In this document: positions 1-64,000 of the stretch, in pieces
Position numbering within the stretch: position 1 is the stretch's first letter
Layout: the number at the start of each line of letters is the position of its first letter
DNA from: Alphaproteobacteria bacterium
GTDB taxonomy: Bacteria; Pseudomonadota; Alphaproteobacteria; Rs-D84
Direction: 5' to 3'
NCBI GenBank assembly: GCA_017522445.1
Contig: JAFWZK010000014.1
Location: 21,783 to 85,782 of the forward strand
DNA length: 64,000 nucleotides
Notes under the pieces: model-generated
What the model saw: only the letters and a program-made list of their open reading frames with translations
What the model was told of the DNA's origin: nothing
Database searches by the model: none
Position numbers and translations under genes: made by a program

Positions 1-982
1 CTATGACCGCATGGAAATACGGGATGCGATTGCATATTTACGATTATTGGTTTATCCCTTTGATGATGTTTCTTTTTTGCGTATTATTGGCAAGCCACGA
101 CGTGGTTTTGGCCCAAAATCCATTGACAGTTTGCGTTCGTCTGGTACGCACCTGATGGATGCGTTGCGTACTGCGGCTTTGTCGCCCAAGATGCGTGCCA
201 CTGCGGATCAGTTTTTATCTGCGTTTGATTTTGATTGGTCATCTATGTCCCCACGTGATGCGGCCACAACTTTGCTGGAACACAGTGGTTATATGCAAAT
301 GTGGGCGGAATCCAAAGATGCAGATGCCCCAGAACGTATATCAAATATTCGTGAATTATTGTCATCTGTGATTGCACGGTATGATACTTTGGCGGATTTT
401 TTGGAACATGCAGCCCTGATGATGACGGACGATGATGATTCGTCTGAAACGTCCCAGAATAATAACGGGGTTCGTATAATGACAATTCATGCAGCCAAGG
501 GATTGGAGTTTAATACAGTGTTCCTGCCCGCCTGGGAAGATGGTATATTTCCCAATGAAAAATCCATTGCCGAAGGTTCTGTCGAAGAAGAGCGTCGCCT
601 GGCTTATGTTGCGATAACTCGTGCCCGCCGGCGTTGTGTCATATCGAATTCTATGTCGCGTGTAATGTATGGTTCGCGTCAATACAACTCGCCCAGTCGT
701 TTTATAACAGAAATGGACAATCGCTTTTTAGATTTTCAGGGTGGCACCCCCCGACAATCATATTCATATGCATACAGTAATAAAATACCGCGTTCGTATG
801 ATACGCCGCACTCAAAAAGACAATCCGTATCACACTCTGCATCATGCGTTGGTAAATTGGTTTCGCACAGCGAATTGGGGGGCGGTGTTGTTATCGAAGA
901 CAATGGTTCTGTATTAACGGTTGCATTCAAAACCCGCGGCATTAAAAAGGTTGCCCGTGAATACATTACGATTACAGGATAA
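1..982 (+). CDS. uvrD: ATP-dependent DNA helicase UvrD/PcrA, C-terminal part; the 5' end lies before the window
   Basis: The translation carries the UvrD/Rep C-terminal helicase motifs (IMTIHAAKGLEFNTVFL..., LAYVAITRARRR) and a UvrD-type C-terminal tail. The ORF is open to the window edge. Confidence 0.85.
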   Translation, partial: YDRMEIRDAIAYLRLLVYPFDDVSFLRIIGKPRRGFGPKSIDSLRSSGTHLMDALRTAALSPKMRATADQFLSAFDFDWSSMSPRDAATTLLEHSGYMQMWAESKDADAPERISNIRELLSSVIARYDTLADFLEHAALMMTDDDDSSETSQNNNGVRIMTIHAAKGLEFNTVFLPAWEDGIFPNEKSIAEGSVEEERRLAYVAITRARRRCVISNSMSRVMYGSRQYNSPSRFITEMDNRFLDFQGGTPRQSYSYAYSNKIPRSYDTPHSKRQSVSHSASCVGKLVSHSELGGGVVIEDNGSVLTVAFKTRGIKKVAREYITITG

Positions 983-999
983 AAACATCACATCAGTAT

Positions 1000-2286
1000 T
1001 TATTTTGAACCGATAACCTTTGCCCACGATTTTGCGGTTTCCTGGGTTTTTTTCCACAGTGTTTTTATATCAGACTTTAATGTATCGCCCATTTTTGTAT
1101 CTATTGCACCGCCCAGATCGGTTGCGAATTTCATTGCGTTTTTCGCCAGGTACATAGTTATCGCCACCACCAGTATTGTGACAAAGAATCCCGGGCTGTT
1201 GAAATCGGGCAGTTCGTCCACCGCACCAAAGTCTACAATTCCCCCCAACAGTGCCGCACAAATCGCAATGACAACACTTAATACGATAAAGTGCAACGCC
1301 GCATTAATAAAGCGTGATATCTGCGATTGCAGCGATTCTGCCTTAAATATTCCCATAAATCCATTAAATATATCGCCTGCGATTCCCTTGTACGATGTTT
1401 TTCCGATTGTTTCGGCCAACGCGGTAAATGGCAGCATAATAATCCCCAGGAACAAATCTGCGATTACACCAAACGCAATAAATGCGAATCGCCAGCTTAG
1501 CATTATAAAGCATATTATCAACGTCACCCCACATGCGAAACCAAATACGCTGTTTCCGATTGACAGTCCAATCCATTTCCACCCCAGTGCCACAGCCGTA
1601 TAGCAAAACCCGGCCAACCGTGTAGGCACGCACATGATATCTGCGGCATGCTCTGGGGATAACAGGTTTTCTGGCAAAGTATGATTGGCGGCATATTCGC
1701 GAATTGCCCCACATGTATCGGGCAGGTTAATTCCCGCTGTTTGTGTAATTGCATTCAATATTGCATCGCTAATTGCTGTCCCAATCAGCAGTATTGGTGA
1801 CATGACCATCATAAATGTCTTGGCGGGGCCAATCATCAGCACACCGGTCCACAGTGCGACCATTACGCCTTTTTTTACGATTTCTTTTATTTTATCTTCA
1901 GGTTTACTTTTTCCGATAATAATTGTATATGCCTCGAACCCAATCCAGAATGCATACGCAATAATGATAAACAGAATCACAAACCGCACCAGCGAAGTAT
2001 CCAACACATGTGCAACAAACGAAAAAGCATTCATGAACGCCAGTCCGATTTTTGCCTCGACTGGGACAAAGTCAGGAACGATTTGCTGTTGTTGTGTAAA
2101 ATATTTAACATCTGTGGTCATTTTTTCAACAAATCGTTCATGGTTATTTTCTGTTGCCCATGTTCCGAATTCGCCCACGTCCGCCATTGGCAAATTAGAT
2201 TCCGTTGCGAATGCCGGCACAACCAGGCATAATGCAAAAACCGCAACCAGAATTCGTGATAAAAATTTCTTTAAATCTTTCATCAT
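1000..2286 (-). CDS. VirB6/TrbL-like polytopic inner-membrane protein, paralogue 1 of 5
   Basis: 428 aa with an N-terminal signal/TM segment, many TM helices and a Lys/Trp-rich C-terminal tail. It is paralogous to the four adjacent membrane ORFs and sits in a window that also encodes VirB8/9/10. Confidence 0.5.
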   Translation of the reverse strand: MMKDLKKFLSRILVAVFALCLVVPAFATESNLPMADVGEFGTWATENNHERFVEKMTTDVKYFTQQQQIVPDFVPVEAKIGLAFMNAFSFVAHVLDTSLVRFVILFIIIAYAFWIGFEAYTIIIGKSKPEDKIKEIVKKGVMVALWTGVLMIGPAKTFMMVMSPILLIGTAISDAILNAITQTAGINLPDTCGAIREYAANHTLPENLLSPEHAADIMCVPTRLAGFCYTAVALGWKWIGLSIGNSVFGFACGVTLIICFIMLSWRFAFIAFGVIADLFLGIIMLPFTALAETIGKTSYKGIAGDIFNGFMGIFKAESLQSQISRFINAALHFIVLSVVIAICAALLGGIVDFGAVDELPDFNSPGFFVTILVVAITMYLAKNAMKFATDLGGAIDTKMGDTLKSDIKTLWKKTQETAKSWAKVIGSK

Positions 2287-3770
2287 TTCTTTTCCATAGC
2301 CCCGGTAATTTTTTCAGTGATTTGCACAGGCACATGCCAGATTTTTTGTCCCAAGTCATGCACCCATGCACCAAAGTCAAATTGTTCACCGGTTCCGACA
2401 TTTGCACTTTCACCTGGGATTGGTAATTTTATTGTACCCGCCGGCAACAGTTTGTCTATTTTCGGGCTGATTGCGTAATAGTACAGCAAGAACAGACATA
2501 CCATCATCAGCATAAAATCCCATCCATCTTTCATAAAGTCAAATGCACCTGGGTATTGTCTTTCGACCTCGGCCTTGCGTGCGATAAAGCATTGTTTGAA
2601 TATGTCTTTGTTGATTTGTCCATCTGCCAATGCGACCTGTTCGCAGGTTGCGAAAACATTCATAACGGACAGTGTTTGTGCATCTGGGTTTTGCACGGTT
2701 TGTCCCATCAACGGTGGCAAGATTGCACTGTATCCATCATTTGGCCCTGGCATAAATGTATCTGCGGTATATGATACAGTTGCATATATGATAATGACTT
2801 TCAGTGTAATTGCGATGATTCTGACTGCGGACGATATCAGCATACCGATTGCCTTGCTGACCAGTCCGTTGGCCTTGGCCCAGACATTTTCGAATGCAGT
2901 TGCCGCCAGCAGCAGTGGCAAGAATATAATCAAGAAAACCAACTTGAACACAACGGACAGAATTTGAAAGAATAAATCGAAACCGATAATCATGAACATT
3001 ATGACCAGTGCCAAACCTGCAATCCATGTTAACGCACCGCCACCCATGTCCATCCAGGCATAATTCATCATTGCAAATCCGCCTGCCGCCCCGGCCAGCA
3101 TTACACTGTTGATATTACCCATCACGCACATAAATGGTTTCATGATTGGGTTCAATATATCTTCTGCATCGGTTTCGCCAATTGCCCCCAGTGCATCACA
3201 TTGTGCAGCGTCCCCAACGCCTGTGGCCATCATGGACAGTTCTGCCCCTGTGTACAGTACGGGCGTAATAGTTATCTGTGAAACGGTTTTCAGTGCGGTT
3301 GTTCCTCCCATACCCAATGCCCCCATCAGGATTCCGACAACAAAAATTCTGGTTGCGGGTTTCCACAGTTTTTCCAGCCACGGTTTAAATTCTATTTTAT
3401 GTTCCTTGGGGTCCAGTGTTGCGGTTTTTTTTGCGTGTTCAAAGAAGTATTGGATGGTGTGAATCAGGATAAATACACCAAATCCAATAATCATCAGCAC
3501 CCACAGATTATTGACCATCAGTCCCCAGAACTTTTCAGTTGCCCCACCAATTACCCCGAACAGGTCTGCGACATATCGGCACAGAAAGCAACCATTTGCG
3601 GATGCGATATCGCCGTTTTCCACGCCGACTGCGGTCAGGAAGTTATTCATACTGGTATATGTTATCGACCCGCCACCAATAGATGCAGAAATATACCAAA
3701 TCCCGATACCCAGCGCGACCAGTACCATAATAATTCGCACGGCGATTAAAATCAGTTTTGCTTTCACCAT
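2283..3770 (-). CDS. VirB6/TrbL-like membrane protein, paralogue 2
   Basis: 495 aa polytopic protein that overlaps its neighbour by 4 nt. It has an N-terminal C-x-x-C-x-x-[VF]-D motif shared with paralogues 3 and 5, and a K-rich C-terminal tail. Confidence 0.5.
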   Translation of the reverse strand: MVKAKLILIAVRIIMVLVALGIGIWYISASIGGGSITYTSMNNFLTAVGVENGDIASANGCFLCRYVADLFGVIGGATEKFWGLMVNNLWVLMIIGFGVFILIHTIQYFFEHAKKTATLDPKEHKIEFKPWLEKLWKPATRIFVVGILMGALGMGGTTALKTVSQITITPVLYTGAELSMMATGVGDAAQCDALGAIGETDAEDILNPIMKPFMCVMGNINSVMLAGAAGGFAMMNYAWMDMGGGALTWIAGLALVIMFMIIGFDLFFQILSVVFKLVFLIIFLPLLLAATAFENVWAKANGLVSKAIGMLISSAVRIIAITLKVIIIYATVSYTADTFMPGPNDGYSAILPPLMGQTVQNPDAQTLSVMNVFATCEQVALADGQINKDIFKQCFIARKAEVERQYPGAFDFMKDGWDFMLMMVCLFLLYYYAISPKIDKLLPAGTIKLPIPGESANVGTGEQFDFGAWVHDLGQKIWHVPVQITEKITGAMEKK

Positions 3771-4960
3771 TATTTACCGTCCTTTTTATCGCCACCCGAG
3801 ATAATAGTTTTTCCAACTTTGACTGTTGCATCAAATGCGTCCTTGGCCAGGGTCAATACATCATTTGCCAATTGTTCACCCATATCCTTTTTCTCGGCAA
3901 CGTCAAACGCCGCCAGGAACATTTTAGAAACCTGTGGTATTTGTTCCTGAATAAAGTTCAAAACATATACCAGCACAATTGCACTTATCAGTGTCATTGC
4001 CTGCAGGTTTTCTGTATTTAAATCGGCTTCGAACACCTGTCCTGTGGTTATGGCGGTCATCAAATCTGCGGCCGATGCATCTGGTGCAGAAAAGAACTTG
4101 GCGATAATTACCATAATAATGGTATACGTCAGCACAACCGACCCCAGTGTTACGATTGCATTAATCAGATTTTTAATTTGGTTAACACCGACCCCAGACC
4201 CCAGTTTACCAATCCATGCGGGCACATGTTCAGCCCCTTTGAATGCAAACGCGACCAGCGATATTGGAAAGAAAAACGCAAAGAACGCCATCGCCACAAT
4301 TGCATCCAGAAAATAACAACAGTATCTGAAAAATAACTTAAAAAATCCCCATGCCAGATACAGCCCAATCATAAACAAAATAATATGCTTAATCAGTATT
4401 CCGACCCCCAGTAATGCCCGCCATGTAAATGCCTTGTCCATCATTGCGATACCCAGTTTAATATATGACTGGAATTGAGTAATTGTTGTTTTCATCAGCA
4501 ATATGATTTTGTCACGCAGTTCTGGTCTGTAAAATCCATCATCGCTCATTTCTTGTGGTTGATATGTAACCTTTTCTTCGACTGCATCTGTATCCATTTT
4601 TGTAATGGCCTGGGTATATGTCAGTGTAATTTGTGCGACTGGTTCGAAAATAATTGTTGTAACAGTGCGTGGCAGCATAACCCCCATGCCCATCAGTGCA
4701 ATTGCGACAATTCCATTAACAAAGACCCGTTGTATAGATTTTTCATACAGAGTATCTGCAAAGTTATTTTGAAAATTTTTCCAAATTGCATTTACCATAA
4801 ACACAGCGAACAGAAACACAAACAGAATCACACATATTTGGCTGAAATATCCATATATATTTGCCGCCGCCATGGACACGATTTGAAACAGTCTGTCGAA
4901 CACCCCACAGCCCCAACACTGCACAGCATTTTCCACCAAAGATGATGTCCACTGGTTCAT
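3770..4960 (-). CDS. VirB6/TrbL-like membrane protein, paralogue 3
   Basis: 396 aa polytopic protein with the CWGCGVFD motif, arranged in tandem with its neighbours. Confidence 0.5.
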   Translation of the reverse strand: MNQWTSSLVENAVQCWGCGVFDRLFQIVSMAAANIYGYFSQICVILFVFLFAVFMVNAIWKNFQNNFADTLYEKSIQRVFVNGIVAIALMGMGVMLPRTVTTIIFEPVAQITLTYTQAITKMDTDAVEEKVTYQPQEMSDDGFYRPELRDKIILLMKTTITQFQSYIKLGIAMMDKAFTWRALLGVGILIKHIILFMIGLYLAWGFFKLFFRYCCYFLDAIVAMAFFAFFFPISLVAFAFKGAEHVPAWIGKLGSGVGVNQIKNLINAIVTLGSVVLTYTIIMVIIAKFFSAPDASAADLMTAITTGQVFEADLNTENLQAMTLISAIVLVYVLNFIQEQIPQVSKMFLAAFDVAEKKDMGEQLANDVLTLAKDAFDATVKVGKTIISGGDKKDGK

Positions 4961-6237
4961 TTCTTAATCCATCCTGCGGCGGTTCCAATTGCTTTGCCTG
5001 TTTTTTTTATGTCACCCCAGAGTGTACCTGCATCGGCCTTGACACTTTTATACAGTCCGTCCATACCGCCGCCAATATATTTATTCAGCTGTTGCTGAGT
5101 TTTATCGAATATTTTGAACATTAAATAGAACGTCAGTATTGCGGACATCCATGTTACCGAGTGTTGTCCAAATCCTGTTGTCTGGTTTGCGATGGTTGGG
5201 ATATTGCTGGCGGCACTGCCCCCTGCGGCGACAACAAACACAGACGAATTCCAGTTAAACAATGCACGTATCACGGCCAGATTTATACACAACATAAATG
5301 CACACGCAATCATTGTCACAATCAGCTGTTGCAGTGCCTTGGTAATACCGCTGAATGCGGGCCAGACATCGAACCATTTATCACTGGGTTTCACGACGTA
5401 TGTCAGTACATGAAACGGATACAGTATCAATTGCATGCCAAAGTTAAATATTCCCTGGATAATCAGCAGTGCCATAAACAAATTACTGGCCACAAATGTA
5501 AAGATTAACAGTATCCCCGTAATAATATTTAAAAAGTTTTCACCCCCATGCGGAATCAAGGTCATCAGTCCCTGTAAACCGCGTGTCAGTTGTGCGAAAC
5601 CATACTTTACAATTTGGTTATTTGCGTTTGATAAATCGGACACAGGTTGAATCAGGAAATCACATGATTCCTGTGAAATCCAGTTATGTTCCAGAATATC
5701 TGCGGGGCATTTTACCTGGGGAATATTTTGTGGATTTTGTATAATTTGTTCTGTGATAATTCCCGTATAAATCGCCCCCAGTTCCAGAAATGGATTTACC
5801 AGCCACTGTGTTAAAAATACGGGTTTCATCTGTAATAAAAATACAGCGGCTATAATTGCACGTGTTCCAGACTTTAAAGTTTTTTCTATGATTTGATATC
5901 CTGTAATTTCACCATCTGCAATTTCACCGCCCCCCGATATTCCCAGAACAGACAACCATTTTTTTGGGAAATACATTTTAACGACTGTAATTGTAATCGT
6001 GATACCCAGGAATATCCAAACAAACGCATAGATAAATCCGTCACCATTTCCGACAAAGAAATCATACATACTTGTAGCGACCAGCATCATCGCATCCAGT
6101 ACCAGCGGCACAAACGGTGCCAGGTTTAACGAATCTATGATATTACCTGCGTATGCGGCATCTGGCATGACAAACATCACGCCCAAAAACAATCCGAAAA
6201 TTATTTTTTTCAGCAGGTACATTCTCTGTATTTTCAT
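4957..6237 (-). CDS. VirB6/TrbL-like membrane protein, paralogue 4
   Basis: 426 aa with a signal peptide, polytopic topology and a ...LWGDIKKTGKAIG... tail like the other paralogues. Confidence 0.5.
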   Translation of the reverse strand: MKIQRMYLLKKIIFGLFLGVMFVMPDAAYAGNIIDSLNLAPFVPLVLDAMMLVATSMYDFFVGNGDGFIYAFVWIFLGITITITVVKMYFPKKWLSVLGISGGGEIADGEITGYQIIEKTLKSGTRAIIAAVFLLQMKPVFLTQWLVNPFLELGAIYTGIITEQIIQNPQNIPQVKCPADILEHNWISQESCDFLIQPVSDLSNANNQIVKYGFAQLTRGLQGLMTLIPHGGENFLNIITGILLIFTFVASNLFMALLIIQGIFNFGMQLILYPFHVLTYVVKPSDKWFDVWPAFSGITKALQQLIVTMIACAFMLCINLAVIRALFNWNSSVFVVAAGGSAASNIPTIANQTTGFGQHSVTWMSAILTFYLMFKIFDKTQQQLNKYIGGGMDGLYKSVKADAGTLWGDIKKTGKAIGTAAGWIKK

Positions 6238-6291
6238 TTTATGTTTTCAATTATATCACATTTTGTGCAAAATATGATATACTTAAAAACA

Positions 6292-7581
6292 ATGAACAGG
6301 TTAAAAAAGTTTTGGACAGTATTTTTATCATTCTTGCCCTGGGCGGCGGGTGCGGGTGTTCCGTTGCTGATTGGTGGTGTTGCCGGGGTTGGTATGTTGG
6401 CAGGGTTTTCGATATATCGCACATCGGTTCCTGTATCGCCAACAGACGCGTACCAGTTTTTTTCCAGTTGTTGGACCTGTCAAATGTTTTCGGACATTAT
6501 GGCAACGATGTCTGGTATTTTGCCACGAATATATCATGCGCTGGGTCAAACGATTGTTCCATTTACGATTATGCTGACCGCCATATGGTGGACGTGGAAA
6601 ATTGTCAGCGGTCTGCTTAATGGCAAAGTTGATGCCCCCTGGACATTGGCCAGTACATTTGTAAATCACATCAGTCGTCTGGCGATTGTCTGTATATTTT
6701 TACTGGCACCATTGCCGCGTTTAATTTCAGACGTTGCGATTACGCCGATTTTTAACATAGGTTTGTCATTGAATCGTGCGGTTGTTCATGATGATGGTTT
6801 TGATACATGTGTTATTTCCACTGCTTTGACTGATTCGACGGTGGTTGATTCTGCTGTGGCGGATTCCGGTGCGTTTTCGCCCACGCTGCGTCATAATTTG
6901 GCGTGTGAATTATCTGGTGTGCATCAAATGACGGGCATGGGCATGACGGTTGGCTGGACCATGTTGAACATGGCGTTTGATGCAGACTATATGCACAAGA
7001 TATTATGGGGTGTTCCGATTTTTCCGAACGTTATATTGTTTTTTGCAGGTTTATTGGTTTTGATTTTGTTTTTTTCAGCATTATTGCCAATACCCATATA
7101 TTTTTTAGAGATATTTATAACATTGGCATTGGATATGGTGATGTTACCGTTTATGTTATTGGCCTGGCTGTTCAAGGGTTGGCAAATATCCTTGGCTGGT
7201 GCGGGCAAAACGATTCGCGGCATTGTGGACGATGTGATAAATGGCACATTGGGTTTGGCGATGACCGGGATATTTGTATCATTTGCGATAATGTTTCTGG
7301 ACGCGGTGTTTGGTGATTGGAATGGTGTATCTGCGTTATCTGTTGCATTAACCCAAAACGATTCGAAATTTTTGATGGATGCCTTGATGATGCGTAATGA
7401 CGGGCTGATAACGGTAATATTTATGGGTATCTTTTTAACGATGTTCATGATAATGATACCCGCCCTGGCCAAGAGTTTATTCGACGTTCAGATTTCAACA
7501 GACTTCTATGACACCACGAAAAAGAACCTGGATATTCTGTGGCAAGACCTGAAAAAGTGGTACTCAGCAATAAAAAAATAA
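6292..7581 (+). CDS. VirB6/TrbL-like membrane protein, paralogue 5, transcribed divergently from paralogue 4
   Basis: The ORF track starts at 6241; the internal start MNRLKKFW at 6292 is more plausible. It has the CWTCQMFSD motif, a polytopic topology and a ...LWQDLKKWYSAIKK tail. Confidence 0.45.
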   Translation: MNRLKKFWTVFLSFLPWAAGAGVPLLIGGVAGVGMLAGFSIYRTSVPVSPTDAYQFFSSCWTCQMFSDIMATMSGILPRIYHALGQTIVPFTIMLTAIWWTWKIVSGLLNGKVDAPWTLASTFVNHISRLAIVCIFLLAPLPRLISDVAITPIFNIGLSLNRAVVHDDGFDTCVISTALTDSTVVDSAVADSGAFSPTLRHNLACELSGVHQMTGMGMTVGWTMLNMAFDADYMHKILWGVPIFPNVILFFAGLLVLILFFSALLPIPIYFLEIFITLALDMVMLPFMLLAWLFKGWQISLAGAGKTIRGIVDDVINGTLGLAMTGIFVSFAIMFLDAVFGDWNGVSALSVALTQNDSKFLMDALMMRNDGLITVIFMGIFLTMFMIMIPALAKSLFDVQISTDFYDTTKKNLDILWQDLKKWYSAIKK

Positions 7582-7648
7582 AAATCAAGTGGTTTATTTT
7601 ATTTGCCCCCCTTTTTTATGCCGTCCGAATCTGATATAATTCATACCA

Positions 7649-8158
7649 ATGACAAAGTTTCCGATTCTTTATTGGCCACGCAGGACAACTGGTGATAATG
7701 AATACCAGTTGGCACGCAAAGTAATAAACAAGCTGACCGGTGTAATGCCCGATGTTTTTATTGACGATATAAACATAGTGGACGTTTTAACAGAAAATCC
7801 GAATGCGGTGATATATTATCCTGTATTTTGTGGTTCGACGGGTTGGTGGGGTGAATTGCTGGGCGGTAACGCGGTTGTCAGCGACAAGGTGATAATATCT
7901 CCTGAATGTCAGTTAATGGTAATCGAATCGAACAAGACCGCACGTCCAGGTGGCACGACCCAATTATTGGCGGCTGAAATATATCCGGCCAGTGGTTTTT
8001 TTAAAAAGATGAATTCTGGCATTGCGACTGTTGCGGATATGTTGGCGACTGATGCCGGGACGATATTGGCGTTATTTTCGGGGCGTAATCAGTCCCAGTT
8101 TATAAACATATTGGAATCGACGGGTAATTCGTATTTGGGCTGTATTGGTCGGTACTAG
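7649..8158 (+). CDS. Hypothetical protein
   Basis: 169-aa ORF with no motif I can recognise. The start codon is uncertain. Confidence 0.3.
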   Translation: MTKFPILYWPRRTTGDNEYQLARKVINKLTGVMPDVFIDDINIVDVLTENPNAVIYYPVFCGSTGWWGELLGGNAVVSDKVIISPECQLMVIESNKTARPGGTTQLLAAEIYPASGFFKKMNSGIATVADMLATDAGTILALFSGRNQSQFINILESTGNSYLGCIGRY

Positions 8159-8234
8159 ACTGCGAATATTTCTTGCTTTCTATAAAAATCCTTGTATAAT
8201 CTAGTGGCTAAAAATTTAAACAAAGGTAAAAAAC

Positions 8235-8447
8235 ATGAAAAAAGGGATTCATCCAGAATATCACGAAATCAACGTGACACGCACAGATGGCAAGACTGTT
8301 AAGATGTACTCGTCTGTTAAAAAAGATTTGATTTTGTCGACTGACAACTTGAACCATTCCGCCTGGACGGGCCAGCGTTCAAATGCCGGCGAAAAGGGTC
8401 AACGTGCCAACCAGTTTAAATCAAAATTCGCTGGGTTTAATTTCTAG
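8235..8447 (+). CDS. rpmE: 50S ribosomal protein L31
   Basis: The N-terminus MKKGIHPEYHEI is diagnostic. The ORF is 70 aa and has an AAAGG ribosome-binding site. Confidence 0.9.
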   Translation: MKKGIHPEYHEINVTRTDGKTVKMYSSVKKDLILSTDNLNHSAWTGQRSNAGEKGQRANQFKSKFAGFNF

Positions 8448-8478
8448 GGCCCAGTTTTAATCAAAACGATAACAAATT

Positions 8479-9204
8479 GTGTCTGATGGGGGCGGCGACA
8501 TGGAACATGTAATCAAAGGTTCAACAGAATTAAACAAAATGTTTATGGCGTTGCAACGCACGGCGGCTGGGCTTCGTCGTGATTTTGGCGAAGTGGAAAG
8601 TCTGCAACAATCTTTACGCAGTGCGCGTGATTTTGTGAACAAGGCCGCCAATCGTATTGAAGAAAGCATTGTCTCTGACCTGATGTTGGTCCGTCCTGCG
8701 GCGGGTTTATTGACACCGAATATATCGCGCAGTGGTGACGGCCGGGATGAATTTGTGCTGTCGCTGTCGGGTGCGTCAAATTTTGTTCGTGGCAATCCGC
8801 ATTTTGCGATATCTTTGGCGTTACGCACCAATGACGAGACGCGTATTGCCTTGATATATTCTCCGATTGACGATCGTCTTTATTATGCCGAGTCTGGACG
8901 TGGTGCTTTTGTTTTTTCGGCACATCATTCTGCACGTTTACGTGTTTCCAATATATCTGACGTGGCCGAGATAACGGTTGGCTATAACGTTTCTGATGGT
9001 CGTCCGATGATTGGCGATGTTCGTTGTACGGGGTGTCCTGCGTTGGACATGGCGTGGGTTGCATCGGGCAAGCTGGACGCGTATGTATCAGACCTGTTGG
9101 ATTTTGCGGAAATTGCCGCTGGCGATTTGATTGTTCGTGAATCTGGTGGTCGCACAGAAATGTTATCTGATTTGGTTGTAACAAATGGTTGTGTTCAGAT
9201 TTAA
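8479..9204 (+). CDS. Inositol-monophosphatase (SuhB) family protein with degenerate metal-binding motifs
   Basis: The C-terminal region matches the IMPase motif (...ASGKLDAY...DFAEIAAGDLIVRESGG). In the N-terminal half, SLSGAS replaces the conserved DP[IL]DGT. Confidence 0.6.
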   Translation: MSDGGGDMEHVIKGSTELNKMFMALQRTAAGLRRDFGEVESLQQSLRSARDFVNKAANRIEESIVSDLMLVRPAAGLLTPNISRSGDGRDEFVLSLSGASNFVRGNPHFAISLALRTNDETRIALIYSPIDDRLYYAESGRGAFVFSAHHSARLRVSNISDVAEITVGYNVSDGRPMIGDVRCTGCPALDMAWVASGKLDAYVSDLLDFAEIAAGDLIVRESGGRTEMLSDLVVTNGCVQI

Positions 9205-9206
9205 AT

Positions 9207-9232
9207 TAAGTCCCCGTTTGGGGATTTTTTTT
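9207..9232 (+). terminator. Intrinsic terminator (tccccgtttgggga hairpin followed by a T-run)
   Basis: GC hairpin followed by 8 T directly after the stop codon of the 8479..9204 CDS. Confidence 0.6.
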
Positions 9233-9306
9233 GGTCTGTTTTCCGTATTTTCCACTTGCGTGCGATTCGTGATTTGTTCTATGATTACATCAGGAAGGAA
9301 AGGAAA

Positions 9307-10659
9307 ATGCGTCATTTATCATTAAGTATATTGGCTGTAATGCTGATGGTTCCTGGGGTTTCGAATGCACGTATGCCTGTGGTGAACATTTCATCCGGCA
9401 GTATTTCTGCACGTTCTGCATTTGGTGATTTTGATACATTGTCCCAGAAACGCGATATTGCGACATCTGCGGCAAAGAAAACGGCACCGACCCGCACACG
9501 TTCGGTTGTTGCCCGTTCTGCGGTTAATCGGGCGCCATCTGCATCCACTGATATGGGCGAATCGTTGACGGTTGCGTCTGATGTATTGATTCCACATCGC
9601 CCCAGCGGTGATTTGTGGGCGAAAAGTGATAATACTTTGCGTATGCCAATGCCCAGCGAGTTTTCTGTTATACGTTCTGATGGTTTATTACCCGAAGAAA
9701 GTCTGGATGACACATTTTCGGCGGTCAGCCCCAGGGTTACACCTGTATCAAAGCCGGTTCGTGTTGCATCGACTGTGCCATCGACCACTGCGGTACCACG
9801 GACGGTATCTGACCTGGATGCACAGATTGCACGTATGGCAGACATGCAAAAACGCACTGCGACCGGTGAACGCAATGTGTCATCGCGTATAATTACATCG
9901 CCCATCGCGGTATCTGAAAATATGCCGGTTGTTGCCGCTGCATCGGTTAATCCACCTGCCGTGGAACGCACTGCAAAAAACCAAGAATCGACTGTTGCAA
10001 ACAATGATTTTTCATTACGTCGCATGGTTGTTCCAATGTCTGACGAAGTTGTTGTTCGCAGTGTGGCCAAGAACACATCGCCACGCATTGCGGCGGTACG
10101 CGATGACATGACCAAGATGAGTCCTGCCGAACTTCGTCGTGCATTTCGCAAAACCTTTTTATCCGAGAACAAGCATCTGTCCACATATCCGAACATGGAT
10201 AATTATGACGTGGCCAGTGATATGTCCTCTGCTATCGAGGGGTTTACCGCCAGTCGTGATTTATCAGAATCGGGTGGTATTCGTCCATTGGAAATCAAGA
10301 TAAAGTTCCGTAATGAAGATTCTGCATTATCGCGTGAAAATTATAATTTGTTGACCGAATATGCAGGCATAGTGGTCAGCAAACCCACACGTGCGGTTCA
10401 AATTGCAATACCCCAGTACATGACCACCGACAAGGATGCACGTAAACTGGCGGCACGTCGTTTGGCGATTGTAGAGCAGGCATTAACAGATAACGGTGTA
10501 TCCCAACAGCGAATCATTCCTGTATTATCTAATCGGGAAGAGCAGGGATTTGTTTTGCGTATTATTTCTGGTGACCAGTATGACAGTCTGACCCAGCAAC
10601 AGCGTGATATATTTGGTGATACTGTCAATAAAAAGACGTACAAAAGCATGTCATGGTAG
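9307..10659 (+). CDS. Secreted Ser/Thr/Ala/Val-rich protein with an OmpA-like C-terminal domain
   Basis: Start MRHLSLSIL preceded by an AGGAAAGGA ribosome-binding site. It has a signal peptide and low-complexity segments. The C-terminal ~110 aa resemble an OmpA_C/MotB fold (...ARRLAIVEQALTDNGV...RI). Confidence 0.5.
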   Translation: MRHLSLSILAVMLMVPGVSNARMPVVNISSGSISARSAFGDFDTLSQKRDIATSAAKKTAPTRTRSVVARSAVNRAPSASTDMGESLTVASDVLIPHRPSGDLWAKSDNTLRMPMPSEFSVIRSDGLLPEESLDDTFSAVSPRVTPVSKPVRVASTVPSTTAVPRTVSDLDAQIARMADMQKRTATGERNVSSRIITSPIAVSENMPVVAAASVNPPAVERTAKNQESTVANNDFSLRRMVVPMSDEVVVRSVAKNTSPRIAAVRDDMTKMSPAELRRAFRKTFLSENKHLSTYPNMDNYDVASDMSSAIEGFTASRDLSESGGIRPLEIKIKFRNEDSALSRENYNLLTEYAGIVVSKPTRAVQIAIPQYMTTDKDARKLAARRLAIVEQALTDNGVSQQRIIPVLSNREEQGFVLRIISGDQYDSLTQQQRDIFGDTVNKKTYKSMSW

Positions 10660-11375
10660 GTTTTGTAAACAAAGTCATTGAATTTTTATTTCCACCGGCG
10701 TGTCCATTATGTGATACGCCGGTATCTACACATGGTCAGTTATGTGGCACATGTTGGGCGGCGATAAACTGGATAGATAATCCAAAGTGTATTCGTTGTG
10801 GTTATCCATTTCCTGCGGATTTAGATTTGGGGTCTGCACCCATGTGTCCGGTATGTGCGGCGGGCAAATGTGAACTAGATTGGATACGGTCGGCCTGTGT
10901 ATATGATGATGCATCGCGTATGGCGATGTTACCGTTCAAGCATGGTGGACGTATTCGTTATGCACGTTTTATGTCGCATGCGATGATTTGGGCATTACGC
11001 GATATTGATATTGATGCAGACATTGTTATGCCTGTTCCATTGGCAAATCGGCGATTATTTCATCGTGGTTATAATCAGGCGGCATTATTGGCGCGTCCAA
11101 TTGCACATGCGTTAAATATTCCGATGGATGTTGATTCTGTTCAACGCAAGTATCGTCCAGACATGGGACACAAAAACTCTCGCGAGCGTGCCGCCAACAT
11201 CCACGGTGTATTCAGCGTGGCAAAGCCGGACAATATTCGTGGTCGCAGGATTTTATTGGTTGATGATGTTATGACAACGGGTGCGACATTTTATGAATTA
11301 CGTCGTACATTGTTGGCGTCTGGTGCGGTGTCGGTATATGGTGTGTCGTTTTGTCGTGTGGTTCGTGCAATCTAG
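10653..11375 (+). CDS. ComF-family phosphoribosyltransferase-domain protein
   Basis: N-terminal Cys-rich zinc finger (CPLC...CGTC...CIRCGYP...CPVC) and a C-terminal PRTase motif (ILLVDDVMTTGAT). Confidence 0.8.
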   Translation: MVGFVNKVIEFLFPPACPLCDTPVSTHGQLCGTCWAAINWIDNPKCIRCGYPFPADLDLGSAPMCPVCAAGKCELDWIRSACVYDDASRMAMLPFKHGGRIRYARFMSHAMIWALRDIDIDADIVMPVPLANRRLFHRGYNQAALLARPIAHALNIPMDVDSVQRKYRPDMGHKNSRERAANIHGVFSVAKPDNIRGRRILLVDDVMTTGATFYELRRTLLASGAVSVYGVSFCRVVRAI

Positions 11376-11752
11376 GCCATATATTTTTTTTGTTTCATAC
11401 CGCCCATCAGATTTTGCAGTTTGATTTGTGTTTCCTGATATATCAGCTTGTCTGAACACATTTTAAACAATTCCAAGACGGTCTGTTCCTGCGGTGTATA
11501 GATTGTGCGCTTATTCGGAATCAGTGCCGTATAAATTGGCGTTTCGTTCAGTTCGATTGTGTATTCATATGCAGGCATATTTGTTTCGTTGACAGTGGAC
11601 ATGCAAACACAGTCCAGTAATTTTCCATCATGCGTCAGCACGGTATATTCCTTCATCTCGCCATCTGGGTCGGTAAACACAGAAACGGTTCCTGCGATAA
11701 TGATGCTTTTCAGTTTATTGTTTAGTTTTTGTTCGGGTGTTTTTTCTTTCAT
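11372..11752 (-). CDS. Hypothetical protein, tandem paralogue A
   Basis: 126-aa ORF whose C-terminal region resembles that of the adjacent 11749..12222 ORF. The locus is AT-rich. Confidence 0.4.
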   Translation of the reverse strand: MKEKTPEQKLNNKLKSIIIAGTVSVFTDPDGEMKEYTVLTHDGKLLDCVCMSTVNETNMPAYEYTIELNETPIYTALIPNKRTIYTPQEQTVLELFKMCSDKLIYQETQIKLQNLMGGMKQKKYMA

Positions 11753-12222
11753 TTTTGTTTTATTTTATTGTTTTGTAATACGTATTTGATTGCAGCGATT
11801 TGTGCCAGATGCAATTTGTCTGATTTTTGTTTACATATATCCAGTATATTTTTCAGTGTTTTTTGTGTTTCGGACATCTTAGGGGTTGTTTTGAATGCCC
11901 CTGGTACATGATAGTCATATTTAAAATTATCAAAACTGTATGCGTGAACCTGGTTTATATAGATAGACAGATTATACCTTTGTTGATTGTGTTTTATTTG
12001 CAAAATGGGGATACAGTCGAATTGAGTTTCTGTTTCAACATCGATTTCTGTTTCTGTCTTTTTCTTTCTTGTGCGTTTGGGTTTGATTTCTTGTACCAGG
12101 CAGACCGAATAAATATCGACTGTATTTGTTTGTTTTGTGTCTAGTTCGTCAGATTTTTCAATCATATGATAAACGTCATTTTGTTTCAGTATAATTTCAA
12201 CTTCTTTCAGAAACTTTTTCAT
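11749..12222 (-). CDS. Hypothetical Lys-rich protein, tandem paralogue B
   Basis: 157-aa ORF overlapping its neighbour by 4 nt. Its C-terminal motif (SETQKTLKNILDICKQKSDKL) resembles TPQEQTVLELFKMCSDKL in paralogue A. Confidence 0.4.
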   Translation of the reverse strand: MKKFLKEVEIILKQNDVYHMIEKSDELDTKQTNTVDIYSVCLVQEIKPKRTRKKKTETEIDVETETQFDCIPILQIKHNQQRYNLSIYINQVHAYSFDNFKYDYHVPGAFKTTPKMSETQKTLKNILDICKQKSDKLHLAQIAAIKYVLQNNKIKQK

Positions 12223-12367
12223 TACTAACCTCGTTGCTTTGTTTTGATGGTATCACAAATGATATAGTTGTCAACAAATTGATTGTTTATGCGGTCTTTT
12301 TCTTGAAATTTGATTTTAATCTGATACGATTTCACACAGGTTATTTTTTACAAACAGGATATATAAA

Positions 12368-14764
12368 ATGAACATAGAACTTGGCAAGAATATCAGCCCA
12401 CGCGAAATAGAAACCAGAATTCAAGAATTCTGGGATAAAAACACATTTTGGAACAATGATGTTAATTCGGATAAACCATCATTTTGCGTTATGATGCCAC
12501 CACCGAATGTAACGGGTAATTTGCATATGGGGCATGCATTGGATAATGTGGTAACCGACTTTATTTGTCGTTACAAGCGTATGGCGGGTTATGACGTTTT
12601 ATGGCAACCCGGAACCGATCACGCGTCCATCGCAACCCAGTTGTTGATTGAACGTGACTTGTCGAAACGCGGAATTAATCCACGTACCCTGTCCAAGGAA
12701 GAATTGTTGGATGTCGCGTGGCGTTGGAAGGCCGACAAAGGCGGTCAAATTATGAACCAATTGCATATTCTGGGGATAACACCGGCCTGGTCGCGTGAAC
12801 GTTTTACCATGGATGATGGGCTGTCTCGTGCGGTTGTTAAAATGTTTGTAAAAATGTACAACGATGGATTGATTTATCGTGAAAAACGCCTGGTTAATTG
12901 GTGCCCAAAGCAAATGACATCCGTATCGGATTTAGAGGTTGAAACCCGTGAAGAAAAGGGCAAGTTTTATTACTTTAATTACCCATTGGTTGACGGTGGT
13001 TTTGTCGAGATTGCGACCACGCGTCCCGAAACATTATTCGGTGACCAGGCGATTGCGGTACATCCTGAAAATGAAAAGTTAAAACACCTAATCGGTAAAC
13101 GTGCGATTATTCCATTAACAGATATTGAAATTCCAATTATCGCCGACGTTCACGCCGACCCGGACAAGGGAACCGGTGCGGTAAAGATTACACCGGCACA
13201 CGACTTTGACGACTGGGAAGTTGGCGTTCGTCACAACCTGACACCAGTATGTATTTTAACCCCGGATGCAAAGTTGAATGATAACCCTGTTGTGCCTGAA
13301 AAATATCGTGGCATGGACCGGTATGCGGCACGTGCGGCTGTGGTTGCTGATATTGAAACAGCGGGGCTGTTGGTCCGGGTTGAAGACAAGGTTATTCCGA
13401 CCCCATATTCTGAACGTGGCCAGGTACCGGTTGAACCGTATTTATCTGAGCAGTGGTTTGTTGATGCACCAAAATTGGCAATTCCTGCGATTAAAGCCGC
13501 AGAAGAGGGCAAAATCAAATTTATGCCGGAACACAGATACAACCTGTTTATGTCGTGGATGAAAAATATTCGTCCATGGAACATTTCTCGTCAGTTGTGG
13601 TGGGGACATCAGATTCCTGCATGGTATGATGCGGATGGTAATATTTATGTTGCAGAAACCGAAGAAGAAGCGATTAAGCAATCTGGTGGAAAAACGCTGA
13701 CACGTGATAGTGATACACTAGATACGTGGTTTTCATCGGGCATGTGGCCATTTTCAACATTGGGCTGGCCGGATGACACACCTGAACTGAAGCGTTACTA
13801 TTCGAACGATTATCTGTATACGGGTGTTGATTTGATATTCTTCTGGAATGCACGTATGTTGATGTTGGGTTTATATATAATGGGTGATGTTCCATATCAT
13901 ACCGTAAATCTGCATGGGCTGATTCGTGATGCACGGGGGCAAAAGATGTCCAAGACCAAGGGTAACGGTGTTGATCCATTGGATGCGGTTGAAAAATTCA
14001 GTGTGGATGCCCTGCGTTATTGGTTGGCAACAATGCCGATTGGAACGGATGCGCGTTACAGCGAAGACGAGGTTAAACGTGGCTCTAAACTGTTGACCAA
14101 GTTATGGAATGCATCAAAATATGTTTTGATGAATTTATCTGACTTTGAACCTGCGACTGCAAAACAGATTCCTGTTTCTGAACGTTTTATCGAAGACAGA
14201 TGGGTTTTGTCTGAATTGAATCGTGCGATTGCAGAAACCAGAAAGCATCTGGATAAATTCGACAACTATAATTCACGTGCTGCAATCGATACTTTTTTCT
14301 GGGATATTTTCTGTGACCAGTATCTGGAATTTATCAAAGACCGTTTCTGGGCACCTGAAAAATACAGCCACGAATCTAAACTGTCGGCCCAGTGGACGTT
14401 GTACACGGTCTTGCGTGCGATTATTGGTCTGTATGCACCGTTTATTCCTTTCTTGACCGAAGAATTATGGCAAAAGATTTACCGGGATTTTGAAGGTGGC
14501 GAAACGCTGCATCTGACAGAGTATCCATCTGTTAAATCGGAATATGAAACGGATGTGTCTAAAATGGATATTGCACTGGAGCAGTTAAAGAATATCCGCG
14601 GTCTGCGTACTGAACGCAAGGTTGGCAACGGTGCCAAGCTGGAAACCTTGATAATTCCGTCCGATACACCGGCCGAGTTGCATGGTCTGATTAAATCTGC
14701 GGCACGTGCCAATAACATCCAGTTGGGTGACGCGTTGGATTTTGTTGTGGCCGTTCAGAAATAA
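12368..14764 (+). CDS. valS: Valine--tRNA ligase
   Basis: Class I HIGH motif (PPPNVTGNLHMGHA), KMSKTKGN (KMSKS) motif and ValRS editing-domain signatures. It is 798 aa. Confidence 0.93.
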   Translation: MNIELGKNISPREIETRIQEFWDKNTFWNNDVNSDKPSFCVMMPPPNVTGNLHMGHALDNVVTDFICRYKRMAGYDVLWQPGTDHASIATQLLIERDLSKRGINPRTLSKEELLDVAWRWKADKGGQIMNQLHILGITPAWSRERFTMDDGLSRAVVKMFVKMYNDGLIYREKRLVNWCPKQMTSVSDLEVETREEKGKFYYFNYPLVDGGFVEIATTRPETLFGDQAIAVHPENEKLKHLIGKRAIIPLTDIEIPIIADVHADPDKGTGAVKITPAHDFDDWEVGVRHNLTPVCILTPDAKLNDNPVVPEKYRGMDRYAARAAVVADIETAGLLVRVEDKVIPTPYSERGQVPVEPYLSEQWFVDAPKLAIPAIKAAEEGKIKFMPEHRYNLFMSWMKNIRPWNISRQLWWGHQIPAWYDADGNIYVAETEEEAIKQSGGKTLTRDSDTLDTWFSSGMWPFSTLGWPDDTPELKRYYSNDYLYTGVDLIFFWNARMLMLGLYIMGDVPYHTVNLHGLIRDARGQKMSKTKGNGVDPLDAVEKFSVDALRYWLATMPIGTDARYSEDEVKRGSKLLTKLWNASKYVLMNLSDFEPATAKQIPVSERFIEDRWVLSELNRAIAETRKHLDKFDNYNSRAAIDTFFWDIFCDQYLEFIKDRFWAPEKYSHESKLSAQWTLYTVLRAIIGLYAPFIPFLTEELWQKIYRDFEGGETLHLTEYPSVKSEYETDVSKMDIALEQLKNIRGLRTERKVGNGAKLETLIIPSDTPAELHGLIKSAARANNIQLGDALDFVVAVQK

Positions 14765-14773
14765 GGTGTCGTC

Positions 14774-15511
14774 ATGGCGGATAAACTGGTTGAAAAACGT
14801 GTGCTTCAGGCGTATCAGTGCGACAGGTTTGGAAATGTTCGTCCATTGATTTTAATGAACGAATTACAGTCGATTGCAGACCGCCATGCCGAGTTTTTGG
14901 GCTGTGGTCGCACATATTGTCTGGAAAATAATATTGGTTGGGTTGTGATGTATTACCTGGTCGATATTATTGAATTACCCCGTGAATCAGAAGAGTTAAC
15001 ATTTACCACCTGGCCATCATGCCAGGATGCCTTGCGTGCTACGCGTGACTTTGAGATTCGCGGGGCCGATGGTCGCTTGATGGTTCGTGCCACATCCCAG
15101 TGGATATTGATTGATATGTCATCACGGCGTCCGTTGCCATTGGCAAATCATTTATCGCCCAATGTTGTGGTGCCACACCGTGCGTACGGGTGTGCGTTTG
15201 AAAAGTTTCCAGATTTTGAAACGACCAAGACCCATGTTATGAAGTGTCGCTTTGATGATATTGACGTGAACCAGCATATAAACAATGCGGTCTATGCTGT
15301 GTGGGCAACGGAAAGTGTGGGCTATAAATATCGCAGCGAACACACATTGCGTAAAATCGATATTAATTTCAAGAAAGAAGTCAGTCCAGACACCCCCGAG
15401 ATACGAATCGATGTTTCGATTGATGGTCTGGTATCGCGTCATAAAATTTGTTCTGGTGACACGGTTCATGCGATTGTTATTTGTCATTGGGATGAAATTA
15501 ACTGTTGCTAG
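14774..15511 (+). CDS. Acyl-ACP thioesterase family protein (double hotdog fold)
   Basis: 245 aa with motifs typical of acyl-ACP thioesterases (Pfam PF01643), e.g. ...NQHINNAVYAVWA... Confidence 0.6.
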   Translation: MADKLVEKRVLQAYQCDRFGNVRPLILMNELQSIADRHAEFLGCGRTYCLENNIGWVVMYYLVDIIELPRESEELTFTTWPSCQDALRATRDFEIRGADGRLMVRATSQWILIDMSSRRPLPLANHLSPNVVVPHRAYGCAFEKFPDFETTKTHVMKCRFDDIDVNQHINNAVYAVWATESVGYKYRSEHTLRKIDINFKKEVSPDTPEIRIDVSIDGLVSRHKICSGDTVHAIVICHWDEINCC

Positions 15512-15575
15512 ATTATGTGTAATTTGATAAAATATAACAAACTCAATTGTATGTAAACAACACAAGGGGGGGATT

Positions 15576-15920
15576 GTGTATAAAGTTTTATTTGTATTAT
15601 GTTCATTATTGATTATTCCGCATGCTTATGCTGGGGTGGCCAGTTCTGACTATGTTACATCCGCGGTCTCGGTGCACACATCTGATGTGGCCAATCCTCA
15701 TTCGGTCACTGCGGCCCAGGTTGGTTTGGGGGACGTAAAAAATATTGATACGACCAATGCAGAAAATATAACCAGTGGCACATTAAATACAGAACGTTTG
15801 GCTGTTGGCACGACGACTGGAACTGTTGCGGCGGGCGATGATGCTCGTTTTTATGGTATTCCCACCGCAAAGCCCGCGGTCACAGTCCCCGGTGATATGG
15901 CTTTGGTTTGGTTTGAATAA
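15576..15920 (+). CDS. Small secreted protein, tail-fibre-repeat-like
   Basis: GTG start after a GGGGGG ribosome-binding site. It has a signal peptide (LLIIPHAYAG). The Thr/Ala/Val-rich sequence resembles phage tail-fibre N-terminal repeats. Confidence 0.4.
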   Translation: MYKVLFVLCSLLIIPHAYAGVASSDYVTSAVSVHTSDVANPHSVTAAQVGLGDVKNIDTTNAENITSGTLNTERLAVGTTTGTVAAGDDARFYGIPTAKPAVTVPGDMALVWFE

Positions 15921-15940
15921 GATAATAAAATCCAGATAAT

Positions 15941-15969
15941 AAAAAAAACCGCCGATTGGCGGTTTTTTT
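15941..15969. terminator. Bidirectional intrinsic terminator (ccgccgattggcgg flanked by A- and T-runs)
   Basis: Perfect hairpin flanked by A8 and T7. It serves the convergent 15576..15920 gene and rpmH. Confidence 0.7.
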
Positions 15970-15972
15970 ATC

Positions 15973-16126
15973 TTAGTTTGCTGCATTCACAGCCAGCCGT
16001 TTACGACCAGTTGCACGGCGGCGATTTAATACATCGCGACCACCGGCGGTTGCCATACGTGCACGGAACCCGTGTGTACGAACACGACGTGTCTTAGATG
16101 GCTGATATGTACGTTTTGTTGCCATG
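15973..16126 (-). CDS. rpmH: 50S ribosomal protein L34
   Basis: My own translation of the minus strand gives [50 protein letters not shown]. This ORF is below the 60-aa cutoff of the supplied track. It is a classic L34, but here it is not followed by rnpA. Confidence 0.85.
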
Positions 16127-16691
16127 ACTTTTATCCTTACTTTTTATATTTTTCTTTCCTTGTTCCAAAGTACACCGAGCAGCATCATCAGTACCCTGGA
16201 AAAAATCCGTGTGTGCGTATATTTAATCATACGATTTATAAAAACGCAACCATTTTATTTAGATTTTATTAAACCCATTTTTTTCATACCTTCTATCATC
16301 AGATAGTAAACGAACATTGCAACGAATAATCTGTAAAATGGCAAAAACATTTTTGTTTATCCTTTTTTTATTTCTGTTTATTTTTTAAACCCTGAACAGT
16401 TTTTTCAACAGCATTTACAATTTGTATAAACTTTCTTATATTCCAGTTTTGGCATGTATACATTATGTGTTCGGCCCATGGCAGATTTGTTCTGTTTTTC
16501 AGATTATTTGTATGGTCGTATGCTTCGTTCAGTGCGTTTTTTAATGTTTTCATATTTTTCTTTCGTCATATTGTTGGAAATCAGCGTATCACAAATGTAT
16601 GATTTGTCAATGCATTTTTTTGGCATTATTTCTTGACCAAAAGCCCAAAAATCTGCTATATTTTTTATGTTAAAACCCAGGGAAAGGTATT

Positions 16692-19445
16692 ATGTCAGAA
16701 AATATAAATGAAGTAAACGAAGTGCGTGTTCCCCAGTCATCATTGGAACACGAAATGCGGACCAGTTTTTTAGACTATGCGATGTCGGTTATTGTTGATC
16801 GTGCATTGCCTGATGTTCGTGACGGGTGTAAACCTGTGCACCGCAGAATTTTGTATGTTATGAACGATGTTGCACCTGCGACCAAGCCGACTGTCAAATC
16901 TGCCCGTATTGTTGGTGATGTTATGGGTAAGTATCACCCACATGGTGACAGTTCTATTTACGAAGCGATGGTTCGTATGGGCCAGGATTTTTCCATGGGT
17001 GAAATGTTGGTCCAGGGTCAGGGAAACTTTGGTTCGCGTGACGGGGACAAAGCGGCGGCCATGCGTTATACCGAGGCGCGCTTGTCCAAACTGGGTGCGT
17101 CATTAATGGACGACATGGACAAAGACACGGTTGATTGGATGCCGAACTTTGACGGCAGTTTGCAAGAACCGGTTGTTCTGCCGACCAAGTTTCCAAACTT
17201 TTTGGTAAACGGTGGTTCTGGTATTGCGGTTGGTATGGCGACAAACGTTCCGACCTATAACCTGGGCGAGGTGTGCAATGGTATCCTGGCGGTGTTGGAC
17301 AATCGTGATATATCTGATGATGAATTGTTTACGATTATTCCTGGGCCTGATTTTCCAACTGGTGCGATGATAATGGGGCGTGCCGGTGCGTACAAGGCAC
17401 ACACCACTGGGCGTGGTTCGATAATAATTCGCTCTAAAACGCACATCGAAGATTTTCGCGACCACCAGGCGATTATTGTTGATGAAATCCCATACCAGGT
17501 GAACAAGTCGCAGATGATTATCAAAATCGCCGAATTGATAAAAGACAAACGAATCGAAGGCATATCAGAAATTCGTGACGAATCATCCAAAGAAGGTCTG
17601 CGAATTGTAATTGAATTAAAACGTGATGCGATTGCTGATGTTGTACTGAATCATTTGTTCCAGTACACAGAAATGCAGACCAGTTTTCCGGTCAACATGA
17701 TGGCATTGAATCGTGGTCGCCCAATGTTGTTTAATGTTCGTGGTGTGCTGGATGCCTTTATTGATTTCCGTGCCGAGGTTATTCGCCGCCGCACAATCTT
17801 TGATTTGAACAAGGCGCGCAATCGTGCACACACATTGTTGGGGCTGTCGGTTGCGGTTGGTAATCTGGACGAGGTTATTGAATTGATTAAATCCAGTGCC
17901 AATCCAGAAGAGGCACGCACCGCCTTGGTATCGCGTGGATGGCGTGCATCGGACATTGAATCATATATCCAGTTGATTGATGACCCGAACACAGAATACA
18001 AAGATGGCATGTTCTTTATGTCCGAAGACCAGGCCCGTGCAATTTTGGAATTGCAACTGCATCGTTTGACGGGGCTGGAACGTGATAAGATTCACGATGA
18101 TTTGACATCGTTGGGTGCGACAATTCGTGATTTGTTGGAAATATTGGGCAGTCACGAACGCATTATTCAAATTATCCGCGATGAAACAACAATGGTTCGT
18201 GATAATTGGGCATCGCCCCGGCGGACTGAAATTTCCGATGCGGAAATCGACATTGATATCGAAGACTTGATTGCCCGCGAAGACATGGTTGTAACGGTTT
18301 CGAATACCGGTTATATCAAGCGTGTTGCACTGGATACATATCGTGCCCAGAAACGCGGTGGCAAGGGACGCAATGCCATGACCACCAAAGACGATGACTA
18401 TGTTGTCCAGGTGTTTGTTGCGAACACGCACACACCGCTGTTATTCTTCAGTTCACGTGGTTTATGCTATAAATTAAAAACCTATAAATTGCCCGAGGCG
18501 GCGGCCGCGGCCAAGGGTCGTCCACTGGTAAATCTGTTGCCACTGGAACAGGGCGAAACAATCACAGCGATTTTGCCTGTGCCGGACGAAGATGTTGCAC
18601 GTGTTGCAGAATCTGGGGTTGAACACTTCTTGATGTTTGTGACTGCATCTGGCACGGTTCGCCGCAACCGGATGAGTGACTTTGATTCTATCCGTGCCAA
18701 CGGTAAAATTGCGATGAAATTGGACGAAGGTGACAGTTTGATATCTGTGTTGCCATGCAACGAGGACCAGGATGTATTCTTGTCCACATATCGTGGCCGT
18801 GCCATACGATTCCCTGTGCCAGAAATTCGTGTATTTGCAGGTCGCAATTCGACCGGTGTTCGTGGCATCACATTGGGGCCAGACGACAAGATTATCGGCA
18901 TGGCAATGTTGAATCGTGGTGAATCAGATTCGGCGGTTCGTGCGGCCTATATCAAGCAATCACGTGCCGCCCGCCGTGCCGCAACTGGTATTGAAGAAGA
19001 GGTGTCTGCCGATGAAGAAGAAACAACACTGGTTCTGGACGATGCCAAGATGGCACAAATGGCTGCCGCGGAACAGTTTATTTTAACGATATCTGAAAAC
19101 GGCTTTGGTAAACGCACCAGTTCGTATGAATATCGTTTGACGCATCGTGGTGGTGGCGGCTTTACAAATATCAAACTGGGTGGCAAGAATACTGCTGTTG
19201 CGGGTTCGTTCCCTGTATCTGATGACCAAGATATCATCATGGTAACAGACGGTGGCAAGATAATCCGTACACCTGTGTCTGATGTTCGTATTGCAGGCCG
19301 TTCGACTGCGGGTGTGACGTTGTTCCGTACGGCGGATAATGAACGTGTTGCATCTGCGATTGCAATCGAAGGGGCAGGCGAAGAAGAATCTGTGGGGTTT
19401 GCAACTGAATCTTCTGAATCTGCAACAGAAACTGTATCTGAATAG
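16692..19445 (+). CDS. gyrA: DNA gyrase subunit A
   Basis: GyrA motifs (...[11 protein letters not shown].., the active-site Tyr region, and beta-pinwheel C-terminal repeats) with an acidic tail. It is 917 aa. Confidence 0.95.
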
Positions 19446-19458
19446 TGTGGGGGTCGGC

Positions 19459-19836
19459 ATGGAAAATACAAATGAATATTTTGCATCAATAAACGATGTT
19501 TCAAAACGTTTGAACGTGCCGGCCCATACCCTGCGTTATTGGGAAAAACAGTTTCCTGTTGCCATTCGTCCCACGACGGGGGCGGGCGGTCGCCGTTATT
19601 ATCGTGCCGAGACGGTTGCAAAACTGGTTGTTATTCGTGATTTGTTGTACAGGCATGGGCTGACCATTGCAGGGGTAAAAAAATTATTGCGTGATGGTAA
19701 TTTGCCCAGTTCGGCGGATGAATTGCTGTCATCTGTATCTGTTTCGTGCGATGCGTCGTTGGCAAAAAGCATTGATACATCGGATTTGGATTTGGCAATC
19801 AGTTTACTGGAAAATGCCAAGAATATTTTGCAATAA
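19459..19836 (+). CDS. MerR-family transcriptional regulator
   Basis: Internal start MENTNEYF after a GGGGG ribosome-binding site. It has a MerR-type helix-turn-helix (DVSKRLNVPAHTLRYWEKQF). The 5' end of the track ORF overlaps the gyrA stop. Confidence 0.7.
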   Translation: MENTNEYFASINDVSKRLNVPAHTLRYWEKQFPVAIRPTTGAGGRRYYRAETVAKLVVIRDLLYRHGLTIAGVKKLLRDGNLPSSADELLSSVSVSCDASLAKSIDTSDLDLAISLLENAKNILQ

Positions 19837-19862
19837 AAAAACCGCCGTTTGGCGGTTTTTTT
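19837..19862. terminator. Bidirectional intrinsic terminator (accgccgtttggcggt)
   Basis: Hairpin flanked by an A-run and a T-run, lying between convergent genes. Confidence 0.7.
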
Positions 19863-20439
19863 AACGTTCATTTTGCAGTTTTTGCAATTTTGCTTGATGT
19901 ATTTTTATTCGATAGTTGTGGAAATCTGTACGTGATTTATACAGATTTTCTTTATATCTGGTTTTCAGTGGCATACGACTGACCGAGTCCACCGCCATGC
20001 TGTCGCGTTTTAATTGTTCGATGCGATTATGTGCCTGTCGCATATTTTCGGCAGCTTCAATGTACGCCCTGTTTTTGTCGATGTATTCATCTTGCAGTGC
20101 CTCTGCTAATATCTCCATATCCTTGGACAGTTTGTTGTACTTTTCCAGCATGTTCGCAGTTACATATCCATTGTTCATTTTTTCATACAGTTTATTTTGT
20201 TCTGCGACCATATTCAGATATTTTGAATCCATATACAAAGTATCTTTGCTGTGCAAAATTGCACGTCTTTGTGCGGTTTCATAGTCACCTTCGGCCTTAA
20301 ACAGCATGTTTTTTGCAATGTCCATATCACCAGTATCAAAGGTTGGCGTGTCATAGTTCAGGATGTATGCGACATGTGCAAACGCAGCCAATGATGCTGT
20401 TGCTAATGTTGCTAATGCTGTGTTCTTTATATTTTTCAC
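19861..20439 (-). CDS. Secreted coiled-coil protein, hypothetical
   Basis: GTG start with an AAGAGGAGAA ribosome-binding site. It has a signal peptide, and the rest is predicted alpha-helical, Lys/Glu-rich coiled coil. Confidence 0.5.
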   Translation of the reverse strand: MKNIKNTALATLATASLAAFAHVAYILNYDTPTFDTGDMDIAKNMLFKAEGDYETAQRRAILHSKDTLYMDSKYLNMVAEQNKLYEKMNNGYVTANMLEKYNKLSKDMEILAEALQDEYIDKNRAYIEAAENMRQAHNRIEQLKRDSMAVDSVSRMPLKTRYKENLYKSRTDFHNYRIKIHQAKLQKLQNER

Positions 20440-20479
20440 GACGTTCTCCTCTTGGGTTATACGCTCACTTACACAGTAT

Positions 20480-20508
20480 AATATAGTACAAAAACACGCG
20501 TTGTCAAC
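20480..20508 (-). promoter_or_regulatory. Sigma-70-like promoter (TTGACA, 17-nt spacer, TATATT) for the 19861..20439 gene
   Basis: Read on the minus strand this is TTGACAacgcgtgtttttgtacTATATT, about 40 nt upstream of the start codon. Confidence 0.4.
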
Positions 20509-20522
20509 AGATTTGTATAAAA

Positions 20523-20702
20523 TTATCTGGTTTTTTGGATTGCGTGTTGCAGGGTTTCGGTTTTGTTTACCTGCACCAGTTTTTGTTTTTCTGCACCTTT
20601 TTTTATGCTGATTATGACACCGGCAAACAGTGCGGCAAACAACGCCACCTCGCAGATTCCCAGGATTGTATTTTGAAAGATTTCTTTTTTATTTGTTTTC
20701 AT
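20523..20702 (-). CDS. Small single-TM membrane protein
   Basis: The track ORF is trimmed to the internal start MKTNKKEIF because its 5' extension overlaps tRNA-Glu. It has one hydrophobic helix. Confidence 0.35.
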   Translation of the reverse strand: MKTNKKEIFQNTILGICEVALFAALFAGVIISIKKGAEKQKLVQVNKTETLQHAIQKTR

Positions 20703-20727
20703 ATGGCTAGCATTATTATTTTTTTGT

Positions 20728-20802
20728 TGGCACCCCCAACGGGAATCGAACCCGTGTTGCCAGAATGAGAATCTGATGTCCTGACCGCTAGACGATGGGG
20801 GC
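20728..20802 (-). tRNA. tRNA-Glu (anticodon read as CUC)
   Basis: My reverse-complement folds into a cloverleaf: acceptor GCCCCCA/UGGGGGU, D-arm GUCU..GGAC, anticodon stem UCAGA/UCUGG with loop UUCUCAU, and T-arm ACGGG-UUCGAUU-CCCGU. The CCA end is encoded. Confidence 0.8.
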
Positions 20803-20906
20803 ATTTTGATTTGTGTGTGTTCTTAATCATATACGAAAAGTTATATTTTTCAAATGAAACTTTTCCCTTGCGGCAATTTTTTTTATATCCTAGGATTATC
20901 ATCAAG

Positions 20907-21632
20907 ATGGCTGGTTCAATACGCAGATTTTTTACAAATGCAATATGCGGTCTGATATACAATCGTGACACGCGTCGTCGTGTACGTGTTGTGTTAAACT
21001 CGTCAATGATTGATTCTTTGCGTTTTATTCGTAAAAATTTGGGCCGACCGGTACGAAAAATCAAAACATTTGTTGGTTATCAGGCACGAAATTTGTTAAT
21101 CAGTGTAAATGATGAATACATATATAAATTTCCCCTTCGTCGCAGTAATTCACGTGAACTAACACTGCGTGAATCGCGTATTGTTGCCGCGTTGGGGCCA
21201 CTGTCGCCGATATATGTACCACCTGTTGATGTGTATACGCATCGTGGTGTTTTGGTTCGCAGGTATAAATTTATTCGCGGTTATGGATTGCGTCAAATTC
21301 CGTTGGATGTTGCAATGGCAAATATTGATAAATTGGCAAAACAGATTGCATATTTCATGTACAAGATTGGTCGTGCCGACCCGGAAACTATTCGTGATTT
21401 AAAGTCTGATGTGAATGCGAAACCTGGGTATCTGTACGGTTGGTCTCAGGGTGATATTTGTGATAACTTTATTGTTGATATAAATACGATGCAAATCATT
21501 GCGTTTATAGACTGGGAGGATTGCAGGTTTGGCGATTTTTCGGATATATTTATTGGTGACAAAAACAGTCCACATCGTGAATTGATGGCCGCCATACGTG
21601 CGGAATATGACCGGCTGTATTCTGGGCAATAA
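20907..21632 (+). CDS. Kinase-like phosphotransferase (APH/choline-kinase fold)
   Basis: Internal start MAGSIRRFF. It has Brenner-like catalytic-loop and DFG-like motifs (GWSQGDICDNFIV...IAFIDWEDCRFGDFSD). It sits directly 3' of tRNA-Glu. Confidence 0.5.
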   Translation: MAGSIRRFFTNAICGLIYNRDTRRRVRVVLNSSMIDSLRFIRKNLGRPVRKIKTFVGYQARNLLISVNDEYIYKFPLRRSNSRELTLRESRIVAALGPLSPIYVPPVDVYTHRGVLVRRYKFIRGYGLRQIPLDVAMANIDKLAKQIAYFMYKIGRADPETIRDLKSDVNAKPGYLYGWSQGDICDNFIVDINTMQIIAFIDWEDCRFGDFSDIFIGDKNSPHRELMAAIRAEYDRLYSGQ

Positions 21633-21971
21633 ATGCCTGGGTGCGGGCGCACGGGTCCCTTACAACCGTTAAAAACCTTAGAAAACAAACATTTTTCGAT
21701 TTTTAAAACTAATATTTTGCTGGTCTTGATTGACACTTTGCTTTACACACTTGATTATAACACAAATAAATTAAAAGCACAGTATTTTTTATAACCACGT
21801 AACCACATAACCAGAAATAATATTGAAATTATCCCTAAACTGCGATAGAATTAAACCAGAATCCAGTGGGAATTGGATTCGGGACTGTGATAAGTCCAGA
21901 TTACACGGTGCAAATACGCATCGTTATCTTGATATAATGGTGCGTTGCGCCGTTATGTCCCTGACCTTTGT

Positions 21972-22081
21972 GGTCGGGGGGCTGTTGGCTATACAACAGG
22001 GGAAACCTAAAGGCCACGGAATCACTTGTAATCTGATTTATCAACTCCCCGACCGTCTTATTCCCTATGGCGGTCTTTTTT
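21972..22081 (+). promoter_or_regulatory. Conserved structured 5' leader, copy A (candidate riboswitch or attenuator with terminator)
   Basis: The outer helix is GGUCGGGG(21972-79) paired with CCCCGACC(22047-54). The inner helix uggc/gcca encloses the conserved UAUACAACAGGG...AAAG. A terminator hairpin gaccg...cggtc followed by U6 lies at 22051-22081, about 20 nt before the lipoprotein start codon. Confidence 0.55.
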
Positions 22082-22101
22082 ACACTTACAAGGGGATAGA
22101 T

Positions 22102-22542
22102 ATGAAAAAAATCATTTTTATTTTGCCTATAATATTACTGTGTGCATGCCAAACTAAAATATTTTACCCATACGATGGCACAAAAACAATAACTGGCGAT
22201 GGTGGTTTTGTATGGACACATATACCCGCATCCAATTTGGGCAAGCCCATGTTTGGCAAAACGCCAAAATATAAATACGACAGTGTAGCATTTTATGAAT
22301 CTGGACTACCCGCAGGTGCAAAATGTACCTTAGTTGGTTATTATGCAGCATCTGACATAAAACAATTTGCCAGAAAGATGCTTGAAATGGATGCAAATGT
22401 CGCAACCAAATCCCCTGTTATTCTGCCTATCAGCTTTGATAATAATGCTGGCATACTCGGTGGCACACGTGCAGCCAGCGATTGGTATAACGTGGACAAC
22501 ATAAAAGTTGCCACTGGGTTTAATATTTTTGAATGTAAATAA
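22102..22542 (+). CDS. Small lipoprotein or secreted protein
   Basis: The track ORF is trimmed to MKKIIFILPIILLCAC, a lipobox-like signal, with an AGGGGA ribosome-binding site 6 nt upstream. The mature part is Gly/Tyr-rich. Confidence 0.6.
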   Translation: MKKIIFILPIILLCACQTKIFYPYDGTKTITGDGGFVWTHIPASNLGKPMFGKTPKYKYDSVAFYESGLPAGAKCTLVGYYAASDIKQFARKMLEMDANVATKSPVILPISFDNNAGILGGTRAASDWYNVDNIKVATGFNIFECK

Positions 22543-22553
22543 AGGAGTAAAAC

Positions 22554-22736
22554 ATGAAAAAAGAAAACATTGGTGCAGTATTTATGATGTTAGTGTACAT
22601 ACTGGGCTTTTACGGCTATGTAAATAATATTGTTCGCATTTGGGATTGTGATACATCTTCGTGCCGTACAATTCGTGTGATAGGTGCAATAACAACCATT
22701 CCAGGGGCTGTTATGGGCTTTATAGATTTTGATTAA
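22554..22736 (+). CDS. Small membrane protein
   Basis: 60-aa ORF with an AAGGAG ribosome-binding site and one TM helix, 11 nt after the preceding gene. Confidence 0.4.
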   Translation: MKKENIGAVFMMLVYILGFYGYVNNIVRIWDCDTSSCRTIRVIGAITTIPGAVMGFIDFD

Positions 22737-22758
22737 AATAAAACAAAAGGAGCGAAAT

Positions 22759-22959
22759 ATGAAAAAAATGATAATTATCGCAATCATAGCCACTTTTACA
22801 GGTATATCCGATGCAGATGCGGGCTATTACAGAACAAAAAACACCTTTACAGGTGGCTATACATCAACAGGACGTACCAATAATCTGGGTATGCGTCGTG
22901 CACCCGCTGGATATCACACAAATTCGTACGGTATCGTACAGAAAAACAATCCATTTTAA
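22759..22959 (+). CDS. Small secreted Gly/Tyr/Thr-rich protein
   Basis: ATG at 22759 after an AAGGAG ribosome-binding site, with a signal peptide (MKKMIIIAIIATFTGISDA). Confidence 0.45.
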   Translation: MKKMIIIAIIATFTGISDADAGYYRTKNTFTGGYTSTGRTNNLGMRRAPAGYHTNSYGIVQKNNPF

Positions 22960-22962
22960 CAA

Positions 22963-23439
22963 ATGGGGTATAATATGAACAAAGTAAAAAGAATTGCAAC
23001 CATAGCAATTATCTGCATAATAGCATCCGCTATTGGCGTAAGTATTTATAACTACACCCAAAACCAAAAGATAAAAAAACAGCAAGAAGATTGCCAAAAT
23101 TTAGCACACGAATTCTTTATTGATACTTTTGGTACGGCGGACGATATATACGATTATTGCAAAACCACAAAAGAACAAGAACTGTATAAGAAAAACAAAA
23201 AATTATATGGACTTGATGGCGCAACACTAGAAGACCATCAAAAAATATTCGCATTATGCGAATGTGCCACAGCCAATTTATACAAAACCATTATTCAGCC
23301 TTGGTTGGACAAATGTTATGCTAACGATGCGACATGGCTTTTAGAACCAGCAAGAATGAAAACAACCATTCAAAAAGACCATAAAATTAAAAACCTCTTC
23401 ATTGATACCAGTTATGAATTATGTGAAAGATTTAACTAA
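22963..23439 (+). CDS. Membrane-anchored Cys-containing hypothetical protein
   Basis: 158-aa ORF. The alternative start at 22975 (MNKVKRIA) follows a GGGG motif. It has an N-terminal TM segment. Confidence 0.45.
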   Translation: MGYNMNKVKRIATIAIICIIASAIGVSIYNYTQNQKIKKQQEDCQNLAHEFFIDTFGTADDIYDYCKTTKEQELYKKNKKLYGLDGATLEDHQKIFALCECATANLYKTIIQPWLDKCYANDATWLLEPARMKTTIQKDHKIKNLFIDTSYELCERFN

Positions 23440-23454
23440 AAAAGGAACAAACAC

Positions 23455-23571
23455 ATGAAAGCGGTAATTCCTGCACGTGTATCTTCCCGAGAACAAGAAA
23501 TGGAGCAATCTATTGATGCGCAGCTGGAAAACATGAAAAGTATGCCCAGTGCAAAGAATTACCGCTATTAA
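23455..23571 (+). pseudogene. Serine recombinase (resolvase/invertase) N-terminal fragment
   Basis: The 38-codon ORF MKAVIPARVSSREQEMEQSIDAQ... matches the catalytic Y/I-x-A-R-V-S-[ST]-x-x-Q motif of serine recombinases, then terminates. I see no continuation in any frame. Confidence 0.55.
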
Positions 23572-23764
23572 AAACATTTCAGATAATCGAAAGTTCAACA
23601 CGTGGTGAACGCAAAATAATTTACCAATTCCCAAGGTTTATATTTTCTGTATGTATTGAATATCCCGCATTATGCTGCGTTAGTCGTTTCTTTAAATCAT
23701 CGGTTTGCCCGATGTATTTTTGTTCTGGATGGGAAATGCTTTTTATAAGATAGACATAAAACAT

Positions 23765-23902
23765 TTATAAGTCCCCCTTCGTTAAAACTTCGGGCGACAC
23801 TACTTCGCCTATGCTTCTCGGCTTGTGTGGCCTGTATAAGTCCCCCTTCGTTAAAACTTCGGGCGACACTACTTCGCGATAACTGCTCCGCCTGTGTGGC
23901 CT
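23765..23902. repeat. Tandem direct repeat, 2 x 69 nt
   Basis: Units at 23765-23833 and 23834-23902 share an identical 43-nt 5' portion (tataagtcccccttcgttaaaacttcgggcgacactacttcgc) and a conserved 3' end (tgtgtggcctg). Confidence 0.8.
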
Positions 23903-23933
23903 GCCACACGAAGCGTCGCAGACGCGAAGTGTG
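23903..23933 (-). other. Interrupted palindrome abutting and overlapping the tRNA-Gln 3'-CCA
   Basis: The sequence ccacac-gaa-gcgtc-gca-gacgc-gaa-gtgtgg is a perfect two-tier hairpin. Its gtgtgg arm supplies the CCA of tRNA-Gln, and no U-run follows it. Confidence 0.6.
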
Positions 23934-24005
23934 GTTGGGGCGCACGGATTCGAACCATGATAAAGAGAACCAAAATCTCTTGTCCTACCATTAGACGACA
24001 CCCCA
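23931..24005 (-). tRNA. tRNA-Gln (anticodon UUG)
   Basis: The reverse-complement is UGGGGUG...AGAGA-UUUUGGU-UCUCU...CAUGG-UUCGAAU-CCGUG-CGCCCCA-A-CCA, with the same architecture as E. coli tRNA-Gln. Confidence 0.85.
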
Positions 24006-24257
24006 AAAGCAACATTGATTATAATTATCTTTTGTAAATTTGCAATAATAAATTTTTGTTTGATTAAAACCGTGATTGGTTTCTGGTTATGTCGCACAAA
24101 AACGGTGGTCAAAAATCGCCATTGGCATATTCGACAATAAATGCCCTGTTTCCATTAGGTGTTGTAACTTCGTACAATGGCACGTTCAGCCCATCTGACC
24201 AGAAATTGTATGACAACAATTATCAAAAGATGCGAAATCTGTTTAACTAACTATAAA

Positions 24258-24283
24258 AGTGCCACATCCGTGGCATTTTTTTC
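24258..24283 (+). terminator. Orphan intrinsic terminator (gtgccacatccgtggca followed by T7)
   Basis: Good hairpin and U-run inside a 630-nt intergenic region with no protein ORF upstream on this strand. Confidence 0.5.
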
Positions 24284-24507
24284 ATCTCGTGCAAAGAAAT
24301 ATTGATTTTAAGATGTTTTTTTTGTATCATAAACAATGAATCCACAGGTTAGTGGTTTCAGGGTCTTCAAAAACCTGTTAAACAACCGGCATAACAATCA
24401 TTGTTGTGCTGTAATCCGCACAAAAGAAATGGACGCGGATGCGTCTTTTTTTTGTGAAACACCTTTGGCACACCGTGTAATTCTTTTACATGTTTTCCAC
24501 ATTGTGT

Positions 24508-24625
24508 GTCGGGGTGCTGCCGGCTATACCACAGGGGCATGGCCCCAAAGGCCGGCGGGAATCATTGTTGTTTATGGTTTTTTGAACACCCCGACCACCG
24601 TATCTGTATGGTGGTTATTTTATTG
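24508..24625 (+). promoter_or_regulatory. Conserved structured 5' leader, copy B
   Basis: The outer helix is GUCGGGG(24508-14) paired with CCCCGAC(24589-95). The inner helix gccggc/gccggc encloses UAUACCACAGGGG, a ggggcauggcccc hairpin and AAAG. A terminator gaccacc...ggugguu followed by a U-rich run lies at 24593-24625, and the start codon is at 24640. Confidence 0.55.
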
Positions 24626-24639
24626 TCGGGGGGCGATAG

Positions 24640-25527
24640 ATGTTTCGCAGGATTGTTTTTCCTGTTATTTATATGTTGTTGTTTATTTGCACTGCATATG
24701 CACAAATGCAGTGTGATGACAGCAAGTGCTGGCATACATTAAATTTTGGTGAACATTCTGTACGTGCCTATGACAAACGTTCTACAACCCCGTCAATTTG
24801 TATTCAGGACACATCTGGTCAAATCTGGTATGTTAACATGGTTTTGGGGATGTTGCCACAAACACTGCATGCCCAGCAGGGTACAGAAATATATTCCGCA
24901 ACAGATGCACTGTATGAAATTGTTGATGGACGACTGGTATGGGCACATCCTGATATTTATTTGCAAAGCAGTGGCACCCAGTACATAGATACCGGTATTA
25001 CACCATCAGACACACTGGGGTTGCGATTTGATTATCTGCGTGAAAGTGGTACATCAGATCATGTGCTGATTGGGTCGCAATTGGAAATTGGTTCGGCCGT
25101 TCCTGAATATGCCCGCTTTACATTGGGGCAAAGCAACAGCCCATATTATGGATGGAATACGTATCGGCATACTGGGTTAAGTATCACGGAACGTTATTTG
25201 GTCAACTTGAATTACATGAACAGTCGTGAAGTTACGTACAATGGTGCGGTTGTTAAAACGGGGCTGGATACACATCTTGACAATCCGTACTCTATTTATG
25301 TATTCTGCACGAACCGCAAAGGGACGGCATCTGTTTGTTCCAAGATAAAAGTGTATTCTGCGATATTAACGGACGGCGCGGAAACGGTTATGCATTTGGT
25401 TCCTGTGCCATCAGGTCTGCAGATTGGTGATTTTACAGTTCCATCAAACGGCATGTTTGATATTGTTTCTCAGAAATTTTATGGCAATTCTGGCACGGGT
25501 GATTTTGAATTTGGCACAGATTATTAA
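24640..25527 (+). CDS. Secreted hypothetical protein
   Basis: 295 aa with a signal peptide (MFRRIVFPVIYMLLFICTAYA) and no recognisable domain. Its GGGG..GATAGatg start context is shared with the 22102 lipoprotein gene. Confidence 0.6.
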   Translation: MFRRIVFPVIYMLLFICTAYAQMQCDDSKCWHTLNFGEHSVRAYDKRSTTPSICIQDTSGQIWYVNMVLGMLPQTLHAQQGTEIYSATDALYEIVDGRLVWAHPDIYLQSSGTQYIDTGITPSDTLGLRFDYLRESGTSDHVLIGSQLEIGSAVPEYARFTLGQSNSPYYGWNTYRHTGLSITERYLVNLNYMNSREVTYNGAVVKTGLDTHLDNPYSIYVFCTNRKGTASVCSKIKVYSAILTDGAETVMHLVPVPSGLQIGDFTVPSNGMFDIVSQKFYGNSGTGDFEFGTDY

Positions 25528-25628
25528 GAAAGAACAAAAAAACACTTGAAAAAAAATTATTAAAACATATAATAATTACGAAAATTAATAATTTCCAACA
25601 CGCAACCCTATTATAACAGGAGAACACA

Positions 25629-26078
25629 TTGTCACGCAAGGAATTTGTTCGTCTTATGGAAGAAAATATTTGGACACTGGACAAAATCGCAGACAAACTG
25701 CGACTGGACCGTGTTGATACAACTGGATATCCACGTCAGCTGATGTCGATTTTGGTGCGTCTGCACAATGGCGGTCGTGCCCGGCTCAAGGATATTGCCC
25801 GTCGTGAACATGTTTCGGCACCGAATCTGTGTGCGGCATTTCGCAAACTGGAACGTGATGGTATGGTTGTTCGCACCATTGACGAAGACGATCGCCGTAA
25901 CACATGGTACTGTGTATCGGAACGTGGTTCTGAATTGGCGGTTGTTGCGATGGACCTGTTTCGCAGCGGTATTGAACGTGTTTTTGCAAACGAGTCCCGT
26001 GAAGACGAAGCACGTCTGACTGATGCCCTGCGTACAATGCATGACGTATTAAAAAAGGTGGAGTTAAATAATGATTAA
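25629..26078 (+). CDS. MarR-family transcriptional regulator
   Basis: TTG start after an AGGAG ribosome-binding site. It has a winged-helix region (...LCAAFRKLERDGMVVRTIDEDDRRN...) and overlaps the next gene by 8 nt. Confidence 0.7.
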   Translation: MSRKEFVRLMEENIWTLDKIADKLRLDRVDTTGYPRQLMSILVRLHNGGRARLKDIARREHVSAPNLCAAFRKLERDGMVVRTIDEDDRRNTWYCVSERGSELAVVAMDLFRSGIERVFANESREDEARLTDALRTMHDVLKKVELNND

Positions 26079-27402
26079 TCGTATCTGCACAGTGCCATTA
26101 CTTGTGGCATTGTTCGCCGGTGTTTCGATGCCGGCTTATTCTTTGGACTTGTCTTTATCAGATGCACTCGGCATGATAGAACGTGAATCACACGATATTA
26201 AAAAGGCAAATGCCAACCTGGCCCGTGCCCAGGCATCATTGGATGCGGCCAATGCAAATCGTTGGTTTAAATTAGATGGTTCTATGTCATACATGAACAT
26301 GGTGAATATTAAAAATCCAACAGAATCGCAAAAGATTGAATTGCCACCTGAAATGGGTGGTCTGATTTCTGAATCATTAAAAGACCAATCTGTTGCTATT
26401 GAAATCCCAGATAATATTTTACAGGCGGGCTTGACCCTGACCCAGCCGATTTACACATTTGGTAAAATTGGCAATGCGGTCAAATCTGTTAAATCTGCAA
26501 TCAAGATGGCGGAAAGTTCCAGTGAATTGACCCGCCGCCAGGTACGTTATGCTGCGGCTGATTTGTATTGGACGGCCCGCATGACAGATGACATTGTAAA
26601 ATTGGCAGAAAACGATTTGAAAAATGCCCGTGATGCCCGGCGTAAATTAACATCTGCGGGCCGTGCCCATCGCAGCAATTTGCTAAAGATTGAATCAGAC
26701 ATTGCATCCAAAGAAATAAATGTATCTGATGCATACTTTAATCGTGACACCGCCCATCGCATGTTAAAAATAATGGCGGGGATAGATGTGGACGAAGAAC
26801 TGACATTGACGGACAGTTTTCCATCTAAATTTGGGCCATTAAATGCGGGTGAATTGCAGACAACACCCCAATGGGACATACTGTCAGAACAGGTAAACAT
26901 GTACGAACGTCTGGCCCGCAGTCAACGTGCCAACGGATATCCGACATTGGCGGCCACTGCATCGTATTCATATTCGACAATGGCGGGCGACATTGGTCAT
27001 TTGTTTGATAAATCCGGGGGCCAGTCAACATATTGGGGATTAGCATTGCAGATGCCGATTTTCAGTGGTGGTCTGAACCGTGCCAACGCCACGATAGAGG
27101 CAATGAATGCCGCCGCCGCCCGTGAAGACCTGGCCCAGGCCAAGAAGATGATTACCGAAGAATATAACACTGCGGTCCAGCGTTATGAACATCTGCGTGG
27201 CAATTTATCGACATTGCAAAACGCACGTGATTTGGCGGCCAAGACATATACTTTGTCCCAGAATCGATTTGCATCTGGCCAGACATCTGCGGTTGAATTG
27301 GCGGATGTGTCTGCTGGCTTGTATCAGTTGGATTTGGCATTGTTAAACACGCGATACAATATTTTAATGTCTGCAGAAACGGTAAAAAAATTGGGGGAAT
27401 AA
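26071..27402 (+). CDS. TolC-like outer-membrane efflux protein
   Basis: 443 aa with a signal peptide and the tandem-repeat architecture of the outer-membrane factor family. It is the first structural gene of the efflux operon. Confidence 0.7.
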   Translation: MINRICTVPLLVALFAGVSMPAYSLDLSLSDALGMIERESHDIKKANANLARAQASLDAANANRWFKLDGSMSYMNMVNIKNPTESQKIELPPEMGGLISESLKDQSVAIEIPDNILQAGLTLTQPIYTFGKIGNAVKSVKSAIKMAESSSELTRRQVRYAAADLYWTARMTDDIVKLAENDLKNARDARRKLTSAGRAHRSNLLKIESDIASKEINVSDAYFNRDTAHRMLKIMAGIDVDEELTLTDSFPSKFGPLNAGELQTTPQWDILSEQVNMYERLARSQRANGYPTLAATASYSYSTMAGDIGHLFDKSGGQSTYWGLALQMPIFSGGLNRANATIEAMNAAAAREDLAQAKKMITEEYNTAVQRYEHLRGNLSTLQNARDLAAKTYTLSQNRFASGQTSAVELADVSAGLYQLDLALLNTRYNILMSAETVKKLGE

Positions 27403-27406
27403 GAAA

Positions 27407-27994
27407 ATGCAAAAGATTAAGAAAACAAAATTAAAACATATTTTATACGTTGCGCTGGTTGTGCTGATGGCGGGGTGGGTTGTGTTCCGCTTTGCGGCGG
27501 TTGCGTCTGAAAATGCCCGTTATGTATTTAATGCGGCCCGTGTCGCTGCGGATTCAGGTGCACCAATTCAGACCCTGGATGTTGCAACGAAATCAGGTAC
27601 ATTGTATTTACCACTGTCGGTTCAGAACAATCGCGCATACGTATCTGGCGATGTTGCTGCCAATCTGAAGGCGGGCCAGCGTATTGGCGATGGCCAGATT
27701 GTATCTGTATCACGTAAATTGGATTTAGATACTGGCCGTTTTGTTGTTCGTACATCTGGTGTATCTGACGGTTTGCAATTTGCCCAGTTTACGACCACGG
27801 GACATTTTATTCCGCTGTATGCGATAAATAATGGCACTGTTATGGTTGCCCAAGATGGCGTTGCGGTTTCTCGTGACATAACTGTTGCCCGCCAAGATGC
27901 AGAAAATGCCTATGTATCATCTGGGTTAAATGATGGTGATGTTGTTATATTGTCATCTGTATCTGCCGGAACCAAGGTTCGTGTGGTTGAATAA
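27407..27994 (+). CDS. Short periplasmic adaptor (membrane-fusion-protein-like), 195 aa
   Basis: N-terminal TM anchor followed by beta-rich domains. It is unusually short for an HlyD/AcrA-type adaptor and sits between the outer-membrane factor and the RND pump. Confidence 0.5.
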   Translation: MQKIKKTKLKHILYVALVVLMAGWVVFRFAAVASENARYVFNAARVAADSGAPIQTLDVATKSGTLYLPLSVQNNRAYVSGDVAANLKAGQRIGDGQIVSVSRKLDLDTGRFVVRTSGVSDGLQFAQFTTTGHFIPLYAINNGTVMVAQDGVAVSRDITVARQDAENAYVSSGLNDGDVVILSSVSAGTKVRVVE

Positions 27995-28027
27995 GTGCAT
28001 GTATGAAAAAATAAAAGGGGACATAAT

Positions 28028-31000
28028 ATGTTGAAATTTTTTGTTCGCAGACCGATTACAACATTAATGTTTGTTTTGGTATGGGTTGTATTGGGGTTGG
28101 TATCATTTCCGAATATGAACATTGAACGTACACCATCGGTTGATTTTCCAATGGTAACATCAACGTTTATATATCCTGGGGCATCACCTGCCGAATTGGA
28201 ATCCCAGGTTGTAAAACGTGCCGAAGATGCGATATCCGAAGTATCTGAATTAAAAAAGATAACATCATACATTTATGAAAACAGTGCCATGGTAATGGCG
28301 GAATTTAATCTGGGGGTAAACGTTAATGACAAGGCATCCGAGGTAAAAACGAAACTGGATGCATTAACGTCCGAGTTTCCATCAGACATGGAACAACCTG
28401 TTGTTGAAAAGTTAAATGTATTACAGGAATCTGTGGTTGATATTGTTTTACGTGGTGCAGATTCCCGTGACCTGGAAGAATATGTTGACGATCATTTGTC
28501 GACCAAGATAACAGGTATTTCTGGTGTGGCCAGTGTATCGGTATTTGGTGGTCGTGAACGTGCGATACGCATTGCGATGAATCCAGATGCGATGGCGGCC
28601 CATGGTGTAACAATTATGGATGTTGTATCTGCATTGGGGTCGCATAACTTAAACGTACCTGGGGGTAAAATTGAAACATCGGTCAGTTCATCGAACGTTC
28701 GTTTTATTGGTGAATTTGCATCTGTTTCCCAGATTGCAGAACTGCAGATTACCACCGCCGAAGGTGACCAGTTTAAATTATCAGAAATTGCGACCATTAC
28801 AGATTCTGCCCGTGATATTGAAACGGGGGCCCGCTATAATGGTGAACCTGTTGTTATTGCGTCTGTGGTCAAATCATCAGACGGTAATGCGATAAACATA
28901 TCGCGTGAAATACAAAAACGTATGCCTGAATTTGAATCAGACCTGCGTTCGACATTTCCAAATGCAGAAATATTAATTGCTGCGGATTCATCAATTGCGG
29001 TATCTGACGAAACGGACAGCACGATTAACGGTATTATTTTGGGCGTAATATTCACTGTCTTGGTATTATTGGCATTTACCCGCAACTGGCGTTCGACAGT
29101 TATTGCCGGTGTTGTGATTCCTGCGTCATTGATTGCTGGATTCTTCTTTATGGACGGTTCTGGCTTTACAATTAATGCGATGACATTGTTGGCATATTCA
29201 TCTGCGTTGGGAACATTGGTATCGAATGCGATTATTCTGATTGAATCTGCACTGCAGGAAATGCATTCTGGCAAGAACCCAACCGATGCAGCGATTGATG
29301 GTACGAAAAAGGTTGCTGTATCCGTATTGGCGGGTGTTGGTACAAACGTAGTTGTTTTCTTGCCATTGGCATTTATGGGTGGAATTGTTGGCCAGTTCAT
29401 GGTTCAGTTTGGTATGACAGTTGTGTATTTAACATTGTTGTCATTAATGTTCTCGTTTACATTAACACCAATGATGATTGCCCAGTTTTTACGATTGACT
29501 GGTGGGAAAAAGCGTTCCAAATCGGAACAGACACCATCTGCAACATCACACAGCGATAACAACAGTTGGCTGTACCGCTGGTATAAATACCAGTCTGCCC
29601 ATCCATGGCGTGTTATTGGTTTGGTTGCTGTGATATTTGTTGCATCTACAATGTTGATGCGTTTTGTCGGGAACGAGTTTTCACCTACGACCGATGCAAA
29701 TGAAATCACGATAACTGCCCGTGCCCCAATGGGTTCGACCTATGAAAAGTCTGAATCCATCGCCCAGCAGTTGGAACAACGTTTATCCCAGTTCCCCGAA
29801 GTATCTGCGACCACTGTGAAAATCGGCGACCAAGGATTGCAGAACATTGACATTACGGTTGAATTGGTTGATGTTTCCGACCGTGACATATCTGATAAAA
29901 TGTTGGCACAAAAAATGTTGCCTGTGATATCAGATATTGCCGATGCGGAAATCCAGATTCGTGCGGGCGAAGCACACTCGGCGGGTTCGACATCTGACTT
30001 GGTTTTGAATGTTTTTGGTGATGACGATGCCTTGCGTGAATCCTATGCATCTAAAATCATCGACATAATAAATCAGATACCCGAAGTGCAATCTGCCGTT
30101 CGTGCCCAACAGACCCCTGCACTGGAAACCCAGTTTGTTCCCAACCAGGACAAGATGAATTTCTGGGGTGTTCAGAACGCATACGCGGGTACGATACTGC
30201 GTACCGCACTGTACGGGAACGATGATTACAAGTACAAAGAAAACGGCGAAGAATATCCGATAATTTTGGAATTTGCCAAACCGTTCAAGACAGCGTCGTT
30301 CTTTGACAACGTCTATGTAAATTCGCAAAAGGGTATGGTACCATTATCTGCCCTGGGTGATATCAAGATGGAACGTGCAACCCCTGATATCCGCCGTGAA
30401 AACAAAAATCGTCTGACAGAAATCGACATTAACATTGGTAAATCGACAATGGGGCCGGTTCAGATGAAGATTCAGTCTGAATTAAATAAAATCGATTGGG
30501 AATATGGATATCATGCTGAATTTGGTGGTATGTCCGAACACCAGGCCGAAAGCAGCAGTGAAATTGGCAAAGCATTCTTGCTGGCGACCATCTTAACGTT
30601 TATGTTGTTGGCGGCGATAATGAATTCCTTGGCGCATCCATTTACAATTGTGACATCAATTTTGACCAGTTTTACAGGTGTATTTGTGTTGATGTTCTTG
30701 TCTGGTGCCACGATGAATATTGGTGCGATGTTGGCGTTTGTTATGTTGGTTGGATTGGTTGTTAACAATAACATCTTGGTATTGGAACCAACGATTAACC
30801 GGATTAATAATGGCGAAGACATGCACACCGCCCTGTGGACAGAATTAAAAGACAAACGTAACATGGTTTTAATGACGTCTATCGCAGTTATGGCAGGTAT
30901 GGCGCCCCAGTTATGGTCGATTGACGGCATGAAGGTTGCCATGGGTGCTGTTATGATTGGTGGTATGTTTGCCAGTTTGGTATTTACATTTACATTGACA

Positions 31001-31060
31001 CCTGCATTGTTCTTTTTGATAGAGCGTGCCCGTCATTGGCGACCAAAATTCCGCAAATAA
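28028..31060 (+). CDS. RND family efflux transporter (AcrB/HAE-type)
   Basis: 1010 aa with the 12-TM RND architecture and two large periplasmic loops. The N-terminus MLKFFVRRPITTLMFVL is typical of AcrB. Confidence 0.85.
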   Translation: MLKFFVRRPITTLMFVLVWVVLGLVSFPNMNIERTPSVDFPMVTSTFIYPGASPAELESQVVKRAEDAISEVSELKKITSYIYENSAMVMAEFNLGVNVNDKASEVKTKLDALTSEFPSDMEQPVVEKLNVLQESVVDIVLRGADSRDLEEYVDDHLSTKITGISGVASVSVFGGRERAIRIAMNPDAMAAHGVTIMDVVSALGSHNLNVPGGKIETSVSSSNVRFIGEFASVSQIAELQITTAEGDQFKLSEIATITDSARDIETGARYNGEPVVIASVVKSSDGNAINISREIQKRMPEFESDLRSTFPNAEILIAADSSIAVSDETDSTINGIILGVIFTVLVLLAFTRNWRSTVIAGVVIPASLIAGFFFMDGSGFTINAMTLLAYSSALGTLVSNAIILIESALQEMHSGKNPTDAAIDGTKKVAVSVLAGVGTNVVVFLPLAFMGGIVGQFMVQFGMTVVYLTLLSLMFSFTLTPMMIAQFLRLTGGKKRSKSEQTPSATSHSDNNSWLYRWYKYQSAHPWRVIGLVAVIFVASTMLMRFVGNEFSPTTDANEITITARAPMGSTYEKSESIAQQLEQRLSQFPEVSATTVKIGDQGLQNIDITVELVDVSDRDISDKMLAQKMLPVISDIADAEIQIRAGEAHSAGSTSDLVLNVFGDDDALRESYASKIIDIINQIPEVQSAVRAQQTPALETQFVPNQDKMNFWGVQNAYAGTILRTALYGNDDYKYKENGEEYPIILEFAKPFKTASFFDNVYVNSQKGMVPLSALGDIKMERATPDIRRENKNRLTEIDINIGKSTMGPVQMKIQSELNKIDWEYGYHAEFGGMSEHQAESSSEIGKAFLLATILTFMLLAAIMNSLAHPFTIVTSILTSFTGVFVLMFLSGATMNIGAMLAFVMLVGLVVNNNILVLEPTINRINNGEDMHTALWTELKDKRNMVLMTSIAVMAGMAPQLWSIDGMKVAMGAVMIGGMFASLVFTFTLTPALFFLIERARHWRPKFRK

Positions 31061-31086
31061 AAAATCCCCGTTTGGGGATTTTTTTA
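31061..31086. terminator. Bidirectional intrinsic terminator (tccccgtttgggga)
   Basis: Hairpin flanked by A- and T-runs, lying between the convergent RND gene and pyk. Confidence 0.7.
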
Positions 31087-31103
31087 TTTTATTTTTTTGG
31101 GCA

Positions 31104-32474
31104 TCAGTCCATAGTTCTTAAACTGATTTTTTCTTCATCAACGATAACCAGTTTTCCCATGTTGATATGGCATTGCCGTGCGGCATTAAATCCATCCCGC
31201 ATACCGAACAGTTCTGTATCAAACATTGGGAACACACCGCGCAACAGACACAGTTGATTTGCAATCATTGAATCGTTGCAAACTGCGATAACTGGGATAT
31301 CTGGTTTTCTGCATGCGATTTGTGTTGTGGCGATTGTATCACGTGCAAAGACAACAATTGCCGACGCCCGGTTCAGATATGCCATTGATGCGACCGACCG
31401 TGACCAGTCATTTTCTGGGATATGTTCGACCCGTGACCAGTCATATGGATTTTCGATTGCGTCTGCGTCTGCATGCGACAGAATATTTGCCATTGTTTTG
31501 ATGACATTGACGGGATTGATTCCTATTGTTGTTTCTTCGCTGGTCATGGTTGAATCTGCCCGCAAATACGCAGTGTTTGCCACGTCTGTAATTTCGGCCC
31601 GTGTTGGGAATTCGCTGCACACCATCGACCCCAGCATTTGTGTTGCAACGATAACAGGTTTATTCATCTTTCTGCATTCACGAATTATGTGTCGTGAAAT
31701 TGCGGGTACTTCAGCATATGGTACTTCGACCGCCAGGTCGCCCCGTGCAATCATGATACCGTCTGCAGCGGCGGCAATATCGGTTATACGTTCGACTGCG
31801 TTTTGTCGTTCAATTTTTGCGATGATTTTGATTGGTGCGCTGCTGCGTTGTGTTATAAAGTCGCGTACTTCGGCAACGTCTTCTGGTTTTTGCACAAAAG
31901 AAATCGCGACATAGTCTGGTTTTTTTGTGATTGCATATTCCAGGTCTGCCCTGTCTTTGCCGGTCAGAACAGACGTATTTATTTCTGTATCAGGCAGGTT
32001 AAAACCCCGTCTGGACCAGATTTCAGTTCCCCGAACGACTGTTGCATCAACCTTGCCAGGTTCAATATTGTTCACCTGCATTTCGATTTTGCCATCGTTC
32101 AACAGAATTCTGTCACCGACATTCAGTGAATCCAGCACATCCATATCGGGCAAATGTACGCGTTTTTCATTACCTGGTGTTGGGTCTGAATCAAATGTGA
32201 ACGTCTGGCCGATTACCAGCGGATATTTCTGTTCTGTTTCAAAGTTTCCAATGCGATGTTTTGGTCCCTGCAGGTCAATCATAATTGCCACAGGCATATT
32301 CAATTCACTTGATATCTCGCGAATCATATCGATTTTTTTACCTTGGACATCGCCTGTATCGTGGCTAAAGTTCAGTCGGCACATATTAACCCCGGCCAAA
32401 ATCATTTGTGTCAGTGTTTCACAATCTTCACAGTTTGGCCCGATTGATGCGGTGATTTTTGTAAACTTATTCAT
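31104..32474 (-). CDS. pyk: Pyruvate kinase
   Basis: 456 aa with the pyruvate-kinase barrel and C-terminal domain motifs (...MVARGDLAVEVPYAEVPAI...) and a GGAAGGGAAT ribosome-binding site. Confidence 0.9.
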   Translation of the reverse strand: MNKFTKITASIGPNCEDCETLTQMILAGVNMCRLNFSHDTGDVQGKKIDMIREISSELNMPVAIMIDLQGPKHRIGNFETEQKYPLVIGQTFTFDSDPTPGNEKRVHLPDMDVLDSLNVGDRILLNDGKIEMQVNNIEPGKVDATVVRGTEIWSRRGFNLPDTEINTSVLTGKDRADLEYAITKKPDYVAISFVQKPEDVAEVRDFITQRSSAPIKIIAKIERQNAVERITDIAAAADGIMIARGDLAVEVPYAEVPAISRHIIRECRKMNKPVIVATQMLGSMVCSEFPTRAEITDVANTAYLRADSTMTSEETTIGINPVNVIKTMANILSHADADAIENPYDWSRVEHIPENDWSRSVASMAYLNRASAIVVFARDTIATTQIACRKPDIPVIAVCNDSMIANQLCLLRGVFPMFDTELFGMRDGFNAARQCHINMGKLVIVDEEKISLRTMD

Positions 32475-32566
32475 AATATTCCCTTCCTGATTTCGATTTT
32501 GTTTTTCTTGATTTTTTCGAATAATGATATATCATAAATGGCATAAATAAACAAGGGGAAAACAGA

Positions 32567-32815
32567 ATGAAGCAAGCAAATCACGGTGCCATTGACAACG
32601 AACAGTTGTTAAGTGTTATTCAAAGAATTGAAAAATTAAACGAAGATGCCGCAGCCATTGCCGCAGACATCAAAGAAATTTACAGCGAGGCGAAATCTGC
32701 TGGTTTTGATCCAAAGTATATCCGTCAAATGATACGTCTGCGTAAAATGGACCCAGATGAATTGGACGAGACCGATGAATTAACCCAGATGTATCGCAAC
32801 GCATTGGGTATATAA
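32567..32815 (+). CDS. gapR: DUF2312/GapR-like nucleoid-associated protein
   Basis: 82 aa with the ...DIKEIYSEAKSAGFDPKYIRQMIRLRKMD... signature of the alphaproteobacterial GapR family. Confidence 0.65.
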   Translation: MKQANHGAIDNEQLLSVIQRIEKLNEDAAAIAADIKEIYSEAKSAGFDPKYIRQMIRLRKMDPDELDETDELTQMYRNALGI

Positions 32816-33129
32816 TGAAAACGTTCACAAAAACGGTCGAAGATTTCAGCTGCACCCATTGTGGTGCAGTTGTGCATGGTAATGGCTATACGAACCATTG
32901 CCCGCATTGTCTGTGGTCGTGCCATGTCGATAATAACCCCGGCGACCGTGCATCCACCTGTCGTGGTATGATGGAACCTGTATCGGTTGAATCTGCGGGG
33001 ACACGATTTGTGATAACGCATCGTTGTACGGTCTGTGGTCATACCCGCCGCCAGCATACGTCAGATGATGACAGTATGGATGCGATAATAGAATTATCAA
33101 AAAACACTGCCTTTATTTATGGAAAATAA
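32815..33129 (+). CDS. RNHCP-domain zinc-finger protein
   Basis: Carries the YTNHCPHCLWSCHV motif and further CxxC pairs. It overlaps the gapR stop by 1 nt. Confidence 0.6.
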   Translation: MKTFTKTVEDFSCTHCGAVVHGNGYTNHCPHCLWSCHVDNNPGDRASTCRGMMEPVSVESAGTRFVITHRCTVCGHTRRQHTSDDDSMDAIIELSKNTAFIYGK

Positions 33130-33197
33130 TACTGCCCTGCACGGGGCATTTTTTTAATGATTGACCCGCATACAGATTTTTTACTAACATAGATTGC

Positions 33198-34403
33198 ATG
33201 AGAAGAATGTTCGCCTTTTTTATCGCATGCATGTTGTGCAGTACCGCCTATGGTGCCCAGTATCGTGCCGCCCTGGTTGCAGACATGGACACAGGTCGTG
33301 TCCTGTACCAGGAAAATGCCACCCAGTTAAATTACCCGGCCAGTTTGACCAAGATTATGACACTGTATTTAACGTTTGATGCATTGGAACATGGTCGTCT
33401 GGCATTGGACGATTATCTGATTGTATCTGCATCGGCTGCAAATGCAGAACCTGTAAAATTGGGACTGGTGGCGGGGTCAAAAATCCGTGTCGAAGACGCG
33501 ATTAAGGCATTGGCGGTCTACAGTGCAAATGACGTTGCACGTGTTTTGGCGGAAAATCTAAAAGGCGGCCAGGAAGAATCCTTTGCAGATTTAATGACCC
33601 GTGTTGCCCGGCAGATTGGTCTGACCAATACCAACTTTGCAAATTCATCTGGTCTGCCAAATGACGACCACCTGTCTACGGCCCGTGACATTGCATTGTT
33701 GTCCATGGCGGTATATAAACATTTTCCCCAGTATTGGCACTTTTTCGGGATTAAATCCTGGACATATAATGGCAAGACCTATACCAACGGCAACCGTCTG
33801 CTGACATCGTTTAACGGCTGTGATGGGATGAAGACCGGGTATACAAAAAAATCCAAGTATTCATTGGTTGCAACTGCACATCGTGGTAATACGCATTTGA
33901 TGTCTGTTGTTTTGGGTGCTGAAAACAAAGATGTTCGTGCAAACGTTGCCGCCCAGATGTTAAACCGTGGTTTTACAATGTTGGGTGATGGCAGTGCCCC
34001 TGTGATTCGAACAACCCCGGTTCCACCAATTGACAGCACCCATGGCCAGCCGATTTTATCGGACAATGTTGTTGATGCGGCTTATGTATCTGATACGGCA
34101 CCTGTTTCATCATTTTCGTCTGCATACAACGCGGCGACATCGAATGCGATGCCAAAATACACTGGTGCCGCTGTGTCGGGCGGTTCAGGTGGGGCAGGTG
34201 TCCAGTTCGGTGCATTTTCATCAGAATCTGCGGCCCGCACCCAGGTTGCAAATGTCAAAAATAAATTGGGTGTAAATGCAGTTGTTGAACCGACCGGGAC
34301 AGGGCTGTACCGTGTACGTGTATATGGTCTGTCAGAATCTGCGGCGGGGCAACTAAAATCATCTGCCACGGCAAACGGTATTGACAGTTATGTTTTTCAC
34401 TAG
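33198..34403 (+). CDS. D-alanyl-D-alanine carboxypeptidase (S11, PBP5/6-like) with a C-terminal SPOR domain
   Basis: Signal peptide, the SxxK active site (ASLTKIM), S11 motifs, and a C-terminal GVQFGAFSSESAARTQ...GLYRVRVYG segment that reads as a SPOR fold. Confidence 0.8.
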   Translation: MRRMFAFFIACMLCSTAYGAQYRAALVADMDTGRVLYQENATQLNYPASLTKIMTLYLTFDALEHGRLALDDYLIVSASAANAEPVKLGLVAGSKIRVEDAIKALAVYSANDVARVLAENLKGGQEESFADLMTRVARQIGLTNTNFANSSGLPNDDHLSTARDIALLSMAVYKHFPQYWHFFGIKSWTYNGKTYTNGNRLLTSFNGCDGMKTGYTKKSKYSLVATAHRGNTHLMSVVLGAENKDVRANVAAQMLNRGFTMLGDGSAPVIRTTPVPPIDSTHGQPILSDNVVDAAYVSDTAPVSSFSSAYNAATSNAMPKYTGAAVSGGSGGAGVQFGAFSSESAARTQVANVKNKLGVNAVVEPTGTGLYRVRVYGLSESAAGQLKSSATANGIDSYVFH

Positions 34404-34418
34404 TATTTTATATCTGCG

Positions 34419-35018
34419 ATGAATCCGAAAATAGAAAAGTTAATTAAGTTATTTGCAAAGTTGCCCCGTGTTGGCACCCGTGGTGGCCAGCGTATTGCCC
34501 TGTGTTTATTGCAGGATAAAACAGGTCGTGGCACATCATTGGCAAATGCGATTGTTGATGCGTGTGAAAATATTGCACCATGTCCCAATTGTGGTGTTTT
34601 AACAGACCGTGGGGCAGGGGCGTGTGAATATTGTCGTGACACATCACGCCGCAATGGACAATTGTGTATTGTACGTGACCTGTCAGATGTTTGGACATTG
34701 GAAAGGTCGTCTGTTTTTCATGGTCGTTATCATGTGATTGGTGGTGTTATATCTGGTGCATCTGGGACATTGCCGGATGATTTGAATCTGTTAACATTGC
34801 CTGGTCGTATTTCATCTGAAAATATTACCGAGGTTATATTTGCATTGCCCAACACAGTCGAAGGTAAAACGACCCAGCACTATATCATGTCAATTATTGG
34901 CGATACGTCTGGTGTGTCTTATTCAGAATTGGCATCTGGTGTTCCGCTGGGGGGTGATTTGGATTATTTAGACGAAGGAACATTGTCGTTGGCATTTGGG
35001 GGGCGTAAGGTATTATGA
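34419..35018 (+). CDS. recR: Recombination protein RecR
   Basis: N-terminal helix-hairpin-helix (LPRVGTRGGQRIA), a C4 zinc finger (CPNCGVL...CEYC) and a Toprim domain. Confidence 0.9.
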   Translation: MNPKIEKLIKLFAKLPRVGTRGGQRIALCLLQDKTGRGTSLANAIVDACENIAPCPNCGVLTDRGAGACEYCRDTSRRNGQLCIVRDLSDVWTLERSSVFHGRYHVIGGVISGASGTLPDDLNLLTLPGRISSENITEVIFALPNTVEGKTTQHYIMSIIGDTSGVSYSELASGVPLGGDLDYLDEGTLSLAFGGRKVL

Positions 35019-35839
35019 CAGACATGATATCATCTTTGCCACCCGTATCTGCGATGATGCGTGAATGTGGACTGGAACCGAAAAAGCAGTTTGGTCAAAA
35101 CTTTTTATTTGATTTGAATTTGACGGGTCGCATTGCGAACAGTGTTCCCGATATTCATGATATTCCCGTGGTCGAAGTGGGGCCGGGCCCTGGTGGTCTG
35201 ACCCGTGCGATTTTGTTGGCGGGTGCCCCCCGTGTTATTGCGGTGGAAAAGGATATTACGACCCGTCCGATATTATCCCAGATTGAATCCGCATCGAGCG
35301 GTCGTTTGTCTGTTGTTTACGGTGATGCGCTGCGTGTTAATTTTGCAGAATTTGGATTGGGCCGGTATGCGATATGTGCGAATTTACCGTATAATGTTGG
35401 CACAGAATTATTAATTGGCTGGTTACAGAAAATTGCAAATGGTGAACCGATTGCATCATTAACATTGATGTTCCAGCGCGAGGTTGCCCTGCGTATCACA
35501 TCACGTCCTGGGGACGAGCATTATGGTCGCCTGGCGGTATTAACATCGTTAATTGCGGACGCACGTATATTGTTTGATGTTCCAAATACTGCATTTGTTC
35601 CCCGTCCACGTGTGCAAAGTGCCGTTGTTCAGATTATACCAAACCCGGCCAAGATTGCCCGCCTGGACGACATATCAAAATTGGAACAGATAACTGCGAA
35701 ATTATTTGGCCAGCGTCGCAAGATGATACGTTCTATAATACCGAACGTTGATTGGTCGGTTTACGGACTGACTGGGACCGAACGTGCCGAAGTTTTATCC
35801 CCAGAAACATTTGCACTGTTGGCAAAAAATCTGATATAA
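35015..35839 (+). CDS. rsmA: 16S rRNA (adenine1518/1519-N6)-dimethyltransferase RsmA/KsgA
   Basis: Carries FGQNFL and the SAM-binding motif VVEVGPGPGGLT. It overlaps recR by 4 nt. Confidence 0.9.
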   Translation: MTDMISSLPPVSAMMRECGLEPKKQFGQNFLFDLNLTGRIANSVPDIHDIPVVEVGPGPGGLTRAILLAGAPRVIAVEKDITTRPILSQIESASSGRLSVVYGDALRVNFAEFGLGRYAICANLPYNVGTELLIGWLQKIANGEPIASLTLMFQREVALRITSRPGDEHYGRLAVLTSLIADARILFDVPNTAFVPRPRVQSAVVQIIPNPAKIARLDDISKLEQITAKLFGQRRKMIRSIIPNVDWSVYGLTGTERAEVLSPETFALLAKNLI

Positions 35840-35876
35840 TTATTTTGTCTTGAAATAAAATAACAAGAGAGAGAAT

Positions 35877-37586
35877 ATGTCCCTATCGCTGCTTGCATTT
35901 TTTGCAATAATATTTGTGTTGGTATATATGTTGCGTGTTGCCCGCATTGGTGCGCTGGTTGCGTTTTTATTGGCGGGTGTATTATCGGGGCCATACGTTT
36001 TTAATTTTTTTCAGTTGTCAGACACCTGGACATTTTTGGGTGATTTGGGGATATTATTTTTATGGTTTAATATTGGTCTGGAAATAAACATGCGTCGATT
36101 ATGGCGTATGCGTCGAACGATATTTGGTTTTGGTGCGACCCAGGTTTTAATGGTTGCGATAATGTTGTTTCCATTATTGTTTGGATTTACCCAGTGGACG
36201 GTAACGGGCTGCATCATGGTTGCGTTAATGTTGGCGATGTCCAGTACATCTGCTGATTTACAGTTGTTAACAGACCGTAACCAGTTAAACACAGAAATGG
36301 GTCGCAAGACATTTTCCATATTATTATTCCAAGACCTGTTATCAATTCCATTATTGGCAATGCTGCCGGCGTTTTCTGGTGCAACCATCAGTATGGGTGC
36401 GACCGCGATTGACGTGGTTGTAATATCGCTTGCACTGATTTTATCGGTTATTGTGATTGGTCGATTTGTGATGACGCCTGTATTTCGTCATGTTGGCAAA
36501 CTAAAATCCAAAGAGGCCTTTTTACTGGCCATCATGCTGAATATTATAATTTGGGCGGCCCTGGTTGAGATTATGGGATTACCTGCGGGGCTTGGGGCAT
36601 TTTTGGCGGGGATGTTGATGTCAGAAACGGTATATCGTCATCAAATCACAGCAGAAATTTCACCCTATGCAACATTGTTTCTGGCGTTTTTCTTTATATC
36701 TTTGGGCATGGGATTAAATCTGCCGTTATTGGGTGCGAATTGGTATATTATTCTGTTTGGCTTGATTGGTTTTATGGTGATAAAGTTTGCGGCGATATTT
36801 ATTGTATCGCGTGTTCGTGGTGTGAATGTCCAGGACAGTTTTATGATTGCCCTGATATTGGCCCAGGGGGGCGAATTTGCATTGCTGATGTTGCAAACCA
36901 TGAAGACCAGTGGCATTCGTGCAATACCATCTGTCCATGAAGAGATTTTAACAGCGATAATAATCTTGTCTATTATGGTGACGCCATTATTGTTGTGGTT
37001 GCATGATTACTTGCAGCGCAGTGGTCGGATATCATTTGGTCGTGCTGCCCGTAATCTAGAACGTCCAGAATCATCGATACGACCTGATGTGATTGTTTGT
37101 GGTTTTGGTCGTGTTGGTCAAACGGTGTGTCAAATGTTGGATGCGCAAAATATTCCGTATCTGGCCATAGACCTGGATATAAATGCGGTGATGATGGGGC
37201 GTGACATGGGCTTTAACGTAGTGTATGGTAATACAACCAATCGTGATGTTTTGGTTGATTTGGGGTTACGGCCACGCGGGATAAAGTCTGTGGTTATTGC
37301 ATTGGATAATGTATCGACTGCACGTCAAACGATACTGACGGTCAAGACGATTGTACCGCGTGTCAAAATATTTGCCCGTGCCCGCAATTTGGCTGATGCC
37401 AAGGTGTTAATGTCATTGGGTGTTGCGGCTGCGATGCCAGAAACGATAGAGTCATCATTGTTCCTGGGGTACAGCGTTTTGGATTTTCTGGGTGTACCTG
37501 AACAGAGAACAGAAAAACTGTTATCAGAAATTCGTTCAGATGATTATGCGTGTTTGTCTGCGATAATATCGGACAAGCATGATTAA
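35877..37586 (+). CDS. Kef-type monovalent cation/H+ antiporter (CPA2) with a C-terminal TrkA-N (RCK) domain
   Basis: Polytopic N-terminal domain, then a Rossmann motif (VIVCGFGRVGQTV). Confidence 0.8.
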   Translation: MSLSLLAFFAIIFVLVYMLRVARIGALVAFLLAGVLSGPYVFNFFQLSDTWTFLGDLGILFLWFNIGLEINMRRLWRMRRTIFGFGATQVLMVAIMLFPLLFGFTQWTVTGCIMVALMLAMSSTSADLQLLTDRNQLNTEMGRKTFSILLFQDLLSIPLLAMLPAFSGATISMGATAIDVVVISLALILSVIVIGRFVMTPVFRHVGKLKSKEAFLLAIMLNIIIWAALVEIMGLPAGLGAFLAGMLMSETVYRHQITAEISPYATLFLAFFFISLGMGLNLPLLGANWYIILFGLIGFMVIKFAAIFIVSRVRGVNVQDSFMIALILAQGGEFALLMLQTMKTSGIRAIPSVHEEILTAIIILSIMVTPLLLWLHDYLQRSGRISFGRAARNLERPESSIRPDVIVCGFGRVGQTVCQMLDAQNIPYLAIDLDINAVMMGRDMGFNVVYGNTTNRDVLVDLGLRPRGIKSVVIALDNVSTARQTILTVKTIVPRVKIFARARNLADAKVLMSLGVAAAMPETIESSLFLGYSVLDFLGVPEQRTEKLLSEIRSDDYACLSAIISDKHD

Positions 37587-37590
37587 GATA

Positions 37591-37614
37591 AAGTCCCCGT
37601 TACGGGGATTTTTA
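37591..37614 (+). terminator. Intrinsic terminator (tccccgttacgggga)
   Basis: Hairpin followed by T5, after the kef-type antiporter stop codon. Confidence 0.6.
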
Positions 37615-37673
37615 ATTGCAATTTTTACAGTATACTGTTATATTTCAACCTGTATATTCTGGAAAGGATAAAA

Positions 37674-38210
37674 ATGAAAAAAACAGCAATTGCGATATCT
37701 GTAATAACAGGAACAATTATTTTAGACCAGTTGACCAAGGGAACATTACTGTATCTGATTACGGGTGGTGTACCGCTGTTTGGTGGTGCATGGGAAATTG
37801 TTCCTGTTCCGTATTTGATGGCCCATGTATGTGATATATTTAATTTTGTATTTACATGGAATCCTGGCACATCGTTTTCATTGTTTCGCACATTGGGTGA
37901 ATCTGCGCCATTGGTCATAGTGATACTGACGGGTTTTGTAATTGGTTTTATTTTGCACTATTTATTCACACGTTCCCACCGGTACGAGGTTGTACCCCTG
38001 TCATTAATTGCGGGTGGTGCGATTGGCAACTTGATTGACCGCATACGTTTTAGTGCAGTTATTGATTTTCTGGATTTTCATATTGGTGGCTGGCATTGGC
38101 CTGCATTTAATGTTGCAGATATTTGCATAGTTATTGGTGTTATGCTGTATTTGCTGAATGTATATCTGGCACGCCACAAATGTTTAGAAGCAACAAAGGA
38201 TGGTAAATAA
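37674..38210 (+). CDS. lspA: Lipoprotein signal peptidase II
   Basis: Carries the conserved LspA motifs (FNFVFTWNPGTSFS, GGAIGNLIDR, FNVADICIV). Confidence 0.9.
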   Translation: MKKTAIAISVITGTIILDQLTKGTLLYLITGGVPLFGGAWEIVPVPYLMAHVCDIFNFVFTWNPGTSFSLFRTLGESAPLVIVILTGFVIGFILHYLFTRSHRYEVVPLSLIAGGAIGNLIDRIRFSAVIDFLDFHIGGWHWPAFNVADICIVIGVMLYLLNVYLARHKCLEATKDGK

Positions 38211-38212
38211 TC

Positions 38213-39781
38213 ATGGTTCAGTATATGGATAATAAAAACTCTGGTTTTAACATGTGGAATGCCAATCGTGCGGCGGCCCAGCCCAAGCGGTCACCATTAT
38301 CTGGTTTTTTATGGTGGACGGTTATATTTATTGCATGTTGGTGGGCGATTGGTGCGATAATGGGGCCCCGTCAAACGGTTGATGTGGCTGACACATCGGT
38401 TACAGAATTTGATTTATCTGCGGTACCTGTATCAAATTTTTCATCAGATTTACTCAGTATTTCTGTCCAGGGACTGCGGATATCCGACATTAATCTGTCT
38501 GAATACCAGTTAACACCCGATGGTACAGAAAATGTTGTATTATTTGGCGGCGATGGCAATTATATTGAATCTGGTTTGATTGCAACTGGCACGACATCGC
38601 CTGTGGCGGAAACCGTCTGGACAGATCAGGGCAACACATACACCTGGACGAATTCAGATGGTGTTGTATTCACCCGTTCTATAACGATTGACGGCTATGT
38701 GACAACTGTTTTAGACACGGTTCAGAACAATTCTGGGCATGACATATCTGTTGCACCATATGTACGAATTGTGCGTGCGAACGACATGAAGTCTGCATCT
38801 GGCGTATCGACTGGTGCGATTGCGTATGTCAATTCAGACACAGAACAAACTGCCTGGACGAAACTGGATAACCAGTCGTATGCCTATTCTACCACAAATG
38901 GTTTTGCGGGCTTTGCAGACCAGTACTGGGAAACAGTTGCATCCATATCATCACCTGACCAAACGATTCGGATAAAACGCAGTGGTGAAAATTATGTATC
39001 TGACACAGCGGCGGCGGCAACACCGATTGCAAATGACGGCACGGCAACATTTACCACCACTATATTCACCGGTCCGCGCGACCAAAGCATTCTGGACACA
39101 GTCGAATCGAAAATCCCGGGCATTTCCGAAACGATTGACTATGGGTGGTTTTGGTTTTTGGCACGTCCAATGTTGTGGTTATTAAATGCGATACATCACG
39201 TTGTGATGAACTATGGCGTTGCGATAATTATCATGACAATATTGTTGCGTTTATTGATGTGGCCATTGACACGCAAATCCTATGTATCGATGGCTGCGAT
39301 GCAGAAAATGCAGCCCGAAATGCAACGTATCCAGAAACTGTACGCAAACGACAAGATGCGCCTGCAGATGGAAATGATGAAACTGTATCAAACGCACAAG
39401 ACATCCCCAATGTCTGGGTGCTTGCCGATGTTGATTCAGATTCCGATATTCTTTGCATTGTACAAGGCCTTGTTGGTATCTGTTGCGATGCGTAACGCAC
39501 ACTTTTTATGGATATCAGATTTATCTGCGATGGACCCATACTTTATATTGCCTATAATGATGGGGTTGACCATGTATATTCAACAGCGTTTTCAGTCACC
39601 ATCGTCTGCGACTGGCACCGGCAATGATGCTGTTGCCCAGACACAAAGAATGATGCGTTGGATGCCGCTGTTATTTACAGTGATGTTTGCCTGGATGCCG
39701 GCGGGTTTGGTTTTATATTGGACGGTATCGAACATATTTGGCATTATCCAGATGCAGATAATTAAACGTCAGTCGAAATAA
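38213..39781 (+). CDS. yidC: Membrane protein insertase YidC
   Basis: Large periplasmic N-domain and the conserved C-terminal 5-TM core (...LLRLLMWPLTRKSYVSMAAMQKMQPEMQRIQKLY...GCLPMLIQIPIFFALYKAL...). Confidence 0.9.
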   Translation: MVQYMDNKNSGFNMWNANRAAAQPKRSPLSGFLWWTVIFIACWWAIGAIMGPRQTVDVADTSVTEFDLSAVPVSNFSSDLLSISVQGLRISDINLSEYQLTPDGTENVVLFGGDGNYIESGLIATGTTSPVAETVWTDQGNTYTWTNSDGVVFTRSITIDGYVTTVLDTVQNNSGHDISVAPYVRIVRANDMKSASGVSTGAIAYVNSDTEQTAWTKLDNQSYAYSTTNGFAGFADQYWETVASISSPDQTIRIKRSGENYVSDTAAAATPIANDGTATFTTTIFTGPRDQSILDTVESKIPGISETIDYGWFWFLARPMLWLLNAIHHVVMNYGVAIIIMTILLRLLMWPLTRKSYVSMAAMQKMQPEMQRIQKLYANDKMRLQMEMMKLYQTHKTSPMSGCLPMLIQIPIFFALYKALLVSVAMRNAHFLWISDLSAMDPYFILPIMMGLTMYIQQRFQSPSSATGTGNDAVAQTQRMMRWMPLLFTVMFAWMPAGLVLYWTVSNIFGIIQMQIIKRQSK

Positions 39782-39785
39782 AGAA

Positions 39786-39816
39786 AAGTTCCGCCCACAT
39801 TGGGCGGATTTTTTTA
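39786..39816. terminator. Bidirectional intrinsic terminator (ccgcccacattgggcgg)
   Basis: Hairpin flanked by A- and T-runs, lying between the convergent yidC and Stealth genes. Confidence 0.7.
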
Positions 39817-40803
39817 TATTTCGAATTGTGATTTATCTGGAAACTTTTTATTTAAAAATTCCCAGTTTTTTTGTCTGACCTTATCGGATGTATTTGCACT
39901 GTCGTTTATGCAGAACAGTGGTGGGTTTACGTGCTGCATTGCCCGTTCCGCATTTTCGCAATACAGTGGTGCGTTTTTGCATTCGTGATGATGTGTAATA
40001 TTATACAGAAAATGTCGTGCACGTTTAAAATGTCTGGCCCGTTTCAGTATTGCACGTCCGTGCACAAAGTCATACAGATTAAAAATCCATCGTTGCAGTT
40101 CCCAGTTTGTTCTGAATTTATTTCTGATTTGCATATCAAAGTGTTGCACCAGCAAAGGGTGATTTCTGCATTGTATCATCGAAGATTTGATATATGGGTC
40201 GATATTATGTGCAGGTGCCATTTGCAGTAATTTTTTTCCAAATATTTTATGCAATTTGTGTGCCGCCATCAGAATAGTTTTTCTGTAATCAGATTCAACC
40301 ATTTCCATTGCGTATCCGACATTGCTGATTTTTTTATTTTGTGTATACCATACAATTGCTCGTCCTTGTTTGTCATAAAAGAAATCTGGTGTCAGTGGTT
40401 TGTTAAAGAACATATCATCATTTGCCAACAAGAAATGTTCACTCAGGTTTGGTATATTCATGATACACATTTCAATTGCAACCGAATTGAACGTAGGCAG
40501 ACTGTCTGCCGGCATAATTTGTTCATGTGAAACAATTGTGATTTTTGGATTGTTTGTGTTCAGCCATTTTGGTATCTGGCCAAATCCTGTCACGATAAAG
40601 ATATGGTTTATCCAAGGTGCGTATTTTTCTGCACTTCGCAGGGCGAATTTTAATTCATCATTATCCCTCCATCGGGCATCCACGGTTGAGTCATGACAGA
40701 CGGCGACCTGTTTTTTTATTTTTTGCAGCCAGAAATTTTTTTCTGTTATCCAGTTTTTATCACTGCCATCAACCCACATATACACTAAATCAATTTTTTT
40801 CAT
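39814..40803 (-). CDS. Stealth-family hexose-1-phosphoryltransferase (CR1-CR3 motifs present)
   Basis: Trimmed to the internal start MKKIDLVYMWVDGSD, which is Stealth CR1. It also carries DNDELKFALRSAEKYAPWINHIFIVT (CR2) and FNSVAIEMCIMNIPNLSEHFLLANDDMFF (CR3). An AAAGGA ribosome-binding site precedes the start. The track's 5' extension would overlap leader C. Confidence 0.85.
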   Translation of the reverse strand: MKKIDLVYMWVDGSDKNWITEKNFWLQKIKKQVAVCHDSTVDARWRDNDELKFALRSAEKYAPWINHIFIVTGFGQIPKWLNTNNPKITIVSHEQIMPADSLPTFNSVAIEMCIMNIPNLSEHFLLANDDMFFNKPLTPDFFYDKQGRAIVWYTQNKKISNVGYAMEMVESDYRKTILMAAHKLHKIFGKKLLQMAPAHNIDPYIKSSMIQCRNHPLLVQHFDMQIRNKFRTNWELQRWIFNLYDFVHGRAILKRARHFKRARHFLYNITHHHECKNAPLYCENAERAMQHVNPPLFCINDSANTSDKVRQKNWEFLNKKFPDKSQFEI

Positions 40804-40828
40804 TTTTATGTCCTTTGATTTTGCCAAC

Positions 40829-40931
40829 AAAAAACCGTCAAAAATTGACGGCCGGGCATTTTCAAGGTCATAAATCCAAATGACTCTGTGGCTTTCGGGA
40901 ATCCCTGTTGTATAACCACAGATACCCGACC
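40829..40931 (-). promoter_or_regulatory. Conserved structured 5' leader, copy C
   Basis: On the minus strand the outer helix is GGUCGGG(40931-25) paired with CCCGGCC(40856-50), including one U-G wobble. The inner helix cugugg/ccacag encloses UAUACAACAGGG, a gggauuccc hairpin and AAAG. The terminator ccgucaa-uuu-uugacgg followed by U6 lies at 40851-40829, and the start codon is at 40803. Confidence 0.55.
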
Positions 40932-41057
40932 TCACATGGGGGTCAGGTTACATATCGACACGCATTGCGTGCCGTGGATTTATGGGTCTTGAAAACCCAG
41001 ACCTTTGATTATCAGGTCGATGGCATTATGCCCCAGAAAAATAAAATTTTCAACTGA

Positions 41058-41399
41058 TTAAATTGCCTTCAATTTTTTATACAGTTGCCACGGTGTTTGA
41101 ATCCATATATTTTTTAATCCGATTGCATGTTTGGCAAATTGTACACATGTCAGTGCCCTGGGGTGGGGCGGGATATCTTTGTATTTCCGGGGCAGTATTA
41201 AAAATTCCCAGCCAAATTTTTCCAGTATTTTAATATCCCGCAATTTTATTATTATTGGGACGATTTGGTTATATTTTACAAAATGCATCATGGTCGCTGT
41301 GTCTGCAGTTGGGACGATGATTGCCACGTGTTTAAAGTTTTTACACAGTAATTTCGGCAGTATCTTTGATGTTCTATTTGAAAATCCAATAATTATCAT
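41058..41399 (-). CDS. Hypothetical protein, possibly a permuted NlpC/P60 (LRAT-like) hydrolase
   Basis: 113 aa. A His-containing motif (KHVAIIV) precedes a Cys motif (TCVQFAKHA), the order seen in LRAT-like enzymes. The call is weak. Confidence 0.3.
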   Translation of the reverse strand: MIIIGFSNRTSKILPKLLCKNFKHVAIIVPTADTATMMHFVKYNQIVPIIIKLRDIKILEKFGWEFLILPRKYKDIPPHPRALTCVQFAKHAIGLKNIWIQTPWQLYKKLKAI

Positions 41400-41446
41400 A
41401 ATTCATCCTTTTTTCTGGAAAATCCCCCGTGTTATGGGGGATATAT

Positions 41447-41791
41447 TTATTCAATCCATCCGCGTTGTTTGGCTGCTGCCTCCAGTACGTTCATTGCGGT
41501 GTTCCATTGTGCTGCTGCACGATTTTCTGCCCAGATATATTGATGTGGTGCCCGTTTTTTATCACCAAACTTTTTCATAATTTCCAATTGTGTATCGGTC
41601 AATTTTCCGGCCAAATATAATTTGGTAATCAGTGTTTCTACATCTAATATTTCACATGGTCTGCGTGTTGGGTTTCCGCCACGGTTTATCAGTCTGTTTG
41701 CACGCATTTGTCTTGAGTATAAAAACCAGAACCATAATTGTTCAGCACTTTGAAATTTTTCATTTGATACAATTGGGTTTGTGTTTGTCAT
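41447..41791 (-). CDS. Hypothetical protein
   Basis: 114-aa basic protein directly downstream of virB10, with no motif I can recognise. Confidence 0.35.
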   Translation of the reverse strand: MTNTNPIVSNEKFQSAEQLWFWFLYSRQMRANRLINRGGNPTRRPCEILDVETLITKLYLAGKLTDTQLEIMKKFGDKKRAPHQYIWAENRAAAQWNTAMNVLEAAAKQRGWIE

Positions 41792-42077
41792 TTTCTTTCT
41801 CCTTTGGTTTTATGTTCATAATCAGATATATAGTCTAAGAAAAGATTCCTGTGAATAAGTACAACCGATGGTTGAAAATCGAATCAGAAAACAGATTCGG
41901 TTATGTGATTTAAAAAATAAAATCGAATCGGTGTATTTTGCTTTTTTTCTTGGCCTTATATCCGTGTGTTTTGTAATAAAAAATGCACCGTATGGTGCAT
42001 CATTTAATTAATGTCGGCGATTGACTGCGGAAATTGTTTAAATTTATTATTCCTTTGATTTTTTGTTATGTCACAGT

Positions 42078-42101
42078 TAAAAATCCCGCCATTTGGCGGG
42101 G
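42078..42101 (-). terminator. Intrinsic terminator after virB10 (tccccgccaaatggcggga followed by a U-run)
   Basis: Hairpin and T-run on the minus strand immediately 3' of the virB10 stop codon. Confidence 0.6.
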
Positions 42102-42106
42102 ATGTA

Positions 42107-44512
42107 CTATAATATTGGCGGGAAACAGTCACCACCACTTTCTGGGCAACAGTTAAACCCTTGTTCGCCCATATCGGTGTATATTTCGCCTGGACAGCAA
42201 CCATTTGCATCTGGTGGTGTGCCACCTTCGCACAGTATTTGTTCCTCGACTTCTTCGATTGCGGTCGTTGTGCCAGTGTCGTACGGGTTTTGTACGGCAC
42301 CATCTGTATTGTATTGTACCCCCAGTATTTCCTGGTTAAACTGTTGCGAGCCAACACCCCCCAGGTCTTCTATTTTTTGCTGATACTGTTGCTGTTGATC
42401 TTCGCGATAGATATCGTATTGCAACGCCTTTTTAGACTGATAATTCAAAGAATCACAATACATTTTCAGTGTACTATACGAATGCCCCCCGCATACATTA
42501 GTCTTGCCTGCACCCTGTCCGGTGCATTCGGATTTGACACGCCACAATCCTTGTTCGTCTTCTTCGCAGTATATACCTGTTGTGAACGAACGCGATTGCC
42601 CAACCCATGAATCATCTTGTGCGGCATACAGTTCCATGTCATCTGATGTGATTGTTCGTCTTTTATCGTTGCCAAATGGGGCGACTGCACACTTTTTATT
42701 TCCGTTTGGCCCATCTTTGGTGCCACAGGTAATTTGCAAATCCACGGGTGAATAGACGGTTATCCGTGTACCTGCTGCGATTGTAAATGGTGGGACGGTA
42801 TTGTCCATCATATCGACCATTAACTTTTGTGCGACCTGGTTCCATGCGGTTATAATTTCATTTTTCGCCAGTTCCGATGAACGCATTGTGCCGCTTTGCA
42901 CCACTGTATTGTTATCCAGGTCGATTTGATTCACAAACGCATCTGCAACCGGGTTAATCAGGTTGATTGCCGCCGGCACAAATGCGGTCAGCATAGGCAT
43001 AAAGAACTGTTCCAGATAGTCTGAACTGCCCCGTCCCGGTACACCAACGCGTCCCTGGGCATCTGCCGAATATGGGTCAGAGCCTGCTGGAAAATTAAAT
43101 TCCACACCATCTGGTCGAATAAACTGATACCATTTGATTTGCATACGTCCAATTGTCTTGTATGGTCCTGGGACTTCACCTGTAACATATCCCAACATCA
43201 GTGTTCCTGTTGGAATAACAATATTGCGTCCGTCATCAGAAAAAACATTTCTGTCGACTGTTGCACGAACCGGTACACCCAACTGCAGGGCAGGGATGTC
43301 TGCACGAATATCAGACACGATTGTTGCCGGGATTGGCTTATACTGACGTAAAACAAAACTGCGGTCGTACGGTGCGGTTGAAGTCACAGTATTTTGACCT
43401 GTGGTCCCAAATATAACACCCGTTTCGGGGGCAGTTTTTATAACACTGCCAAAACCACCATCTTCGGCCCCCAGTCGCATTGCGCCGTAACTGTCTGGTA
43501 ATTCATCCAGTTCCAATTGTTGTGCCCGATTTACCACTGCGATTGCAGGTGCATTGGATAATTCTGGCAACACGCCACCGCTGATTGCGGCGAACCCGAT
43601 ATGGTCTGCATCTGTTCCGATTTTTTTACCATTGTTATCGGTAATTATACCGTTATCTGGATTGTATGTTCCCGCGGGTTTGCTGCAGTTTGTATCGGCA
43701 AACGTATGGAAAAAGTACGCCCCGCCACTGGGTTTTATCCATCCGCTTTGCCGTCCCTGATTGTCAAAGGCCGCAAACGCAAAGTCCGAACAACCATCTG
43801 GTATTGTAAATGTACGTTCTGTCACGTTTTTTGTTATCACTGGTTCGACTATGACATCTGGTGCAATAGATTCTATTTCCCGTTTTATTTCTTCTTTGAC
43901 AGGGGTGTATGCGATTGGTTCGAACTCGGGCTCTGGCTGTTCTTGGATAACAGGTTCAACAATTTTAACGGTCTGGGGTTCTGCGGGTTTTTGTTCAATC
44001 TGTGGTGCGACCGCCCCCAGTGTAATGACGATTTTTGCAGTTTTTTTCATTGCATCCGTTTCGTCGGCGTCGTGCCAGTCGACAAATACCGGCAAATTTT
44101 TTGTTGTCATAACGGCTGTTGGTGCATAGTCCAAATACACACCACATGCCAGAGTGCTGTCTATTTTTTTAATTTGTTTACACGTGTCCCGCAATGTCAG
44201 CCCCGGCGTATTTTCATGCAGTCTGACATCAACAACATTGACAGGTGCGGTTGCAGAAATTTTAACTGTTTCTGATTTTTTTTGTCCAACCAGAGTATCT
44301 GCCCAGTTTATCATATCTGGTGAAATGACCAAATCGGTCGGTATGGCATCTGTTGCATCATCATCATTGTTGTTATTATCGCCCCCAATCAACAACACCA
44401 GCAAAATCAGCACCACGGTAAATGCGGCCGCCAACAACAACCACTGTACCCGTCTGGGGGTATTTTTACGCAAATCAAGAAATTGCTGTTTTATTTTACT
44501 CATGCTCTCCAC
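42107..44512 (-). CDS. virB10: Type IV secretion protein VirB10/TrbI with a long N-terminal region and a Cys-rich C-terminal extension
   Basis: N-terminal cytoplasmic segment and TM helix (WLLLAAAFTVVLILLVLLIGG), a Pro/Glu-rich linker, and a TrbI/VirB10 core (...VPVRATVDRNVFSDDGRNIVIPTGTLMLGY...GRVGVPG...). It is 801 aa. The last ~200 aa contain about a dozen Cys. Confidence 0.8.
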   Translation of the reverse strand: MESMSKIKQQFLDLRKNTPRRVQWLLLAAAFTVVLILLVLLIGGDNNNNDDDATDAIPTDLVISPDMINWADTLVGQKKSETVKISATAPVNVVDVRLHENTPGLTLRDTCKQIKKIDSTLACGVYLDYAPTAVMTTKNLPVFVDWHDADETDAMKKTAKIVITLGAVAPQIEQKPAEPQTVKIVEPVIQEQPEPEFEPIAYTPVKEEIKREIESIAPDVIVEPVITKNVTERTFTIPDGCSDFAFAAFDNQGRQSGWIKPSGGAYFFHTFADTNCSKPAGTYNPDNGIITDNNGKKIGTDADHIGFAAISGGVLPELSNAPAIAVVNRAQQLELDELPDSYGAMRLGAEDGGFGSVIKTAPETGVIFGTTGQNTVTSTAPYDRSFVLRQYKPIPATIVSDIRADIPALQLGVPVRATVDRNVFSDDGRNIVIPTGTLMLGYVTGEVPGPYKTIGRMQIKWYQFIRPDGVEFNFPAGSDPYSADAQGRVGVPGRGSSDYLEQFFMPMLTAFVPAAINLINPVADAFVNQIDLDNNTVVQSGTMRSSELAKNEIITAWNQVAQKLMVDMMDNTVPPFTIAAGTRITVYSPVDLQITCGTKDGPNGNKKCAVAPFGNDKRRTITSDDMELYAAQDDSWVGQSRSFTTGIYCEEDEQGLWRVKSECTGQGAGKTNVCGGHSYSTLKMYCDSLNYQSKKALQYDIYREDQQQQYQQKIEDLGGVGSQQFNQEILGVQYNTDGAVQNPYDTGTTTAIEEVEEQILCEGGTPPDANGCCPGEIYTDMGEQGFNCCPESGGDCFPPIL

Positions 44513-44536
44513 ACCCGTGTTATATTGTGTATAGAA

Positions 44537-46060
44537 TTATTGCATCCGAACAACACTGCAGCTGGTTCCGCTGAATCTCAGCAATTTATCACACAGTGTT
44601 TGTGCCGTGTCAATATCTGCGAATGGTCCGATTCTTAACCGGTATTGCCGTGCCGTCGACGATGTAGCCCCCAGTTCGCCAACCCCCTGTTCATCTACTG
44701 CAAAGAACACCATATCTTTATATGGGGTTAATAATCCTTGTCCGTCATCGCCGCTGAATTTGGCCATCAGTGTATTCCAGTATTCGTCCAGTGCGGCCAC
44801 AGATGTATCAGATTTCAGTTCCAACGCAACCCCAACCTGGTTACTGGCGATTAATGGTATGTTTGACTGTGGCAGATATGCCCCGGCTGTGTTTCGTTGC
44901 TGTGGCAGCATATTTACCACACTGCCCGACGACTGTGGCATGACCTGTGGAACTGTGAACCCGGCTGGCACATAGTATCCGGCCCCGGTTGTTGGATTAA
45001 CTGTCTGTGTATTTCCAACAAACATTGGTGTTCCGGTATAGTTTGTACCCATGCTCATTGCGGCCATGCTGTCCGTATATGCGATGTTGTTCAGTGATTG
45101 TCCCGACAGCATGCTTTGTGCAACATTTGCCTCGGCCAGTGCCATTACCGATGCGGTATCTGCGATTAAGAATGGTTTTTCACGTTTTTTGATACATACA
45201 ATTCTTTGTCCGCTGCGTAATACCATATCACCCACCGCCTCGACAATCAGCAGTCGTCCATCTTCGCCATCTGTGCGGAATCCAACGGGCGATTCACCAC
45301 CTTCGACCAACAGTGACACGACCGGTCGCTGTGTCATAGAAATAACCTTGTCGCCAAAGTCGATATATGTAAATATTCTGTCCCGCCATACGCGTTCTGG
45401 GGCGATGACATAGTCATCTGGGTTTGGTACAAAGATGTCCAAATCGAATCTGAATTCAGACGGGTCGATTTTCATTGACTTTATCCATCCATAGTCTTCG
45501 CCATCGGCACCAACGACACTGGTTGCAGGTGCGGCTTTTTTAAATATAGAACTGGCCCCACCTGATGTTGTGGTGTTTCCCATCACGGGCAGTGTGCCAT
45601 TTCCGTCCAGCATAATATCCACCTGCGAGTATGTGATTTCGCTGGAATTAGATGGTTCACTGCGTAAATAGAAAATGTATTTGTTCCCAGATTTTCCCGT
45701 CACAATCATATTGGTATCTGACCCCTGGTTATCACCTGCCGGGGAAATAAACATTGTACGTTCTCCCTGGGTTGCGTCTATGGTAAACAATCCCTGATTT
45801 CCAATGACCGCATCGGCAATTTGTTCACCGTTGGGCAGTGTAATCATGGTTACCATACCGTTTCTCAGTTTGACTGGCAGAACGGCCCCCGCCGACCATG
45901 TCAGCTGGGCATAACCTGGTTTTGTACTGCCGGCGGCCATATTAGCGGTTGGATTATCCCATGCATTTTGCACCCCATACACCTCGGCATAGGCGGGCAG
46001 ACTTAAAATCCCGACCAAACAGAACACGGATATATTTAACTTTGATAATTTTGCCAGCAT
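44537..46060 (-). CDS. virB9: Type IV secretion protein VirB9/TrbG with a C-terminal SPOR-like extension
   Basis: Signal peptide and VirB9 N- and C-domains (...RDRIFTYIDFGDKV...). It is 507 aa. An extra ~220 aa end in QYRLRIGPFADIDTAQTLCDKLLRFSGTSCSVVRM, which reads as a SPOR fold. Confidence 0.75.
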   Translation of the reverse strand: MLAKLSKLNISVFCLVGILSLPAYAEVYGVQNAWDNPTANMAAGSTKPGYAQLTWSAGAVLPVKLRNGMVTMITLPNGEQIADAVIGNQGLFTIDATQGERTMFISPAGDNQGSDTNMIVTGKSGNKYIFYLRSEPSNSSEITYSQVDIMLDGNGTLPVMGNTTTSGGASSIFKKAAPATSVVGADGEDYGWIKSMKIDPSEFRFDLDIFVPNPDDYVIAPERVWRDRIFTYIDFGDKVISMTQRPVVSLLVEGGESPVGFRTDGEDGRLLIVEAVGDMVLRSGQRIVCIKKREKPFLIADTASVMALAEANVAQSMLSGQSLNNIAYTDSMAAMSMGTNYTGTPMFVGNTQTVNPTTGAGYYVPAGFTVPQVMPQSSGSVVNMLPQQRNTAGAYLPQSNIPLIASNQVGVALELKSDTSVAALDEYWNTLMAKFSGDDGQGLLTPYKDMVFFAVDEQGVGELGATSSTARQYRLRIGPFADIDTAQTLCDKLLRFSGTSCSVVRMQ

Positions 46061-46101
46061 TGTACCATTCCTTCCGTTTTTTTTATTTATTTCATATCAT
46101 T

Positions 46102-46809
46102 TTATTCAGCCGCCAAAAATCCAGTATTTAACGGATCGCCATCGCCTTCGACGACTGTGTATTCCTGAACCCGCAGTCCCAATGGATTTTCAATTCTGTC
46201 GGTCCATTTTATTTGTGGGGACGGGTCAGTGGTTAACTTTATTTTGATTGTATAATCTTTTGGCCAGGTTCGTCCAGTATTATCTGCACAAAAGTATCTA
46301 AATTTTACCTGATACCTGTCTTCGCTGGCCAGATACAGTGGTGCACCTTCAAACACAACTGGACATGTAAAGTCAAAATCTGGCATTTCGCTCATCAGTG
46401 CGGTGAACATGGTCGTGTTTGCAAAGTCTGCATACACTTGGTCGGTTGACATGATGCGAACTTCGCCATTTTCGCTGTTCCATGTTTTGTGCATTGCTGT
46501 TGCGTTTGTAAAAACCTCGTTTCTCAGTCTGACGTATTCACGCACGAATGCACGTTTATACCGGTCCAGATTTGCATCACGTGGTTGCAGTTCGACCAGT
46601 TTTACATCTTGGTCGGCCCGCACAGTTGTTGTCAGAAAGAATATCTGGGGTTTATTCAGCGGGAACATTTTCGCCAGCGTTATGACTAAAACCCCCAACA
46701 CTACCAGTGCGGTTGCCATAACGAACGTCATCATTCTTGATATTAAAACTGGCGGTTCCAGGCGGTTTTTCACGCAATCTCTCCCTTTGATTAAAATGAT
46801 TGTAGACAA
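46102..46809 (-). CDS. virB8: Type IV secretion protein VirB8
   Basis: 235 aa with an N-terminal TM helix, a periplasmic NTF2-like domain and the conserved NPLG motif. Confidence 0.75.
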   Translation of the reverse strand: MSTIILIKGRDCVKNRLEPPVLISRMMTFVMATALVVLGVLVITLAKMFPLNKPQIFFLTTTVRADQDVKLVELQPRDANLDRYKRAFVREYVRLRNEVFTNATAMHKTWNSENGEVRIMSTDQVYADFANTTMFTALMSEMPDFDFTCPVVFEGAPLYLASEDRYQVKFRYFCADNTGRTWPKDYTIKIKLTTDPSPQIKWTDRIENPLGLRVQEYTVVEGDGDPLNTGFLAAE

Positions 46810-47011
46810 AAAACAGGGGCGGGTGCAAGAAAAAATTGCAAAAACAAAAATTAAAGTTTTTTATCCGGGTTTTATATTGAATTTTTTCTTGCACGAATTT
46901 GATGAAAATATTATAATAATTCCGCTTGATTTTTTGTAAAGGTGTGCTATCCTGTCGCAGACTATGGTTTGGTGCCCGGTACAATCCAAGTGGTTTGGCA
47001 CGGTTCATCAC

Positions 47012-47085
47012 AGGGGCATAGTTCAACGGTAGAATATCGGTCTCCAAAACCGCGGATGAGGGTTCGATTCCTTCTGCCCCTGCCA
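47012..47085 (+). tRNA. tRNA-Trp (anticodon CCA)
   Basis: Sequence AGGGGCAUAGUUCAACGGUAGAAUAUCGGUCUCCAAAACCGCGGAUGAGGGUUCGAUUCCUUCUGCCCCUGCCA folds as a cloverleaf. It is in the canonical position upstream of secE. Confidence 0.9.
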
Positions 47086-47126
47086 AATTGATAGTTATGG
47101 TAAAACGTATACGTAGGCGATTTTTT

Positions 47127-47306
47127 ATGAAGAAAATACTGGATTTTTTTAAGTCTGTTCGCAGTGAGTGGTTTAAAATTGTATGGCCGTCACGCGATAC
47201 GGTTATTCGTGCAACAATAATGATATTGGTGTTTTCTGGTGCTGCGGCGTTGTTCTTTTTTGTTGTGGACAGCATATTAAATGCAATAGTTGGTTGGATT
47301 TTCTAA
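47127..47306 (+). CDS. secE: Preprotein translocase subunit SecE
   Basis: Trimmed to MKKILDFFKSVRSEWFKIVWPSRDTVIRAT..., a single C-terminal TM helix. The 5' part of the track ORF overlaps tRNA-Trp. Confidence 0.85.
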   Translation: MKKILDFFKSVRSEWFKIVWPSRDTVIRATIMILVFSGAAALFFFVVDSILNAIVGWIF

Positions 47307-47330
47307 ATAAACGGACTAAGGGGAAGCTAG

Positions 47331-47864
47331 ATGGAAAAAGAAATGCAGTGGTTTGTTGTTAATGTTCATGCCGGATGCGAGGATAAGGTTGTACGTGGTC
47401 TGCGTGAACAGATTGACAGACGTAAATTGAACGCCATGTTTGGTGAAATTATTGCACCGACACGCGAAGTAGTGGAAATAAAACGTGGCAAACGGGTCAA
47501 GGCCGAACGTAAATTCTTTCCCGGTTATATTGTTGTCCAGATGGTTATGGATAATGAAACGTTTACATTGGTAAAAAGCAATCCCCAGGTTGTGATGTTC
47601 CTGGGCGCACGCAATAAACCGATTCCAGTCAGCGAGGAACAGGCCCGTCGTTTATTAAAACAAATCGAAGAAAGTGTCATCACAGAAGAGGAAACAACCT
47701 ATGAGGTCGGGCAAGAGGTTCGTATTATCGATGGTCCATTCAATGGTTTCAATGGCATCGTGTCCGAGGTTGATAATGTGAAACAGCGTATGACTGCGAC
47801 AGTATTGGTGTTTGGTCGCGAAACCAGTGTCGAGTTGGAATTTAACCAGGTTGAAAAGGTCTAG
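47331..47864 (+). CDS. nusG: Transcription termination/antitermination factor NusG
   Basis: NGN domain and C-terminal KOW motif (GQEVRIIDGPFNGFNGIV). Confidence 0.9.
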   Translation: MEKEMQWFVVNVHAGCEDKVVRGLREQIDRRKLNAMFGEIIAPTREVVEIKRGKRVKAERKFFPGYIVVQMVMDNETFTLVKSNPQVVMFLGARNKPIPVSEEQARRLLKQIEESVITEEETTYEVGQEVRIIDGPFNGFNGIVSEVDNVKQRMTATVLVFGRETSVELEFNQVEKV

Positions 47865-47867
47865 TGT

Positions 47868-48041
47868 ATGAAGATAACAAGGGATGAATTTGGTGAAATT
47901 CATGTAGAGGTTACGATAGAAGATGTTCGTAAGGCCGCTCGTAAATTCAAAATAAGTCCAGAGCTGCGCAAAATGATAGAAGATCATCGCAGGGAAATTG
48001 TGGATGCGGCAATGGCTCTCTCACGAGAGAAAAGAAAATAA
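47868..48041 (+). CDS. Possible small ORF (57 aa) in the nusG-rplK spacer
   Basis: My own read is an ATG 3 nt after the nusG stop, then MKITRDEFGEIHVEVTIEDVRKAARKFKISPELRKMIEDHRREIVDAAMALSREKRK. There is no clear ribosome-binding site. The region normally holds the L11 leader. Confidence 0.2.
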   Translation: MKITRDEFGEIHVEVTIEDVRKAARKFKISPELRKMIEDHRREIVDAAMALSREKRK

Positions 48042-48144
48042 AAATTTTTGTGGTTTTCTGAAAAATATCATGTAAAATCACAGCAAACCGTGGTAGATAC
48101 GCCATATCGTACCACGACACAAACGAAAAAAAACGGAGTGAAAA

Positions 48145-48576
48145 ATGGCAAAGAAAGAAGTCAAGGGATTGGTCAAATTGGTCGTCCCTGCAAAGCAGGC
48201 GAATCCTGCGCCACCAATTGGGCCGGCGTTGGGTGCAGCTGGTGTAAACATTGCAGAGTTCTGCAAACAGTTTAATGACAAAACATCTGATAAAGAACCT
48301 GGAATGCCAATTCCATGTATTATCACTGTTTATACAGACCGCAGTTTCGAATTTATTATGAAATTGCCACCTGTGTCATATTACATTAAGAAAGCATTAA
48401 AATTGAAAATCGGTTCTCATAAACCGGGTCGTGACTTTGTTGGCACTATTTCCCAGGCACAGATTCGTGAAATCGCCCAGGCGAAAATGCCGGATTTAAA
48501 TTGCTCTACCATTGAATCTGCGATGAATATCGTTGCAGGTCAGTGTCGTTCTATGGGCGTAAAGGTGGGGGAATAA
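48145..48576 (+). CDS. rplK: 50S ribosomal protein L11
   Basis: [30 protein letters not shown]... is the canonical L11 sequence. Confidence 0.95.
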
Positions 48577-48580
48577 TATC

Positions 48581-49255
48581 ATGAAACTGACAAAGAAACA
48601 GCAAACTTGGAAAAAATTGGACACAGACAAAGTGTATTCTTTGACTGAAGCAATCGAAGCGTTGCGTGAATATGCGTCCAAGAAATTTGATGAAACATTG
48701 GAAATTGCTATCCGTTTGGGTATTGATGTGACCAAGGCAGACCAGAACGTTCGTGGAATGTTGTCTTTGCCAAACGGCACAGGCAAATCCGTTCGCGTTG
48801 CAGTATTTACTGAAAACGCCCAGGATGCGGCCAAGCAGGCCGGTGCAGATGTTGTTGGCGGGGCCGAGTTGATTGATTCAGTTGCGGCTGGTAACATTAA
48901 CTTTGACCGTGTAATTGCGACACCTGATATGATGCCAAAAATGTCAAAAATCGCACGTGTATTGGGGCCCAAGGGGCTGATGCCGAACCCAAAATTGGGT
49001 ACTGTCACAAACAACGTGGCGGACGCGGTCAAGACGGCCAAGGCGGGTCAGATTGAATATCGTGCAGAAAAACGCGGTATCATCCACGCTGGTATTGGTA
49101 AAATGTCATTTACGACCGACAAATTGGTTGAAAATGCCAATGCCCTGATTGACCAGTTGAAAAAGGTTAAACCTGCATCGTCCAAGGGACAGTATATCTT
49201 GGGTATATCGGTTGCGACAACCCAGGGCCCTGGTCTGAAAGTAGATGCAAAATAA
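48581..49255 (+). CDS. rplA: 50S ribosomal protein L1
   Basis: Matches the L1 family and follows rplK. Confidence 0.93.
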   Translation: MKLTKKQQTWKKLDTDKVYSLTEAIEALREYASKKFDETLEIAIRLGIDVTKADQNVRGMLSLPNGTGKSVRVAVFTENAQDAAKQAGADVVGGAELIDSVAAGNINFDRVIATPDMMPKMSKIARVLGPKGLMPNPKLGTVTNNVADAVKTAKAGQIEYRAEKRGIIHAGIGKMSFTTDKLVENANALIDQLKKVKPASSKGQYILGISVATTQGPGLKVDAK

Positions 49256-49435
49256 TTCGTTGCGACTGGTGATGAACTGGTCGCACAAACAGATTTCTGT
49301 CCAAGACTGATGGTGTGGCAACACTTAATTCCCATCATAGACAAAGAAAAGATTCTTTGGGGCAGGAACCAAAGGCCCCACCTGGGGTGACCCAGATGGA
49401 AAGTTAACAAAAACAGAAGCTTGAAGGAAAAACAG
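49256..49435 (+). promoter_or_regulatory. Putative rplJ (L10) autoregulatory leader
   Basis: 180-nt spacer holding a GC-rich structured element (ggggcaggaaccaaaggccccaccuggggugaccc) in the position of the L10 leader of other bacteria. Confidence 0.3.
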
Positions 49436-49915
49436 ATGAAACGCGAAGAAAAATCAGATTTGATTTCAGCGTTGCAGTCGTCCCTGAAAGATGCGAACGG
49501 CGTTTTCGTAATTGAAAACAATGGTTTGACAGTGCATGAATTTGAAGCCCTGCGTAATGAATTACGTCCATTGGTTTCCGTATTCAAGGTTGTCAAGAAC
49601 CGTTTGATGAAGTTGGCATTAAAAGACACCAACTTTGAACCTGTATCTGATATGCTGAAACGTCCAACTGCGGTTGCGGTTGCCACAGACGGTTTGGCTG
49701 TTACCAAAGTATTGGCGAAATTTGCCGAAGAACACCAGAATTTGACAATTTTGGGCGGTAAAATGGATGCCGATGTGTTGGATGCAGCGGGCGTATTGCA
49801 ATTATCCAAGCTTCCTTCCCTGTTGGAAATCCGTGGCACTATTGCACGTATCTTGGTTGAACCTGCATCACGTTTGGCCCGCGTTTCCGCAGAGTATGGA
49901 AAAAAAGAACAATAA
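49436..49915 (+). CDS. rplJ: 50S ribosomal protein L10
   Basis: ATG at 49436 after an AAGGA ribosome-binding site. The track ORF begins at an upstream TTG. It matches the L10 family. Confidence 0.9.
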   Translation: MKREEKSDLISALQSSLKDANGVFVIENNGLTVHEFEALRNELRPLVSVFKVVKNRLMKLALKDTNFEPVSDMLKRPTAVAVATDGLAVTKVLAKFAEEHQNLTILGGKMDADVLDAAGVLQLSKLPSLLEIRGTIARILVEPASRLARVSAEYGKKEQ

Positions 49916-49962
49916 AATCAGAATAGCGATATTCTGACCTAAAAAAACTTAGGAGTAATAAA

Positions 49963-50328
49963 ATGGCAGACATTCAGAAATTAGTTGAAGAATTGTCAAA
50001 ATTGACCGTTTTGGAAGCAGTTGAACTGTCCAAAGCATTAGAAGAAACATGGGGCGTCAGTGCCGCTGCTGCTGTTGCAGTTGCTGCTGGTCCTGTTGCT
50101 GCTGCTGCAGAAGAAAAGACAGAATTTGATGTTGTCTTGGCCGAAGTCGGTGCCAACAAATTGGCAGTTATCAAGGCCGTAAAAGACATCACAGGTTTAG
50201 GTTTGGGCGAAGCCAAAGCTTTGGTCGAATCTGCACCAAAAGCTGTCAAAGAAGGTGTTGCAAAAGACGAAGCAGAAAAGTTAAAGGCAACATTAGAAGC
50301 AGCTGGTGCCAAAGTCGAAATGAAATAA
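49963..50328 (+). CDS. rplL: 50S ribosomal protein L7/L12
   Basis: N-terminal dimerisation domain, Ala-rich hinge ([18 protein letters not shown]) and C-terminal domain. Confidence 0.95.
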
Positions 50329-50509
50329 TTCATTTTTGATTTGGACCAAATGGTTCACTATTCGTCATATTGATATATGACAAAACCGTGCCGCCCGCAC
50401 AGGCCAAAATCCTGTGCGGGCACCACGGCGAAAAACACAAAACAAAAATAAAACGGTATTACAATATCGTTTGTTTGCACAAAACGCGTAAAAAAAAGGA
50501 TTAAAACCG

Positions 50510-53500
50510 ATGGCAGTTATCCAGAAACTAAGAAAATCTTTTGGTAAAAGTTTTTTGCAAACTCCGCTTCCCGATTTAGTTGAAATTCAGCACAATTCCT
50601 ACAAGGATTTTTTACAAAAAGATGTTAACCCCCAAGAACGCGAGAACAAGGGGCTGCAAAGCGTATTTAAATCTATGTTCCCGATTAAGGACAAAGATGA
50701 AAACGTTGAATTGGAATTTGTTGAATATACATTGGACGAACCTGTTTACAATGTAAAAGAATGTATGTTGCGTAACATGACATACGCCAGCAAATTAAAA
50801 CTGAAGCTGAGATTGATTTTATGGGATGTCGCAGAAGATGGCAAAAAGACACTGCGTGACATCAAAGAACAAGAAGTATTTATGGGCGAAGTGCCGTTAA
50901 TGACAGAACGTGGCAGCTTTATCGCATCGGGTGTGGAACGTGTAATCGTATCCCAGATGCATCGTGCCCAGGGTGTTGTGTTTGCTACAACCAAAGAGTC
51001 CAAGGTTGCTGGAAATCCAATTACATATACTGCACGTATAATCCCAGAACATGGTTCCTGGATTGACTTTGAAGAATCCAAAGGTATCATCTATGTTCGT
51101 ATCGACCGTCGCCGCAAAGTGCCTGCAACGGTGCTGTTGCGTTGCCTGCCTGCGGCCGAAGACGAAAAGAAATGGGAATCAGACCCATTCAAACCGTCCA
51201 TACGTGGCATGTCTGACACAGAAATTCTGTCAACATTCTACAAGCGTATTCCATTATCATTGAAAAAGGATATGTGGGTTGGTGAAACGGCCAGTTTTGA
51301 TGGCTTGCCAAAGTATCGCTTGAATTATGATTTGTTATCTACCAAGGGCAAGACGGTAATATTGTCCAAGGGCGATCGTCTGAATAAAAAGAATGTCAAG
51401 AAATTACTGGAAACCAAAGAGTTTGGTATTTTACCTCAATCTTTGATTGGTGAATATCTGTTTGACCCGGTTATTGTCGGTGACGAAGTTATTTGTCCTG
51501 CCGGCACGGAAATCACCGAAGAAGTGTTAAAGGACCTGGATGCCAAGGGTGTCAAAGAAATCAGCATAATTTCTATTGACAACACGACCATCAGTTCCCA
51601 CATGCGTAACACATTGGTGGCGGACAAAACGACAAATCGTGAAGATGCACTGATTGAAATCTATAACATCATCCGTCCGGGTGAACGTCCAACGCTCGAG
51701 GCGGCAATCAGACTGTTCCAGCGTCAGGGCTTTGACAAAGATTATTATGATTTGTCGGCTGTTGGTCGTTTCAAGATGAACAAACGTCTGAAAATCGAAT
51801 CAGGCAAGAAACCCGAGGACGAAACATTATTGACCAAGGGCGATTTCCTGGCGGTGTTGCAGACACTGACGAATATCATTGATCACAAGGATTCGGTTGA
51901 TGACATTGACAATCTGTCCAATCGTCGTGTTCGTACAGTTGGCGAATTGTTGGAACAGACTTTCCGCACAGGTATGTTGCGTATTGATCGTCTGGTTCGC
52001 GAAAGTTTGACATCACCAAAAATTGGTGAAATGCAGCCCCAGGATGTTTTAAATGTAAAACCTTTGATGTCATTGGTTTCCGAATTCTTGGGTACATCCC
52101 AGTTGTCCCAGTTTATGGACGCATACAACCCATTGGCCGAGTTAGAGCACAAGCGTCTGATTTCCGCATTGGGGCCAGGTGGGTTGAACCGTGAACGTGC
52201 CGGCATTGACGTGCGTGACGTTCATCCGACGCACTATGGTCGTCTGTGCCCAATTCATACACCCGAAGGTGCGAATATTGGTTTGATTAACCACTTGTCA
52301 ACATATGCACGTGTTAACCCGTACGGTTTTATTGAAACGCCATACTATGTTGTCCAGGACAGCAAGATTACCGACAAAATGGTATATCTGACGGCGGACG
52401 AAGAACTGGGGCACAAGATTGCCCAGGGGAACACACCAACAGAAAACGGCATGTTGTCCGAAGACATGGTAACTGCCCGTGTTGACGGTGAATTTACCAT
52501 GGTTCCCAAGGAAGAAATTGATTTAATTGACGTTGAACCACGTCAGGTGGTGTCGATTGCAACAGGGTTAATTCCATTTGTTGAAAACGACGACGCGAAC
52601 CGTGCTTTGATGGGTTCGAACATGCAGCGTCAGGCGGTTCCATTATTGCGTGTCCAGGCACCACTGGTTGGTACAGGTATTGAACACGAAGTGGCACGTG
52701 ATTCCCGCACTGGCAAGGTTGTTCCAACCGAAGACAAGGTAAATCACAGTGGTGTTGTTGAATCTGTTGATGCGAACCGCATTGTGGTTAAATGTATGAA
52801 CAGTCGCAACGTTGTAACGGGCGTAGATATTTACAACCTGGAAAAGTTTGAGCGTTCCAACAGTGAAACAATCGTTCACCAAAAACCATTGGTCAAGGTT
52901 GGCGATCGTGTATCATCTGGTGATATTATTGCGGACGGTTCGTCGATGAATTATGGTGAATTGGCACTGGGACGCAATGTATTGGTTGCCTTTATGCCAT
53001 GGCGTGGATATAACTATGAAGACTCGATTGTTATTTCAGAAAAGATTTCACGTGATGATGTATTTACATCCATCAAAATCGTTGAAAAGGAATTCAAGGT
53101 TCGTGATACCCAGCTGGGGCCAGAATCATTAACCCGCGACATTCCGAACGTTGGCGAAGAGGCACTAAAGAATCTGGACGAATCCGGTATTATTTATGTA
53201 GGTGCCCGCGTGAAGCAGGGGGATATTTTGGTTGGTCGTGTGACACCAAAAACAGAAACCTTATTAAGTCCCGAAGAAAACCTGTTGCGTAATATCTTTG
53301 GTGAAAAGGCATTAAACGTCAAAGACACATCTTTGCGTGTTGGTCCGAACGAAGAGGGTACAGTTATTGGTGTGAACGTATTAACGCGTCATGGTGTTAA
53401 AAAAGACGAACGCACCCAGATGATTGAATTGCAGAAAATCGAAAAGATTAACAGCAATCGTGCCGAAGAAATTGCAATCATAGAAAAGGGCTTTGCGGAC

Positions 53501-54658
53501 CAGGTATTTCAATTGGCCGAAGGTCAGATTATAGAGTCTGCCGCTGCATCAAACAAAAGCTTTATCGGCAAGAAATTGACAGCCGAGGTATTCGAAGGTA
53601 TCAAACCGTCGGATATCAAGAAATTGGTGGTCAATGACAAAGACGTTCAGACAAAACTAAGTGAATTGACTGAACAGCACGCCATCAAATTAAAGATGCT
53701 GAATGACAAAGCCGATGCTGCGATACAAAAGGCCAAAGAAAGCAATTCTTTGAATGCCGGCGTATTGAAAGAGGTCAAAGTTTACATCGCACACAAGATG
53801 AAATTGCAGCCTGGGGACAAGATGGCCGGTCGTCACGGAAACAAAGGTATTGTATCCAAGGTTGTACCTGTCGAAGACATGCCACACTTGGCGGATGGAA
53901 CGCCTGTTGACATTGTGTTGAATCCATTGGGTGTGCCATCTCGTATGAACATTGGCCAGATTTTGGAAACGCACCTTGGTATGGCGGCCCGCACATTGGG
54001 GGCCCAGATTGGTGCCGTTCTGGACGAGGTCAAGGCCAAGCGTGCTGTAACCGATGATTTGCGTAATATTATGGGCAAAATCTATGGCCCAGATGTTGCG
54101 GAAAAACTGGAAAAAATGACAGACAAAGACGTACGTGCCCATGCCGCATTATTGCGTGAAGGTGTACCGATGGCAACACCGACATTTGACGGTGCATCAT
54201 CCGAAGACATTCGCAAAATGCTGCAGTTGGCGGGGCTGCCGGAAACGGGTCAGTTTGATTTGTACGATGGTATGACCGGCGAAAAGTTTGCCCGTCCTGT
54301 GACCGTTGGTATTATGTACATGCTGAAACTGCATCACTTTGTTGATGAAAAGATTCACGCACGTTCGATTGGTAACTATTCATTGGTCACACAACAGCCG
54401 TTGTCTGGTAAGGCCCACATGGGTGGTCAGCGTCTGGGTGAAATGGAGGTTTGGGCACTGGAGGCCCACGGTGCCGCCCACCTGTTGCGTGAAATGTTGA
54501 CGGTAAAATCCGACGACATTGCAGGTCGTGACAAGATGTACGAAGCCATTATCAGTGGCAGCACTGACATCCAAACAGGCACGCCCGAGGCCTTTAACGT
54601 ATTCGTCCGCGAATTGCGTGGTCTGGGTCTGTCCATGACACCCAAGAAAGTAGATTAG
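50510..54658 (+). CDS. rpoB: DNA-directed RNA polymerase subunit beta
   Basis: 1382 aa, matching the RpoB family throughout. Confidence 0.97.
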   Translation: MAVIQKLRKSFGKSFLQTPLPDLVEIQHNSYKDFLQKDVNPQERENKGLQSVFKSMFPIKDKDENVELEFVEYTLDEPVYNVKECMLRNMTYASKLKLKLRLILWDVAEDGKKTLRDIKEQEVFMGEVPLMTERGSFIASGVERVIVSQMHRAQGVVFATTKESKVAGNPITYTARIIPEHGSWIDFEESKGIIYVRIDRRRKVPATVLLRCLPAAEDEKKWESDPFKPSIRGMSDTEILSTFYKRIPLSLKKDMWVGETASFDGLPKYRLNYDLLSTKGKTVILSKGDRLNKKNVKKLLETKEFGILPQSLIGEYLFDPVIVGDEVICPAGTEITEEVLKDLDAKGVKEISIISIDNTTISSHMRNTLVADKTTNREDALIEIYNIIRPGERPTLEAAIRLFQRQGFDKDYYDLSAVGRFKMNKRLKIESGKKPEDETLLTKGDFLAVLQTLTNIIDHKDSVDDIDNLSNRRVRTVGELLEQTFRTGMLRIDRLVRESLTSPKIGEMQPQDVLNVKPLMSLVSEFLGTSQLSQFMDAYNPLAELEHKRLISALGPGGLNRERAGIDVRDVHPTHYGRLCPIHTPEGANIGLINHLSTYARVNPYGFIETPYYVVQDSKITDKMVYLTADEELGHKIAQGNTPTENGMLSEDMVTARVDGEFTMVPKEEIDLIDVEPRQVVSIATGLIPFVENDDANRALMGSNMQRQAVPLLRVQAPLVGTGIEHEVARDSRTGKVVPTEDKVNHSGVVESVDANRIVVKCMNSRNVVTGVDIYNLEKFERSNSETIVHQKPLVKVGDRVSSGDIIADGSSMNYGELALGRNVLVAFMPWRGYNYEDSIVISEKISRDDVFTSIKIVEKEFKVRDTQLGPESLTRDIPNVGEEALKNLDESGIIYVGARVKQGDILVGRVTPKTETLLSPEENLLRNIFGEKALNVKDTSLRVGPNEEGTVIGVNVLTRHGVKKDERTQMIELQKIEKINSNRAEEIAIIEKGFADQVFQLAEGQIIESAAASNKSFIGKKLTAEVFEGIKPSDIKKLVVNDKDVQTKLSELTEQHAIKLKMLNDKADAAIQKAKESNSLNAGVLKEVKVYIAHKMKLQPGDKMAGRHGNKGIVSKVVPVEDMPHLADGTPVDIVLNPLGVPSRMNIGQILETHLGMAARTLGAQIGAVLDEVKAKRAVTDDLRNIMGKIYGPDVAEKLEKMTDKDVRAHAALLREGVPMATPTFDGASSEDIRKMLQLAGLPETGQFDLYDGMTGEKFARPVTVGIMYMLKLHHFVDEKIHARSIGNYSLVTQQPLSGKAHMGGQRLGEMEVWALEAHGAAHLLREMLTVKSDDIAGRDKMYEAIISGSTDIQTGTPEAFNVFVRELRGLGLSMTPKKVD

Positions 54659-54749
54659 TTGTTAGCTTTGGTGTGGGGCGTATTACCCCCACACCCCTAA
54701 CCACTAGCCACTAACAACTAAAAACTATTTTATTAAGGAGCAAAAAATA

Positions 54750-57700
54750 ATGAGCAAAATGTTGCAAAAGATTTTTGGACAAATAGACACCAAGGAACAA
54801 TTTGATGCCCTGCGTATCACAATTGCGTCACCCGAAGAAATTTTGTCCTGGTCCAAAGGCGAGGTTACAAAACCTGAAACCATTAACTATCATACCATGA
54901 AACCCGAAGACGAAGGTCTGTTTTGCCAGGTTATCTTTGGGCCGGTCAAGGATTATGAATGCAAATGTGGAAAATACAAACGGGCCAAGCATCAAAAGCA
55001 TGCTGTTTGTGAACGTTGTAATGTTGAAATTTGTGCATCATCTGTCCGTCGCGAACGCATGGGGCATATCAAGTTGGCAATACCTGTTGCACACACATGG
55101 TTTCTGCGTGAAGGCAAAATTGCGACTTTATTAAATAATTTGCCACAAAAGAAGCTGGAACAGGTTATTTCATACGATGCCTATATTGTTATTGAACCAG
55201 GGTTAACCAACCTGAAACAATACGATGTTATCAGCGAAGACGATTATCAAAAGGCGGTCGAAGATTTTGGCGAAGATGCATTCCGCGTGGGCATTGGTGC
55301 CGAAGGAATTCGTTCGATTATTGCAGGTTTGGACATGGGTGATGAACGCACTCGTCTGCGTGCAGAATTGGCGGATGTTAAATCTGAAACCAAACGCAAG
55401 GCACTGATTAAACAGTTGAAATTGGTCGAAGCATTTTTGGATTCTGAAACAAAACCAGAATGGATGTTGCCGGACATTTTACCGGTTATTCCACCTGATA
55501 TGCGTCCATTGGTCACATTGGATGCGGGGCATGTTGCGGCATCTGACCTGAATGATTTGTATCGTCGTGTAATTATCCGCAACAACCGTTTGAAAAAGTT
55601 TATAGAATTGCATGCACCTGACATCATTATTCGCAATGAAAAACGCATGTTACAGGAAGCTGTTGATTCATTGTTCGACAACGGGCACAAGGCACGTCCA
55701 ATGGTGTCTCAGAATCGCCGTCCATTGAAATCATTATCTGATTCTTTGCGTGGAAAGTCTGGTCGTTTCCGTATGAACTTGTTGGGTAAACGTGTGGATT
55801 ATTCTGGTCGTTCGGTAATTGTATCTGGTCCAACATTAAAGCTGCACCAGGTTGGGTTGCCAAAAACAATGGCACTGGAATTGTTCAAACCATTTGTATT
55901 TGCAGAATTGATGGCGGGCGATTATGCGACCACATTGAAATATGCACGTAAAATGGTTGAAAACGGCGAAGATATCGTATGGGAAATCCTGGAAAAGGTT
56001 ATCCACGAACATCCTGTTTTGTTGAACCGTGCACCAACATTGCACCGTTTGTCATTGTTGGCGTTTGAACCTGTATTGATAGAAGGCAAGGCAATTCGTC
56101 TGCATCCGTTGGTATGTTCGGGCTTTAATGCTGACTTTGACGGTGACCAGATGTCTGTTCACGTTCCAATTTCATTAGAAGCACAGCTGGAGGCACGCAC
56201 ATTAATGTTGTCATCAAACAACGTATTGTCGCCTGCAAACGGTGCCCCAATGATTGTGCCGTCCCAAGACATGGTATTGGGTGTTTACTATATTTCGCTG
56301 ATTAACGGTGAACACACTGACAAATCGCCACGTTTTGCGAACATGGACGAAGTGCAATTGGCATTGGACAACAAAACAATCACGTTGCATACGCCAATTA
56401 TTGCACGTATTAATGGCAAAACATACAAGACAACTGCTGGTCGTATGATTTTGGGTGAACTGTTGCCAAAATCGGGCGAGGTTGAATTTGACCAGGTGAA
56501 CAAAGTTATGCCCCGCAGTGCGATTAAGTCATTGTTATCTATGACATACGAACGTTGTGGCGACAAAGCAATGATTCTGTTGGCAGACGCTTTGAAAGAC
56601 ACAGGTTTCGAACAGGCCGCCCGCAGTGGTATTTCTATTGGCTATGACGACATTGTAATTCCTGCGGAAAAGGAAAGTATGATTGCAGAATCCGAAGCTG
56701 CAGCCAACGAAATCGAAGAACAGTATCAGAACGGTTTGTTATCCAGTGGTGAACGTCATAATAAACTGATTGACTTGTGGCATAAAACCACAGACAAACT
56801 GGGTGACATGGCATATGCTGCCCTGGGTAAATCGACGGGTGACAATTGGAATTCTATTCATATGATGGCATTATCCGAAGCCCGTGGTTCCAAACGTCAG
56901 ATTCAGCAGTTGGCCGGTATGCGTGGTATGATGCAGAAACCAGACGGTTCGATTATCGAAGTTCCAATTATTTCGAACTTTAAAGAAGGTCTGACCATGT
57001 CTGAATACTTTACATCCACCCACGGTGCCCGTAAAGGTATGTCGGACACGGCATTGAAAACGGCTGACGCAGGTTATTTGACCCGCCGCTTGGTTGAATT
57101 GGCACAAAACACGGTTATCACAGAACATGACTGTGGCACAACTGAATCCATCGAGGCAAGACCCGTTTACACAGGTTCTACATTGTCTGTTGCGTTGGGT
57201 GATGTGGTATTGGGGCGTACTGCTGCCCAGGACATTGTGCATCCAATCAGCAAAGAAGTCATTGTTCCTGCAGGTGAATTGATTACCAAGGCCGCGGCCA
57301 AGGCGATTAATGAATCTGGCCTGCCATCTGTCCGTGTCCGCAGTGTACTGACATGTTGCAGTGATGGTCTGTGTGCGAAATGTTATGGTATGGATTTGTC
57401 ACGTAATGCATTGGTACACGTTGGCGAAGCGGTTGGTGTTATTGCGGGTCAGTCTATTGGTGAACCTGGTACCCAGTTAACCTTGCGTACGTTCCACATT
57501 GGTGGTGTTGCGTCTGGTGATGCGGCCAGTCACTTTATCGAGGTTCCAGTTGCAGGTCGCGTCAAACTGATTGGTGTTAACACAATCAAGAACACATCTG
57601 GTCGTGTTGTGGTATTAAGCCGCAATGGCAAATTGGCGATTGTTGATGACAAAGACAACGAATTATTCAGCAGCAAATTGCCATACGCATCTATGCTGAT

Positions 57701-58862
57701 TGTTAACGATGGTGACTCTGTTGAAAAAGGTGCCAAGGTTGCAGAATGGGATCCATATTCTAACACAATCATCGCAGAAACAGATGGTACTGTGAATTAT
57801 TGTGATTTGGACGAAAACGTATCATTCCAGGAAGAAGTTGATTCCATGACAGGTATCGTTTCTCGCAAGGTTATTAACTGGAAAGCGAACACGAAAAAGG
57901 CATTAAAACCTGCAATTACACTGGTTGATGAATCAGGGAAAGTTATTTCTTTGGGTGGCAAAAAGATTGCGGAATATCTGTTACCTGTATATTCTGTTCT
58001 GACGGTTGCCAACGGCGACAAGGTACATGCTGGTGACATTATTGCCCGTATCCCTGTCCAGACCAAGCGTACGGGTGACATTACCGGTGGTTTGCCACGT
58101 GTTAACGAGTTGTTGGAAGTTCGTCGTCCAACCAACCCTGCGATATTGGCCGAAGAAGACGGTACTGTCGAGCTGGAAGATGCCAAGTCAAAGATTATAA
58201 TCCGCATTTTACCAGACAATGGCACAGCCCCTGTTGAATATGCTGTACCCAAAGGTACAAATCTGTTGGTTCGCACAGGCGATGTTGTGAAAAAGGCAGA
58301 AAAACTGGTTGACGGTGACGAAGTTCCCCAGGATATCTTGCGTATTTTGGGTCAGAAAGCATTGGCAACCTTTATGGTGGACAAGATTCAACAGGTTTAT
58401 CGTTTACAAGGTGTGGTAATTAATGACAAGCATATTGAAATCTTGATACGTGAAATGACACGCCGTGTAGAAATTACAAATCCTGGTGATACAGGTTTCT
58501 TGATGGGTGCGGTTGTTGATCGTGTTGATTTCGAAGAAGAAAATGCACGTGTTGCACGCAATAATGGTCGTCTGGCCGAAGCTTCTCAGGTTCTGGTTGG
58601 TTTGACCCGTGCGTCTTTGACATCTCGTTCATTTATATCGAACGCATCGTTCCAGCAGACAACCAAGGTATTGGTTGATGCCGCCATCAGTGGTGCAACC
58701 GACAGACTGGTTGGTATAAATGATAACTTGATTGTTGGTCGTCTGATACCAATTGGCACAGGTGCATACGTACGTCGCGTACGTGAAATTGCCCGCGAAG
58801 AAGAACGTGCAGAACGTTTGGCCCGCGAAGGTGGCGATAAACAACAGATGTTGGACATCTAG
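54750..58862 (+). CDS. rpoC: DNA-directed RNA polymerase subunit beta'
   Basis: 1370 aa with the zinc-binding Cys cluster and the NADFDGD active site. Confidence 0.97.
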   Translation: MSKMLQKIFGQIDTKEQFDALRITIASPEEILSWSKGEVTKPETINYHTMKPEDEGLFCQVIFGPVKDYECKCGKYKRAKHQKHAVCERCNVEICASSVRRERMGHIKLAIPVAHTWFLREGKIATLLNNLPQKKLEQVISYDAYIVIEPGLTNLKQYDVISEDDYQKAVEDFGEDAFRVGIGAEGIRSIIAGLDMGDERTRLRAELADVKSETKRKALIKQLKLVEAFLDSETKPEWMLPDILPVIPPDMRPLVTLDAGHVAASDLNDLYRRVIIRNNRLKKFIELHAPDIIIRNEKRMLQEAVDSLFDNGHKARPMVSQNRRPLKSLSDSLRGKSGRFRMNLLGKRVDYSGRSVIVSGPTLKLHQVGLPKTMALELFKPFVFAELMAGDYATTLKYARKMVENGEDIVWEILEKVIHEHPVLLNRAPTLHRLSLLAFEPVLIEGKAIRLHPLVCSGFNADFDGDQMSVHVPISLEAQLEARTLMLSSNNVLSPANGAPMIVPSQDMVLGVYYISLINGEHTDKSPRFANMDEVQLALDNKTITLHTPIIARINGKTYKTTAGRMILGELLPKSGEVEFDQVNKVMPRSAIKSLLSMTYERCGDKAMILLADALKDTGFEQAARSGISIGYDDIVIPAEKESMIAESEAAANEIEEQYQNGLLSSGERHNKLIDLWHKTTDKLGDMAYAALGKSTGDNWNSIHMMALSEARGSKRQIQQLAGMRGMMQKPDGSIIEVPIISNFKEGLTMSEYFTSTHGARKGMSDTALKTADAGYLTRRLVELAQNTVITEHDCGTTESIEARPVYTGSTLSVALGDVVLGRTAAQDIVHPISKEVIVPAGELITKAAAKAINESGLPSVRVRSVLTCCSDGLCAKCYGMDLSRNALVHVGEAVGVIAGQSIGEPGTQLTLRTFHIGGVASGDAASHFIEVPVAGRVKLIGVNTIKNTSGRVVVLSRNGKLAIVDDKDNELFSSKLPYASMLIVNDGDSVEKGAKVAEWDPYSNTIIAETDGTVNYCDLDENVSFQEEVDSMTGIVSRKVINWKANTKKALKPAITLVDESGKVISLGGKKIAEYLLPVYSVLTVANGDKVHAGDIIARIPVQTKRTGDITGGLPRVNELLEVRRPTNPAILAEEDGTVELEDAKSKIIIRILPDNGTAPVEYAVPKGTNLLVRTGDVVKKAEKLVDGDEVPQDILRILGQKALATFMVDKIQQVYRLQGVVINDKHIEILIREMTRRVEITNPGDTGFLMGAVVDRVDFEEENARVARNNGRLAEASQVLVGLTRASLTSRSFISNASFQQTTKVLVDAAISGATDRLVGINDNLIVGRLIPIGTGAYVRRVREIAREEERAERLAREGGDKQQMLDI

Positions 58863-58971
58863 TACCAAGACACCATCTGGGGCATGTTCCCAGATGGTGG
58901 GCAAAGTTTTTTCTTGCAAATTGTAATGATTTGACTAGAATAAAACAGTTATAACATAAAAAGGATAAAAA

Positions 58972-59121
58972 ATGGCAACGCCAAAAAGTAAAACAAGTAA
59001 AGCACGTTCCGCACAGCGCCGTTCTCATGATGCATTGTCTGTAATGCCATGCGGTGTATGCAAGACATGTGGCGAAAAGAAACGTCCACATCACGTTTGT
59101 CCTGCATGCGGTGCAAAATAA
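58972..59121 (+). CDS. rpmF: 50S ribosomal protein L32
   Basis: My own read is a 49-aa ORF, MATPKSKTSKARSAQRRSHDAL...CGVCKTCGEKKRPHHVCPACGAK, with a zinc ribbon and an AAGGA ribosome-binding site. It lies upstream of plsX as is typical. Confidence 0.8.
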   Translation: MATPKSKTSKARSAQRRSHDALSVMPCGVCKTCGEKKRPHHVCPACGAK

Positions 59122-59202
59122 TTTAACTAACAAATGGACTAAGGCAGAAAGGGGGCAGGGCATACATCGTTGTGCCTTTTCTGCTTTTTTATATTATACA
59201 CA

Positions 59203-60267
59203 ATGTCAGACGAAAAAAAAGTAATTGCAATAGATGCGATGGGCGGCGACAAAGGGCCAAATGCGGTCTTGGGTGGCATGAACCAGTATTTATACCAAAA
59301 TGGCGAAGGGCGTGTGTTCTTTCGTTTATTTGGCGATGAAAAGAAATTGCGTAAACTGTTGGCGAAATATCCTCGTGTTTCCCGCAATGTAGAAGTGATT
59401 CATGCGCCAAACGTTATCCGGCCCACGGACAAGGTTATGGATGTTCTGCGTCATGCCCAGGACACATCTATGTACATGGCGATTAAAGATGTCCGCGAAG
59501 GTAAATCGGCCGCGGTTATCAGTGCGGGTAACACAGGTATCTTGATGTCATTGTCCAAATTGGCACTTAAGACCATAGACGGTATTTCGCGTCCTGCGAT
59601 TACGACTATGTTGCCATCTGGTGCCGGCGACAGTCGTGTGGTTGTTTTGGATTTGGGTGCAAATGTTCATTGTGACGAAACGATTTTGTTTGACTTTGCT
59701 GTTCTGGGCAGTGTCTATGCCGAGGTTGTTGGGCATATGCCAAAGCCCAAATTGGGCGTGCTGAACATTGGTTCCGAAGAAACCAAGGGGAACGAGACAT
59801 TGGTTCACCTGAACAAGATTTTGACAGCCCACAAAGATGAACTGCCATACGAATACATCGGCTTTGTCGAGGGGACTGATATCAGTGCTGGTCGCGTCCA
59901 GGTTGTTGTGACTGATGGTTTTACTGGTAACATCGTGTTAAAGACGGTCGAAGGCACTGCAAAACTGATTAAACGTGTGGTGGTTGAAAATTTCAAGAAA
60001 TCCATACTGGCGATAATTGGTGCGTTTTTTCTGGTTCATGTTTTTAAACGGTTAAAGCATAAAATCGATCCGCGTTCGTATGCCGGTGCGACATTCTTGG
60101 GATTGCGTGGTTTTTCTGTCAAGACCCATGGTAACAGTGATGCATTGGCCTTTGCGAATTCAATTAAATATACTGCCGAATTGACCAAGGCAAACCTGAA
60201 TGGTTTGATTGCGGAACGGGCCCGTGCACTGGCGGATATACGTTCCACGATTAAGACCCAGGAATAA
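59203..60267 (+). CDS. plsX: Phosphate acyltransferase PlsX
   Basis: Start MSDEKKVIAIDAMGGDKGPN, matching the PlsX family. Confidence 0.9.
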   Translation: MSDEKKVIAIDAMGGDKGPNAVLGGMNQYLYQNGEGRVFFRLFGDEKKLRKLLAKYPRVSRNVEVIHAPNVIRPTDKVMDVLRHAQDTSMYMAIKDVREGKSAAVISAGNTGILMSLSKLALKTIDGISRPAITTMLPSGAGDSRVVVLDLGANVHCDETILFDFAVLGSVYAEVVGHMPKPKLGVLNIGSEETKGNETLVHLNKILTAHKDELPYEYIGFVEGTDISAGRVQVVVTDGFTGNIVLKTVEGTAKLIKRVVVENFKKSILAIIGAFFLVHVFKRLKHKIDPRSYAGATFLGLRGFSVKTHGNSDALAFANSIKYTAELTKANLNGLIAERARALADIRSTIKTQE

Positions 60268-60272
60268 TATAT

Positions 60273-60299
60273 AAAATCCCGTTATGTTACGGGATTTTT
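60273..60299 (+). terminator. Intrinsic terminator (tcccgttatgttacggga followed by T5)
   Basis: Hairpin and T-run directly after the plsX stop codon. No fabH follows. Confidence 0.6.
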
Positions 60300-60422
60300 C
60301 TTTGTTTTGTAAAAAAAACACCGTGGGGCATTTAATGCCCCACGATGGCTCCCTTCCTTCTGGATAACCCAGAAACTGTTTATCCGGAAAATGTCGCACA
60401 TGTTGTCCGGAATAATATTGTT

Positions 60423-60782
60423 TTATGCCGCCATTGCGATATCGGACTGGGCTGTGTTGTCGGTCATGTCCATTATTTTTTTCGCCTCGGCAAAGACCAT
60501 TTCCTTTACACGCAGTGCCAAATCTTTTGTGTCCATGCTTTCTGCTGCGATATCAAAGTTATCGGTACGAATCTGCAGTGATACGTATGCACCGATAAGT
60601 GATGGACGTGACAGGTCTTCGATAGAGCGTGGTGTATTGTTGTGTCCAATTTTTAATTCATCTGCCAGTGATACGATTTGTCTGTCTGCATTAACCCAAA
60701 CTGTTGTTGTTAAAACTTGGTTCAATGCAATCATAATTTGTTTGATATTTTTTGTCATGTGCGTTCCCTCCTTGCTGGGCAA
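60423..60782 (-). CDS. Hypothetical protein, possibly Roadblock/LC7-like
   Basis: 119-aa ORF with a probable start at MTKNIKQ. The alpha/beta pattern is consistent with a Roadblock fold. A terminator hairpin lies 3' of it at about 60310-60345. Confidence 0.3.
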   Translation of the reverse strand: MPSKEGTHMTKNIKQIMIALNQVLTTTVWVNADRQIVSLADELKIGHNNTPRSIEDLSRPSLIGAYVSLQIRTDNFDIAAESMDTKDLALRVKEMVFAEAKKIMDMTDNTAQSDIAMAA

Positions 60783-61048
60783 ATATTGCTAAAATTATCG
60801 GTTTTTCATGTAAATACGAATGTGTTTACAAAATAGCCAAATAATTTTTGTTTTTGTTTTTATTTTTTTCCAAAATACCGTGGTTTTCCGCGGTTTTTTT
60901 GGATTTTTATTTCCGTTCCCCTTGTCTATACAATCATCTTAGAACAAAAACGAATCGCAGGTCAAGCACAAAATATAATTATTTTCATTTTATTTTAATT
61001 TTTTTGATTTTATTCATACATACCATAAAAACCCATGAAATATTTATA

Positions 61049-61083
61049 AAATGTCATTGACAACCATAAAAACCCGTGCTACA
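61049..61083 (+). promoter_or_regulatory. Sigma-70-like promoter (TTGACA, 17-nt spacer, TACATT) upstream of mraZ
   Basis: TTGACAaccataaaaacccgtgcTACATT lies about 65 nt upstream of the mraZ start codon. Confidence 0.4.
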
Positions 61084-61146
61084 TTCCAAGTGAAGCAAGG
61101 AAAGGGAACCGGAAAAACAACCCCGAATAATATAAGAGTTCATAAA

Positions 61147-61596
61147 ATGTCATTGTTTCTCTCATCTTATGAAAATCGTTTGGATACCAAGGGGCGAATC
61201 TCTGTACCGGCCTCTTTCCGGGCTTCGGTGTCTGGTGAAAGATTTGCGGGTGTTGTTTTGTATCGTTCTTTTACCAACAACTGCATCGAAGGTATGACCA
61301 TGTCTCGTATGGAACAGATGGCGGCTGCAACTGATAAAATGGGTGCGTTTGACAGCGAACTGGACGATTTATCGGCGATACTGTTTGCGGATGCACGCCC
61401 GTTAAGTTTTGATGTTACTGGGCGTATAGTGATACCGGCGGACTTATTAAAACATGCTGGGATTACGGACGGTGCGGTATTTGTTGGTCGTGGCAACAGC
61501 TTTCAGATATGGAATCCAGATGCGTTTCGTGTGGCCCAGGAACGTTCTTTGAACAGTCTTCGTAAATCGCGTCCAAATTTAAAAATTGGCGAATAA
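61147..61596 (+). CDS. mraZ: Transcriptional regulator MraZ
   Basis: Trimmed to MSLFLSSYENRLDTKGRISVPASFR, the canonical MraZ N-terminus with two DXXXR-type repeats. Confidence 0.85.
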   Translation: MSLFLSSYENRLDTKGRISVPASFRASVSGERFAGVVLYRSFTNNCIEGMTMSRMEQMAAATDKMGAFDSELDDLSAILFADARPLSFDVTGRIVIPADLLKHAGITDGAVFVGRGNSFQIWNPDAFRVAQERSLNSLRKSRPNLKIGE

Positions 61597-61623
61597 CGCC
61601 ACAACAGTTTTCTTTCTTAATCA

Positions 61624-61651
61624 AAAATCCCCCAATCGGGGGATTTTTTTT
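61624..61651. terminator. Bidirectional intrinsic terminator (tcccccaatcggggga)
   Basis: Hairpin flanked by A- and T-runs, lying between the convergent mraZ and ihfA. Confidence 0.7.
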
Positions 61652-61653
61652 GA

Positions 61654-61944
61654 TTATTTATGATTTGCCACACGTTCGCGGAATTCATTACATGGGCGGA
61701 ATGTTGCGACCTTGCGTGCAGAAATTACTGCGGACTCGCCAGTTTTTGGATTGCGTCCCATACGTGCGTTTTTTGACAAGATTTTAAAGCTGCCAAATCC
61801 TGCGAACTTAACTTCTTCGCCGTTAATCAAAGCTTGTCCGATTTCATCAAATATCACATCTACCAATTTATATGCATCTGCGGTTGTTATACCAAAACGT
61901 TCACGCAGTCTGTCTGCAAAATCGCTTCTTGTAATTGTTGCCAT
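61654..61944 (-). CDS. ihfA: Integration host factor subunit alpha (HU/IHF family)
   Basis: Carries ...GFGSFKILSKNARMGRNPKTGESAVISARKVATFRP... and aligns with IhfA. Confidence 0.85.
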   Translation of the reverse strand: MATITRSDFADRLRERFGITTADAYKLVDVIFDEIGQALINGEEVKFAGFGSFKILSKNARMGRNPKTGESAVISARKVATFRPCNEFRERVANHK

Positions 61945-62050
61945 TATATTTCCCCTGTATTTATTATATCTGTCAGATTAACGCATTATACAGGTGCAGA
62001 TTAAAACTTGCAATATTATTTTGATATGAATAAAATAGCAGCTGTGTCTT

Positions 62051-62126
62051 GTCCCCATAGTTCAACAGGATAGAACAAATTCCTCCTAAGAATTAGATGC
62101 AGGTTCGAGTCCTGCTGGGGACGCCA
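62051..62126 (+). tRNA. tRNA-Arg (anticodon CCU)
   Basis: Sequence GUCCCCAUAGUUCAACAGGAUAGAACAAAUUCCUCCUAAGAAUUAGAUGCAGGUUCGAGUCCUGCUGGGGACGCCA folds as a cloverleaf. Confidence 0.85.
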
Positions 62127-62191
62127 CGGATTATTATCATAGTGTATTTGGTTTTACGATTGTGTATATTAAATGAACGGGACAAAGGCGT

Positions 62192-62527
62192 ATGAAAAAC
62201 AAAGCGGTTAGAATAGGAATTGTTGCGACAATATTGCCACATATTTTTTGTTGTGGTGTTCCGATGTTATTGGCGGTTATTGGCCTGGTTGCACCTGATA
62301 TGGCCCACTTTCACATTTTGCCGCATTGGCTGGAACCGTGGTTATTTGTATTTTCTGGTCTGATGTTGATATTGTCATGGTATTTGGTTTTACGCGATTG
62401 TCGTTGTTCGTGTGAACATTGTGGTGGTGATAAATCGCATCGCACCCAGCGGATTGTTATTGGTGTTATAACTGTTATTTTTGTGGTCAGTTTGTTGTTG
62501 CATATATTTTCGCATCATGGTCATTAA
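62192..62527 (+). CDS. MerT-like small heavy-metal transport protein (3 TM helices, two Cys clusters)
   Basis: TM1 holds a CC pair (IFCCGVPMLLAVIGL). A Cys-rich loop (CRCSCEHCGG) lies between TM2 and TM3, and the protein ends in HHGH. Confidence 0.45.
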   Translation: MKNKAVRIGIVATILPHIFCCGVPMLLAVIGLVAPDMAHFHILPHWLEPWLFVFSGLMLILSWYLVLRDCRCSCEHCGGDKSHRTQRIVIGVITVIFVVSLLLHIFSHHGH

Positions 62528-62552
62528 AAAAATCCCCGGTTTGGGGATTTTT
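62528..62552. terminator. Bidirectional intrinsic terminator (tccccggtttgggga)
   Basis: Hairpin flanked by A- and T-runs. Confidence 0.7.
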
Positions 62553-64000
62553 ATACGAACTTTTCTGGTACCAGGTTGCTGATATTTTTCCACAGTCGTC
62601 GCAGGATACCTGTGTCTGGTGCGTGTTTATAGACGCGTGGTGTGGTATCTCCTGGTCGGCTGCCGGTCCAAACTGGGCGGTCATTTTCGTCCAGCGTGAC
62701 CCGCCATGATGTTTGTGTATCTTTTAAAATCATTTTCCGCAGTTTATCTGCGAAATCGCGGCTTTCAAAGATTGCGACATTTTCGGTATTATAGTACGCA
62801 CTGCGTGGGTCCAGATTAAAACTGCCAATCCACGAGATGTTATCATCGAACACCATAGTTTTGCTGTGCAGGACAGAAAAACTGGATTGTTTTCTTTCTC
62901 GGTCATGTTCTTTACCGCGTAAATTTTCTGCGGACACCATAAATTCATAGACTTCTGCACCAGATTTAATCAGGTGTTTTCTGTATTTTTCCCATTTTGC
63001 ATAAACGGTTGGTGCATTGGTGGACGCCAGTGAATTTGTGACAATTGTCATATGTACGCCGGCTTTTTCTTCGTTCAGCATATGTTCCAGTCCGCCCTGA
63101 CCAGGCACAAAGTATGCGGCCGACATATACACGGAATTGCTTGTTTTGCTCCACAGATGTTGCAGTGCCTTGATGATATCACCGCGATATTCTTCTTTTT
63201 CGGCCATTGTCATTTCGATTTTTTCTGGTGGGTCGGCCAGGAATTTTCCATGTCCCCAACTGAAATCGAATTTTTTGTGTTTATACTCGTGCTGGGCCAT
63301 AGAAATAATATCGTTGTACCGCCGAATTGCGTCATGGCTTTTTTCTTGCAAATCTGCAAAATCGCGTTCCAGTTTTTTAAGTGCTTTTTTTGATTTGGCC
63401 TTTGGGAAAACCGATGCAGGGATTGACCGATGGTGGTTCCAGTATTGATTAAAACTGTCTGTGGCAAAGCGCGTCATATTTCCGATAAACAGTACATCTG
63501 TATCGGAAAAGTTTGATGCTGTTTCTGGATAGAAATAATTACTGCCTACGTTTCGTCCGCCCGTTATATACGCAAAGTTATCTACGATAAATAATTTATT
63601 ATGCATGCGCGAATTTAATCTGCTAAAGTCCGTCAAGAATTGTGGATAGTACAACAACTTTGAACGGTTTTTAACGGTATTAAACACTTTGACTTCGATA
63701 TTTGGGTGTTGGTTCAGCAGCATAACATCCACGATATCGGAATTGGTTCCATAGTCGTCCAGCAGGATTCGCACCTTGACCCCGCGGTCTGCGGCACGTT
63801 TTAGTTCGCCGATTAGCACCTTGGACGAGAAGTCATTACTGTAAATATATGTTTGCAAATCGATTGTTTTTGTTGCCATCCGTGCAAATGCCGAACGTAT
63901 AACAAACGCGGACAGTCCATCTTCGATAAGTGTGGCACCTGATATATCTGTGTTGGCGGATACCTTGTCTTGATAGCATTGTGCAATTGGGGTCTGATAC
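62551..64000 (-). CDS. Phospholipase D / cardiolipin-synthase-family protein; the 5' end lies beyond the window
   Basis: Two HKD motifs (HNKLFIVDNFAYITGGRNVGSNYF and HSKTMVFDDNISWIGSFNLDPRS). The reading frame stays open upstream of the track's start codon at 63879 all the way to the window edge. Confidence 0.8.
   Translation of the reverse strand, partial: YQTPIAQCYQDKVSANTDISGATLIEDGLSAFVIRSAFARMATKTIDLQTYIYSNDFSSKVLIGELKRAADRGVKVRILLDDYGTNSDIVDVMLLNQHPNIEVKVFNTVKNRSKLLYYPQFLTDFSRLNSRMHNKLFIVDNFAYITGGRNVGSNYFYPETASNFSDTDVLFIGNMTRFATDSFNQYWNHHRSIPASVFPKAKSKKALKKLERDFADLQEKSHDAIRRYNDIISMAQHEYKHKKFDFSWGHGKFLADPPEKIEMTMAEKEEYRGDIIKALQHLWSKTSNSVYMSAAYFVPGQGGLEHMLNEEKAGVHMTIVTNSLASTNAPTVYAKWEKYRKHLIKSGAEVYEFMVSAENLRGKEHDRERKQSSFSVLHSKTMVFDDNISWIGSFNLDPRSAYYNTENVAIFESRDFADKLRKMILKDTQTSWRVTLDENDRPVWTGSRPGDTTPRVYKHAPDTGILRRLWKNISNLVPEKFV

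Follow-up and report, generated by a model that had tools for sequence, protein, structure and literature searches.

A probable eroded integrative-element remnant at the 3' end of tRNA-Gln in a Candidatus Enterousia-like chromosome

Islander-type tRNA islands are recognised by a tRNA gene that is intact, a 3' fragment displaced from it and an integrase gene carried on board. For most characterised large serine recombinases (LSRs), integration takes place in protein-coding genes or at intergenic sites. A 2015 review (Hudson, Lau and Williams 2015, PMC4383910) states that tRNA genes were known as targets of tyrosine-family integrases only. Among other systems related to the locus described here, T4 SegB is a free-standing GIY-YIG homing-endonuclease gene in a phage tRNA gene cluster (PMC2330249), and sRNA-Xcc1 (RF02221) has been described as preceding symE in integron cassettes of Xanthomonas (PMC12444791) and an ORF6N gene in APSE phages (PMC7313666).

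The locus was studied within a window (the whole stretch of DNA that was analysed, 64,000 nt) from a Candidatus Enterousia-like chromosome, the GyrA relatives of which (88–98% identity) are Candidatus Enterousia or Alphaproteobacteria MAGs. The host is an uncultured gut alphaproteobacterium. The region between two minus-strand tRNA genes had been predicted to hold a decayed integrated element, and all the features listed in that original prediction are present, to within 1 nt. We consider it probable that one or more integrative elements inserted at the 3' end of tRNA-Gln(UUG) and that about 21638–23931 is what erosion has left of them, with, in order, a copy of the tRNA-Gln end, a leader, four small genes, an LSR N-terminus reading towards the tRNA and a GIY-YIG module (Table 1). 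Overall, the island remnant is real but ordinary, with two unusual side leads.

Table 1 Coordinates of the features between, and including, the two tRNA genes
Feature	Position	Strand	Basis
tRNA-Glu(CTC)	20728-20802	-	ARAGORN and Rfam; conserved landmark outside the island (synteny in relatives)
APH-family kinase-like gene (241 aa)	20907-21632	+	Pfam APH, 21.4 bits, below the 23.2 cut-off
Degenerate direct repeat of the terminal 16 nt at the tRNA-Gln 3' end, TGGGTGCGGGCGCACGG	21638-21654		Repeat search
Non-coding left arm	21655-21968	+	blastn to L044 (21655-21776, 89% identity); promoter-like sites upstream of leader
sRNA-Xcc1-like structured leader, then intrinsic terminator hairpin ('leader A' of the original prediction)	21969-22085	+	Rfam RF02221
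146-aa probable lipoprotein or secreted protein	22102-22542	+	ORF, GGGGA ribosome-binding site
60-aa small membrane protein ORF	22554-22736	+	AAGGAG ribosome-binding site
66-aa ORF, signal-peptide-like N-terminus	22759-22959	+	AAGGAG ribosome-binding site
154-aa N-terminally anchored protein, orphan	22975-23439	+	GC 32.9%
LSR relic, ~54 codons	23455-23624	+	R8/S10 catalytic motif retained
17-nt microhomology AACGCAAAATAATTTAC at deletion junction, LSR gene (+) / GIY-YIG gene (-)	23608-23624		L089/L054 homology
GIY-YIG nuclease pseudogene	23601-23764	-	Pfam GIY-YIG, E 1.1e-8, above cut-off
Two 69-nt units of tRNA-to-GIY-YIG spacer	23766-23903	-	TRF and repeat search
Two-tier palindrome, CCACAC..GCGTC TGC GACGC..GTGTGG	23904-23934	-	Fold -17.8 kcal/mol, z = -2.9
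tRNA-Gln(TTG)	23932-24005	-	ARAGORN and Rfam; 3' end is integration hot spot

The gene order gyrA, merR, tRNA-Glu, [X], tRNA-Gln, marR is kept in 24 related species, and OEP after marR is also part of the order recurring among GyrA relatives. Across these 24 species the X interval ranges from 405 bp to 6.7 kb (405–6673 bp) and holds 57 families of mostly unrelated genes, 46 of them singletons; since size and gene content vary in this way, the interval is a hot spot, and the 3' end of tRNA-Gln appears to be a recombination hot spot throughout Candidatus Enterousia. The search for an empty junction that had been proposed as a check thus returned a hypervariable interval, near-empty in L052 (405 bp) and L075 (794 bp); within the species no empty site was seen, and all strains found carry the island arm. 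At 35.9% GC, the cargo (22102–23439) deviates mildly (z = −2.2) from the mean over genes (43.6 ± 3.5%), and low GC already starts left of tRNA-Glu. The AT-richness noted in the original prediction is thus modest; the kinase-like gene has 40.6% GC (z = −0.8).

The copy of the tRNA-Gln 3' end, overlooked in the original prediction, stands directly after the stop codon of the kinase-like gene. It is only 15/17 identical to the tRNA end, with one indel, and a copy as good was reached in 1 of 3000 shuffles. In the related locus L044, a perfect 16-mer of the tRNA-Gln end has the native tRNA-Gln terminator flank before it and a homologue of the island arm (21655 onward) behind it, the sequence after the 16-mer being 89% identical to window positions 21645–21776 (blastn). 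The 21638–21654 sequence was found after the kinase stop in no other species, while 14 related loci have partial copies of 14–16 nt, in tandem arrays of as many as three. The window copy is an att-type remnant and marks the left end of the island, which spans about 2.3 kb and not the whole inter-tRNA interval. The adjoining arm contains two promoter-like sites (21730–21758 and 21823–21851) and a conserved palindrome or hairpin (21859–21880).

The 38-codon ORF (23455–23571) that had been singled out for its serine-recombinase motif was confirmed, and a frame-corrected reading, with one −1 frameshift, extends it to ~54 codons. This fragment matched Pfam Resolvase below the cut-off (E 4e-4, 20.8 bits; cut-off 23.3), a phage LSR at E 4e-6 and a 499-aa 'recombinase family protein' of a Legionella plasmid at E 4e-7 (53% identity over 49 aa). 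The predicted integration remnant with a decayed serine recombinase beside tRNA-Gln is supported. The nearest database relatives of the fragment, with 70–88% identity for those that cover almost all of it, are all short relics. Over the first 28 residues the relics of L095 and L089 are 93% and 92% identical, respectively, and two segments of the window relic are 81% and 69% identical to the N-terminus of the L094 LSR. At the DNA level the relic is 94% identical to that of L089, and the frameshift corresponds to one A missing from the A-run 23536–23539, where L089 has an extra A. Homology to the L089 recombinase ends at 23624, and homology to the GIY-YIG gene of L054 begins at 23608. Further frame-shifted pieces, which the original prediction had proposed to look for, were absent from the window beyond codon ~54; the remainder was lost by a deletion at the 17-nt microhomology, which joined the LSR to the GIY-YIG gene convergent with it.

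This recombinase has intact relatives, 501-aa ORFs, in L102 and L104–L107, and the 501-aa LSRs of L094 and L102 carry Recombinase and Zn_ribbon_recom domains. The LSR stop codon lies within a convergent tRNA gene in L094, in the Legionella plasmid and in phage MT837677, as well as in 24 of the 61 metagenomic relatives that could be judged. All six relatives with ≥ 67% identity and contigs reaching far enough overlap tRNA-Gln(CTG) by 33 nt, and the overlap is 33–45 nt across the whole sub-clade. As intact LSRs end inside convergent tRNA genes, tRNA-Gln is supported as the likely LSR target; according to the 2015 review (PMC4383910), a recombinase group of this kind, with intact members ending inside tRNA genes, was not known. 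The intact LSR islands of the clade contain no tRNA repeat ≥ 11 nt within 6.8 kb, and the sequence common to both island junctions in L106 is CAACCA only, so that the 16-nt repeat of the window fits a tyrosine-integrase footprint, or attP mimicry of the tRNA, at least as well as it fits this LSR.

Between the LSR relic and tRNA-Gln lies a GIY-YIG pseudogene, also missed originally, with codons 1–39 intact, a 1-nt deletion near 23646 and a truncation beyond codon ~55 of 81. In L012 and L054 tRNA-Gln is followed by full-length orthologues (81 aa) that share 97% identity with it over codons 1–39, and the intact gene stands after tRNA-Gln with one 69-nt unit in L012, L046 and L054. In L090 a like module begins exactly behind the CCA of tRNA-Gln(CTG), and in L055 and L059 behind that of tRNA-Glu. 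The module of L012, L046 and L054 also occurs in L053 and L106, separated from an intact tRNA, and species without it have a plain terminator after the tRNA CCA. The 69-nt unit, single in L012, L046 and L054, is present twice in the window (23766–23834 and 23835–23903). The two copies are 88–90% identical; their first 43 nt are the same and the eight differences are confined to the ~17-nt stretch that follows. Each version occurs as a single-copy allele in another species: the distal unit agrees with L053 (68/69), and the proximal one with the L012/L054 allele in the 17-nt variable block. The palindrome, the first element of the module, does overlap the CCA of tRNA-Gln (23932–23934), as had been noted. 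It is 31/31 identical in the inner copy of L046 and in L106, and in L054 one G-C to C-G swap keeps the pairing. The palindrome and the 69-nt repeat, formerly taken for traces of integration, are conserved parts of the GIY-YIG module (L012, L046, L054) and not simple att sites, and a second copy of the 43-nt core, suggested as an attL/attR candidate, occurs nowhere else in the window (0/100 shuffles reach two matches).

The leader matches RF02221 over the full model length at 41.5 bits (cut-off 53), with covariation at 4 of 19 pairs, and scores 118.6 bits with a covariance model built in this analysis; its family is multi-copy (24 copies in 1.57 Mb of Enterousia loci). All four small ORFs behind it encode hydrophobic N-termini and are preceded by ribosome-binding sites of the AAGGAG or GGGGA type. 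The 146-aa protein has no Pfam or NCBIfam match and five homologues at 33–56% identity (one named Enterousia), two of which were traced to other genomic contexts, and the 154-aa protein matched nothing in the database but itself (99% identity). The predicted accessory character of the cargo is upheld by the lack of any tblastn match to its genes in 80 related species loci, and the four exported- or membrane-protein genes are specific to the lineage of the window. In L089, flanks 96% (leader) and 94% (LSR relic) identical to the window enclose a different gene. In L053 a module of leader and lipoprotein gene is flanked by the kinase and the GIY-YIG gene, and in L036 such a module follows the kinase, both times without an LSR relic; the cargo may thus not have come with the recombinase. 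The leader and the four genes are probably the only working parts of the remnant.

These comparisons suggest the following history. The LSR would have been the integrase of the element, recognising the tRNA-Gln 3' end, as its nearest intact relatives (501 aa) are convergent to a tRNA gene and stop 33 nt inside it; no intact copy of the window island was found, so LSR-mediated integration is what we infer here. In the window the GIY-YIG module separates the LSR relic from the tRNA, while in intact relatives the LSR abuts the tRNA, and at least two events are thus needed: the module may have reached the same CCA junction later or may already have been present. The two non-identical 69-nt units could be the footprint of recombination between two diverged module copies, and the cargo between leader and LSR relic would be exchangeable, probably via homologous recombination at the multi-copy leader. 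The LSR was inactivated twice, by the loss of one A in the A-run and by the deletion between the 17-nt microhomologies, which took the 3' parts of the LSR and GIY-YIG genes and all DNA between them. The element is now immobile.

The original prediction had taken the whole interval from tRNA-Glu to tRNA-Gln (20803–23931), kinase included, as one decayed island bounded by both tRNAs, which we find very doubtful. Although interval length and content vary among species, and the kinase is unusually divergent (36–85% identity vs 88–98% for GyrA) with slightly low GC3, its orthologues adjoin tRNA-Glu, on the 5' side, in about 20 species, whatever comes next; it is a long-term resident and no island gene. 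In addition, tRNA-Glu points its 3' end leftward and not into the interval, the tRNA-Gln copy and a break in homology come directly after the kinase stop codon, and no close relatives were found with a kinase-free tRNA-Glu/tRNA-Gln-flank junction and the kinase travelling with an LSR elsewhere. The boundary at tRNA-Gln thus stands, and the one at tRNA-Glu is replaced by the left edge at 21638–21654. As to the gene itself, 8 of 12 orthologues match APH (best E 1.2e-9) and the family profile matches APH(2'') structures (E 1.5e-5).

It is also conceivable, if unlikely, that another enzyme, e.g., a lost tyrosine integrase, integrated the island, the LSR fragment being a passenger or the remnant of a second, stacked element. 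Tyrosine-integrase islands classically show 14–16 nt of identity with a tRNA 3' end, partial tRNA-Gln copies are common (including tandem ~175-nt units without a recombinase), the intact LSR islands of the clade lack a long repeat, and in L100 a homologue of the 146-aa lipoprotein adjoins a tyrosine integrase and tRNA-Pro. The window interval itself shows no tyrosine-integrase trace, however, and its LSR relic has the position and orientation of the intact relatives, reading towards the tRNA; such relics recur in L089 and L095, the latter after tRNA-Glu with a partial tRNA-Gln copy nearby. We hold it extremely unlikely that no site-specific integration occurred at all, with homologous recombination and local duplication shaping the slot and the 17-mer and 69-nt duplication owed to chance or slippage. 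The cargo swapped between conserved flanks in L089, the multi-copy leader family as a possible recombination substrate and the simple head-to-tail form of the tandem repeat would suit such a course, but the shuffle test on the tRNA-like 17-mer, the exact junction of native tRNA flank and homologous island arm in L044, and the genuine recombinase relic speak against it, as do the clustered differences between the 69-nt units, each version an allele of another species, and the ~235-nt direct repeat, 2.9 kb apart, in L046.

The remnant read here as having entered at tRNA-Gln shares with Islander-type islands an intact tRNA-Gln with a direct partial 3'-end copy 2.3 kb away, a recombinase gene inside on the tRNA-proximal side, sporadic occurrence among relatives, slightly AT-rich accessory cargo and tandem partial copies in relatives; it differs in being a 2.3-kb wreck with a degenerate repeat, and in that its on-board recombinase is a serine and not a tyrosine enzyme. 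The Enterousia GIY-YIG gene resembles T4 SegB-type genes as a small gene beside tRNAs, variably present among relatives and with sharp insertion boundaries, its mobility being suggested by distribution only. It differs in that its 81-aa product consists of the catalytic domain and lacks a recognisable DNA-binding domain, and in being chromosomal, not phage-borne, and always downstream of the tRNA on the same strand, exactly after the CCA and preceded by a highly structured 105–165-nt spacer. As in sRNA-Xcc1, the leader matches the full 87-nt model, including the 9-bp closing helix and AUACAA loop, and immediately precedes an accessory gene within mobile or variable DNA; the scores here (41.5 and 28.9 bits) are below the Rfam cut-off of 53, and the Enterousia RNA has its own intrinsic terminator, precedes exported-protein genes and forms a multi-copy chromosomal family. 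With the serine integrases of the phiC31, Bxb1, A118 and CcrAB types, the relic shares the N-terminal resolvase-type motif (R8, S10), 501-aa close relatives with Resolvase, Recombinase and Zn_ribbon_recom domains and, in L106, the very short junction identity (CAACCA) expected for such enzymes; it differs from them in that the window copy is down to ~54 codons and the LSRs of its sub-clade stop 33–45 nt inside a convergent tRNA gene.

The predicted island with a decayed serine recombinase holds for ~21638–23931, with tRNA-Gln as the target. The kinase-like gene and tRNA-Glu, taken in the original prediction as part of the island and as its boundary, fall outside it: a kinase-like gene sits directly 5' of tRNA-Glu in ~20 species and is the commonest resident of the interval between the two tRNAs. 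At 36–85% identity it diverges far more than the flanking core genes, and it is duplicated in tandem in several species (interval ORF family F0; loci L012, L027, and L042 of the related loci and contigs, L001–L111, compared with the window). The window protein scored 21.4 bits against Pfam APH (PF01636), just under the cut-off of 23.2, and a single-sequence PDB search with it gave nothing significant; the same model was matched (E < 0.01) by 8 of 12 orthologues (best 1.2e−9), the family profile hit APH(2'') structures at E 1.5e−5, and the family as a whole is clearly APH-like.

The window GyrA was matched at 88–98% identity by 80 MAG species, which bear the labels Candidatus Enterousia, Alphaproteobacteria or uncultured (alpha)proteobacterium, and rpoB, rpoC and four tRNA genes are also found on the window. 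The two tRNAs bounding the interval were confirmed and, in 24 species, have the same order and orientation 3' of gyrA and merR, with marR and an OEP gene coming next. Presence/absence polymorphism with empty sites, as anticipated for an island, was found among these 24, with an interval of 405 bp (L052) to 6673 bp (L051), mostly singleton ORF families inside it, and the window cargo in none. One metagenomic contig (L001) is identical to the window in this region and a second strain contig (L002) ends within the repeat region; no empty site was found within the window's own species. The AT-rich composition attributed to the block is real, with the four small ORFs lowest (35.9% GC vs. 43.6 ± 3.5%), though only mild.

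The 38-codon ORF with the serine-recombinase motif MKAVIPARVSSREQ was verified as part of a longer relic in which this catalytic motif (R8, S10) is kept. Against Pfam Resolvase the relic gave E 4e−4 and 20.8 bits (cut-off 23.3), with just 37 of 145 model positions left, and in tblastn it matched annotated large serine recombinases (LSRs) at E 4e−7 and 4e−6. With one frameshift corrected it reads MKAVIPARVSSREQEMEQSIDAQLENMK / KYAQCKELPLLKTFQIIESSTRGERK; it is 53% identical to a 499-aa Legionella plasmid recombinase (E 4e−7) and also matches the 520-aa LSR of a faecal phage. The seven closest relatives in a collection of 5.8 billion proteins are all short relics (31–79 aa), and the relic of L089, 94% identical in DNA, still has the A that is missing from an A-run in the window. 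A near-full-length LSR with Recombinase and Zn_ribbon_recom domains is present in L094, and intact 501-aa versions in L102 and L104–L107. Recombinase (PF07508) and zinc-ribbon (PF13408) domains are absent from the window, and the further frame-shifted pieces that had been expected did not turn up there past codon ~54 when full-length LSRs from three sources (Legionella, phage MT837677, and L094) served as queries; the string 'RKIIYQF', considered as a continuation, was rejected as antisense of a GIY-YIG gene. The recombinase is also absent from all 80 gyrA-anchored species loci. The window copy is a frameshifted, truncated pseudogene fragment of an L094/L102-type gene, and not the functional integrase of an island still able to excise. 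Homology to the L089 recombinase extends to 23624 and homology to the intact GIY-YIG gene of L054 begins at 23608; the 17 nt common to both, AACGCAAAATAATTTAC, are a microhomology at a deletion junction, and this deletion fused recombinase codon ~54 with codon ~55 of the GIY-YIG gene, which runs convergent to it. In L095 (region 8042–10096) another relic of this recombinase, 31 codons long and 93% identical across its first 28 residues, lies downstream of tRNA-Glu and comes after an AAA_15 ATPase of 396 aa and a protein of 247 aa, which looks like defence-type cargo.

The LSR gene of L094 runs 33 nt into a convergent tRNA-Gln(CTG) before its stop codon, and the stop falls within tRNA-Asn in the Legionella plasmid and within tRNA-Leu in the phage. 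Among 79 metagenomic relatives surveyed, 61 could be judged for an adjoining tRNA, and 24 of these overlap or abut a convergent one (Asn 9, Gln-CTG 7, Gln-TTG 2, and five others); all six relatives that are at least 67% identical and whose contigs reach far enough overlap tRNA-Gln(CTG) by 33 nt. The LSR C-terminus (..WLGQLDSNQH) is encoded by the antisense strand of the acceptor and T arm of the tRNA, and an integrated LSR gene would end in ~11 codons antisense to the tRNA. The window relic is oriented alike, reading towards tRNA-Gln, and from its clade and orientation we infer that the LSR itself carried out the integration. In L111 the LSR frame crosses a tRNA-like segment of 45 nt and stays open for over 100 codons beyond it, which is what an attP form that has not integrated should show. 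Extended into the left arm of the island, the 'WLG' frame is open for 53 codons in the window (21633–21794, plus strand) and, by hand translation, for ~45 codons in L106 (~600–690). The candidate att sites reconstructed from L106 are attB CTTGGTTCGAATCCAGGTTCCCCAACCA / CACTTCGCGTCTGCGACGCTTCGTGTGG and attP ..ATGGTTCGCAAATCATTTAGAATCGGCAACCA / TACTGCACGATTGGTCAAATTGACC..; across the reconstructed attP the frame would run ~45–53 codons more in the window, L044, and L106, and an excised circle would, speculatively, give the recombinase a longer and different C-terminal tail than the integrated state.

The left boundary is marked, directly after the kinase stop, by TGGGTGCGGGCGCACGG (21638–21654), a slightly degenerate direct copy of the tRNA-Gln 3' end TGGTTGGGGCGCACGG (23932–23947; 15 of 17 aligned positions, one indel), and a copy as good was reached in one of 3000 shuffles. 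The element is thus bracketed by an intact tRNA gene and by a direct copy of that gene's 3' end at a distance from it, as in a tRNA-associated island. In L044 the 16-mer is perfect and the junction exact, with the usual post-tRNA-Gln terminator flank before it and a window-like arm after it (89% identical to window 21645–21776). The fragment follows the kinase in no other species, L009 having just TAAATGCCT before it diverges. Partial copies of the same 14–16 nt in 14 related loci, at most three in tandem and ~175 nt apart, argue that the tRNA-Gln site has been used repeatedly. The ~175-nt tandem units beside tRNA-Gln are free of genes, and each holds the final 14 nt of the tRNA together with a terminator hairpin of its own; they could be marks left by recurrent integration, or else a very small element that is non-autonomous. 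Upstream of intact LSRs, no displaced tRNA fragment of at least 11 nt was found within 6.8 kb (25 loci with enough sequence), and the two junctions of L106 have just CAACCA in common. The lack of a long repeat at intact LSR islands makes the 16-nt repeat harder to connect with the LSR, and the 16-nt block may have been left by a different integrase or reflect an attP that mimics the tRNA.

On the right, the original prediction had overlooked a GIY-YIG pseudogene, which matches PF01541 over its N-terminal half (E 1.1e−8, 35.7 bits, cut-off 22.6) and carries a 1-nt deletion after codon 39 as well as the truncation; intact 81-aa orthologues are present in L012, L046, L053, and L054. The 2 × 69-nt tandem repeat and the two-tier palindrome overlapping the CCA of tRNA-Gln were both recovered, and a second copy of the 43-nt repeat core, suggested as a candidate attL/attR, does not exist elsewhere in the window (3 mismatches allowed). 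In the window, L012, L046, and L054 the tRNA-Gln CCA is followed by the palindrome, the 69-nt unit (two in the window), and the 81-codon gene (the pseudogene in the window), which is preceded by a strongly folding spacer of 105–165 nt; the repeats are parts of this GIY-YIG module. The palindrome was also considered as a universal terminator and rejected, as species without GIY-YIG have an ordinary terminator straight after the CCA instead. It is identical at 31/31 positions in the window, the inner copy of L046, and L106, whose protein is only 65% identical, and in L054 a G-C pair in it has become C-G, a compensatory change. Eight positions distinguish the two window units, and all of them fall in a ~17-nt stretch after the common 43-nt core; the distal unit is the L053 allele (68/69) and the proximal one the L012/L054 allele in that block. 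Since the differences match alleles of other species, the duplication joins two diverged copies, and simple or fresh slippage is an unlikely origin of the repeat. A related state is seen in L046, in which a ~235-nt repeat (CCA, palindrome, unit, and GIY-YIG codons 1–22) flanks 2.9 kb. In L090 a similar module (~55% protein identity) directly abuts the CCA of tRNA-Gln(CTG), and in L055 and L059 that of tRNA-Glu, which brings the tRNAs with this exact start to three (Gln-TTG, Gln-CTG, and Glu-CTC), and 7 of 14 GIY-YIG matches lie 107–167 nt downstream of a same-strand tRNA. Remnants of the module's first hairpin also occur without the gene 3' of tRNA-Glu in L022, L040, and L044. In all this it behaves like a small mobile element with tRNA 3' ends as its target; a literature search of incomplete coverage found no account of a link between GIY-YIG genes and the 3' flanks of tRNAs.

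Coordinates of the main features in the window and in related loci
Feature	Locus	Coordinates	Strand
gyrA	window	16692–19445	
tRNA-Glu(CTC)	window	20728–20802	−
tRNA-Gln(TTG)	window	23932–24005	−
LSR relic	window	23455–23624	+
GIY-YIG pseudogene	window	23601–23764	−
69-nt tandem repeat (two units)	window	23766–23903	
Two-tier palindrome	window	23904–23934	
LSR clade, stop 33–45 nt inside convergent tRNA	L094	2019–2051	
LSR clade, as above	L091	4471–4500	
LSR clade, as above	L092	2302–2400	
LSR clade, as above	L102–L107		
LSR clade, frame open through a 45-nt tRNA-like segment	L111		
~175-nt units	L082	17192, 17368, 17540	
~175-nt units	L075	6773, 6951	
~175-nt units	L052	15522, 15693	
~175-nt units	L044	20938, 21111	
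GIY-YIG module	window	23601–23934	
GIY-YIG module	L012	18039–18388	
GIY-YIG module	L054	19614–19963	
GIY-YIG module	L090	1258–1606	
GIY-YIG module	L055	3724–4084	
GIY-YIG module	L059	6999–7379	
GIY-YIG module	L106	295–645	
Leader copy	window	21969–22085	+
Leader copy	window	24504–24626	+
Leader copy	window	40823–40934	−
Leader copy	L036	6935–7049, 10984–11105	
Leader copy	L053	14385–14501	
Leader copy	L089	907–1023	

The cargo stands behind a leader that is followed by an intrinsic terminator and matches sRNA-Xcc1 (RF02221) over the full model at 21972–22062 (41.5 bits); a second full-length match lies at 24508–24603 (28.9 bits), both being below the Rfam gathering threshold of 53 bits. Compensatory changes in 4 of 19 pairs among nine Enterousia copies support the leader structure independently, and a covariance model found 24 copies in 1.57 Mb of Enterousia loci. 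The copies inspected lie upstream of genes for lipoproteins or signal-peptide proteins, and some have an upstream palindrome in common (window 21859–21880). None of the 80 species loci contains a counterpart of the 146-, 60-, 66-, or 154-aa ORF, and NCBIfam and Pfam searches with the cargo proteins returned nothing; the 146-aa protein has five homologues (33–56% identity), of which the two traced sit in other genomic contexts, and the 154-aa protein is an orphan. In L089 the same leader (96%) and LSR relic (94%) enclose a different gene, while L053 and L036 have a leader and lipoprotein-gene module after the kinase without the relic, so the cargo is exchangeable and need not have come with the recombinase.

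Variation is also seen outside the island. The 5' side of tRNA-Gln is variable too (window 24006–25527; L009 16325–20480), with ~4 kb of different DNA in L009, the closest species, and the secreted protein of 295 aa encoded after the second copy of the leader was found only in L036 and L052. In L004 and L005, from the window's species, a 49-nt insertion sits exactly after the tRNA-Glu CCA with GTGCCA duplicated (cf. window 20722–20728), and many species have a conserved ~100-nt element after tRNA-Glu that ends in the tRNA-Glu 3'-like GGTTTCCCGTTGGG. With its low-GC genes (19861–20702), the 3' side of tRNA-Glu also looks like an insertion site.

As a whole, the locus is an ordinary case of tRNA-linked island decay, unusually well resolved down to the deletion microhomology, and this little-studied gut lineage offers two more leads, the CCA-abutting GIY-YIG module and the Xcc1-like leaders that precede genes for exported proteins. 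A broader reading, which we regard as rather doubtful, is that the relic comes from an undescribed LSR clade that integrates at tRNA 3' ends with attP inside the 3' end of its own gene, and that in Enterousia the tRNA-Gln site is shared with an 81-codon GIY-YIG mini-element, one that enters several tRNA loci at the exact end of the CCA and whose palindrome may be half of attB. Serine integrases are the integrase family more commonly used in biotechnology (2026, PMC12884075), and such a clade, if confirmed, would recognise short, highly conserved targets. Hudson, Lau and Williams (2015, PMC4383910) state that tyrosine integrases alone, and no serine integrases, were known to use tRNA genes as targets. 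No later description of tRNA-targeting serine integrases was found in a literature search of incomplete coverage. Serine integrases with a tRNA 3' end as attB would, if confirmed, contradict that tyrosine-only statement.

Follow-up and report, generated by a model that had tools for sequence, protein, structure and literature searches.

A structured leader related to sRNA-Xcc1 and overlapping an intrinsic terminator precedes surface and polysaccharide genes in an alphaproteobacterial genome

Three genes in the 64,000-nucleotide stretch of DNA analysed here (the window), encoding a lipoprotein-like product, a secreted protein and a Stealth-family protein, are each preceded by what looks like the same structured leader, which raises the question of whether this leader is a genuine regulatory RNA and, if so, of what class and with what mode of action. 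A sequence-only reading of the window had described a six-point layout common to the three sites and had proposed a candidate novel riboswitch or attenuator. On reading and aligning the sites we found all six points of that layout in place, and the window contains exactly three copies of the leader core, here called A, B and C (Table 1), each followed by an intrinsic terminator and then by a ribosome-binding site and an ATG 44-48 nt past the closing helix P1. P1 pairs GGUCGGGG with CCCCGACC, with a U-G pair in copy C, and P2 varies in sequence among the three copies while its pairing is kept (CUGU(U)GGC/GCCACGG in A, CUGCCGGC/GCCGGCGG in B and CUGUGGU/GCCACAG in C). The 12-mer UAUACMACAGGG is invariant, and the window has exactly three instances of it; a further match, with one mismatch at 58229 inside a long open reading frame, was dismissed as chance. 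The P2a mini-hairpin and AAAG were found in the copies, the P3 hairpin carries GRAUCAY, the terminator begins at the GACC/GGCC of the P1 3' strand in all three copies, and the Shine-Dalgarno (SD) sequence and ATG lie ~20-25 nt downstream of the T-tract. The cores are more stable than shuffled sequences (fold z from -3.7 to -4.4), and their surroundings in the window include yidC, a marR-family gene, an outer-membrane efflux gene and tRNA genes.

Table 1. Features of the three leader copies in the window
Copy	Feature	Position	Strand	Support or remark
A	promoter-like site TTGAAA, 17 nt, TAGAAT	21823..21851	+	predicted start ~21858-21859
A	5' domain: H1, 9-bp stem with GGGA tetraloop (21859-21880); H2 hairpin (~21881-21898)	21859..21898	+	RNAalifold; R2 57.1 bits
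A	H3/H4 region, CGGUGC...GCAUCG-UUAUC and GGUGC...GCGCC-GUUAU	21906..21957	+	conserved, partial covariation; alternative nested or tandem pairings
A	P0 5' strand UCCCUGACC	21958..21966	+	pairs with GGUCGGGGG (21972-21980), 9 bp; competes with P1
A	Xcc1-type three-way junction	21972..22054	+	RF02221 41.5 bits; R1 95.1 bits; covariation
A	P1	21973-21981/22045-22053	+	
A	P2	21982-21989/22013-22019	+	
A	internal loop UAUACAACA and AAAG	21990-21998 and 22009-22012	+	
A	P2a with GAAA loop	21999-22008	+	
A	P3; J3/1	22020-22024/22034-22038; 22039-22044	+	
A	terminator GACCGUC/GGCGGUC + U6	22051..22081	+	shares its first 4 nt (22051-22054) with the end of the P1 3' strand
A	UUACAAG	22086-22092	+	complementary to P3 loop CUUGUAA (22025-22031)
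A	SD AAGGGG; ATG of 146-aa lipoprotein-like gene	22090-22095; 22102	+	
B	promoter-like site TTGATT, 17 nt, TATCAT	24302..24330	+	
B	diverged H1-H2 5' domain	24335..24380	+	R2 17.6 bits, E=0.0036
B	extra terminator-like hairpin GGACGC/GCGUCU + U8 within leader	24431..24454	+	corresponds to H4 of other copies
B	Xcc1-type three-way junction	24507..24596	+	RF02221 28.9 bits; R1 56.9 bits; z=-3.8
B	terminator GACCACCGUA/UAUGGUGGUU + U-rich tail	24593..24624	+	begins at P1 GACC
B	SD region GUCGGGGGG; ATG (24640) of 295-aa secreted protein gene	24625..24642	+	
C	promoter-like site TTGAAA, 17 nt, CATAAT	41025..41053	-	
C	P0 5' strand ACCUGACC	40941..40948	-	pairs with GGUCGGGU (40931-40924), 8 bp; in MFE
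C	Xcc1-type three-way junction	40850..40931	-	RF02221 32.8 bits; R1 60.7 bits; z=-4.4
C	terminator GGCCGUCAA/UUGACGGUU + U-tract	40827..40853	-	overlaps P1 3' end
C	SD AAAGGA and ATG (40803) of Stealth-family gene	40801..40816	-	Pfam Stealth_CR2 3.4e-41

To ask whether the fold is conserved beyond the window, homologues were collected with an exact-pattern scan of species-representative genomes, which gave at least 118 loci, with four matches attributable to chance and 101 distinct cores. The matches listed come almost entirely from Candidatus Enterousia or from gut Alphaproteobacteria MAGs, with several per genome and at least 6-7 copies in a genome, and housekeeping stretches of the window are themselves 70-84% identical to Enterousia-like MAG loci by blastn. 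A covariance model (R1) built from 23 gap-free members, with the structure set by hand, recovered exactly the three window sites with filters off, no other site in the 64 kb scoring above 15 bits, and matched 107 sequences in 99 loci plus the window. Seven of these fell outside the original search pattern, and in the pattern-free members GUCGGG/CCCGAC and the YAUAYMAYA loop are still conserved and P2a covaries.

The covariation that had been read from three copies holds across the family. Among 98 distinct homologues, 98.6% of cells are paired compared with 30-52% in slid-partner controls, a figure somewhat inflated by the fitting of a model-guided alignment to the structure, with a very large margin over the slid controls. 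Compensatory, double-sided changes occur in 17 of the 24 base pairs, and none of 500 shuffles reached the observed values. The model-guided alignment was used because a plain MAFFT alignment of the 101 cores misaligned P2 and P3, so that RNAalifold recovered P1 and P2a only.

Position relative to genes is equally regular. Among the matches listed, 112 of 117 analysable copies have a same-strand open reading frame that starts no more than 300 nt away, the median distance from P1 being 47 nt (IQR 40-52), and the remaining five lie near locus edges or have longer spacers. An SD-like motif precedes most of the downstream starts. Most downstream products lack a Pfam match and begin with a signal-peptide or lipobox-like sequence; the others include PLD-like proteins, glycosyltransferases of GT2 and GT1, OMP beta-barrel and opacity-type proteins, RgpF, Stealth and ThyX, a heterogeneous set in which a shared metabolic or transport logic tied to one ligand was not found. 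A coding reading of the leader was also considered and rejected: in copies A and C no stop codon interrupts the gene frame along the leader, but family-wide this frame is open in only 24% of copies against 13-19% for the other frames, which makes the open frame of A and C a coincidence. As the family does not preserve the frame, the element is non-coding.

These data also bear on the possibility that the copies are a MITE- or RPE-like selfish repeat bounded by terminal inverted repeats GGTCGGGG...CCCCGACC, for which near-identical copies in random orientations had been named as the signature. The element does have an 8-bp terminal inverted repeat, it is multi-copy, and the same module stands before different genes; its copies, however, are sense-oriented at a fixed distance upstream of an open reading frame and have diverged (66% mean column identity among homologue cores) with compensatory substitutions. 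Within the window there is no reverse-orientation copy, and the conserved unit lacks symmetry and extends far beyond the core bounded by the inverted repeats. Position, orientation, divergence and compensatory change together exclude such a repeat, to which we give next to no chance.

What, then, is this RNA? At gathering thresholds, an Rfam search of the whole window returned four tRNAs and no other family. Below threshold, the claim that the consensus belongs to no Rfam family fails, as all three copies align over the full length (model positions 1-87) of RF02221, sRNA-Xcc1, at scores under the gathering cutoff of 53 bits (Table 1), with E-values of 2.7e-6 in a local search and 7e-4, 0.078 and 0.67 over the whole window. 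The relation holds in the opposite direction: R1 gave 43 full-length matches in 80 prophage loci carrying canonical cores, at 24-52 bits (best 51.8, E down to 3e-8), and nine of ten tested prophage loci score as true RF02221 members at 65-85 bits. Other Rfam families at E up to 10 gave noise and a weak BASRCI27 match on the 5' domain (21.6 against 59.8 bits). Because R1 also detects bona fide RF02221 members, we conclude that the window elements form a divergent subfamily of the sRNA-Xcc1 class. The observation concerns a real and well-supported structured leader, a new variant of a known RNA class and not a categorically new riboswitch.

sRNA-Xcc1 was first seen as an 88-nt RNA in Xanthomonas campestris (PMC2996969), and it has since been described in integron cassettes upstream of symE (bioRxiv 10.1101/2025.06.18.660453), in the APSE phage upstream of an ORF6N gene (10.1101/2020.03.17.996009) and in Xylella islands (PMC12189769). 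Accumulation as a discrete ~88-nt RNA is known only from Xanthomonas and Xylella (PMC2996969, PMC12189769). The mobile-element setting of these relatives, an integron or prophage with an antirepressor or symE downstream, is not that of the window copies.

The element is also larger than had been thought. The core of the ~105-nt element proposed by the sequence-only reading is real, but the conserved unit runs a further ~115-170 nt upstream of its reported start, and the core makes up only the 3' third of a leader of ~215-300 nt. A CCCYGAC segment 6-8 nt upstream of P1 is complementary to GUCGGGG, the P1 5' strand, and the resulting helix, P0, reaches at least 7 bp in 61 of 107 copies compared with 17 of 107 shuffled ones. 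The base preceding GUCGGGG, which forms the loop-proximal pair of P0, covaries with P0 (U-A 17, C-G 4, U-G 6) and not with P1. Upstream of this lies a conserved domain of ~115 nt with a sharp 5' edge at 21859 (nhmmer, and blastn to L006 and L118, homologous loci of two other genomes). The first helix of this domain, H1, has 9 bp capped by an invariant GGGA tetraloop, and two of its pairs show 10 double-sided changes each (RNAalifold, 29 homologues). H2 is a short hairpin, and H3/H4 can pair in tandem or nested with partial covariation; a leader peptide in the H3/H4 region was considered, and its ATGs are not conserved. The GGA loops (GGGA of H1, ACAGGGA of copy C and the G-rich SD sequences) presumably resemble CsrA-type sites. 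A search of the window with R2, a model of H1-H2, matched copies A and B (Table 1) and no further copy of the 5' domain.

Copy B departs from this plan in several details. A P0 was looked for there and no clear one was found; its extra terminator-like hairpin is shared with the B-class homologues L003, L018 and L061; and its SD region GUCGGGGGG is a second instance of the P1 5' strand sequence and, judged from base complementarity, could pair with the P1 3' strand.

In all three copies the promoter-like site ends ~7 nt before the 5' edge of conservation. With a promoter-like site and a terminator of its own in each copy, and with RF02221 typed in Rfam as 'Gene; sRNA', the copies might be independent trans-acting sRNA genes that merely stand upstream of separately expressed genes. 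The ~20-25 nt between U-tract and ATG, however, leave no room for a second promoter, and spacing and orientation relative to the downstream frame are fixed in the 112 copies noted above. In addition, copy A is 96% identical to L006 and L118 over an interval confined to 21859-22110, which includes the RBS and first codons, while the genes behind it differ, so the leader behaves as a discrete module that extends into the start of the gene. We consider independent sRNA genes very improbable.

Of 107 copies, 99 carry a hairpin followed by a T-tract, and for 92 of the 99 hairpins the 5' arm shares exactly 4 nt with the end of the P1 3' strand; all three window copies have this 4-nt overlap. The shared GACC has two possible partners, the GGUC that opens P1 and the GGUC that closes the terminator stem beside the U-tract. 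The long-range helix and the terminator had been called mutually exclusive; they do compete, but with no more than 4 nt in common their mutual exclusion is incomplete, and a trimmed P1 can coexist with the terminator (copy B, short constructs). The base of the stem beside the U-tract is critical for intrinsic termination, and withholding these 4 nt should therefore matter despite the possible coexistence. In folds of the full leader, the minimum-free-energy (MFE) structure contains the complete terminator in A, B and C and P0 in A and C, and it is 13-14 kcal/mol better than the fold with P1 enforced, MFEs at 200-300 nt including spurious long-range pairs. Because the full-leader MFE carries the terminator, we read the leader as a default-OFF, three-segment attenuator. 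The earlier proposal of a terminator in competition with the closing helix is borne out, but it missed P0 and the 5' domain, with which the logic becomes three-state instead of a plain aptamer plus expression platform.

We accordingly favour a model, to which we give about an even chance, in which each copy is the 3' domain of a cis-acting attenuation leader that is OFF by default and in which the P1-closed junction is the antiterminator. The leader would be transcribed from its own promoter, ahead of a surface, secreted or polysaccharide gene, and its 3' domain would fold as a three-way junction of P1, a P2 arm (with the internal loop YAUAYMAYA/RAAR and the GNRA-capped P2a) and P3. The upstream CCCYGAC would pair with GUCGGGG to give P0, the anti-antiterminator, and the P1 3' strand CCCCGACC would either pair with GUCGGGG as P1 or place its terminal 4 nt (GACC) in the base of the terminator. 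By default, P0 and the full terminator would form, transcription would stop ~20-25 nt before the start codon and a short leader RNA would be released. With P1 closed, GACC would be withheld, the terminator stem would fall short of the U-tract and polymerase would read through into the gene, P1 presumably being held closed by a factor that acts in trans and binds the conserved loop or junction. That termination is regulated, that read-through is the ON direction and what the trigger might be are points that we infer from this architecture. As to the trigger, an RNA-binding protein or global signal is somewhat more likely than a metabolite because the distribution is regulon-like and multi-copy and the sequence of P1 is itself conserved, and copies before lipoprotein, secreted-protein and polysaccharide genes fit such a signal better. 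The terminated product of the window-type leaders may also act in trans, a role we leave room for because canonical relatives accumulate as a free ~88-nt RNA (PMC2996969).

The same architecture invites comparison with an orphan riboswitch for a metabolite or second messenger, in which the junction would be the aptamer and ligand binding would close P1 and block termination, giving an ON switch. General riboswitch features are indeed present, namely a conserved fold backed by covariation, with a conserved junction and internal loop, and a platform that competes with the closing helix in constant register, albeit through a short overlap. That one core serves two expression platforms, the terminator of this family and the RBS pairing of phage members, is a riboswitch hallmark, and c-di-GMP-type signals control surface-protein genes. 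On the other hand, there are many copies per genome before unrelated surface genes, and in phages the core stands before antirepressors, with no apparent transporter or biosynthetic gene logic; multi-copy placement before heterogeneous genes is atypical for a metabolite riboswitch. P1 is conserved in sequence beyond what pairing demands, and the most conserved loop sits 7 bp from the junction. No riboswitch family was matched at E up to 10. This includes GEMM (RF01051), for which the earlier judgement that the likeness is superficial proved sound, with no match at E up to 10 over 251 nt or at E up to 1 over the whole window. We regard a metabolite or second-messenger riboswitch as unlikely.

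The canonical relatives show how the core is used elsewhere. A scan of viral contigs with a canonical-core pattern identified more than 120 prophage loci. There, the canonical RF02221 core has a same-strand gene downstream in 88 of 105 cases, at a median of 48 nt, and its P3 loop and J3/1 are complementary to the spacer at the RBS, a pairing that covaries from locus to locus (8.0 against 6.17 ± 0.09 in permuted controls). The genes behind canonical cores encode antirepressors with six N-terminal families, P22_AR_N, AntA, KilA-N, Rha, Bro-N and ORF6N, and include antB of Stx2a-converting phages. This placement agrees with the published positions of Xcc1 upstream of symE and of an ORF6N gene, and it resembles the arrangements of IsrK and c4.

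The c4 RNA of phages P1 and P7 is encoded in a leader upstream of an antirepressor gene. Likewise, IsrK of Salmonella Gifsy-1 is a leader-encoded RNA upstream of an antirepressor gene (PMC4825925). A dual-function leader of this type would release a terminated short RNA that base-pairs, in cis or in trans, near the RBS of the read-through mRNA and so controls translation, as IsrK itself does (PMC4825925). The RBS complementarity of true RF02221 members and the accumulation of sRNA-Xcc1 as an 88-nt RNA (PMC2996969) favour such a mechanism, as does the perfect 7-bp match of the copy A P3 loop just 5' of its SD sequence; in the window family, J3/1 plus the P1 3' strand scored at least 7 against positions -24 to +6 in 23% of copies versus 11% of shuffles, a weak enrichment (p=0.015). 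P3-loop antisense pairing to the RBS as a family-wide rule was nevertheless rejected, as the P3 loop did not score above permuted controls against its own spacer (3.76 versus 3.70 ± 0.08, and 5.95 versus 5.72 ± 0.125), and a convincing loop-RBS match is absent in copies B and C. The universal feature of the window family is the terminator rather than RBS pairing. We therefore judge RBS pairing by a released leader RNA to be decidedly unlikely for these copies.

As the core is used with two downstream platforms, we argue that the core itself would be a regulatory sensor or scaffold. On a broader and doubtful reading, which we offer tentatively, the sRNA-Xcc1 fold would be a sensor domain, either an orphan riboswitch aptamer or a site bound by some widespread regulator, that has been coupled to two platforms: RBS pairing that gates antirepressor and toxin genes in prophages and integrons of beta- and gammaproteobacteria, and, in Enterousia-like gut alphaproteobacteria, a P0/P1/terminator attenuator through which a large set of variable surface-protein and polysaccharide genes would be co-regulated. 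Many genome annotations list sRNA-Xcc1 as a trans-acting sRNA linked to virulence, and if the broader reading were true, what has been called a trans-acting 'sRNA' for 15 years would become a class of cis-regulatory switches. The window holds a divergent and highly expanded branch of Xcc1, tied to an intrinsic terminator before surface, secreted and polysaccharide genes, and together with the canonical members it makes a concrete and testable case for the whole family being cis-regulatory. It further suggests that surface variation in Enterousia-like gut bacteria may be under common control, and a ligand or protein partner, if found, would explain both the phage antirepressor control and the surface regulon.

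Among known systems, the c-di-GMP-I (GEMM) riboswitch shares with the window copies a superficial ACAGGGNAAACC...AAAGSC, a three-helix layout and an association with surface genes, but differs in helix order and in its conserved nucleotides. IsrK and c4 are alike in being structured RNAs at the 5' end of the operon they control, with their own terminator and with read-through yielding the mRNA, and canonical Xcc1 is likewise placed ahead of antirepressor genes. The window family, unlike IsrK and c4, gives no RF01394 or RF01695 match, shows no general RBS pairing and precedes non-phage genes.

A further parallel is with ON-type transcriptional riboswitches and classical three-segment attenuators, in which the closing helix of a folded domain likewise competes with a terminator; the pbuE adenine riboswitch and the 1:2/2:3/3:4 logic of the trp leader are examples. 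As in three-segment attenuators, an upstream segment, here that of P0, can sequester one strand, so that there are anti-antiterminator, antiterminator and terminator states. The window family differs from ON riboswitches and classical attenuators in that the overlap is only 4 nt and in that each clade carries dozens of paralogous copies before unrelated genes.

With sRNA-Xcc1 the window copies share P1 (GYCGGG/CCCGRC), the bulged P2, the 5' internal loop AUACAAYA, the 3-bp GNRA-capped P2a, the 3' loop GAA/AAAG, P3 and a J3/1 ending in AAC, as well as the sense orientation and nearly the same median distance from P1 to the start codon (47 nt in the window family, 48 nt in canonical members). 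P2a is CCC..GGG in sRNA-Xcc1 and is flipped to GGG..CCC in the window family, and where sRNA-Xcc1 has a P4 hairpin and RBS-pairing segments, the window family has instead the intrinsic terminator that overlaps P1, in addition to the ~115-nt 5' domain and P0. Finally, canonical sRNA-Xcc1 resides in phages or integrons of beta- and gammaproteobacteria, whereas the window family is chromosomal and multi-copy and accompanies surface-protein genes in a gut alphaproteobacterial clade.

Leader A in its entirety, together with the first three codons of its lipoprotein-like gene, shares 96% identity with two other genomes (loci L006 and L118), and synteny with both resumes approximately 1.3 kb further downstream. 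The genes lying between are unrelated among the window, L006 and L118, an arrangement that looks like a conserved leader with a variable surface-gene slot behind it. As the reading frames of gene A and of the Stealth-family gene C remain open upstream through the entire element (ORFs listed as 239 and 373 aa), but such an open frame is not conserved across the family of Enterousia-type leaders, automatic annotation may call over-long ORFs at both genes. Copies A and B are set among tRNA genes, and the ORF that adjoins copy C, 801 aa long, carries a conjugation-related TrbI domain; such surroundings could point to an island or to what is left of a mobile element.

In leader B, an additional terminator-like hairpin followed by U8 occupies the H4 position, that of a 5'-domain hairpin upstream of the Xcc1-type domain. 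Its presence is common to B-class homologues, suggesting two attenuation points in series. One subclass (L002, L014, L029, L031, L035, L051, L027, L039, L047, L101) carries a further conserved stretch of ~60-150 nt (..ACCnnnGATGTnnGACnTTATTCCCAnnnnGGGnGGATGCG..) between the terminator and GT2 glycosyltransferase genes (MPRVSVLMPAYNS...), which may be a second RNA element. Typical Enterousia-type leaders were also found in assemblies labelled as unrelated phyla, namely L014 and L021 (CAVGNU01, Bacteroides fragilis), L027 and L032 (CAZJGX01, Muribaculaceae) and L114 (Gastranaerophilales), and these contigs were probably mis-binned. A weak match to R1, the covariance model of the Enterousia-type junction (12.2 bits, E=1.9), has a P1-like helix (GGUCGGCAUG/CGUGCCGGCC) with UUUGAAC preceding the 3' strand. 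It lies directly 3' of a 917-aa ORF (end 19445) and is probably just the terminator-like hairpin of that gene.

Coordinates of leader-associated features (window positions unless a locus is named)
Feature	Position	Strand
GGGA, H1 loop	21868-21871	
GGA motif, copy C (ACAGGGAU)	40909-40902	
GGA motifs, SDs	22090-22097; 24627-24633	
Leader A to third codon	21859-22110; L006:758-1009; L118:2662-2912	
Resumed synteny	23439-23624; L006:1837-2022; L118:3625-3809	
Open frame, gene A	21823-22542	+
Open frame, gene C	39814-40935	-
tRNA genes	20731-20802; 23935-24005	-
TrbI-domain ORF	42107-44512	-
RF02600 match	21844-21981	+
Extra hairpin, leader B	24431-24454	+
Weak R1 match	19452-19524	+
Example prophage RF02221 elements	L121:6761-6890; L125:2574-2695; L126:1477-1608	

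Several conserved GGA-containing motifs, found at SDs or in the loops of hairpins, look like CsrA/RsmA-type binding sites, a resemblance only; the GGGA of H1 is also a plain GNRA tetraloop. The 5' domain of leader A gave a weak full-length match to the Brucella sRNA BASRCI27 (RF02600; E=0.006 when 186 nt were searched, and 21.6 bits against a gathering threshold of 59.8), possibly reflecting distant alphaproteobacterial kinship, or chance. Among the IMG/VR prophage loci listed (L119-L238), bona fide sRNA-Xcc1 (RF02221) elements precede, by ~48 nt, phage genes for antirepressors of the P22_AR_N, AntA, KilA-N, Rha, Bro-N and ORF6N families; in Stx2a phages, the gene behind the element is antB. 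With an RBS-proximal spacer that is complementary to, and covaries with, both the loop of junction hairpin P3 and the joining strand J3/1, this placement suggests that prophage RF02221 acts as a c4/IsrK-like cis regulator rather than as a generic trans sRNA.

Follow-up and report, generated by a model that had tools for sequence, protein, structure and literature searches.

The 118 nucleotides at positions 24508-24625 of the window, i.e. the whole stretch of 64,000 nucleotides of DNA that was analysed, precede a gene for a secreted protein and raise the question of what RNA they belong to and whether this RNA could control the gene. The initial annotation, made from the letters alone, described here a structured leader that ends in a terminator, and all the parts that it described are found in the sequence. 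The interval that it delimited is a real structured element but merely a 3' domain: the 118 bases are the 3' half of a structured leader RNA of ~290 bases (roughly 24337-24625), the whole unit extending from ~24337 with a promoter and a 5' domain. For this leader, referred to as copy B, a slightly better than even case can be made for a cis-acting attenuator of ~290 nt, whose 3' domain would be the flagged stretch and which, with its own promoter and a P1/terminator switch tipped by a signal, would control many surface genes. The features of copy B are as follows.

24302..24330, plus strand: promoter-like site, TTGATT-17 nt-TATCAT (the sole sigma-70-like site in 24200-24700)
24338..24359, plus strand: H1, 5'-terminal hairpin, GAAUCCAC-AGGUUA-GUGGUUUC (alignment of 34 full-length leaders)
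24361..24376, plus strand: H2 hairpin, GGGU-CUUCAAAA-ACCU (GC/AU and CG/UA exchanges in the stem)
24380..24386, plus strand: 5' strand of long-range helix PK2, AAACAAC (partner, the P3 loop GUUGUUU at 24567-24573)
24431..24454, plus strand: T1, internal terminator-like hairpin GACGC-GGAU-GCGUC + U8 (terminator scan; stem 24431-24446)
24508-24595, plus strand: sRNA-Xcc1-like three-way junction of P1, P2/P2a and P3 (full-length match to RF02221, model R1, covariation)
24593..24625, plus strand: T2, intrinsic terminator, GACCACC-N10-GGUGGUU then AUUUUAUU (terminator scan; stem 24593-24616)
24628..24642, plus strand: G-rich Shine-Dalgarno GGGGGG (24628-24633) and start codon (24640-24642)
24640..25527, plus strand: gene of the 295-aa secreted protein (N-terminal signal-peptide-like segment MFRRIVFPVIYMLLFICTAYA/Q)

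Architecture of the leader

P1 of copy B is a nine-pair, G/C-rich helix made of GUCGGGGUG (24508-24516) and CACCCCGAC (24587-24595). P2, which is the gccggc/gccggc helix already read by the initial annotation, is made of CUGCCGGC (24517-24524) and GCCGGCGG (24551-24558), and its internal loop consists of UAUACCACA (24525-24533) facing AAAG (24547-24550). P2a (GGGGCAUGGCCCC, 24534-24546) is GGGGC-AUG-GCCCC, with five pairs and without a GNRA loop, and P3 (24559-24565 with 24574-24580) leads into J3/1, UUUUGAA at 24580-24586, which doubles as the 3' strand of the long-range helix PK1. Chance would hardly give such a structure: taken by itself, the junction has a folding energy of -48.6 kcal/mol (z = -3.8 versus shuffles), and R1, a covariance model made from the relatives, scores copy B at 72.2 bits (E 3e-14) and its reverse strand at 12.2 bits. 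The terminator announced at the end of the interval is located at 24593-24625 with a stem of 10 pairs in the terminator scan, the stem being followed by ATTTTATT so that a G+C-rich hairpin and a U-rich tract are both present. The last three bases of P1, GAC at 24593-24595, are the first three of the T2 stem.

Upstream of the junction, transcription is predicted to start near 24337 from the promoter-like site, and by eye most related leaders have -35/-10-like hexamers equally far from H1 on its upstream side. In the 34 full-length leaders, H1 has compensatory changes in four of its eight pairs with 96% of cells paired. The H2 loop UUCAAAA (24366-24372) is the 5' strand of PK1 and has J3/1 as partner; compensatory changes occur at three of four PK1 pairs, in 13-20 of the 34 sequences, and by eye UUCAAAA:UUUUGAA in copy B stands against UAGAAAA:UUUUCUA in the leader of an orthologous gene (L007). 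All seven pairs of PK2 show compensatory changes in the same 34 leaders, and PK1 and PK2 together are the strongest covariation in the leader RNA. Furthermore, the longest Watson-Crick complement between the P3 loop and the 5' domain averages 7.9 nt within a leader and 5.0 nt with the 5' domains of other leaders, and a complement of at least 7 nt is found for 74 of 84 own pairings versus 6% of non-own ones. The two helices could be alternatives to H2 and P3 instead of pseudoknots coexisting with them.

Two other readings of the 5' region were rejected. A pairing of the 5' GGGG with the 3' CCCC of P1, proposed by RNAalifold, would be broken in two sequences that have an A there and keep H2 through an A-U pair. 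Attenuation by a leader peptide or uORF would call for the ATG at 24336, but relatives have UUG, CUG or AUG there, so it lacks conservation.

Copies in the window and relatives elsewhere

Copies A and B, already recognised, are real, but the covariance model finds a third, C, on the minus strand: the matches lie at 21971-22056 (A, plus), 24506-24598 (B, plus) and 40848-40932 (C, minus), with 92.5, 72.2 and 60.8 bits, respectively. Copy B aligns to the second copy at 21968-22101 with an E-value of 4e-12; their divergence and indels are too great for a direct-repeat finder, which did not pick up the leader copies.

21823..22104, plus strand: leader copy A with its promoter (alignment to B; RF02221 41.5 bits; R1 92.5 bits)
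21859-21880, plus strand: H1 of copy A
21881-21897, plus strand: H2 of copy A
21958-21965, plus strand: anti-P1 box of copy A, UCCCUGAC
21973-22053, plus strand: junction of copy A
22051-22081, plus strand: terminator of copy A
40803..41018, minus strand: leader copy C (R1 60.8 bits), before a Stealth-family gene (39814-40803, minus)
40983-40999, minus strand: H2 of copy C
40942-40949, minus strand: segment containing the anti-P1 box ACCUGAC of copy C
40851-40930, minus strand: junction of copy C
40828-40853, minus strand: terminator of copy C

Copy A has a promoter-like site TTGAAA-17-TAGAAT (21823-21851) and precedes a gene for a 146-aa lipoprotein-like product (22102-22542), and the gene after copy C encodes a protein in which Stealth CR1, CR2 and CR4 are detected. 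A copy of the leader thus precedes the gene of the Stealth enzyme with which co-regulation had been suggested, and a common regulon is plausible. The internal loop of copies A and C is UAUACAACA facing AAAG or GAAAG. PK1 and PK2 differ in sequence among A (UGAUA:UAUCA and GAUUAC:GUAAUC), B and C (UUUCAAG:CUUGAAA and AAAUCCA:UGGAUUU) yet are internally complementary in each.

Over about 100 related loci the covariance model gives 107 matches (87 distinct), nearly all in Candidatus Enterousia or uncultured Alphaproteobacteria. The 87 distinct junctions show compensatory changes in 13 of 24 pairs with 97% of cells paired, a level reached by none of 500 shuffles, and a sequence-only MAFFT alignment of the 34 full-length leaders shows them in 30 of 64 pairs. 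The internal loop recurs unchanged in Alpha-, Beta- and Gammaproteobacteria and on a Desulfovibrionales plasmid; its invariance, like that of the 5' strand of P1, is partly a search artefact since most relatives were retrieved by a pattern fixing both.

The leader motif is present upstream of three orthologues of the 295-aa gene (L007, L009 and L011, 62-69% protein identity) and absent upstream of a more distant one (L013, 46%), and the orthologous genes carry differing leader subtypes. Conversely, A-type leaders of other species share 93-95% identity over 246 nt, yet the first ORFs that follow them have no significant similarity. The idea of a cassette duplicated in front of unrelated ORFs thus holds for the repeated unit, but the start-codon context GGGG(N)GATAGatg, which had been included in it, is not conserved among the orthologues of copy B. 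The contexts of B (GGGGGGCGATAG-ATG) and A (AAGGGGATAGAT-ATG) are only loosely alike and in different register, such that a search with the start-context pattern did not recover copy A (register shifted), and GATAG is absent from the orthologous leaders of copy B (L007, L009 and L011). Conservation is instead seen in the G-rich Shine-Dalgarno and in the spacing between the end of P1 and the ATG, 44 nt in copy B and 43-53 nt in most relatives. A further match to the start context at 240-252 of the window was discarded as a copy, being on the minus strand, inside a coding-looking region and without a leader.

The exchange of leaders among genes is also what would be expected of a constitutive expression cassette, in which a portable promoter and a stable structured 5' UTR with a leaky terminator would set a fixed expression level and RNA half-life, spread by recombination to sites before surface-protein genes and sense nothing. 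The near-identical leaders before unrelated ORFs in different species and the differing subtypes before orthologous genes are in line with this reading, as is H1, a 5'-terminal hairpin being a classic RNA stabiliser. We nevertheless find it quite unlikely: a passive UTR would not need the exclusive pairings described below (anti-P1 versus P1, and GAC in both P1 and the terminator) nor an internal loop invariant over such a range of bacteria, and a terminator placed right before the ribosome-binding site in 78 of 86 copies points to conditional read-through.

Kinship with sRNA-Xcc1

The RNA family closest to the junction is sRNA-Xcc1, an RNA of ~88 nt first cloned from Xanthomonas campestris and located upstream of symE in integron cassettes and upstream of an ORF6N gene in APSE phage. 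In E-value mode, the Rfam model RF02221 matches copy A with 41.5 bits (E 3e-5) and copy B with 28.9 bits (E 0.03). The curated gathering cut-off of this model is 53 bits, so the Enterousia leaders fall below its threshold; at gathering thresholds, the window and 18 related loci return only tRNAs and no RF02221. For comparison, true sRNA-Xcc1 members score 68.8 and 71.6 bits, above the Rfam threshold. All model positions from 1 to 87, i.e. the complete three-way junction, are nonetheless matched in A, B and a Solimonas locus (L033), and judged by sequence comparison the leader is a distant relative of the sRNA-Xcc1 family, a kinship that the initial annotation had not noted. Weak Rfam matches to isrK (24377-24451, E 0.17) and FtrA (24127-24281, E 0.05) were put down to chance and to the terminators driving them.

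The likeness comprises the nine-pair G/C-rich P1, the P3 hairpin, a J3/1 of ~7 nt, a P2 broken by the conserved asymmetric loop AUACAAnA / (G/A)AA (present in A, B and C), a short P2a often GNRA-capped, a co-oriented ORF beginning ~50 nt downstream and the multiple copies per genome. On the other hand, the canonical P2a CCC-GNRA-GGG is flipped to GGG-GNAA-CC(C/U) in Enterousia copies, the Enterousia terminator is fused to P1 whereas the canonical module is Shine-Dalgarno-proximal, and the Enterousia leaders have an extra 5' hairpin H1 and a helix H4. Their setting is chromosomal and not a mobile element, with secreted- or surface-protein genes downstream instead of symE, BRO or ORF6N. Finally, sRNA-Xcc1 was published as a trans-acting small RNA, and its 87-nt Rfam model is without long-range pairings.

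In canonical sRNA-Xcc1 members and 93 metagenomic instances, the loop of an upstream hairpin complements J3/1 and the adjacent segment complements the P3 loop, which argues for an extended architecture common to both groups; these canonical helices were seen by own-versus-non-own complementarity and by eye, and RNAalifold on the canonical members did not recover them because MAFFT shifts the registers. At the canonical loci, ORF6N-like, BRO and hypothetical genes follow the junction at a distance of ~50 nt. A bolder and rather doubtful extension would see in the 87-nt Rfam sRNA-Xcc1 just the 3' domain of a sensor RNA that is larger and doubly pseudoknotted, an unrecognised riboswitch-like class whose range would include Neisseria and Aeromonas as well as gut Alphaproteobacteria. 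In mobile elements it would gate symE-, BRO- and ORF6N-type genes, it would have expanded in Enterousia (three copies in this 64-kb window) to a master control of the secreted and surface proteome, and PK1 and PK2 would act as addresses against mis-pairing between paralogues. In the literature search, no paper connected Enterousia with a riboswitch or gave sRNA-Xcc1 a mechanism.

Given that sRNA-Xcc1 occurs in integron cassettes of Xanthomonas (bioRxiv 10.1101/2025.06.18.660453), that leaders have apparently been exchanged between genes and that one orthologous locus (L011) has a resolvase gene nearby, the repeat could in principle act at the level of DNA, as a recombination site or an integron attC-like repeat. 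We consider this very improbable. The model is strand-specific (72-92 bits on the forward versus 12-19 bits on the reverse strand) and G-U pairs are common, with 27 U-G at one P2 pair and 27 G-U at one P1 pair, all of which would become A-C mismatches on the opposite strand. The orientation to the downstream gene is constant, and promoter, terminator and Shine-Dalgarno are in register. No matches were found in viral contigs, which also led us to reject a phage origin.

Terminators and the proposed switch

Two features expected of an attenuator are found in copy B, namely a conserved structured domain with compensatory changes and, just upstream of the ribosome-binding site, a terminator sharing nucleotides with the sensor helix, the latter also in 76-78 of 86 relatives. 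Indeed, a terminator-like hairpin with a U-run starts from the GAC of P1 in 78 of them and has GAC within its stem in 76, and in two leaders (L082 and L101) an A to G change in P1 is coupled with a U to C change in the terminator. The overlap between P1 and the terminator is of 3 nt only. The terminator scan found 5 sites versus 0.6 expected. T1, the internal one, is present in type II leaders (those with a long P2a), copy B included; AUCCGC at 24414-24419, upstream of it, can pair instead with GCGGAU, and an equivalent hairpin and U-run covaries in canonical sRNA-Xcc1 loci (A7 columns 126-130 with 143-147).

A CCC(U)GAC box complementary to P1 (anti-P1) lies at most 45 nt upstream of P1 in 80 of 86 leaders. 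The anti-P1 helix is 97% paired, its single pair outside P1 shows compensatory changes, and in copy C a G to U change in P1 is matched by a C to A change in anti-P1. Copy B is one of the 6 leaders among the 86 in which this box is absent, its best candidate being GCACACCG at 24468-24475 with seven of eight pairs. By secondary-structure energies, anti-P1 plus terminator is favoured in copy A over closed P1 (-41.9 versus -36.9 kcal/mol), which suggests that transcription would terminate by default, except with the help of tertiary pairing or a ligand. For copy B, six P1 pairs and the full 10-pair terminator coexist in the minimum-energy fold, so P1 and T2 are not strictly exclusive.

Read from its anatomy, the leader would regulate its gene, respond to a signal and switch in the following direction. 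It would be transcribed from its own promoter, and PK1 and PK2 would tie the 5' domain to the junction. A compact fold closing P1 fully would weaken the terminator and allow read-through into the ribosome-binding site and the gene (ON), while with P1 open the full terminator would form and transcription would stop at ~24620-24625 (OFF); in most relatives, the OFF state would have the 5' strand of P1 captured by the upstream CCC(U)GAC box. Candidates for the tipping signal are an RNA-binding protein and a small molecule or ion that would bind the invariant UAUACAACA/AAAG internal loop. The promoter scan of 24200-24700 gives no promoter-like site between T2 and the ATG, and the fixed spacing from P1 to the ATG, with no room for a promoter, suggests that the downstream gene depends on read-through. 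In the Solimonas locus, the terminator is missing and P1 is followed at once by a Shine-Dalgarno. A cis sensor is usually recognised by the combination of one structured core with several expression platforms, and the occurrence of the junction on differing platforms, in Solimonas and at the canonical loci, favours such a sensor.

The published view of sRNA-Xcc1 leads to a different proposal, that of an independent trans-acting small RNA of ~230-290 nt running from promoter to terminator, for which the position before an ORF would be incidental or serve occasional read-through; for type II leaders such as B, a short 5' RNA ending at T1 could also be conceived. The Xanthomonas homologue was detected as a stand-alone RNA of ~88 nt and seen on Northern blots as a discrete band of ~100 nt (PMC2996969), the title of Chen et al. 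2011 calls sRNA-Xcc1 trans-acting, and the RNA is multi-copy in Xylella, with 7 copies (PMC12189769), as are the leaders studied here. The leader has its own promoter and intrinsic terminator, and termination at T1 would free a short RNA in which the H2 loop and the segment after it complement the junction. Moreover, a second H2-like module near the Shine-Dalgarno of canonical members could be a target site. We regard this proposal as unlikely for the leaders, because in more than 80 instances an ATG with a Shine-Dalgarno stays at a distance of 43-53 nt, with no room for a promoter, because the complementary partners are on the same transcript and copy-specific, and because relatives swap the terminator for an adjacent Shine-Dalgarno. 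Furthermore, the Enterousia leaders are without complementarity to downstream target-like sites: complementarity of the Shine-Dalgarno flank to the P3 loop, seen in copy A and in canonical sRNA-Xcc1 members, was rejected as a general Enterousia feature (4.5 nt own versus 4.6 nt non-own). The anatomy favours a cis-acting leader.

Comparison with known systems

Among known RNAs, riboswitches that attenuate the transcription of many surface and adhesion genes, e.g. c-di-GMP-I/II, offer a likeness in function only. They too combine a conserved multi-helix junction having invariant unpaired nucleotides with pseudoknot or loop-docking contacts and a terminator overlapping the closing helix, occur in many copies per genome before secreted, adhesin and exopolysaccharide genes, and vary in platform by lineage. 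The leader differs in being much longer (~230-290 nt) and in its pseudoknot helices, hypervariable in sequence; it resembles none of the Rfam riboswitches in sequence or by model, and membership is not claimed. In type I toxin mRNAs (hok/sok, aapA1), with their long-distance 5'-3' fold-back, covarying long-range pairings of the 5' leader decide the expression of the downstream gene. The long-range pairings of the present leader and the location of canonical sRNA-Xcc1 upstream of the toxin-like symE may recall these systems, but ordinary secreted proteins and not small toxins are encoded downstream of the leader, there is no antisense partner gene, and control would apparently be by termination and not by processing-dependent translation.

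Should this picture be true, the 15-year-old orphan family sRNA-Xcc1 would gain a larger, testable architecture with two covarying long-range helices, an internal hairpin and an expression platform, and its Rfam model would need revision. It would also provide a way into the gene regulation of Candidatus Enterousia, a gut lineage that is widespread but uncultured, in which one RNA element would govern much of the host-facing secreted and surface proteins together with surface-sugar transferases. With its invariant internal loop, the leader would be a new candidate among sensor RNAs with which to screen for ligands or proteins, and the many paralogous leaders per genome, each with private pseudoknot sequences, would be a natural case of their kind.

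Downstream genes

Of the 64 proteins encoded downstream of the leaders, 48 pass a crude signal-peptide test and most others are signal-like by eye; signal-peptide proteins are encoded by ~85% of the downstream genes. Pfam matches among them are the Listeria-Bacteroides repeat, Stealth, GT8 and the TRL lipoprotein. Going by these sequences, the leader regulon would consist of cell-surface genes, for secreted proteins, lipoproteins and Stealth and GT8 sugar transferases. The diversity of these surface proteins points to no particular metabolite.

The protein downstream of copy B was described as having a signal peptide and no recognised domain, which agrees with the signal-like segment and with the lack of any Pfam match. 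A profile search of the PDB gave a best E-value of 0.86. The AlphaFold2 model (pLDDT 76.9) is nearly all beta, and Foldseek against the PDB, with no match at E <= 0.001, ranks first 4dqa, a putative carbohydrate-binding protein (E 0.02, TM 0.40), followed by LamG, pentraxin and CBM40 chains (E > 0.02). The predicted model, mostly a beta-sandwich, thus bears a weak likeness to the concanavalin-A-like/LamG carbohydrate-binding fold. The protein has 69 homologues, the named ones from uncultured Alphaproteobacteria, and one distant homologue carries PF13385.

Copy B and its relatives in the window

The helices that the initial annotation listed at 24508-24625 on the plus strand are all present exactly in the sequence. 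This observation is real and its interpretation went in the right direction, yet it was incomplete: the junction and the terminator stand, but the unit is much longer than the flagged interval and includes a conserved 5′ domain upstream. In copy B, the flagged leader RNA before the gene of a 295-aa protein, the helices P1, P2/P2a and P3 form a three-way junction with a fold of -48.6 kcal/mol (z = -3.8 against dinucleotide shuffles), J3/1 being the strand between P3 and P1.

A low-stringency blastn search of the window with the copy B region returned one clear relative (21968-22101, 69% over 143 nt, E 4e-12), and R1, a covariance model made from relatives and run on the window without filters, found three copies in total. 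On the reverse strands, R1 gave 18.7 bits for copy A and 12.2 bits for copy B.

Features of the three leader copies in the window
21823-21851, plus strand: promoter of leader A (TTGAAA-17-TAGAAT, promoter scan)
21971-22056, plus strand: copy A (R1, 92.5 bits)
24302-24330, plus strand: promoter of leader B (TTGATT-17-TATCAT), the only such site in 24200-24700
24366-24372 with 24580-24586, plus strand: long-range helix PK1 of copy B (UUCAAAA:UUUUGAA)
24380-24386 with 24567-24573, plus strand: long-range helix PK2 of copy B (AAACAAC:GUUGUUU)
24506-24598, plus strand: copy B (R1, 72.2 bits)
24508-24516 GUCGGGGUG with 24587-24595 CACCCCGAC, plus strand: P1 (sequence)
24517-24524 CUGCCGGC with 24551-24558 GCCGGCGG, plus strand: P2 (sequence)
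24534-24546, plus strand: P2a, GGGGC-AUG-GCCCC inner hairpin (sequence)
24559-24565 GAAUCAU with 24574-24580 AUGGUUU, plus strand: P3 (sequence)
24593-24616, plus strand: final terminator T2, GACCACC-N10-GGUGGUU, then AUUUUAUU (terminator scan)
24628-24633, plus strand: Shine-Dalgarno (G6) of the 295-aa gene, ATG at 24640 (sequence)
40848-40932, minus strand: copy C (R1, 60.8 bits)

Downstream of copy A lies a 146-aa lipoprotein-like ORF (MKKIIFILPIILLCAC...), and downstream of copy C a Stealth-family gene (CR1, CR2, CR4 domains). The start context GGGG(N)GATAGatg, previously proposed as shared by copies A and B, is loosely common to both but occurs in different registers and is absent from the orthologous leaders of B.

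Other elements were noted nearby. Behind leader A and the 146-aa gene, three small ORFs (60, 66 and ~154 aa; 22554-23439), each hydrophobic at the N-terminus and equipped with its own AGGAG-type ribosome-binding site, and none with a Pfam match above the curated cut-off, are probably co-transcribed with the leader A-controlled gene. Two tandem 69-nt repeats, 88% identical (23766-23903), have on one side a truncated minus-strand ORF for a GIY-YIG nuclease (23621-23764; Pfam E 1e-8) and on the other a minus-strand tRNA gene (23935-24005); they may have been left next to the tRNA by a mobile or homing element. A 53-aa ORF followed by a terminator (24260-24281) occupies 24089-24281; with 31.8 bits where the cut-off is 134, and E 0.05, the weak match to Francisella FtrA at 24127-24281 is most likely a terminator-driven chance match.

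The junction is a distant sRNA-Xcc1

In Rfam E-value mode, all 87 positions of the sRNA-Xcc1 model (RF02221) were matched by copy A (41.5 bits, E 3e-5) and copy B (28.9 bits, E 0.03), neither of which reaches the gathering cut-off of 53 bits; none of 18 related loci passes it. The Enterousia leaders and sRNA-Xcc1 have in common a 9-pair P1, a short P2a, P3, a J3/1 of ~7 nt and the asymmetric internal loop AUACAAnA / (G/A)AA. R1 gave 107 matches, 87 of them distinct, over 100 sources. In their alignment, which was fitted to the model and comprises relatives retrieved with a pattern that prescribed the P1 5′ strand and the internal loop, pairing holds in 97% of cells, and 13 of 24 pairs change on both sides, as exemplified by one pair in P2 (U-A 46 / C-G 31 / U-G 9) and one in P1 (A-U 31 / G-U 27 / U-A 20). 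Shuffles never attained the observed values (0/500), and pairing dropped to 35-52% in slid controls. The junction is a genuine RNA structure and a distant sRNA-Xcc1, and the feature as a whole is a new, expanded, terminator-coupled variant of this known, poorly understood RNA family; that the conserved element acts at the DNA level is very improbable.

A 5′ domain is tied to the junction by two long-range helices

Every copy has a conserved 5′ domain upstream, preceded by a sigma-70-like promoter. Thirty-four full-length leaders were aligned with MAFFT only and folded with RNAalifold, and pairs were then counted for a structure that we specified, comprising the 5′-terminal hairpin H1, the small hairpin H2, H4, H5 and two long-range helices. 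Compensatory changes occur in 30 of 64 pairs. Of five measures, four are reached by 0 of 500 shuffles, and the fifth, further pair types, is reached by 11.

Within the leader RNA, covariation is strongest in the long-range helices. PK1 joins the H2 loop with J3/1 (3/4 pairs compensatory, in 13-20 of the 34 sequences), and PK2 joins the segment just 3′ of H2 with the P3 loop (7/7 pairs compensatory, e.g. G-C 12 / U-A 10 / C-G 9). Furthermore, in an alignment-free comparison, the longest Watson-Crick complement of the P3 loop averages 7.9 nt in its own 5′ domain versus 5.0 nt in those of other leaders, reaching at least 7 nt in 74/84 own versus 6% of non-own cases; for J3/1 the values are 6.1 and 4.5 nt. 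Copies A, B and C carry three different PK1/PK2 sequence pairs (UGAUA:UAUCA and GAUUAC:GUAAUC in A, UUUCAAG:CUUGAAA and AAAUCCA:UGGAUUU in C), and L007, which holds the orthologue of B, has UAGAAAA:UUUUCUA and CAACAAG:CUUGUUG. Since compensatory changes are also found within H2 and P3 themselves, PK1 and PK2 may coexist with them as two H-type pseudoknots; they could possibly be alternatives to H2 and P3.

Terminator overlap and a proposed switch

A hairpin and U-run starting at the P1-final GAC is present in 78 of 86 leaders, with the GAC inside the terminator stem in 76; in L082 and L101, an A to G change in P1 at the GAC position is matched by U to C in the terminator 3′ strand. In 80/86, a CCC(U)GAC box at most 45 nt upstream of P1 is able to pair with the P1 5′ strand. 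This anti-P1 helix is 97% paired, its sole pair outside P1 varies (U-A / U-G / C-G / A-U), and box and P1 correspond in copy C (ACCUGAC, GUCGGGU) as in copy A (CCCUGAC, GUCGGGG). By secondary-structure energies, the anti-P1 helix with the full terminator is the minimum-energy fold of copy A (-41.9 kcal/mol, versus -36.9 kcal/mol for the fully closed P1), and therefore termination would be the default.

Beyond the anatomy, covariation, terminator overlap, distribution and gene association observed here, the best-supported reading of the leader is a cis-acting attenuator, for which we infer both regulation and the direction of the switch. PK1 and PK2 would clamp the Xcc1-like junction to the 5′ domain so that P1 closes and keeps GAC from the terminator, letting the polymerase read through; failing this, the anti-P1 box would pair, the complete terminator would form and transcription would stop before the ribosome-binding site. 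The compact fold would win only if PK1, PK2 or an effector stabilised it further, and the invariant UAUACAACA / AAAG loop is the obvious candidate site for a ligand, protein or tertiary contact.

A stand-alone small RNA, for which the ~100-nt band of Xanthomonas sRNA-Xcc1 (PMC2996969) may be considered, is unlikely; P1 lies 43-53 nt from the ATG in most instances, and the T2-to-ATG interval of leader B contains no promoter-like site.

Copy B is atypical: no anti-P1 box was found there, and its terminator is a strong 10-pair stem compatible with six P1 pairs. Copy B also has T1, an internal terminator-like hairpin (24431-24446 plus U8) typical of the 'type II' subgroup with long P2a, which may be a first attenuation point or just a structural helix. 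The T1 region (24431-24454, GACGC-GGAU-GCGUC plus U8) looks like a canonical intrinsic terminator inside the leader; AUCCGC upstream (24414-24419) could be an alternative partner for the hairpin, and the A-rich run GCACAAAAGAAA could possibly pair with the U-tract.

The extended layout also occurs in canonical sRNA-Xcc1

A Solimonas locus (L033, 29.4 bits to RF02221) is devoid of a terminator and has a Shine-Dalgarno sequence, GGGGGAG, directly after P1, with UUGAUAA and CUCUGAAAG upstream complementary to its own J3/1 and P3 loop. Canonical members over the Rfam cut-off are found in Aeromonas (71.6 bits) and Neisseria (68.8 bits) (L111, L112); two further copies, on Nitratidesulfovibrio and P. 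aeruginosa plasmids, were retrieved by the BLAST search that gave these and were inspected visually. All four share one layout (L111 1070-1320, L112 1070-1290, L113 1070-1320, L114 1085-1320): a small hairpin whose loop complements J3/1, ~1-5 nt further a segment complementing the P3 loop, then a hairpin with U-run, a spacer and P1.

A metagenome scan for the canonical internal loop yielded 93 further instances (L115-L206), in which the partners of P3/J3/1 are located 90-125 nt upstream and plainly pair when the sequences are compared with one another. The longest upstream complement of P3 plus J3/1 is 7.9 nt for own versus 6.3 nt for non-own regions, with at least 8 nt in 63% versus 12%. The hairpin between these elements and P1 covaries (G-C 20 / A-U 16 at one pair) and has a conserved loop, CCCGACAG. 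The 87-nt Rfam model contains none of the upstream hairpin, the P3-loop partner or the hairpin with U-run. The analysis suggests that the catalogued sRNA-Xcc1 family covers just a portion of a larger structured RNA.

Unlike the Enterousia leaders, many canonical members carry a second H2-like module downstream of P1, beside the Shine-Dalgarno sequence (L113 ~1300-1312, UCACAAAGGAGG; L114 ~1298-1310, CCAAGCAGAGG; many of L115-L206), with complements averaging 6.9 nt (own) versus 5.5 nt (non-own), at least 8 nt in 26% versus 3.6%. The P3 loop and J3/1 therefore have possible partners both upstream and at the ribosome-binding site.

The annotated genes behind canonical copies encode a BRO family protein (P. 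aeruginosa plasmid) and a hypothetical protein (Nitratidesulfovibrio plasmid), and the Aeromonas ORF is ORF6N-like by eye. sRNA-Xcc1 precedes symE in Xanthomonas integron cassettes (bioRxiv 10.1101/2025.06.18.660453) and an ORF6N gene in phage APSE (bioRxiv 10.1101/2020.03.17.996009), and Xylella has seven copies (PMC12189769). Our literature search found no paper giving an sRNA-Xcc1 mechanism or mentioning Enterousia.

Distribution, downstream genes and leader exchange

A pattern scan of one genome per species gave 97 stretches; nearly all carry Candidatus Enterousia or uncultured Alphaproteobacteria in their titles and stem from the gut of ruminants, chicken, mouse or human. Together with the other related loci, they hold 112 leader instances (87 distinct), with 3-6 each in several genomes. 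Viral contigs scanned with the leader pattern gave no match. The exact 295-aa protein is encoded on metagenome contigs, and its named homologues belong to uncultured Alphaproteobacteria. As the initial annotation had proposed, upstream regions of orthologues were compared: the leader is present at 69% (L007), 66% (L009) and 62% (L011) protein identity, and L013 (46%) has none. The neighbours in the window are ordinary genes of a chromosome (gyrA, a MarR-OEP-MFP-AcrB efflux cluster, pyruvate kinase). Directly 3′ of the 295-aa gene (25629-31060) lie a MarR-family regulator, a TolC-like outer-membrane factor, a 195-aa protein and an AcrB-type RND pump, an arrangement kept in L007 and L013.

The 295-aa protein has no Pfam family, and a sequence search of the PDB gave nothing meaningful (E 0.86). 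Its AlphaFold2 model (38 homologues, pLDDT 76.9) is almost all beta; Foldseek against the PDB returned nothing at E <= 0.001, the best match being 4dqa, a Bacteroides putative carbohydrate-binding protein (E 0.02, TM 0.40), followed by LamG, pentraxin and CBM40 domains. It may reasonably be guessed, though not concluded, that the protein is a secreted lectin-like beta-sandwich.

The first ORF behind the leader was put through a crude signal-peptide test in 64 cases, of which 48 passed, and most others, both window genes included, look signal peptide- or lipobox-like by eye. Most have no Pfam domain; those that recur are the Listeria-Bacteroides repeat (4), Stealth (2), GT8 (1) and TRL lipoprotein (1).

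A constitutive portable cassette, moving promoter and UTR together, is also unlikely, slightly more so than the small RNA; the leaders do have a promoter of their own and are found before unrelated genes, but the terminator that most of them carry before the ribosome-binding site points to conditional read-through. In different species, A-type leaders (L015, 755-1345; L084, 1791-2200) share 93-95% identity with copy A across 246 nt (compared with window 21856-22542), Shine-Dalgarno and AUGAAAAAA start included, and the first ORFs behind them are unrelated. Leaders thus appear to have been exchanged between genes by recombination, and orthologous 295-aa genes have type II leaders in the window and L007 and type I leaders in L009 and L011.
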